Origin: a virus
Taxonomy: Duplodnaviria > Heunggongvirae > Uroviricota > Caudoviricetes
DNA length: 22,463 bases
Strand: one strand, 5' to 3'
Virus record (IMG/VR): IMGVR_UViG_3300022468_000286
The position numbers were made by a program, and so were the translations under genes. The notes below the pieces were generated by a model. It ran no database searches, was not told the origin of the DNA, and was given only the letters and a program-made list of their open reading frames with translations. This document shows positions 1-22,463 of the stretch, piece after piece. Positions within the stretch are counted from its first letter, which is position 1. Each line of letters opens with the position of its first letter.

Positions 1-13
1 TTTAGGATATATC

Positions 14-241
14 ATGCAATACGGTAAGACAATGCTGGTTTCTTCTATTGGCTCTTTCAAGGGCATTAAGGCCGGGCAATGGGTTCAAATTGAAACGGGT
101 TCACGCGGGCAATATCTGGGGACCACTGACACTGGCGTGGCGGTAGTTCGCTGGCAACAAGATAATGCAAAGTTTGCCCGAAGGGATGCTATAAACAATA
201 AGCACCTGCGACGCTTTGCTAAAACCTACGGTAGCAAATAA
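14..241 (+). CDS. Hypothetical early phage protein (75 aa)
   Basis: ORF with AGGA RBS just upstream; same strand and size class as neighbouring early genes. Confidence 0.75.
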   Translation: MQYGKTMLVSSIGSFKGIKAGQWVQIETGSRGQYLGTTDTGVAVVRWQQDNAKFARRDAINNKHLRRFAKTYGSK

Positions 242-254
242 TCCGCAGTAAACT

Positions 255-286
255 ATAATAAGGGATTATTCAATAGTCCCTTATTA
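255..286 (+). terminator. Intergenic inverted repeat (terminator-like or regulatory hairpin)
   Basis: ATAATAGGGATTATT-C-AATAGTCCCTTATTAT pairs with one bulge; no clear U-tract. Confidence 0.45.
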
Positions 287-316
287 TGGCAATATTGCCT
301 GATTGGAGTTTTTAAG

Positions 317-796
317 ATGCTCAAAGTAATTGAAAATCAACTGTCGGAAATTGATGCTAACGTGTCGGATTTTCTCAGGGCTAAATGCAGCATTCAATGG
401 AGCGTTATTTATTGTGGCGCTTATTCTGAGCATAACGGCAATAAATGGGATCATGATAAATGGTCATTCACATTTACTCGCACTGGCGTTATCAAGGCTG
501 TAAACTTTGAATACCACACTGGCGCAGGCCATCGCGGAAAGAGAAACAAAGGATGGGCAATCGCTGAAATCTGCGCAGTAAAACCCGGACCCGCTGGGAT
601 TATGCATAGCCTGATAATGAATAAATCCGCCTGTGAACAATCATTCGTTAGTTGGTGTGCAGATTCTGGATATGATTCTGATAGCCGTAAAGCTTTCAGT
701 ATTTACGAACAATGCCAGAATGAATACGATAAAGTCCGGCGCATTTTGACGGATAAGGAAATCGAAGCATTGACGGAAATATTGCAAGACTATTAA
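317..796 (+). CDS. Hypothetical early phage protein (159 aa)
   Basis: ORF with GGAG RBS; no family confidently recognised. Confidence 0.8.
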   Translation: MLKVIENQLSEIDANVSDFLRAKCSIQWSVIYCGAYSEHNGNKWDHDKWSFTFTRTGVIKAVNFEYHTGAGHRGKRNKGWAIAEICAVKPGPAGIMHSLIMNKSACEQSFVSWCADSGYDSDSRKAFSIYEQCQNEYDKVRRILTDKEIEALTEILQDY

Positions 797-805
797 TCTA
801 GCATG

Positions 806-833
806 AATAACCCTAAACTTTCTAGGGTTATTT
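806..833 (+). terminator. Terminator-like hairpin after the 159 aa gene
   Basis: AATAACCCTA-AACTTTC-TAGGGTTATT, a perfect 10 bp stem. Confidence 0.55.
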
Positions 834-842
834 GTAGCAGGT

Positions 843-881
843 TATAATCTACGATTCAGCAACAAACCAAAGGGTTTTACC
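843..881 (+). promoter_or_regulatory. Early promoter -10 and leader
   Basis: TATAAT at 843-848 followed by CTAC, a CAACAAACC leader and AGGG; similar to leaders at 1846 and 2047; -35 weak. Confidence 0.5.
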
Positions 882-1571
882 ATGGCTTACCGTATCAAGT
901 TTACTCGTGTTTCCTCAAATAGCAAAACGGGTCCAATCCCTACGACAATGACTAGTTCGGACTCCTGCCCTGCAGCGTGTCCTTTGCAGGGCAATAACGG
1001 CTGTTATGCCAGTTATGGCATGGTAGGACTGCACTGGCGCAAAACCGATAATGGCGAGCATGTTACAGACTGGCAGGGGCTTTGCGATAACGTTAAGGCT
1101 TTGCCAAAGGGTCAATTGTGGCGAATGAACGTAGCTGGAGACTTGCCGCATGAGAATCAATTTATTGATGAGCTTATGCTTTCGGGGTTGATTTACGCAA
1201 ATAAAGGTAAAAAAGGCTTTACCTATACTCATCATGATATGAGTATTGCACATAATCGTGCAGTTATTGAAAATGCAAATTCTCGGGGCTTTACCGTTAA
1301 CCTTTCGGCAAATAATCTGCAGCATGTAGATGAATTAAAGGCCCTTAATATTGCACCTGTAGTTACCCTTATGCCTGAGGATGCCCCAAAGGTAAGCACT
1401 ACGCCAGCAGGGCATACAGTGATTATCTGCCCTGCAACATACCGGGAAGATATTCAGTGTGCTAACTGCGGTATTTGTGCAGAGCCTCAGCGCAAAGCTA
1501 TCATTGGGTTTCCCGTGCATGGCTCAGGTAAGAATAAAGCGCATAAGGTATTTAATATTAAAGCACTGTAA
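882..1571 (+). CDS. Cysteine-rich phage protein, GP88-like / degenerate radical-SAM-like fold (229 aa)
   Basis: N-terminal CPAACPLQGNNGCYA motif, central WRMNVAGD and GFTYTHH, C-terminal CPA...CANCGIC; family assignment is from memory. Confidence 0.55.
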   Translation: MAYRIKFTRVSSNSKTGPIPTTMTSSDSCPAACPLQGNNGCYASYGMVGLHWRKTDNGEHVTDWQGLCDNVKALPKGQLWRMNVAGDLPHENQFIDELMLSGLIYANKGKKGFTYTHHDMSIAHNRAVIENANSRGFTVNLSANNLQHVDELKALNIAPVVTLMPEDAPKVSTTPAGHTVIICPATYREDIQCANCGICAEPQRKAIIGFPVHGSGKNKAHKVFNIKAL

Positions 1572-1577
1572 AGGGGC

Positions 1578-1712
1578 ATGATGTATCGTTTTATCCTTCG
1601 CTTGCAAGCCTTATCTATAGTGCTGTGTGTTGTGCTGTACTCTACAGTTGTTGCAATGGTGCTGGGCTTCCCTCTTTGGCTTATCCTATGGATGGCACGG
1701 GGAAGGCTTTAA
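1578..1712 (+). CDS. Small membrane protein (44 aa), absent from the ORF track
   Basis: AAGGGG RBS; MMYRFILRLQALSIVLCVVLYSTVVAMVLGFPLWLILWMARGRL is almost entirely hydrophobic. Confidence 0.6.
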   Translation: MMYRFILRLQALSIVLCVVLYSTVVAMVLGFPLWLILWMARGRL

Positions 1713-1821
1713 AGGGCTATCCTAGGAGGTATCAGTGCTGGCCTAGGGGGGTAGCATAGGGTAAGAGACAGTAGGGCCTTAAGAGGGGCTTCCCTTGTTG
1801 TACGGTGTGAAGTCCCTACGC

Positions 1822-1851
1822 TTGCAAGGGTTATTTTCTGTGGTGTATAAT
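1822..1851 (+). promoter_or_regulatory. Sigma70-type early promoter
   Basis: TTGCAA-18 nt-TATAAT, followed by the CAACAAACC leader. Confidence 0.55.
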
Positions 1852-1882
1852 TCAGGCATCACAACAAACCTAGGAACTAGAT

Positions 1883-2011
1883 ATGAATACCACGAAGTAC
1901 GGCAAGCAATGGCGCAAAGCAGCACGCGAGGCATTAGGGGACTGGATGCTAATTGAACCCCCCTCTTATCTCATAGGTATCGGAAACTACAAGAGCTACT
2001 CGATAAAATAA
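1883..2011 (+). CDS. Small hypothetical protein (42 aa), absent from the ORF track
   Basis: AGGA RBS downstream of the promoter; MNTTKYGKQWRKAAREALGDWMLIEPPSYLIGIGNYKSYSIK; terminator-like hairpin follows. Confidence 0.55.
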   Translation: MNTTKYGKQWRKAAREALGDWMLIEPPSYLIGIGNYKSYSIK

Positions 2012-2018
2012 TTCAGAT

Positions 2019-2040
2019 AGCCCTGCCTAGGGGGGGCTTT
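2019..2040 (+). terminator. Terminator-like hairpin
   Basis: AGCCC...GGGCT stem followed by a short T run. Confidence 0.45.
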
Positions 2041-2085
2041 CTGCAGTATAATCTACACATCCTCAACGCAACAGGGTTATACATC

Positions 2086-2361
2086 ATGACTGATATCAAC
2101 ATCCTCAATGTAAACATCGAAGCATTACCGCAAGTGAAGACAGATAAAGAAAATAATACAGTTACAGTGAAAGATCACTTTCGGTATTTTTGGTTATATA
2201 CTTCTAGGGATGTTTGGACGCAGGATGGCTGGCTGATTACTGCAGTGCAGGACAACGGCACGACGCACCACCTGCGCAAAGGTACTGCCTACGGCACTGC
2301 AGAGCTTAAAGAGGATACGGTACTGTACTATAAAGGGAAGAAGGTTAGACTGATTGATTAA
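2086..2361 (+). CDS. Hypothetical early protein (91 aa)
   Basis: ORF downstream of TATAAT (2047-2052) and an AGGG RBS. Confidence 0.75.
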   Translation: MTDINILNVNIEALPQVKTDKENNTVTVKDHFRYFWLYTSRDVWTQDGWLITAVQDNGTTHHLRKGTAYGTAELKEDTVLYYKGKKVRLID

Positions 2362-2381
2362 GTTGATTGATTAAGTTGATT
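2351..2381 (+). repeat. 13 bp tandem duplication
   Basis: TGATTGATTAAGT x2 plus TGATT, spanning the stop codon at 2359-2361. Confidence 0.85.
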
Positions 2382-2414
2382 ATCTTAGGTTATACACACG
2401 AAGGGAATATCAAA

Positions 2415-2603
2415 ATGCATGCGATTATCAAACAGACGGTATATGCCGAGGGTCAGTCAGTGGTCGTAGGACGGTATATCGGCAGGGACGACACAATGAA
2501 AACAATGGAATATATTGGACCTACCACTGAAGCAGATGCCAAGATTCAAACCATGAAGAACGCCGGTTATGAATTCCAACACGTTCGCATCATCGAACGA
2601 TAG
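2415..2603 (+). CDS. Hypothetical early protein (62 aa)
   Basis: Track ORF begins at 2367, but ATG 2415 has an AAGGGA RBS and is the more plausible start. Confidence 0.65.
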   Translation: MHAIIKQTVYAEGQSVVVGRYIGRDDTMKTMEYIGPTTEADAKIQTMKNAGYEFQHVRIIER

Positions 2604-2623
2604 CAAAAGGCTATAACCAATCG

Positions 2624-2654
2624 GCCCCTATAGCATTATGTTATAGGGGCTTTT
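2624..2654 (+). terminator. Rho-independent terminator ending the early block
   Basis: GCCCCTATAGCA-TTA-TGTTATAGGGGC followed by TTTT. Confidence 0.8.
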
Positions 2655-3296
2655 GCTTGTCCGTAAGATTTAACATAATGGACATCGTATCTAGGGCCTG
2701 CGGTGCTGTACTGGTGCCGCATGGATGCTGCAGGCATGCACTGGGCTAGCTGGTGCGTGATATTTTGGGATTGCTGGAGGGTATGGAGGGTGGAGATGTA
2801 CGGGCACTTAAGCCCCTAAGCCAATCTGCTATGGTATTTGTAACAATACTCCTGTGGTATTTTCACAACAAACACCTCTACTTCTGCCTTACAGAAAACA
2901 ACAAATAAATCAACCTTAGCAACTTCATAGCAATAAGCTATCAATATTTCCCTTGACAGCAAACCAAAATACTACCGAGATTACACCCAAATCCTAAACC
3001 CCTCGTAAACGCACCAGAACCTCCTACAAGGCACCTAAAAGTACTCAGATATCCACAGGTACTACCTCACCCTTAAAGGGCCTTATAGAGCCTCTAAGAA
3101 GGTCTTCAAAAGTACTCCTAAGCACAAAACAAAGCACTCAACCTAAGAACTTCACTGATATATTTCCCGTGAGCTTCATAAAACCCTCACGAAGGTACTA
3201 AGTACTTAAAATTTTTATAAAGGTGTTTCAAAGGTAGTACTTAAGGCACTCCTAAAGATGCATCTAAAGAGATTTGTAACGAAGATGTAAGTTAAC

Positions 3297-3325
3297 TTGA
3301 TTGTTTAGTCAAAATATGCTATTAT
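3297..3325 (+). promoter_or_regulatory. Sigma70-type promoter
   Basis: TTGATT-17-TATTAT. Confidence 0.45.
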
Positions 3326-3521
3326 AGATATTTTCCTTGAAATTCCTCTGGTACTATTAGTGTTCTTTAGGTCATCTGAGTAGTATTTAGTATTTTAGAT
3401 TTATGTTTAATACTAAATCACTTCAGTGTACTTAAGTGAACTAATAGTATTACTGAAGTACACCTTCATGTTCTCATCTATGTTGTGCCCAAGCCGAAGG
3501 CGTTAATACGAAAAATAAAGC

Positions 3522-3550
3522 TTGACAACATTCATACAAAGTAGTACAAT
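3522..3550 (+). promoter_or_regulatory. Sigma70-type promoter
   Basis: TTGACA-17-TACAAT. Confidence 0.7.
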
Positions 3551-3692
3551 CATACTTGACAATCACTTAAAGTATAACTTATGTAAATACTAAAGAAATA
3601 CATAGGTATTCTTTAACATACTACATTGATAAATAGTAATACTAATGTAGTACTCTATGTATCACCTTAAGTACACTAAGATTAGGAGTTTA

Positions 3693-3720
3693 TTGACTCT
3701 ACCAAAAGATGTGATATAAT
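3693..3720 (+). promoter_or_regulatory. Sigma70-type promoter for the 3759 gene and phoH operon
   Basis: TTGACT-16-TATAAT with TGn extension. Confidence 0.65.
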
Positions 3721-3758
3721 ACACTTTTAGAACTTATCATTCCAACAAAGGAGGTTTC

Positions 3759-4055
3759 ATGATTGAAAGAGTAAACGACAACCAAAGAGTACAGCAGTAC
3801 GGTCTTGCAGAATGGCTACAGGAAGTACAAGAACTTTTTCAGAGAGGCTATGTATTTGATTTCGAGAGTAATGAAAATTACCCTCAATCTATTGGTCATC
3901 TCTTCACTGCCATTATGGTTCCTGCTAAATCTAACATTGTTGTAAAAACACAACAAGAGGAAACACCAGAAGTACCACCAGAACTCAAAGCTCTGCAAGA
4001 GACAGTAGAGTCCATGAAGGCAAAGCCCGGTCGTAAGCCAAAGATCGAATCTTAA
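3759..4055 (+). CDS. Hypothetical protein (98 aa) with basic KPGRKPK tail
   Basis: AGGAGG RBS; first gene after the promoter. Confidence 0.85.
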   Translation: MIERVNDNQRVQQYGLAEWLQEVQELFQRGYVFDFESNENYPQSIGHLFTAIMVPAKSNIVVKTQQEETPEVPPELKALQETVESMKAKPGRKPKIES

Positions 4056-4066
4056 AAGGAGTTCCC

Positions 4067-4822
4067 TTGAAGCGCAATCAAAAAACACAATCTCAGAGAA
4101 TCCAAAAAGAAAAGTTCATTCGCCAGCAGTTCCCTCAAGTACACCCCAAAGGAGAGAACCAGAAGATTTTCTTGGATGCACTAAGGAACACGACTCTGGT
4201 GATTGCGGCAGGGTCAGCAGGGACTGGTAAGACCTTCCTTGCATGTTATACTGCTGCTAAGAAGCTACACAATGGAGAGATCAAGAAGATCATTCTTCTG
4301 CGAGCTTATCAGCCTCTAGCAGGGCGTAGTATTGGTTTCCTTCCCGGTACGGCTGAAGAGAAGCTTATGCCTTACTACCAACAGATGCTGGATTACTTTG
4401 AAGATATTCTAGGTAAAGGTACTGTAGAGGTAGCCCTTAAGAATCGAGTAATTGAAATCTGTTCTCTGGAGACTATCCGTGGTCGTTCTTGGGATGATTC
4501 CTTCATCATCGTAGATGAATCTCAAAATCTCTATGTCCCTGAGATTCAGGCTTTGACTACTCGGGTGGGTAGCAACAGTCAAATGATCTTCTGTGGAGAT
4601 AATAGCGGTATCCAGACGGATATTCGTAAAGGTACTACGGATGGATTGTCTTACTTGAGATACATCACCGATAAGTATAATATTCAAGATGTAGCGTTTG
4701 TACAGTTCACTAGAGATGATATTGTTCGTTCGGATATCACGAGGGATTTCGTTATTGCTTTTGAAGAAGAGCTTATTGAAGAAGAGAAATCCAAAGTAAA
4801 AACTAAAGGAGCTAAGGCATGA
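4067..4822 (+). CDS. phoH: PhoH-family ATPase
   Basis: Walker A GSAGTGKT, GFLPG motif, RGRS, Walker B IIVDESQN, FCGD; TTG start with AGGAG RBS. Confidence 0.95.
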   Translation: MKRNQKTQSQRIQKEKFIRQQFPQVHPKGENQKIFLDALRNTTLVIAAGSAGTGKTFLACYTAAKKLHNGEIKKIILLRAYQPLAGRSIGFLPGTAEEKLMPYYQQMLDYFEDILGKGTVEVALKNRVIEICSLETIRGRSWDDSFIIVDESQNLYVPEIQALTTRVGSNSQMIFCGDNSGIQTDIRKGTTDGLSYLRYITDKYNIQDVAFVQFTRDDIVRSDITRDFVIAFEEELIEEEKSKVKTKGAKA

Positions 4823-5484
4823 ATTATAAAGTAAATAAAGCTCAAGACGACGAAGATGATTTTGTTCAAGAGAAGAACACTCTGGGGTATTTCGTAAAGA
4901 CTCAGGTGGCAAATCAGTACACGGTGAATATTGATGAGCAGTTCGTATCTCCAAGCTACTACAGGTCAATCGTCAGTATGTTGATGAATTGCTCAGAGCT
5001 AGATACGGTGATCTTTTTGATTAATTCCCCCGGTGGTATGCTTTCAGGTCTTTTGACTCTCCTAGAGGGCCTTAAGATGACGGAAGCACAGACTATCGCG
5101 GTCATGGTAGGGGAGTGCGCCTCGGCAGCAAGTATGTTTGCTCTGCATTGCGATACTGCTTATGTCTCGGACAATGCTACAATGCTCTGTCATAACATCA
5201 GCTACGGTACTGGCGGTAAGGGCAGTGACATCCTGTCGCACGTACAGCACGTATCCAAGACCAGTGAGAAGCTGTTGCGTAAAACATACGAACACTTCTT
5301 GACACAGGATGAAATCAATGAAATGATCAATGGTCGGGAGATTTATCTTGATTCAGAAGAAATCAAAGAACGATTGGATAAGCGCCAAGCCCTTCTAGAA
5401 GCACAGGAGCAAGAAGAGCAGAAGCCTCAACCAAAGAAGACCAAACGAACCTCTAAGAAGGCAGAGGTAGAAACCAAGGAGTGA
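4819..5484 (+). CDS. ClpP-like serine protease subunit
   Basis: FLINSPGG, ECASAAS (catalytic Ser), MLCH (catalytic His); ATGA overlap with phoH. Confidence 0.85.
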   Translation: MNYKVNKAQDDEDDFVQEKNTLGYFVKTQVANQYTVNIDEQFVSPSYYRSIVSMLMNCSELDTVIFLINSPGGMLSGLLTLLEGLKMTEAQTIAVMVGECASAASMFALHCDTAYVSDNATMLCHNISYGTGGKGSDILSHVQHVSKTSEKLLRKTYEHFLTQDEINEMINGREIYLDSEEIKERLDKRQALLEAQEQEEQKPQPKKTKRTSKKAEVETKE

Positions 5485-5975
5485 TGATGCAACCAGAAAG
5501 ACTTAGACAAATCCTTGACTATGACCCTCTTTCTGGTATAATCAAAAACAAAAGAACAAAGAGAGTCTTGCAAGCGGATCATGATGGTCTTGTTATTGTA
5601 TTTGACTCTCTTGCTAAAAGAAGTTTTAAACTGAAGTTAGACCGAGTGGCTTATGCTATGGCTTTTGGAGAGTTTCCCAAGGAAGACTATAAAATACTTC
5701 ATAGGAACCTGAACTCTCAGGACAATCGCTTAAATAATCTCCATGCTGTCAGCCGCAAGGTCTTCCTTCAGATTAAAGAGGCTCATAAGAACCTCTCTAG
5801 TGGTATAAGACTAGCACCTCATCCTACGGATCAGTTTGCTTATGTGCTTTACTGGTATGAGGGAGGTGTTGAGAGGACGAAACTTCTTCAAGATATTGTG
5901 CCAGCGAGAGAATTGCAGTTGAAACTTCAGTTGAAGTACAGTAAAATACTGACAAAATACTGTATTTTTGATTAG
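5481..5975 (+). CDS. HNH-like endonuclease, probably degenerate
   Basis: LDYDPLSG N-terminus and RVAYAM...ILHRNLNSQDNRLNNL resemble phage HNH_3 proteins with altered catalytic spacing. Confidence 0.6.
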   Translation: MMMQPERLRQILDYDPLSGIIKNKRTKRVLQADHDGLVIVFDSLAKRSFKLKLDRVAYAMAFGEFPKEDYKILHRNLNSQDNRLNNLHAVSRKVFLQIKEAHKNLSSGIRLAPHPTDQFAYVLYWYEGGVERTKLLQDIVPARELQLKLQLKYSKILTKYCIFD

Positions 5976-5990
5976 ATTACAAAATTTAAC

Positions 5991-6019
5991 TTGTATTTAT
6001 AGATAGAGCATGTTATAAT
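5991..6019 (+). promoter_or_regulatory. Sigma70-type promoter at the start of the RNA island
   Basis: TTGTAT-17-TATAAT with TGn extension. Confidence 0.7.
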
Positions 6020-6030
6020 AAATTTTATTG

Positions 6031-6179
6031 ATCTTAGCAAGCGCAAATAAAAACGAGCGTAAAGGTGGTTTTTACTCTCCTTTCACTACCGGCTGCGCTT
6101 AATCATAAAATGCTGACTGCTAAGATGTAAATCGGGTATCCTCGCTTAGGCTTGGGGTATCGCGGGAACCGTAACCCGC
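6031..6179 (+). ncRNA. Candidate structured ncRNA
   Basis: Begins just after the promoter; ATCTTAGCA/TGCTAAGAT (6031-6039/6118-6126), AGCGCA/TGCGCT, and a 3' hairpin GCGGG-AACCGTAA-CCCGC; no ORF. Confidence 0.45.
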
Positions 6180-6211
6180 TATATTAACCTAACATAAAAA
6201 TAATAACAAAC

Positions 6212-6397
6212 ATGATTTGTACTTCCTGTAAATCTTACTATCGGCGTTCCGCATGGAATCCCTCTAAGTATTGTGAAAAATGCTTTGATGAAACAAAAGA
6301 CGCTGATGAGTATTCTTTAGCTTCGGATGATGATTCTGTAGAGATTGATAGTATTTTGAATCCTACAGGGAAGACACAACCTAAGTTTTATGATTAA
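6212..6397 (+). CDS. Small zinc-finger protein (61 aa)
   Basis: CxxC...CxxC followed by an acidic tail. Confidence 0.65.
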   Translation: MICTSCKSYYRRSAWNPSKYCEKCFDETKDADEYSLASDDDSVEIDSILNPTGKTQPKFYD

Positions 6398-6398
6398 T

Positions 6399-6473
6399 GC
6401 GTGCTGAGTTTTGTTGGTAAAACACTAGGCTTCCACCCTTGAGTCATCGGTTCGATCCCGATAGCCCGCGCCA
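6399..6473 (+). tRNA. tRNA-Gly(UCC)
   Basis: Cloverleaf; loop CT-TCC-AC; TTCGATC T-loop; CCA end. Confidence 0.9.
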
Positions 6474-6581
6474 GAATTGGAGATTTGATCAATCTCAAAG
6501 CAACGGCAGTATTGATTCCTAGAAATACGATTCTTTAACTTGCGGAAAGTAGTTGCACAGCAGAACCTAAGCTGCTACAAT

Positions 6582-6658
6582 GTGGGCATAGCACAGTCTG
6601 GTTAGTGCATCTGGTTGCCATCCAGAAGACTTCGGTTCAAATCCGAATGCTCATACCA
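6582..6658 (+). tRNA. tRNA-Gly(GCC)
   Basis: Cloverleaf; loop TT-GCC-AT; CCA end. Confidence 0.9.
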
Positions 6659-6663
6659 ACCCC

Positions 6664-6692
6664 TTGACACAAGGTTGGAAGTCAGTTAAAAT
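6664..6692 (+). promoter_or_regulatory. Internal promoter of the tRNA array
   Basis: TTGACA-17-TAAAAT. Confidence 0.75.
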
Positions 6693-6700
6693 TACGGAAT

Positions 6701-6776
6701 GCTTCATTAGCTCAATCGGGAGAGCGCGACACTGTCACTGTCGAGGTAAGGAGATCGAAACTCCTATGAGGCGCCA
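6701..6776 (+). tRNA. tRNA-Asp(GUC)
   Basis: Cloverleaf; loop CT-GTC-AC; T-loop ATCGAAA; CCA end. Confidence 0.92.
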
Positions 6777-6789
6777 AGTTTTGGGTTTT

Positions 6790-6858
6790 GGGTATTGGGA
6801 ATGTAGGCTCTGGTGAGAACCACCAACCGGGCGGGTTTAACTCCCGTCATATCCACCA
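6790..6858 (+). ncRNA. Anticodon-less tRNA-like element (pseudo-tRNA)
   Basis: Acceptor GGGTAT/ATATCC, discriminator A and CCA; T-arm GCGGG-TTTAACT-CCCGT; central hairpin TGGT-GAGA-ACCA instead of an anticodon arm. Confidence 0.6.
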
Positions 6859-6876
6859 AAGAATTATCAGAAAGTC

Positions 6877-6905
6877 TTGACAAGAAATTAGGGCTTTGTT
6901 ATAAT
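6877..6905 (+). promoter_or_regulatory. Consensus promoter inside the tRNA array
   Basis: TTGACA-17-TATAAT with TGn extension. Confidence 0.9.
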
Positions 6906-6914
6906 TCAGTTTAT

Positions 6915-6989
6915 GCACCATTCGTCTAGAAGTTAGGACGCTGGCCTTTCAAGCCGGAAACAGGGGAGCGTTACCCCTATGGTGTACCA
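6915..6989 (+). tRNA. tRNA-Glu(UUC)
   Basis: Loop CT-TTC-AA; non-canonical T-loop AGCGTTA; CCA end. Confidence 0.88.
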
Positions 6990-6997
6990 ATTATTAA

Positions 6998-7074
6998 GCG
7001 AGATTAGCTCAGTGGATTAGAGCAGGTCACTACGAATGATCAGGTCGGGAGTTCAAGTCTCTCATTTCGCTCCA
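6998..7074 (+). tRNA. tRNA-Arg(ACG)
   Basis: Loop CT-ACG-AA; canonical arms; CCA end. Confidence 0.93.
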
Positions 7075-7080
7075 AGTTTT

Positions 7081-7178
7081 AGGTTAGTTACAGCAACTCA
7101 AATTATTCTTACCATTATCAAGAACGAAGGGTTCGACTCCCCCGTAAAAGTGCTCGGAGCACGAAAAGCTAACCTGTT
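7081..7178 (+). ncRNA. ACAGCAA-stem element, copy 1
   Basis: AGGTTAGT-T-ACAGCAA ... GCTAACCT-GTT; internal T-arm mimic GGG-TTCGACT-CCC. Confidence 0.65.
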
Positions 7179-7186
7179 TTATTTAT

Positions 7187-7264
7187 TGGTCATTAACTCA
7201 GTTGGTTTAGAGTATCGGACTTTTAATCCGAGAGTCATCGGTTCGAGTCCGATATGACCTACCA
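7187..7264 (+). tRNA. tRNA-Lys(UUU)
   Basis: Loop CT-TTT-AA; U1:U72 mismatch; CCA end. Confidence 0.92.
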
Positions 7265-7267
7265 GAT

Positions 7268-7342
7268 TCATCGTTGCCGGAGTGACTACGGAAGTGATTG
7301 CAAACCACTTTTAGATGGGTTAAAATCCCATACGATGATCCA
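7268..7342 (+). tRNA. tRNA-Cys(GCA)
   Basis: Loop TT-GCA-AA; U73 discriminator; T-loop TTAAAAT; CCA end. Confidence 0.85.
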
Positions 7343-7349
7343 AAAATTT

Positions 7350-12340: not shown

Positions 12341-13138
12341 ATGAACAACGATCACTATGTGTACTTGCATAGACGAAAAGACAACGGAATTGTATTCTAC
12401 ATTGGGCATGGAAGGCTAAACCGGGCTGAAACTCAAAGAAAAAGAAGTAAAAGCTGGGGTGAAGTAGTAGAGCGTGCTGGCGGTTTTGATATTGAATACT
12501 TATCAACATGTCTTTGTAAAAATGCAGCAATCAAGTTGGAGAATGATTTACTCAGGAGCCCGAACTTAGAGTGGAATCTGGTGAACATTGCTCCTGCAAG
12601 AACTACACATGAACTGTCCAAGGAATTAATTGAAGATTTTTTGGAATATGATGAGACAAGTCCATCAGCACTGCGTTGGAAGAAAACATTCGCGGCTAAT
12701 ACCAGAAAAAATTTAATTGCAGGACATTTAGAGGTTAAAGGGTATTGGACGGTCAGGCTAAATGGGACCTCTTATCAGGCCCACCGATTAGTTTGGGTGC
12801 TGCATAATAACAGTATTGATTCAAATTTAGTTATTAATCATATTGATAACAACAGGTCCAATAATCATATTTCAAACCTAGAGCCTGTCACGAATGCAAA
12901 TAATTCTCGTAAGAGTTTAAGGAATAAGAATCCACTGGGTGCTGGAATTAATTTTTCTATTGTCGCAGGTAAGTATGAATATTGGATTGCCTATGTTTAC
13001 GATCTTGCTAGTAGGCGTTTTAGTAAATCTTTTAATTGTAAAGAACATGGACACCAAAAAGCTAAAGAACTAGCTGAACAATGGAGATTTGATCAACTTC
13101 GCATTTTAAATAGCCAAGGCGCGGAATATAACCTATGA
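12341..13138 (+). CDS. Homing endonuclease with GIY-YIG-like N-terminus and HNH C-terminus
   Basis: YVYLHRRKDNGIVFYIGHG and YQAHRLVWVLHN...INHIDNNRSNNHISNL; ATGA overlap with terL. Confidence 0.85.
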   Translation: MNNDHYVYLHRRKDNGIVFYIGHGRLNRAETQRKRSKSWGEVVERAGGFDIEYLSTCLCKNAAIKLENDLLRSPNLEWNLVNIAPARTTHELSKELIEDFLEYDETSPSALRWKKTFAANTRKNLIAGHLEVKGYWTVRLNGTSYQAHRLVWVLHNNSIDSNLVINHIDNNRSNNHISNLEPVTNANNSRKSLRNKNPLGAGINFSIVAGKYEYWIAYVYDLASRRFSKSFNCKEHGHQKAKELAEQWRFDQLRILNSQGAEYNL

Positions 13139-14610
13139 TTTTATCACCAGCATCTAGAAAACAAGAGATGTTCTTGAATTCTACAACAGATATTACACTC
13201 TGCGGCGGCGCTGCTGGGTCGGGCAAGACGTATACAGCCTTGCTAATTGCTTTACGGTACATGCAACACCCACGCGCTACTGGAGTAATTTTTCGGCGCA
13301 CGTCAAAGATGATTACTTCTCCGGGTTCCATCTGGCACGAAGCCGTTAATATGTATACCTCAGTTTATAAGACAGGTCTACGTATTAGACACAGAGAGAA
13401 TGAAATTGTATTTCCAAATGGTGCAGTATTAAAATTTTCTCATATGCAGCACGAAAGTGATAAGTATTCTCATAAAGGTGGTCAATATAGTCTGGTTATC
13501 TTCGACGAGAGTAGTGATTTCTCTGAAGATATGATTGTGTATCTAATCTCGCGTATGCGTAATGCCCACGTAGATTATAAACCTAAACTGTTTTTATTAA
13601 CTAACCCAGATTACAATAGTTTTCTCCGTCTTTGGATTCAGGATTTCTATCTGGACCCTCTCACAGGGATTCCAAAAGACGAGCTTGCAGGAGTTAAGCG
13701 TTGGTTTTTTAGACAAGGTAATACCATGATATGGTATAATAGTCTAGAATCTGCAGAAGCAGTTCACGGTAGTGGTGATGAATCTGGTATCATGAGTTTT
13801 ACGTTCATCCCTGCCAATTGCCGCGATAATCCCCCTTTACTTAAGGCTCAACCGAGCTATATTAGTAATCTTATGTCTCTACCTCGCGTAGAAATGGAAA
13901 GATTGCTGATGGGTTCATGGTTTGCTAGACCTGAATCTTCAGGACTATTCAAGCGAGAATGGGTTCAGATTGTAAAGCATCCTAATGCCAGAGCTAAACA
14001 AAGAGTGCGAGCATGGGACTTTGCTTTCAGTAAGCCTTCTGAGCAATATCCAAATCCTGACTGGACACGCGGAGTACTGATCTCTAAAGACGCAGTAAAC
14101 GTATACACGGTAGAGGATGTAGTAGGTATCCGAGACAGAGTACACATTGTAGAACAGCTTGTGTTTGACACAGCAAAGGCAGATGGTCCGGGAGTAGTTA
14201 TCTCAATCCCGCAAGACCCTAACGCTCAGGCAGCGGCATATGCAAAGGACTTGCAACGCAGATTAGCAGAGATGGGGTTTACTTGTAGACTGTCTAAGCC
14301 TGTCAAATCTAAGACCATTCGCTTTGCACCTTTCAGTAGCGTAGCTCAGGCTGGCTTCGTTCAGGTTGTAGAGGGTGATTGGAACAAAGCATTCTTTGAT
14401 GAGCTTGAAGTGTTTGATGACACAGGGCGGTACAAGGATGACCAAGTTGACGGCGTATCAGACTGCTTCAGTGTTCTTAATAAAGACTTGGCTCTTCCTA
14501 GCATGCAGCTACCCAATCTTTTAGGTTCAGGTGTTGCAGGTTTCCAAGGATATCACCAATCATCAACTCAAGTCAAGACATTTGAGAGTATTCCTTCGTT
14601 TAAATTTTAA
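13135..14610 (+). CDS. terL: Terminase large subunit
   Basis: Walker A GGAAGSGKT, Walker B VIFDE, RNase H-like nuclease AWDFA and DDQVD. Confidence 0.95.
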   Translation: MILSPASRKQEMFLNSTTDITLCGGAAGSGKTYTALLIALRYMQHPRATGVIFRRTSKMITSPGSIWHEAVNMYTSVYKTGLRIRHRENEIVFPNGAVLKFSHMQHESDKYSHKGGQYSLVIFDESSDFSEDMIVYLISRMRNAHVDYKPKLFLLTNPDYNSFLRLWIQDFYLDPLTGIPKDELAGVKRWFFRQGNTMIWYNSLESAEAVHGSGDESGIMSFTFIPANCRDNPPLLKAQPSYISNLMSLPRVEMERLLMGSWFARPESSGLFKREWVQIVKHPNARAKQRVRAWDFAFSKPSEQYPNPDWTRGVLISKDAVNVYTVEDVVGIRDRVHIVEQLVFDTAKADGPGVVISIPQDPNAQAAAYAKDLQRRLAEMGFTCRLSKPVKSKTIRFAPFSSVAQAGFVQVVEGDWNKAFFDELEVFDDTGRYKDDQVDGVSDCFSVLNKDLALPSMQLPNLLGSGVAGFQGYHQSSTQVKTFESIPSFKF

Positions 14611-14621
14611 TAGGAGCCTAA

Positions 14622-16103
14622 ATGGCAACACGACAAAAACGTACAGACGTGCCTGTACAAAAAGCGCAAATGGATACTCCAGAACGCTTTAAGTTAAGTG
14701 AAACAGGTTACGTAGGGCTTCGTATCTTTGACGGAGTTTCTAAAGATGAGCTTAAGAAGGAACTAAACTTCCCTAATAACATCAAGGTGTTTAAGGAAAT
14801 GTCCTATCATAGCTCAATAAACTCTTCATTGACTTTATTCGACAGTATTATTTCAAAAGCTACATGGACTTTCAAGCCACCCGCTGACGCAACTGAAGAA
14901 GAAAAGCGTCAGTGTAAACTTGTTGAGAGCATGATGTTTGATATGGAACACTCTTGGGCAGAGTTCATCCGTGACGTATTAAGCATGAATATCTTTGGAT
15001 TTTCTGTGCATGAAAAGGTGTATCGCCGCAGGCTTACCTCTAATGGAAGTATGTTCAATGACGGTATTATTGGCTGGAAGAAACTTCCTATCCGTGCTCA
15101 AGAAACTATTCAGAAGTTTGTATTCTCTGCAGATGGTAATGAAATCATTGGCGTTAAACAAGATATTTCTGGTGTTACCGATACGTATAATCGTTATACA
15201 GAACGTTCTAGCCATGAAGTAGTGCTAGCCCGCCAGAAAATCCTTCTGTTCCGCGCTGGTCGTCATCGTGGTGATCCTTTTGGTAAATCCCCGTTGCGTG
15301 ATGCTTACCTTGCTTGGAGATTCTTGACGGCTCTGGAAGACCTAGAAGCTGTTGGAGTATCTAAGGACTTGAATGGCCTTCCTGTGCTTATGTTGCCTCC
15401 GCAATACTTGTCTGCAGATGCTACACCTGAACAGAAAGCTATCAAGGATTACTATGAACGCTGCATGGCTAATCTTCAGATGAATGAGCAGTCTGCGATG
15501 ATTCTCCCTAACGCATATGATCCAGACTCTAAGAAACCTCTTTTCAGTCTAGAGCTTCTGAGCGTAGATGGTAAGAAAGCTTTCGATATTTCCAAGATTA
15601 AAGAGTATTACCGTAATCTTATTTATACAAGTCTCTTCAGTGATATTCTGCAGATGGGACAATCAGCAACAGGCTCTTTTGCTCTAGGCTCTATTAAGAA
15701 TAGTCTTTCTGGTGCAGCAGCCGAGGGGATGATTAAGATTATCTGCGAGGTTCTGAATCAAGATTTGATTAAGCAGACTTATGAGTTGAACGGTTGGGAT
15801 GTTTCCCGTCGTGGAACTCTTGATTATGACAATCTTGAAGATGCTGACCTTGAAACAATCAGTAAGTTCTGGCAGCGTGTTACATCTGTTGGTCTGGTTG
15901 AAAAAGATCGTGAAGTACTTAATGCAATTCGTGTTGCAGGCGGTATTGATCCGTTGCCTGCTAACTTGCCTCCACAGCAAGATTTGCTAACACCTGAGAC
16001 AAGTCGTTCAGGCGATGGCATGGCTAAGGGCTCTGGTAATGGAACCAGTGATAATGCCGCAGGTACTGATAATTCATCTGATAATTTAGAAAACGCAGCA
16101 TAA
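14622..16103 (+). CDS. Portal protein
   Basis: Follows terL; 493 aa; GDPFGKSPLR, GSFALG motif, low-complexity C-tail typical of DUF935-like myovirus portals. Confidence 0.9.
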   Translation: MATRQKRTDVPVQKAQMDTPERFKLSETGYVGLRIFDGVSKDELKKELNFPNNIKVFKEMSYHSSINSSLTLFDSIISKATWTFKPPADATEEEKRQCKLVESMMFDMEHSWAEFIRDVLSMNIFGFSVHEKVYRRRLTSNGSMFNDGIIGWKKLPIRAQETIQKFVFSADGNEIIGVKQDISGVTDTYNRYTERSSHEVVLARQKILLFRAGRHRGDPFGKSPLRDAYLAWRFLTALEDLEAVGVSKDLNGLPVLMLPPQYLSADATPEQKAIKDYYERCMANLQMNEQSAMILPNAYDPDSKKPLFSLELLSVDGKKAFDISKIKEYYRNLIYTSLFSDILQMGQSATGSFALGSIKNSLSGAAAEGMIKIICEVLNQDLIKQTYELNGWDVSRRGTLDYDNLEDADLETISKFWQRVTSVGLVEKDREVLNAIRVAGGIDPLPANLPPQQDLLTPETSRSGDGMAKGSGNGTSDNAAGTDNSSDNLENAA

Positions 16104-16104
16104 T

Positions 16105-16428
16105 ATGCCAACTCCTATCTTTACTCTAGAAGCAGTGAGGGGTACGGATTTCTCCGAGATTATTACATTGGCTGATAATCTTGGAGCCCCAGTATCAACT
16201 AACAACGCTCAAGCTCTATTTGTCCTTCGTGAATACGAAAGAGGACCAGTAGTTTTACAAAAAGATAATACTTCAGGTATTTCTTTTGGAACTTCTAATC
16301 TAGAAATTCGGATTACCGAAGTGGAACTAGATGCAATCAAATTCAACAAGTTACACTATTCATTGTTTATTCATTTGAATGCAGATGTAAAGAAAAAGAT
16401 CGCTAGGGGCGATTTCGAAATTGAATGA
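16105..16428 (+). CDS. Ig-like adaptor protein (BppU N-terminal-like), 107 aa
   Basis: TLEAVRGTDFSEIITL... pattern seen in fibre-anchoring beta-sandwich proteins. Confidence 0.5.
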   Translation: MPTPIFTLEAVRGTDFSEIITLADNLGAPVSTNNAQALFVLREYERGPVVLQKDNTSGISFGTSNLEIRITEVELDAIKFNKLHYSLFIHLNADVKKKIARGDFEIE

Positions 16429-16631
16429 TTATCTCGATACCTAAAAAGGGAGCGAAGGTGGTGCCACTGCCTTCTAATCCTACTACCGTCGTCATTGCAG
16501 CACAGCCCAATACCCTGTCATTGGGACAACTACGTTCAGTAGATATTTCTCAGGCAGAGGCAAATGATGTTCTGATGTTTGACGGTACAAAGTGGCAGGC
16601 AGAAAGCCTTGATGGCGGTGAATTCAACTAA
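16425..16631 (+). CDS. Small fibre-module protein (68 aa)
   Basis: LGQLRSVD...DVLMFDGTKW and C-terminal DGGEF. Confidence 0.55.
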   Translation: MIISIPKKGAKVVPLPSNPTTVVIAAQPNTLSLGQLRSVDISQAEANDVLMFDGTKWQAESLDGGEFN

Positions 16632-16640
16632 GGAAAATAA

Positions 16641-17096
16641 ATGGCTAGATTACAACTAAAACGCGGCCTTAAGGCTAACCTACCTACCACCGGGATGCTA
16701 CCCGGTGAAGGTCACTTTACAACTGATCGTGGTACCTTGCACGTTGCCACTGATGCTACCACGAAGCTTCCTCTCGTCCCTGCTATTGACGACCTTACCA
16801 CTCTTGCAAGCGTAGACGGTGCTGCAGACTTACTGATTATCCACGATGCTTCACAAGCAACAGGTCAGAAAGAAAAGAAGATTACCTTTGACGCTTTCAA
16901 GACCGCTCTGAATATCCCAGCAGGCTCTAGTGATGAGAAGGTTGCTGTGGTCGCTGGCGGTACTGCAGGATATATTTGGGGTACTGACGGCACCAACGGC
17001 ATCCTGAGACTCAACAACTCCTTGTCATGGACCAAAGATGCTGGAAACGCTTTCGTGACGCTTGCTGTTGAAACGGTAGATGGCGGGACGTTCTAG
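16641..17096 (+). CDS. Fibre-like virion protein with Mtd-N / hyaluronidase-N-like domain (151 aa)
   Basis: LQLKRG...GE...TTD...L N-terminal motif; C-terminal DGGTF. Confidence 0.6.
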   Translation: MARLQLKRGLKANLPTTGMLPGEGHFTTDRGTLHVATDATTKLPLVPAIDDLTTLASVDGAADLLIIHDASQATGQKEKKITFDAFKTALNIPAGSSDEKVAVVAGGTAGYIWGTDGTNGILRLNNSLSWTKDAGNAFVTLAVETVDGGTF

Positions 17097-17098
17097 TT

Positions 17099-17557
17099 AT
17101 GACAAAAGTTCTTGTTAAACGAGGAACAAGAGCGCAAATTGATGCAGCCGGTACAGCTTCAGGATTAAACCAAGGCGAGATATATCTGGTGACTGATGAA
17201 GACCGGCTTGCGGTTGGGAAGAACAATACCACTGCCATCACGATTGCCAGTCTATCTGATGCATCAGGCATGTTAAAAGGAAGCGGTACGGTTACGTTAG
17301 ATTTTGGGAATGGTTCGAATGAAGCTTCAGCTATTGTAACGGGTCAATCTGGACTTACGGCAACTTCTCAAGTCTTCCTTGGGGTTTCTGCAGATGCTAC
17401 CAGCACCTCGCATACCGCAAACGATCATAAGTATTTTTTGCAATTTTGCTCTTTGACAAATAGCACCCCTGTTGCTAATACAGGCTTTACAATCTTCGCA
17501 CGCTCTGTGCATAAACTGACTGGAACTTGGACAATTAGTTTTAGTTGGATTCAATAA
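17099..17557 (+). CDS. Fibre-like virion protein, related N-terminal domain (152 aa)
   Basis: VLVKRG...GEIYLVTD...L, the same motif as the preceding gene. Confidence 0.6.
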   Translation: MTKVLVKRGTRAQIDAAGTASGLNQGEIYLVTDEDRLAVGKNNTTAITIASLSDASGMLKGSGTVTLDFGNGSNEASAIVTGQSGLTATSQVFLGVSADATSTSHTANDHKYFLQFCSLTNSTPVANTGFTIFARSVHKLTGTWTISFSWIQ

Positions 17558-17569
17558 AGGATAATCATT

Positions 17570-19027
17570 ATGGCATTAGACGTGCAAATCACAGGTAATC
17601 TAGATCAGGCAGGTAACGTTAAGACTGCTTTCACCCTAGACCCACAATATATGGGCGGTGCCCGAATTTTCACCGAAAATGACGCTGGGCTAGCTACCGG
17701 AGAACCCTCTTTGTGGTCCCCAGAAGTTGATGCGGACTTTCGTTTCCGGGTATCTCAAGACTTAATCCTTGATGATGAGTCTTTTAACTACGCTGCTCAG
17801 AACACAGGTAAGCATAATTACCTTACAACCAACCTTGTTAATGCTTGGTCAGCGGGGAATCTAACCACTAACTCTAGTTCAATTACTACAGTTAACTCTG
17901 GGTCAGTATTTGCTACATACGCCACCTTCCCGAACAACGGCACGCAGACTTTAAGTGCAGATGTAGAGCTTGCCTTCAGTAACCAACCTGTCAGTAATAC
18001 GATTATTGAATTTGGACTAGGTATTCCGGGTTCACAGCTTGTCGCTCCACTTGACGGCGTGTTTATGCGGCTGACTTCTGCGGGACTGATTGGCGTGGCG
18101 AGTAATAATGGTACCGAAACACCTGTTGTTTTCCCTTTGAGTGGTGGAGCAGGCATCTGGGCATACGTACCAGAGAAGAAATACCAGTTCATTGTCTATC
18201 AGGGAATGGTAAAAGCTTCCTTCTGGGTAAATGATGGTGTGACTACGGAGCTTTTGGGTGAGATTCCACTGCCTGCTGGGCAGGGGCGGATGACAATGGG
18301 GCAAGGCTTGCAGTTCTTTATTAAGCATAGAATTGTAGGTGGTGCAGCTGGCGGTATTCTCCAAGCTAAAGTTGGTGCATATAATGTGCGTCTTGGCGGA
18401 TCAAACTTATCTTCTACGATCAGTACACAGGGTAACCGTATTTATGGTAGCTATCAGGGCATCTCTGGTGGCACAATGGGGGGTCTTTGTACCTACCCTA
18501 ACAGTGCCAACCCTACTGCAGCGGCCCCATCAAACACCGCACTGACGGCTAACTTACCCGGTGGTCTAGGAGGTCAAGGTGCGGTTACAGCGGCTGTGGC
18601 TGCTGCTACTGATGGTATTTGGAGTAGTTATCAAGTTCCTCCAGTTTCTGTGAACTCCGGTAGTCGTCGTCTGGTTATTCGTGGCGTGCAGCTTGATTTG
18701 GTTAATCTCGGGGCGGCGGTAGCTACTACCGCAACTACGATTCAGTTTAGTCTAGCCTACGGTCATACGGCGGTGAGCTTAGCCACAACCGATGGTGCCG
18801 CCTCTAAAGCCCCACGCAGGTTACCTCTAGGTTTTGCTACATGGCCTGTCGGTGCAGCCATTGGTGCTCAACCACAGGCAGGTAAGATTACTCTTGATCT
18901 TGGAGATGCCCCAGTGTTCGTAAACCCCGGTGAGTTTGTTGCGTTAGTAGGTAAGTTCTTAGTGGGTACTGCTACTGCTTCGCAAGTGATAAACTTCACT
19001 TGGACTCCAATTTATGGATGGGAATAA
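17570..19027 (+). CDS. Gly/Ala/Thr-rich beta-structured protein, putative fibre or receptor-binding subunit (485 aa)
   Basis: Composition and position at the end of the fibre-like cassette; no family recognised. Confidence 0.5.
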   Translation: MALDVQITGNLDQAGNVKTAFTLDPQYMGGARIFTENDAGLATGEPSLWSPEVDADFRFRVSQDLILDDESFNYAAQNTGKHNYLTTNLVNAWSAGNLTTNSSSITTVNSGSVFATYATFPNNGTQTLSADVELAFSNQPVSNTIIEFGLGIPGSQLVAPLDGVFMRLTSAGLIGVASNNGTETPVVFPLSGGAGIWAYVPEKKYQFIVYQGMVKASFWVNDGVTTELLGEIPLPAGQGRMTMGQGLQFFIKHRIVGGAAGGILQAKVGAYNVRLGGSNLSSTISTQGNRIYGSYQGISGGTMGGLCTYPNSANPTAAAPSNTALTANLPGGLGGQGAVTAAVAAATDGIWSSYQVPPVSVNSGSRRLVIRGVQLDLVNLGAAVATTATTIQFSLAYGHTAVSLATTDGAASKAPRRLPLGFATWPVGAAIGAQPQAGKITLDLGDAPVFVNPGEFVALVGKFLVGTATASQVINFTWTPIYGWE

Positions 19028-19036
19028 TTAATTAAC

Positions 19037-19082
19037 TTGAAAATCCAGCAACTATATGGTATAATTATATATTGCTGGATTT
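19037..19082 (+). promoter_or_regulatory. Promoter for the head genes embedded in a long inverted repeat
   Basis: TTGAAA-17-TATAAT (19037-19065); AAATCCAGCAA (19041-19051) pairs with TTGCTGGATTT (19072-19082). Confidence 0.7.
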
Positions 19083-19094
19083 ATAAGGAGATGT

Positions 19095-19484
19095 ATGAAA
19101 AAATCAGATATTACTCAAGTCCAGATTGCGAAGTCAGTAAACGAAGAGTTAAAACAAGCTACCTTCATTGTAATGGTTCCAGATGAAGTTGATCTCCATG
19201 GAGATATTACATCAGAAGATGAAATTCGTAAAGCTTGTCATAACTACAACACTTTCTGCCGAGAAGCAAATCTTTTTCACCTCACTAAGACTGCCACATT
19301 TGCTGTTGTGGAATCATATCTTTCCCCCGTAGACTTTGTTCTGAATGAGCACTTTGTTAAAAAGGGTACATGGTTAGCTACGCTTCAAGTGCATGACGAC
19401 GCTCTTTGGCAATTGATTCAAGCAGGGGATATCTGCTCAGTGTCTATTAGTGCAATGGCTAATAGGACTCCACTTGATGAATAA
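19095..19484 (+). CDS. XkdF-like putative prohead serine protease
   Basis: VPDEVDLHGD, NLFH, VVESY, KGTW, SVSI motifs; head-module position. Confidence 0.85.
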   Translation: MKKSDITQVQIAKSVNEELKQATFIVMVPDEVDLHGDITSEDEIRKACHNYNTFCREANLFHLTKTATFAVVESYLSPVDFVLNEHFVKKGTWLATLQVHDDALWQLIQAGDICSVSISAMANRTPLDE

Positions 19485-20148
19485 ATATTACGTTTATATT
19501 CATCGTAAGATCACAGATGACTCTATTTTTTATATAGGTAAAGGTTGTGCCAAGAGAGCATGGAACTTTAACAATCGCAATCCTCTCTGGACGCACATTG
19601 CCAGAAAACACGGTGTAAGTGTTGAAGTTGCGTTTGAGAATCTCTCAGAAATCTTTGCCCTAGAACTGGAAAAGAAGCTGATAGCAGAGTTTAACTCTCT
19701 GGGCTACAGCTTGGCTAATCTTTCTACAGGTGGTGAAAGCCCTACTTTCAGTGACGCTGTTAAACAGAAGATGTCAAAAAGCCATACAGGTCTTCGCCAA
19801 TCCAAACAGGCGATAGAGAAAACGGCCAACTTTCACCGAGGCCGAAAGCGTTCTATCGTAACCTGCCAGAAGATTTCTAAAGCCTTGGCTGGACGTAAAG
19901 CTAATCCAGAATCAGCATCTAAAAGTCGCAATACGCGAACACGTATGGCAACCAAGGGTACCGACAACAACATATACTGTTTTAAGCACGTATCAGGTAT
20001 CCAGTTCATCGGGACGAGGTTGCAACTTTGTATAACATACGATCTTACGCCACGCGAAGTTGGAAAATTATTTTATATAAACCCACGCAAAACCAGCAAA
20101 GGTTGGGAATTGTGTCAAGGAGGGACGAATGACAAAGAAAACACCTAA
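19477..20148 (+). CDS. GIY-YIG homing endonuclease with NUMOD3-like repeats
   Basis: YVYIHRK...FYIGKG, LANLSTGG, KMSKSHTG; ATG 19477 overlapping the protease stop is likelier than track start 19450. Confidence 0.85.
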   Translation: MNKYYVYIHRKITDDSIFYIGKGCAKRAWNFNNRNPLWTHIARKHGVSVEVAFENLSEIFALELEKKLIAEFNSLGYSLANLSTGGESPTFSDAVKQKMSKSHTGLRQSKQAIEKTANFHRGRKRSIVTCQKISKALAGRKANPESASKSRNTRTRMATKGTDNNIYCFKHVSGIQFIGTRLQLCITYDLTPREVGKLFYINPRKTSKGWELCQGGTNDKENT

Positions 20149-21139
20149 AGCTCAGAGTAAATTGACAAATCTTGATTTCACGCATGATGGTGCCCATATT
20201 GCATTGGTCAGTAAAGAGCAAGGCCACGGCGCCAATGGACACCACTATGCACTGGTGATGAAGGCTAAGCATTTCAGCCAAGAAGCTATCGAAAAGATGC
20301 AACAGGTTCAGGTTACTCTTGAACTGCCTGAGTTCCTACGTCGCTTCTTCGATATGTACTATACCGAAAGTGAAGTTCTCGCTCGGATGATGGGCTATGT
20401 TCCTGAAGAATCTGACGACGAGTACGGATCAGAAGCTTATTACGCAGAACGCATGGAAGCTTTCACCATTATGAAGTCTCTTCATGAATCAGGTGATGTG
20501 CTTAAAGCTCTTGCCTTGCTTGATGAAAACGAATACCTCTCTCTGTTGACCACTCAGTTGGAAGTAGAGAAAGCACTAGCCAAACTAGATGCTGAAAAAG
20601 AATCCGATTCTGCAGCTCCGGTTGTAGAGTCAGAAAACTCAACAAACGCTAGCGTTGAGAAATCCGTTGGGGCCTCTGGCTCTAAAGTCAAATCTAAGAA
20701 AGAAAACATGACAACTAAAACCGAAAAGGCTACTGAAACTGTAGAAATGGTTGAGAAGTCCGCTCTTGAAAGTATTCAGAAATCTCTTGAAGAAAAATCT
20801 GTAGAACTTCAGAAGGCTCTTGACGCTCTGCAGGCATATGAAGTCGAAAAGAAAGAAGCTGTAGTAAAAGCAAAGTCCGCTCAAATTACCTCTGTAGTGG
20901 AGGATGAATCCATCCAAGCTGCAATTGTGAAAGCTGCTCTGGCTCTTGACACAGAAGAAGACTTTAATTCGTTTGTCCAAGCTATTAATAAAATGGCAAA
21001 GACTGTCGAGGAAAGCAAGCAAGCCGTGGAAAAATCTGCTCTGTTCGTTGAACAAGGTGTAGCTACCTCGGAAGAAGTTAACTCTCAGGAAAGCCCAGTG
21101 GCTCGCATCCTGAAGGCTCAAGTAAATAAAGCAAAATAA
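20129..21139 (+). CDS. Capsid scaffolding protein
   Basis: LTNLDF...HIALV N-terminus, acidic coiled-coil EKS repeats, position before the decoration and capsid genes. Confidence 0.75.
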   Translation: MTKKTPKAQSKLTNLDFTHDGAHIALVSKEQGHGANGHHYALVMKAKHFSQEAIEKMQQVQVTLELPEFLRRFFDMYYTESEVLARMMGYVPEESDDEYGSEAYYAERMEAFTIMKSLHESGDVLKALALLDENEYLSLLTTQLEVEKALAKLDAEKESDSAAPVVESENSTNASVEKSVGASGSKVKSKKENMTTKTEKATETVEMVEKSALESIQKSLEEKSVELQKALDALQAYEVEKKEAVVKAKSAQITSVVEDESIQAAIVKAALALDTEEDFNSFVQAINKMAKTVEESKQAVEKSALFVEQGVATSEEVNSQESPVARILKAQVNKAK

Positions 21140-21148
21140 GGATATCAA

Positions 21149-21547
21149 ATGCCAGTAATCGCAACAGAAAATCAAAGAATTTCAAACGTTCTTAAGTCAG
21201 AATATGAACCAGAACTGGCGTATTGCCGTCTGGTCGTAACCGTTAACGAAGCTACCGCAAAGACTTATGTTCCCGGTATGGTTCTGGGTAAGATCACTGC
21301 ATCAGGTAAGTTCCTGACTGCTGTAGAAACCGCTGTGGACGGCTCTAAGACCGCTGCTGCTGTCGTTCTGTTTGAACAAGCTATTCCTGCCGCTACAGAC
21401 ACGAAAGTAGTTGTACTCGTTAAGGGTCCAGCCTCCGTAGCTAAGGGCGGTCTGGTGCTGGATGCAACGTATAACGATGCAACTAAGCGCAACCTCGTTT
21501 ACACGACACTTGAAGGTCTAGGTATCCAAGTCCTAGAATCTGCTTAA
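21149..21547 (+). CDS. Head decoration protein (lambda gpD-like position)
   Basis: 132 aa; GMVLGKITASGK...DGS...AAVVL; immediately upstream of the major capsid gene. Confidence 0.8.
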   Translation: MPVIATENQRISNVLKSEYEPELAYCRLVVTVNEATAKTYVPGMVLGKITASGKFLTAVETAVDGSKTAAAVVLFEQAIPAATDTKVVVLVKGPASVAKGGLVLDATYNDATKRNLVYTTLEGLGIQVLESA

Positions 21548-21567
21548 TATTTTAAAAGGACTATAGA

Positions 21568-22463
21568 ATGCCTATTACCCGCTCGTATGCAAGTAACTTT
21601 GATGTTATTGACTACACACAAGAACTTCAGATTATCCCTAATTCATGGACTCTTCTGAATGATATCGGTCTGTTCAGCGAAGAATTCCTGACCACTCACA
21701 CTGTTACTTTCGAAGAACAGAATCAAACTCTAGCCCTGATTGGCGACCAATTCCGTGGCGCGAAGCCTCAAGCAAATAAGGACGACGTTCGTAAGATTCG
21801 TTCGTACCCTATTGCTCACTTCCCAATCGTGGATGAGATTCTGCCTGCTGATATTCAAGGCAAGCGTGCTTATGGCTCACAAGATTCGGCTGAAACCGAA
21901 GCTGCTGTGCTTGCACGTAAGATGACACGTATTCGTCGTAATATCGACATTACACTGGAAGTTGGTCGTTTCAGCACTCTGACGACTGGTAATCTGTATG
22001 CTCCTAACGGAACCATTGCTGGTAATCTGTTCTCGGACTTCGGTATTTCTCAGACTTCCGTGGACTTCGTGCTTGGTACTGCTACGACAGATATCATGGC
22101 TAAGACTGAAGCCGTTATTGCTGCAATGCAAGACAACGCCAATACTGGTGACGTGATCACTGGTGTTGTGGCTTATTGCTCACCAGAATGGTTTGCTAAG
22201 TTTATCGCTCACGCGAAGATTCAAACTGCCTACCAGTACTACTCTGCTACTGAAGGTCAGCAAATCCAACGTAACCGTGCTGGTGGTAACAACGGCCTGT
22301 ATCGTGAATTCACCTACGGTGGTATTCGCTTTGTGGAAGTTCGTACTATTCTGGCTGGTCAGCGTCTGATCCCTGCTGGTGAAGTTGTATTCGTTCCTGT
22401 TGGCACTACCGACACGTTCGTTTCGTACTTCGGCCCAGCTAACCGTCTGGATTTCGTGAACAC
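21568..22463 (+). CDS. Major capsid protein, truncated by the window end and absent from the ORF track
   Basis: AAAGGA RBS; open frame MPITRSYASNFDVIDYTQELQIIPNSWTLLNDIGLF... read by hand without stops; capsid E-like features such as HFP...I and FTYGGIRFVE. Confidence 0.92.
   Translation, partial: MPITRSYASNFDVIDYTQELQIIPNSWTLLNDIGLFSEEFLTTHTVTFEEQNQTLALIGDQFRGAKPQANKDDVRKIRSYPIAHFPIVDEILPADIQGKRAYGSQDSAETEAAVLARKMTRIRRNIDITLEVGRFSTLTTGNLYAPNGTIAGNLFSDFGISQTSVDFVLGTATTDIMAKTEAVIAAMQDNANTGDVITGVVAYCSPEWFAKFIAHAKIQTAYQYYSATEGQQIQRNRAGGNNGLYREFTYGGIRFVEVRTILAGQRLIPAGEVVFVPVGTTDTFVSYFGPANRLDFVN

What the first reader, a model, noticed from the sequence alone, without database searches (positions are those of the whole stretch)
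7081..7178. Detached fourth ACAGCAA element between tRNA-Arg and tRNA-Lys, carrying a T-arm mimic
Seen: the same scaffold occurs 1.4 kb upstream of the cluster and occupies a slot in the array as a tRNA gene would. It shares the 17 nt TAGTTACAGCAACTCAA with copy 4. Both carry T-arm-like hairpins: GGG-TTCGACT-CCC here (same loop as tRNA-Leu(UAG)) and GTGAG-TTTCGATTT-CTCAC in copy 4. Two further hairpins are present (TTCTT/AAGAA, GTGCT/AGCAC). Inference: a copy away from the protein gene argues for a trans-acting RNA rather than a cis leader, and suggests two subtypes, T-arm-bearing and anticodon-bearing.
Basis: partly seen in the sequence, partly recalled or inferred. Interest (0 to 1): 0.72.

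Follow-up and report, generated by a model that had tools for sequence, protein, structure and literature searches.

The report
Phage tRNA-mimic partner of Ro60-like protein
A freshwater-type phage carries, in a slot between two tRNA genes, a conserved ~97-nt RNA built from shrunken tRNA parts and closed by a short 'handle' that occurs only in relatives that also encode a Ro60-shaped ring protein, so it is probably that protein's partner RNA; the handle also resembles the unexplained 'Class I' RNAs of social amoebae.

Summary
The element is real. It is one of four copies in the window of a 9-bp closing stem plus RCAGCAA ('handle'). Eight orthologues lie in the same slot, 5' of tRNA-Lys(UUU), and keep all four helices by compensatory changes. 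The nearby gene 8749-10215 (DUF2828/DUF7788) folds as a full Ro60 ring. Handles occur in 13/13 close relatives carrying that gene and in 0/36 relatives lacking it (207 tRNAs scanned). Copies swap between the gene's leader and the tRNA slot, so a cis leader is unlikely. The interior is best read as a reduced, circularly permuted tRNA: anticodon-arm relic, invariant T-loop, no acceptor arm, shrunken D-arm relic. About 30 full-size permuted versions occur in other phages. 'Two subtypes' is too few, and copy 4's hairpin is not a canonical T-arm. It is not a YrlA member (no GNCGAA motif, no Rfam hit). It shares the handle of Dictyostelium Class I RNAs but scores below the Rfam cut-off. Expression and binding are not shown. 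The scan found this RNA-protein family before on other DNA (163 notes). New here: the subtype's anatomy, the co-absence control, and candidate RNAs in laboratory phage Bas63.

The parts
7081..7177 (+). The element: handle-closed small RNA with a three-hairpin tRNA-derived payload (predicted product about 97-110 nt)
   Evidence: eight orthologues in the same slot
7081..7089 (+). 5' arm of the closing stem (pairs with 7167-7175)
   Evidence: 98.8% of cells paired, 2 pairs with double changes, 4 pair types at one position
7090..7096 (+). Unpaired ACAGCAA motif, invariant in 9/9 orthologues; putative protein-binding site with the stem
   Evidence: binding inferred
7106..7124 (+). Hairpin 1 (5 bp, 7-9 nt loop), at the anticodon-arm position of the family's permuted tRNAs; loop no longer canonical
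   Evidence: 100% paired, 2 pairs with double changes; position comparison
7125..7144 (+). T-arm mimic: loop UUCGAYU invariant, 3-4 bp upper stem, bulged A, 2-bp extension
7150..7162 (+). Hairpin 3 (5 bp) with invariant GG in its loop; probable shrunken D arm
   Evidence: five different stem sequences all pair; comparison with D arms of full-size family members; D-arm identity is inference
7167..7177 (+). 3' arm of closing stem ending CUGU, the same end as Class I RNAs
6877..6905 (+). 12/12 extended sigma-70 promoter-like site ahead of tRNA-Glu, tRNA-Arg, the element and tRNA-Lys; no + strand terminator-like site in 5900-8800
6998..7074 (+). tRNA-Arg(ACG), 5' neighbour
7187..7264 (+). tRNA-Lys(UUU), 3' neighbour
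8465..8493 (+). Promoter-like site (10/12) ahead of the three-copy cluster and the protein gene
8505..8558 (+). Handle RNA copy 2, minimal, anticodon-loop-like hairpin (UUC); best Class I score, 24.9 bits
8568..8630 (+). Handle RNA copy 3 (GCAGCAA), anticodon-loop hairpin of Lys(UUU) type
8638..8717 (+). Handle RNA copy 4, UUCGA in a non-canonical 9-nt loop
8749..10215 (+). DUF2828/DUF7788 protein (488 aa) with a full-length Ro60 (TROVE + vWA) fold; putative partner

Best explanation
The element is a Y-RNA-like partner of the phage's Ro60-shaped DUF2828/DUF7788 protein. Step 1 (sequence shown, processing inferred): it is transcribed inside the tRNA precursor from the promoter at 6877-6905 and is released when host enzymes mature its neighbours (RNase P at the 5' end of tRNA-Lys, cleavage and trimming after the CCA of tRNA-Arg). 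Step 2 (inferred from co-occurrence and from Ro60/Y RNA precedent): the closing stem plus single-stranded ACAGCAA docks on the protein ring, as the other three copies do. Step 3 (structure shown by covariation, role inferred): the payload is a cut-down circularly permuted tRNA that keeps a canonical T-loop and a GG-bearing D-arm relic but has lost the acceptor arm, so it cannot be charged; it most likely presents a tRNA-elbow-like surface that tethers or distracts host tRNA-handling enzymes or nucleases, and gates the ring. Step 4 (inferred from a 37%-identical homologue): the particle serves in counter-defence or RNA-end protection during infection. I put step 2 at about 0.75 and the elbow/tether role at about 0.4.
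For: Fold: AlphaFold model pLDDT 88, pTM 0.87; the 13 best PDB matches are all Ro60/TROVE, TM 0.49-0.63, E 1e-10 to 9e-7. Co-occurrence: handles in 13/13 relatives fetched by the protein and 0/36 relatives fetched by terminase that show the whole tRNA island without the gene (153 kb, 207 tRNAs). Across viral contigs a handle + T-loop pattern gave 70 hits against 17 for a permuted control; 31/67 vs 1/15 of those records hold the gene (Fisher p = 0.007). Structure: 93% of cells paired, 9 pairs with double changes, 0/500 shuffles reach it, slid controls 40-55%; MFE of all nine orthologues has the same three hairpins. Payload: of 60 T-arm handle RNAs about 30 have the YrlA order T arm - acceptor hairpin - D arm, with intermediates that shrink (L106, L130) or lose (L134, L114) the acceptor hairpin. 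Precedent: bacterial Y RNAs mimic tRNA, come in several copies near Ro60 and are co-transcribed with tRNA (PMC4201824); a phage Ro60 binds its Yrl RNAs and host PNPase (PMC12135203); Bas63 gp130, 37% identical, counters the Ppl defence (bioRxiv 10.1101/2024.10.10.617714).
Against: No expression or binding data (no sequencing-run tool or genome for this window). The known Ro-binding motifs GNCGAAN0-1G and GGUCCGA are absent. gp130 alone, from a plasmid or from T7, counters Ppl, so the RNAs are not needed for that activity. The nine orthologues are related and several double changes come from one event (L099/L194). The D-arm relic loop is only 3-6 nt in most copies, possibly too short for an elbow contact, and RNAalifold prefers pairing that loop with the 3' side of the T stem. 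About half of the more distant DUF2828 loci showed no handle in a crude 9-bp scan. Records in the co-occurrence tests are not phylogenetically independent. The only protein shown to bind the look-alike Class I RNA is an RRM protein (PMC7919456).
Confidence: 0.72

Rival explanations
1. It is a trans-acting RNA, but the handle binds another (host or phage) protein and the link to the Ro60-like gene reflects a shared cassette only.
For: Class I RNAs with the same handle bind the RRM protein Rnp1A; gp130 works without phage RNAs against Ppl; canonical Ro motifs absent.
Against: Strict co-presence and co-absence with the gene, enrichment in unrelated phages, and a Ro60 fold whose known ligands are 5'/3'-stem RNAs.
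Confidence: 0.12
2. Hairpin 1 plus the T arm form a nicked acceptor-T minihelix with NCCA in the loop, a substrate or decoy for RNase P, the CCA-adding enzyme or 3'-end nucleases.
For: Hairpin 1 runs into the T arm with no spacer and 12 nt separate its loop from U54 in all nine copies; the loop starts with RCCA in 7 of 9. M. smegmatis YrlA is cut by RNase P and gets CCA.
Against: Loop starts AGCA in L096 and GCUA in L194; the helix is 10-11 bp with a bulge, not 12 bp; CCAU is a family-wide motif at the start of anticodon-arm relics, and the hairpin before the T arm is an anticodon arm in other members.
Confidence: 0.1
3. Cis-acting element: processing signal, attenuator or autoregulatory operator in the tRNA precursor, bound by the protein to control downstream tRNA-Lys or its own mRNA.
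For: Three copies lie directly ahead of the protein gene; the slot next to tRNA-Lys(UUU) is conserved.
Against: 36 relatives process 207 tRNAs without any handle; copies move between positions and lie downstream of the gene in Bas63 and others; no terminator-like site; elaborate conserved payload is not needed for an operator. A secondary autoregulatory role for the leader copies is not excluded.
Confidence: 0.05
4. Decaying tRNA pseudogene, chance hairpins, or part of the overlapping 73-codon ORF 7036-7257.
For: Folding z-score only -1.0; relaxed ARAGORN calls some orthologues poor tRNAs.
Against: Covariation in all four helices; invariant unpaired motif; orthologue lengths 94-105 nt in all three frames; the ORF overlaps two tRNA genes.
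Confidence: 0.02

Closest known systems
Bacterial and phage Y RNAs of Ro60/Rsr: YrlA (Rfam RF02553), YrlB, Yrn1 (Chen et al. 2014, PMC4201824); phiLo Yrl1/Yrl2 (PMC12135203)
   Same: Near a Ro60-fold gene on the same strand, several copies, 5'/3' closing stem with an adjacent conserved single-stranded motif, tRNA-like module with a T arm, co-transcription with tRNA; full-size family members have the same permuted order T - acceptor - D.
   Different: Motif is ACAGCAA, not GNCGAAN0-1G; protein is DUF2828/DUF7788, 13-17% identical to solved Ro60s and without a Pfam TROVE hit; this copy lacks the acceptor hairpin and has a shrunken D arm; no RF02553 match.
Dictyostelid Class I RNAs (Rfam RF01414; Kjellin et al. 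2021, PMC7919456)
   Same: Short 5'/3' stem starting with G, 11-nt motif (9/11 identical, all five near-invariant positions kept), CUGU end, variable interior; all four window copies give weak RF01414 matches (16.7-24.9 bits).
   Different: 95-97 nt against 42-65 nt; below the 41.5-bit cut-off; stem-to-motif distance one base shorter; tRNA-derived payload; no DUSE promoter; phage host; Class I was reported as unique to dictyostelids and binds an RRM protein.
Felixounavirus Bas63 gp130 (PhageMaP, bioRxiv 10.1101/2024.10.10.617714)
   Different: The authors guessed that some annotated tRNAs are Y RNAs and did not describe these RNAs; Bas63 has no orthologue of this subtype (model R1 gives no hit).

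Membership tests
YrlA / bacterial Y RNA (RF02553) | Encoded within about 4 kb of a Ro60 orthologue, same strand | tested here: met
   1.57 kb upstream of 8749-10215, whose model matches Ro60 over its full length; it is a divergent family, not Pfam TROVE
YrlA / bacterial Y RNA (RF02553) | GNCGAAN0-1G (or GGUCCGA) motif near the 5' end | tested here: not met
   no match in any of the four copies
YrlA / bacterial Y RNA (RF02553) | Long stem joining 5' and 3' ends | tested here: met
   9-10 bp, covarying
YrlA / bacterial Y RNA (RF02553) | tRNA-like domain in the order T arm - acceptor stem-loop - D arm | tested here: not met
   T arm present, acceptor hairpin absent, D arm reduced; met by about 30 other family members
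YrlA / bacterial Y RNA (RF02553) | Score above the Rfam cut-off | tested here: not met
   no RF02553 match at E up to 10
YrlA / bacterial Y RNA (RF02553) | Bound by the Ro60 protein; pseudouridine at the T-loop | not testable with these tools
   needs immunoprecipitation, EMSA, CMC primer extension
Dictyostelid Class I RNA (RF01414) | 11-nt motif next to the 5' stem with near-invariant U3, C6, C9, A10, A11 | tested here: met
   7086-7096 keeps all five, 9/11 identical to the consensus
Dictyostelid Class I RNA (RF01414) | Short terminal stem, conserved 5' G, CUGU 3' end | tested here: met
   G7082 pairs with C7174; CUGU at 7174-7177; 8 of 9 orthologues end so; register one base shorter
Dictyostelid Class I RNA (RF01414) | Length 42-65 nt | tested here: not met
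   95-97 nt; copies 2 and 3 (52-63 nt) would meet it
Dictyostelid Class I RNA (RF01414) | Score above the Rfam cut-off (41.5 bits) | tested here: not met
   19.1 bits for this element, 16.7-24.9 for the others; weak matches also ring in 8 of 14 control genomes at E up to 10
Dictyostelid Class I RNA (RF01414) | DUSE promoter element about 60 nt upstream | not tested
   eukaryotic promoter element; the 60 nt upstream are tRNA-Arg
tRNA (RF00005) | Cloverleaf with 7-bp acceptor stem and 3' NCCA | tested here: not met
   not called by ARAGORN or cmscan in the window
Ro60 fold (partner protein) | Helical-repeat ring closed by a vWA domain | tested here: met
   weak sequence support PF25045 E 9e-4 and PDB TROVE E 0.002

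The most novel reading that the evidence does not exclude
DUF2828/DUF7788 proteins and ACAGCAA-handle RNAs form a second, undescribed Ro60/Y-RNA-type particle with a modular display of tRNA parts (this element being an acceptor-less elbow mimic) used by phages in conflicts over tRNA and nucleic-acid ends; and dictyostelid Class I RNAs descend from the same family, which would name a candidate partner for an RNA class unexplained for twenty years.
Probability: 0.35. Interest if true: 0.85.

Novelty: new variant of a known kind. Interest (0 to 1): 0.66.

Why it matters
The protein family is in at least 711 cultured phage records, including Felixounaviruses, Listeria, Staphylococcus, Campylobacter and mycobacterial phages, and one member counters a bacterial defence, yet no RNA partner is in Rfam or in the papers I could search. 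If the handle RNAs are its ligands, the definition of Y RNAs widens to a second binding motif with interchangeable tRNA-like payloads, many 'empty' gaps in phage tRNA arrays become genes, and the question can be tested at once in Bas63/E. coli. The match to Class I RNAs would challenge their claimed restriction to social amoebae and suggest which protein to look for.

Tried and rejected
No genome held for the window and no sequencing-run tool: no expression evidence. BLASTN of the island against cultured phages found only tRNA pieces; the closest cultured relative by terminase, Limnohabitans phage DC31 (73%), has neither the gene in this island nor handles. An exact 21-mer scan of viral contigs found one locus; a pattern for T arm + hairpin 3 found only a false positive. 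ACAGCAA at 2956 overlaps a promoter-like TTGACA and has no stem; the five other matches are in coding DNA without a strict stem. Single-sequence PDB search found nothing. The CCA-minihelix idea was raised and downgraded. An anticodon-CAU reading of hairpin 1 was rejected (no U33, no purine 37, loop 7-9 nt). The alternative pairing of the T-stem 3' side with the hairpin-3 loop is 2-8 kcal/mol worse than the three-hairpin fold but not excluded. Literature searches for DUF2828 with Ro60, TROVE with YrlA, and ACAGCAA with phage tRNA found no description; the Wolin 2020 review was not held, so prior description cannot be ruled out. Whether dictyostelids encode DUF2828 could not be established (searches list viral clusters only). 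Complex prediction was not used: it does not take RNA.

Full report
Setting. The window is part of a tailed phage: PhoH, Clp protease, a tRNA island of about 24 genes, then terminase and portal. The closest cultured relative by terminase is Limnohabitans phage DC31 at 73%, which suggests a freshwater betaproteobacterial host (inference). Inside the island lies gene 8749-10215, which hits DUF7788 (E 3e-41), DUF2828 (E 1e-22), weakly vWA_Ro60 (E 9e-4) and PHROG 850 'RNA-binding protein'.

Observation. The element is a 9-bp stem (7081-7089 with 7167-7175), ACAGCAA directly after the 5' arm, and three inner hairpins. It sits 6 nt after tRNA-Arg(ACG) and 9 nt before tRNA-Lys(UUU), the same spacing as its tRNA neighbours. 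A perfect extended sigma-70 site at 6877-6905 precedes the run and no terminator-like site interrupts it. The motif alone and the folding energy alone are near chance; the combination is not: four copies in the island, at most one in 1000 shuffles (the scanner was designed from these copies, so the independent tests below matter more).

Conservation. Fetching loci by the protein and by patterns gave eight orthologues (L001, L094, L096, L098, L099, L178, L194, L202), all 5' of tRNA-Lys(UUU), directly or with one more handle RNA in between. A covariance model separates them cleanly (98-122 bits) from other handle RNAs (45 bits or less). On the MAFFT alignment 93% of cells pair, nine pairs change on both sides, no shuffle of 500 reaches this and slid structures pair 40-55%. 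All nine fold by MFE into the same four-way junction, and hairpin 3 pairs with five different stem sequences. The sequences are related and some changes come from a single event, so this shows a selected structure, not a p-value. Lengths of 94-105 nt in all frames exclude the overlapping ORF.

The partner. The AlphaFold model (pLDDT 88) matches only Ro60/TROVE structures in its 13 best hits, over the whole length, TM 0.49-0.63 at 13-17% identity; language-model features agree once its own families are skipped. Handles follow the gene. All 13 close relatives fetched by the protein carry one to six handle RNAs. None of 36 relatives fetched by terminase, with the whole island visible and no gene, carries one (153 kb, 207 tRNAs). 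In unrelated viral contigs a handle + T-loop pattern is four times as frequent as a permuted control and 31/67 versus 1/15 of the records hold the gene. Caveat: many distant DUF2828 loci showed no handle in a crude scan that needs a long stem.

Trans or cis. Copies that are in the gene's leader here are in the tRNA slot in L098 and L096. In Bas63 all four copies lie downstream of the gene between tRNAs. The element is separated from the gene by nine tRNA genes and a second promoter.

The payload. Among 60 handle RNAs with a T arm in my loci, about 30 have the order anticodon remnant - variable loop - T arm - acceptor hairpin - D arm, which is the YrlA permutation (PMC4201824). L106 and L130 have a 3-bp acceptor hairpin; L134 and the L114 group have none and a shrunken GG-loop hairpin instead. 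The element fits the end of that series. Hairpin 1 stands where the anticodon arm stands (12 nt from U54 against 13-14 in full members) but its loop is no longer canonical. The T-loop is invariant. Hairpin 3 keeps an invariant GG and, in most copies, the GUG/CAC stem seen in several family D arms. I therefore read it as an acceptor-less tRNA-elbow mimic; this is inference, because the loop may be too short and a three-way change (alignment columns 50, 69, 80) also allows that loop to pair with the T stem. Notably, eight or more of the phage's own tRNAs have rewired T-loops while this RNA keeps the canonical one, as a decoy or tether for host elbow-binding proteins would. Copy 4 shares the stem end but its UUCGA loop lacks G53-C61 and expands in relatives; copies 2 and 3 display anticodon loops whose anticodons change between phages. 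There are more than two subtypes.

Mechanism. Most likely the RNA is cut out during tRNA maturation, docks by its handle on the Ro60-like ring, and uses its tRNA-like face to tether or distract host enzymes, as Y RNAs gate Ro60 and tether it to PNPase. The Bas63 homologue gp130 (37% identity) counters the Ppl defence, a 3'-end exonuclease system. gp130 does so without phage RNAs when moved to T7, so the RNAs are more likely regulators or serve against other systems than obligatory cofactors. None of these steps is shown experimentally here.

Known families. It works like a Y RNA but is not a YrlA member: the Ro motif, the acceptor hairpin and the Rfam score all fail. The best Rfam match of all four copies is the Dictyostelium Class I RNA: same stem-plus-motif design, all five near-invariant motif positions, G start and CUGU end, but length and score fail and such weak scores also occur in control genomes. 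Shared ancestry is plausible, not shown. I found no paper describing the phage RNAs.

Earlier notes. After forming my reading I looked up the scan's notes: 163 report the same RNA-protein family on other DNA, several with the Class I link. They are unchecked AI notes and I do not count them as evidence; I borrow the word 'handle'.

Verdict. Real, conserved, structured RNA; new variant of a known kind (Ro60/Y-RNA-like); partner assignment 0.72; interest 0.66.

Noticed in passing
window 6399-11662: At least eight tRNAs (Glu, Ile, Gln, Phe, Asn, Ala, Ser-UGA, Met) have non-canonical T-loops with G or C at 55-56; default ARAGORN misses Cys, Ile, Gln, Phe, Asn, Ala, Tyr, Ser-UGA and Met.
   Followed up: partly
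window 6790-6858: Short CCA-ended tRNA-like element with a T-loop-like hairpin and no D arm, between tRNA-Asp and the promoter; only a 13.7-bit tmRNA match.
   Followed up: no
window 6029-6127: Non-coding stretch closed by a 9-bp stem just after a promoter-like site ahead of the island; possible further structured RNA.
   Followed up: no
window 7950-8110: About 160 nt of non-coding, G+C-richer sequence in a tRNA-sized slot between tRNA-Phe and tRNA-Trp, no Rfam match.
   Followed up: no
window 11665-11850: Non-coding, apparently structured stretch after tRNA-Met, no Rfam match.
   Followed up: no
window 7187-7260: tRNA-Lys(UUU) has a U1.U72 mismatch at the first acceptor pair.
   Followed up: no
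L100 about 7650-7770; L103 about 7850-7960; L202 and L194 just 5' of the orthologue: Whole tRNA bodies (D arm, T arm, acceptor, CCA) with a handle or handle-like insertion in place of the anticodon arm, in or near the tRNA-Arg slot.
   Followed up: partly
alignment A2 columns 50, 69, 80 (window 7125, 7144, 7155): Three positions change together in L099/L194, keeping both the T-stem extension and an alternative pairing of the T-stem 3' side with the hairpin-3 loop; one event, unexplained.
   Followed up: partly
L214 8070-8910 (Bas63, MZ501086 about 82070-82910): Four unannotated handle RNAs in tRNA slots; one overlaps the minus-strand annotation bas63_0137, which may be a shadow ORF.
   Followed up: partly
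L114, L118, L125, L164: About 190-nt handle RNAs in other phages with T arm, UAAAC and a CGG-loop hairpin, resembling this payload, followed by a long extra domain.
   Followed up: partly
window 7629-7781: 50-codon ORF inside the tRNA array, conserved in L001, L094, L096, L098 and L213, no family match.
   Followed up: no
window 5481-5975, 10639-11322, 12341-13138: Three HNH endonuclease genes in and around the island; relatives carry different HNH, GIY-YIG or PD-(D/E)XK genes at similar places.
   Followed up: no
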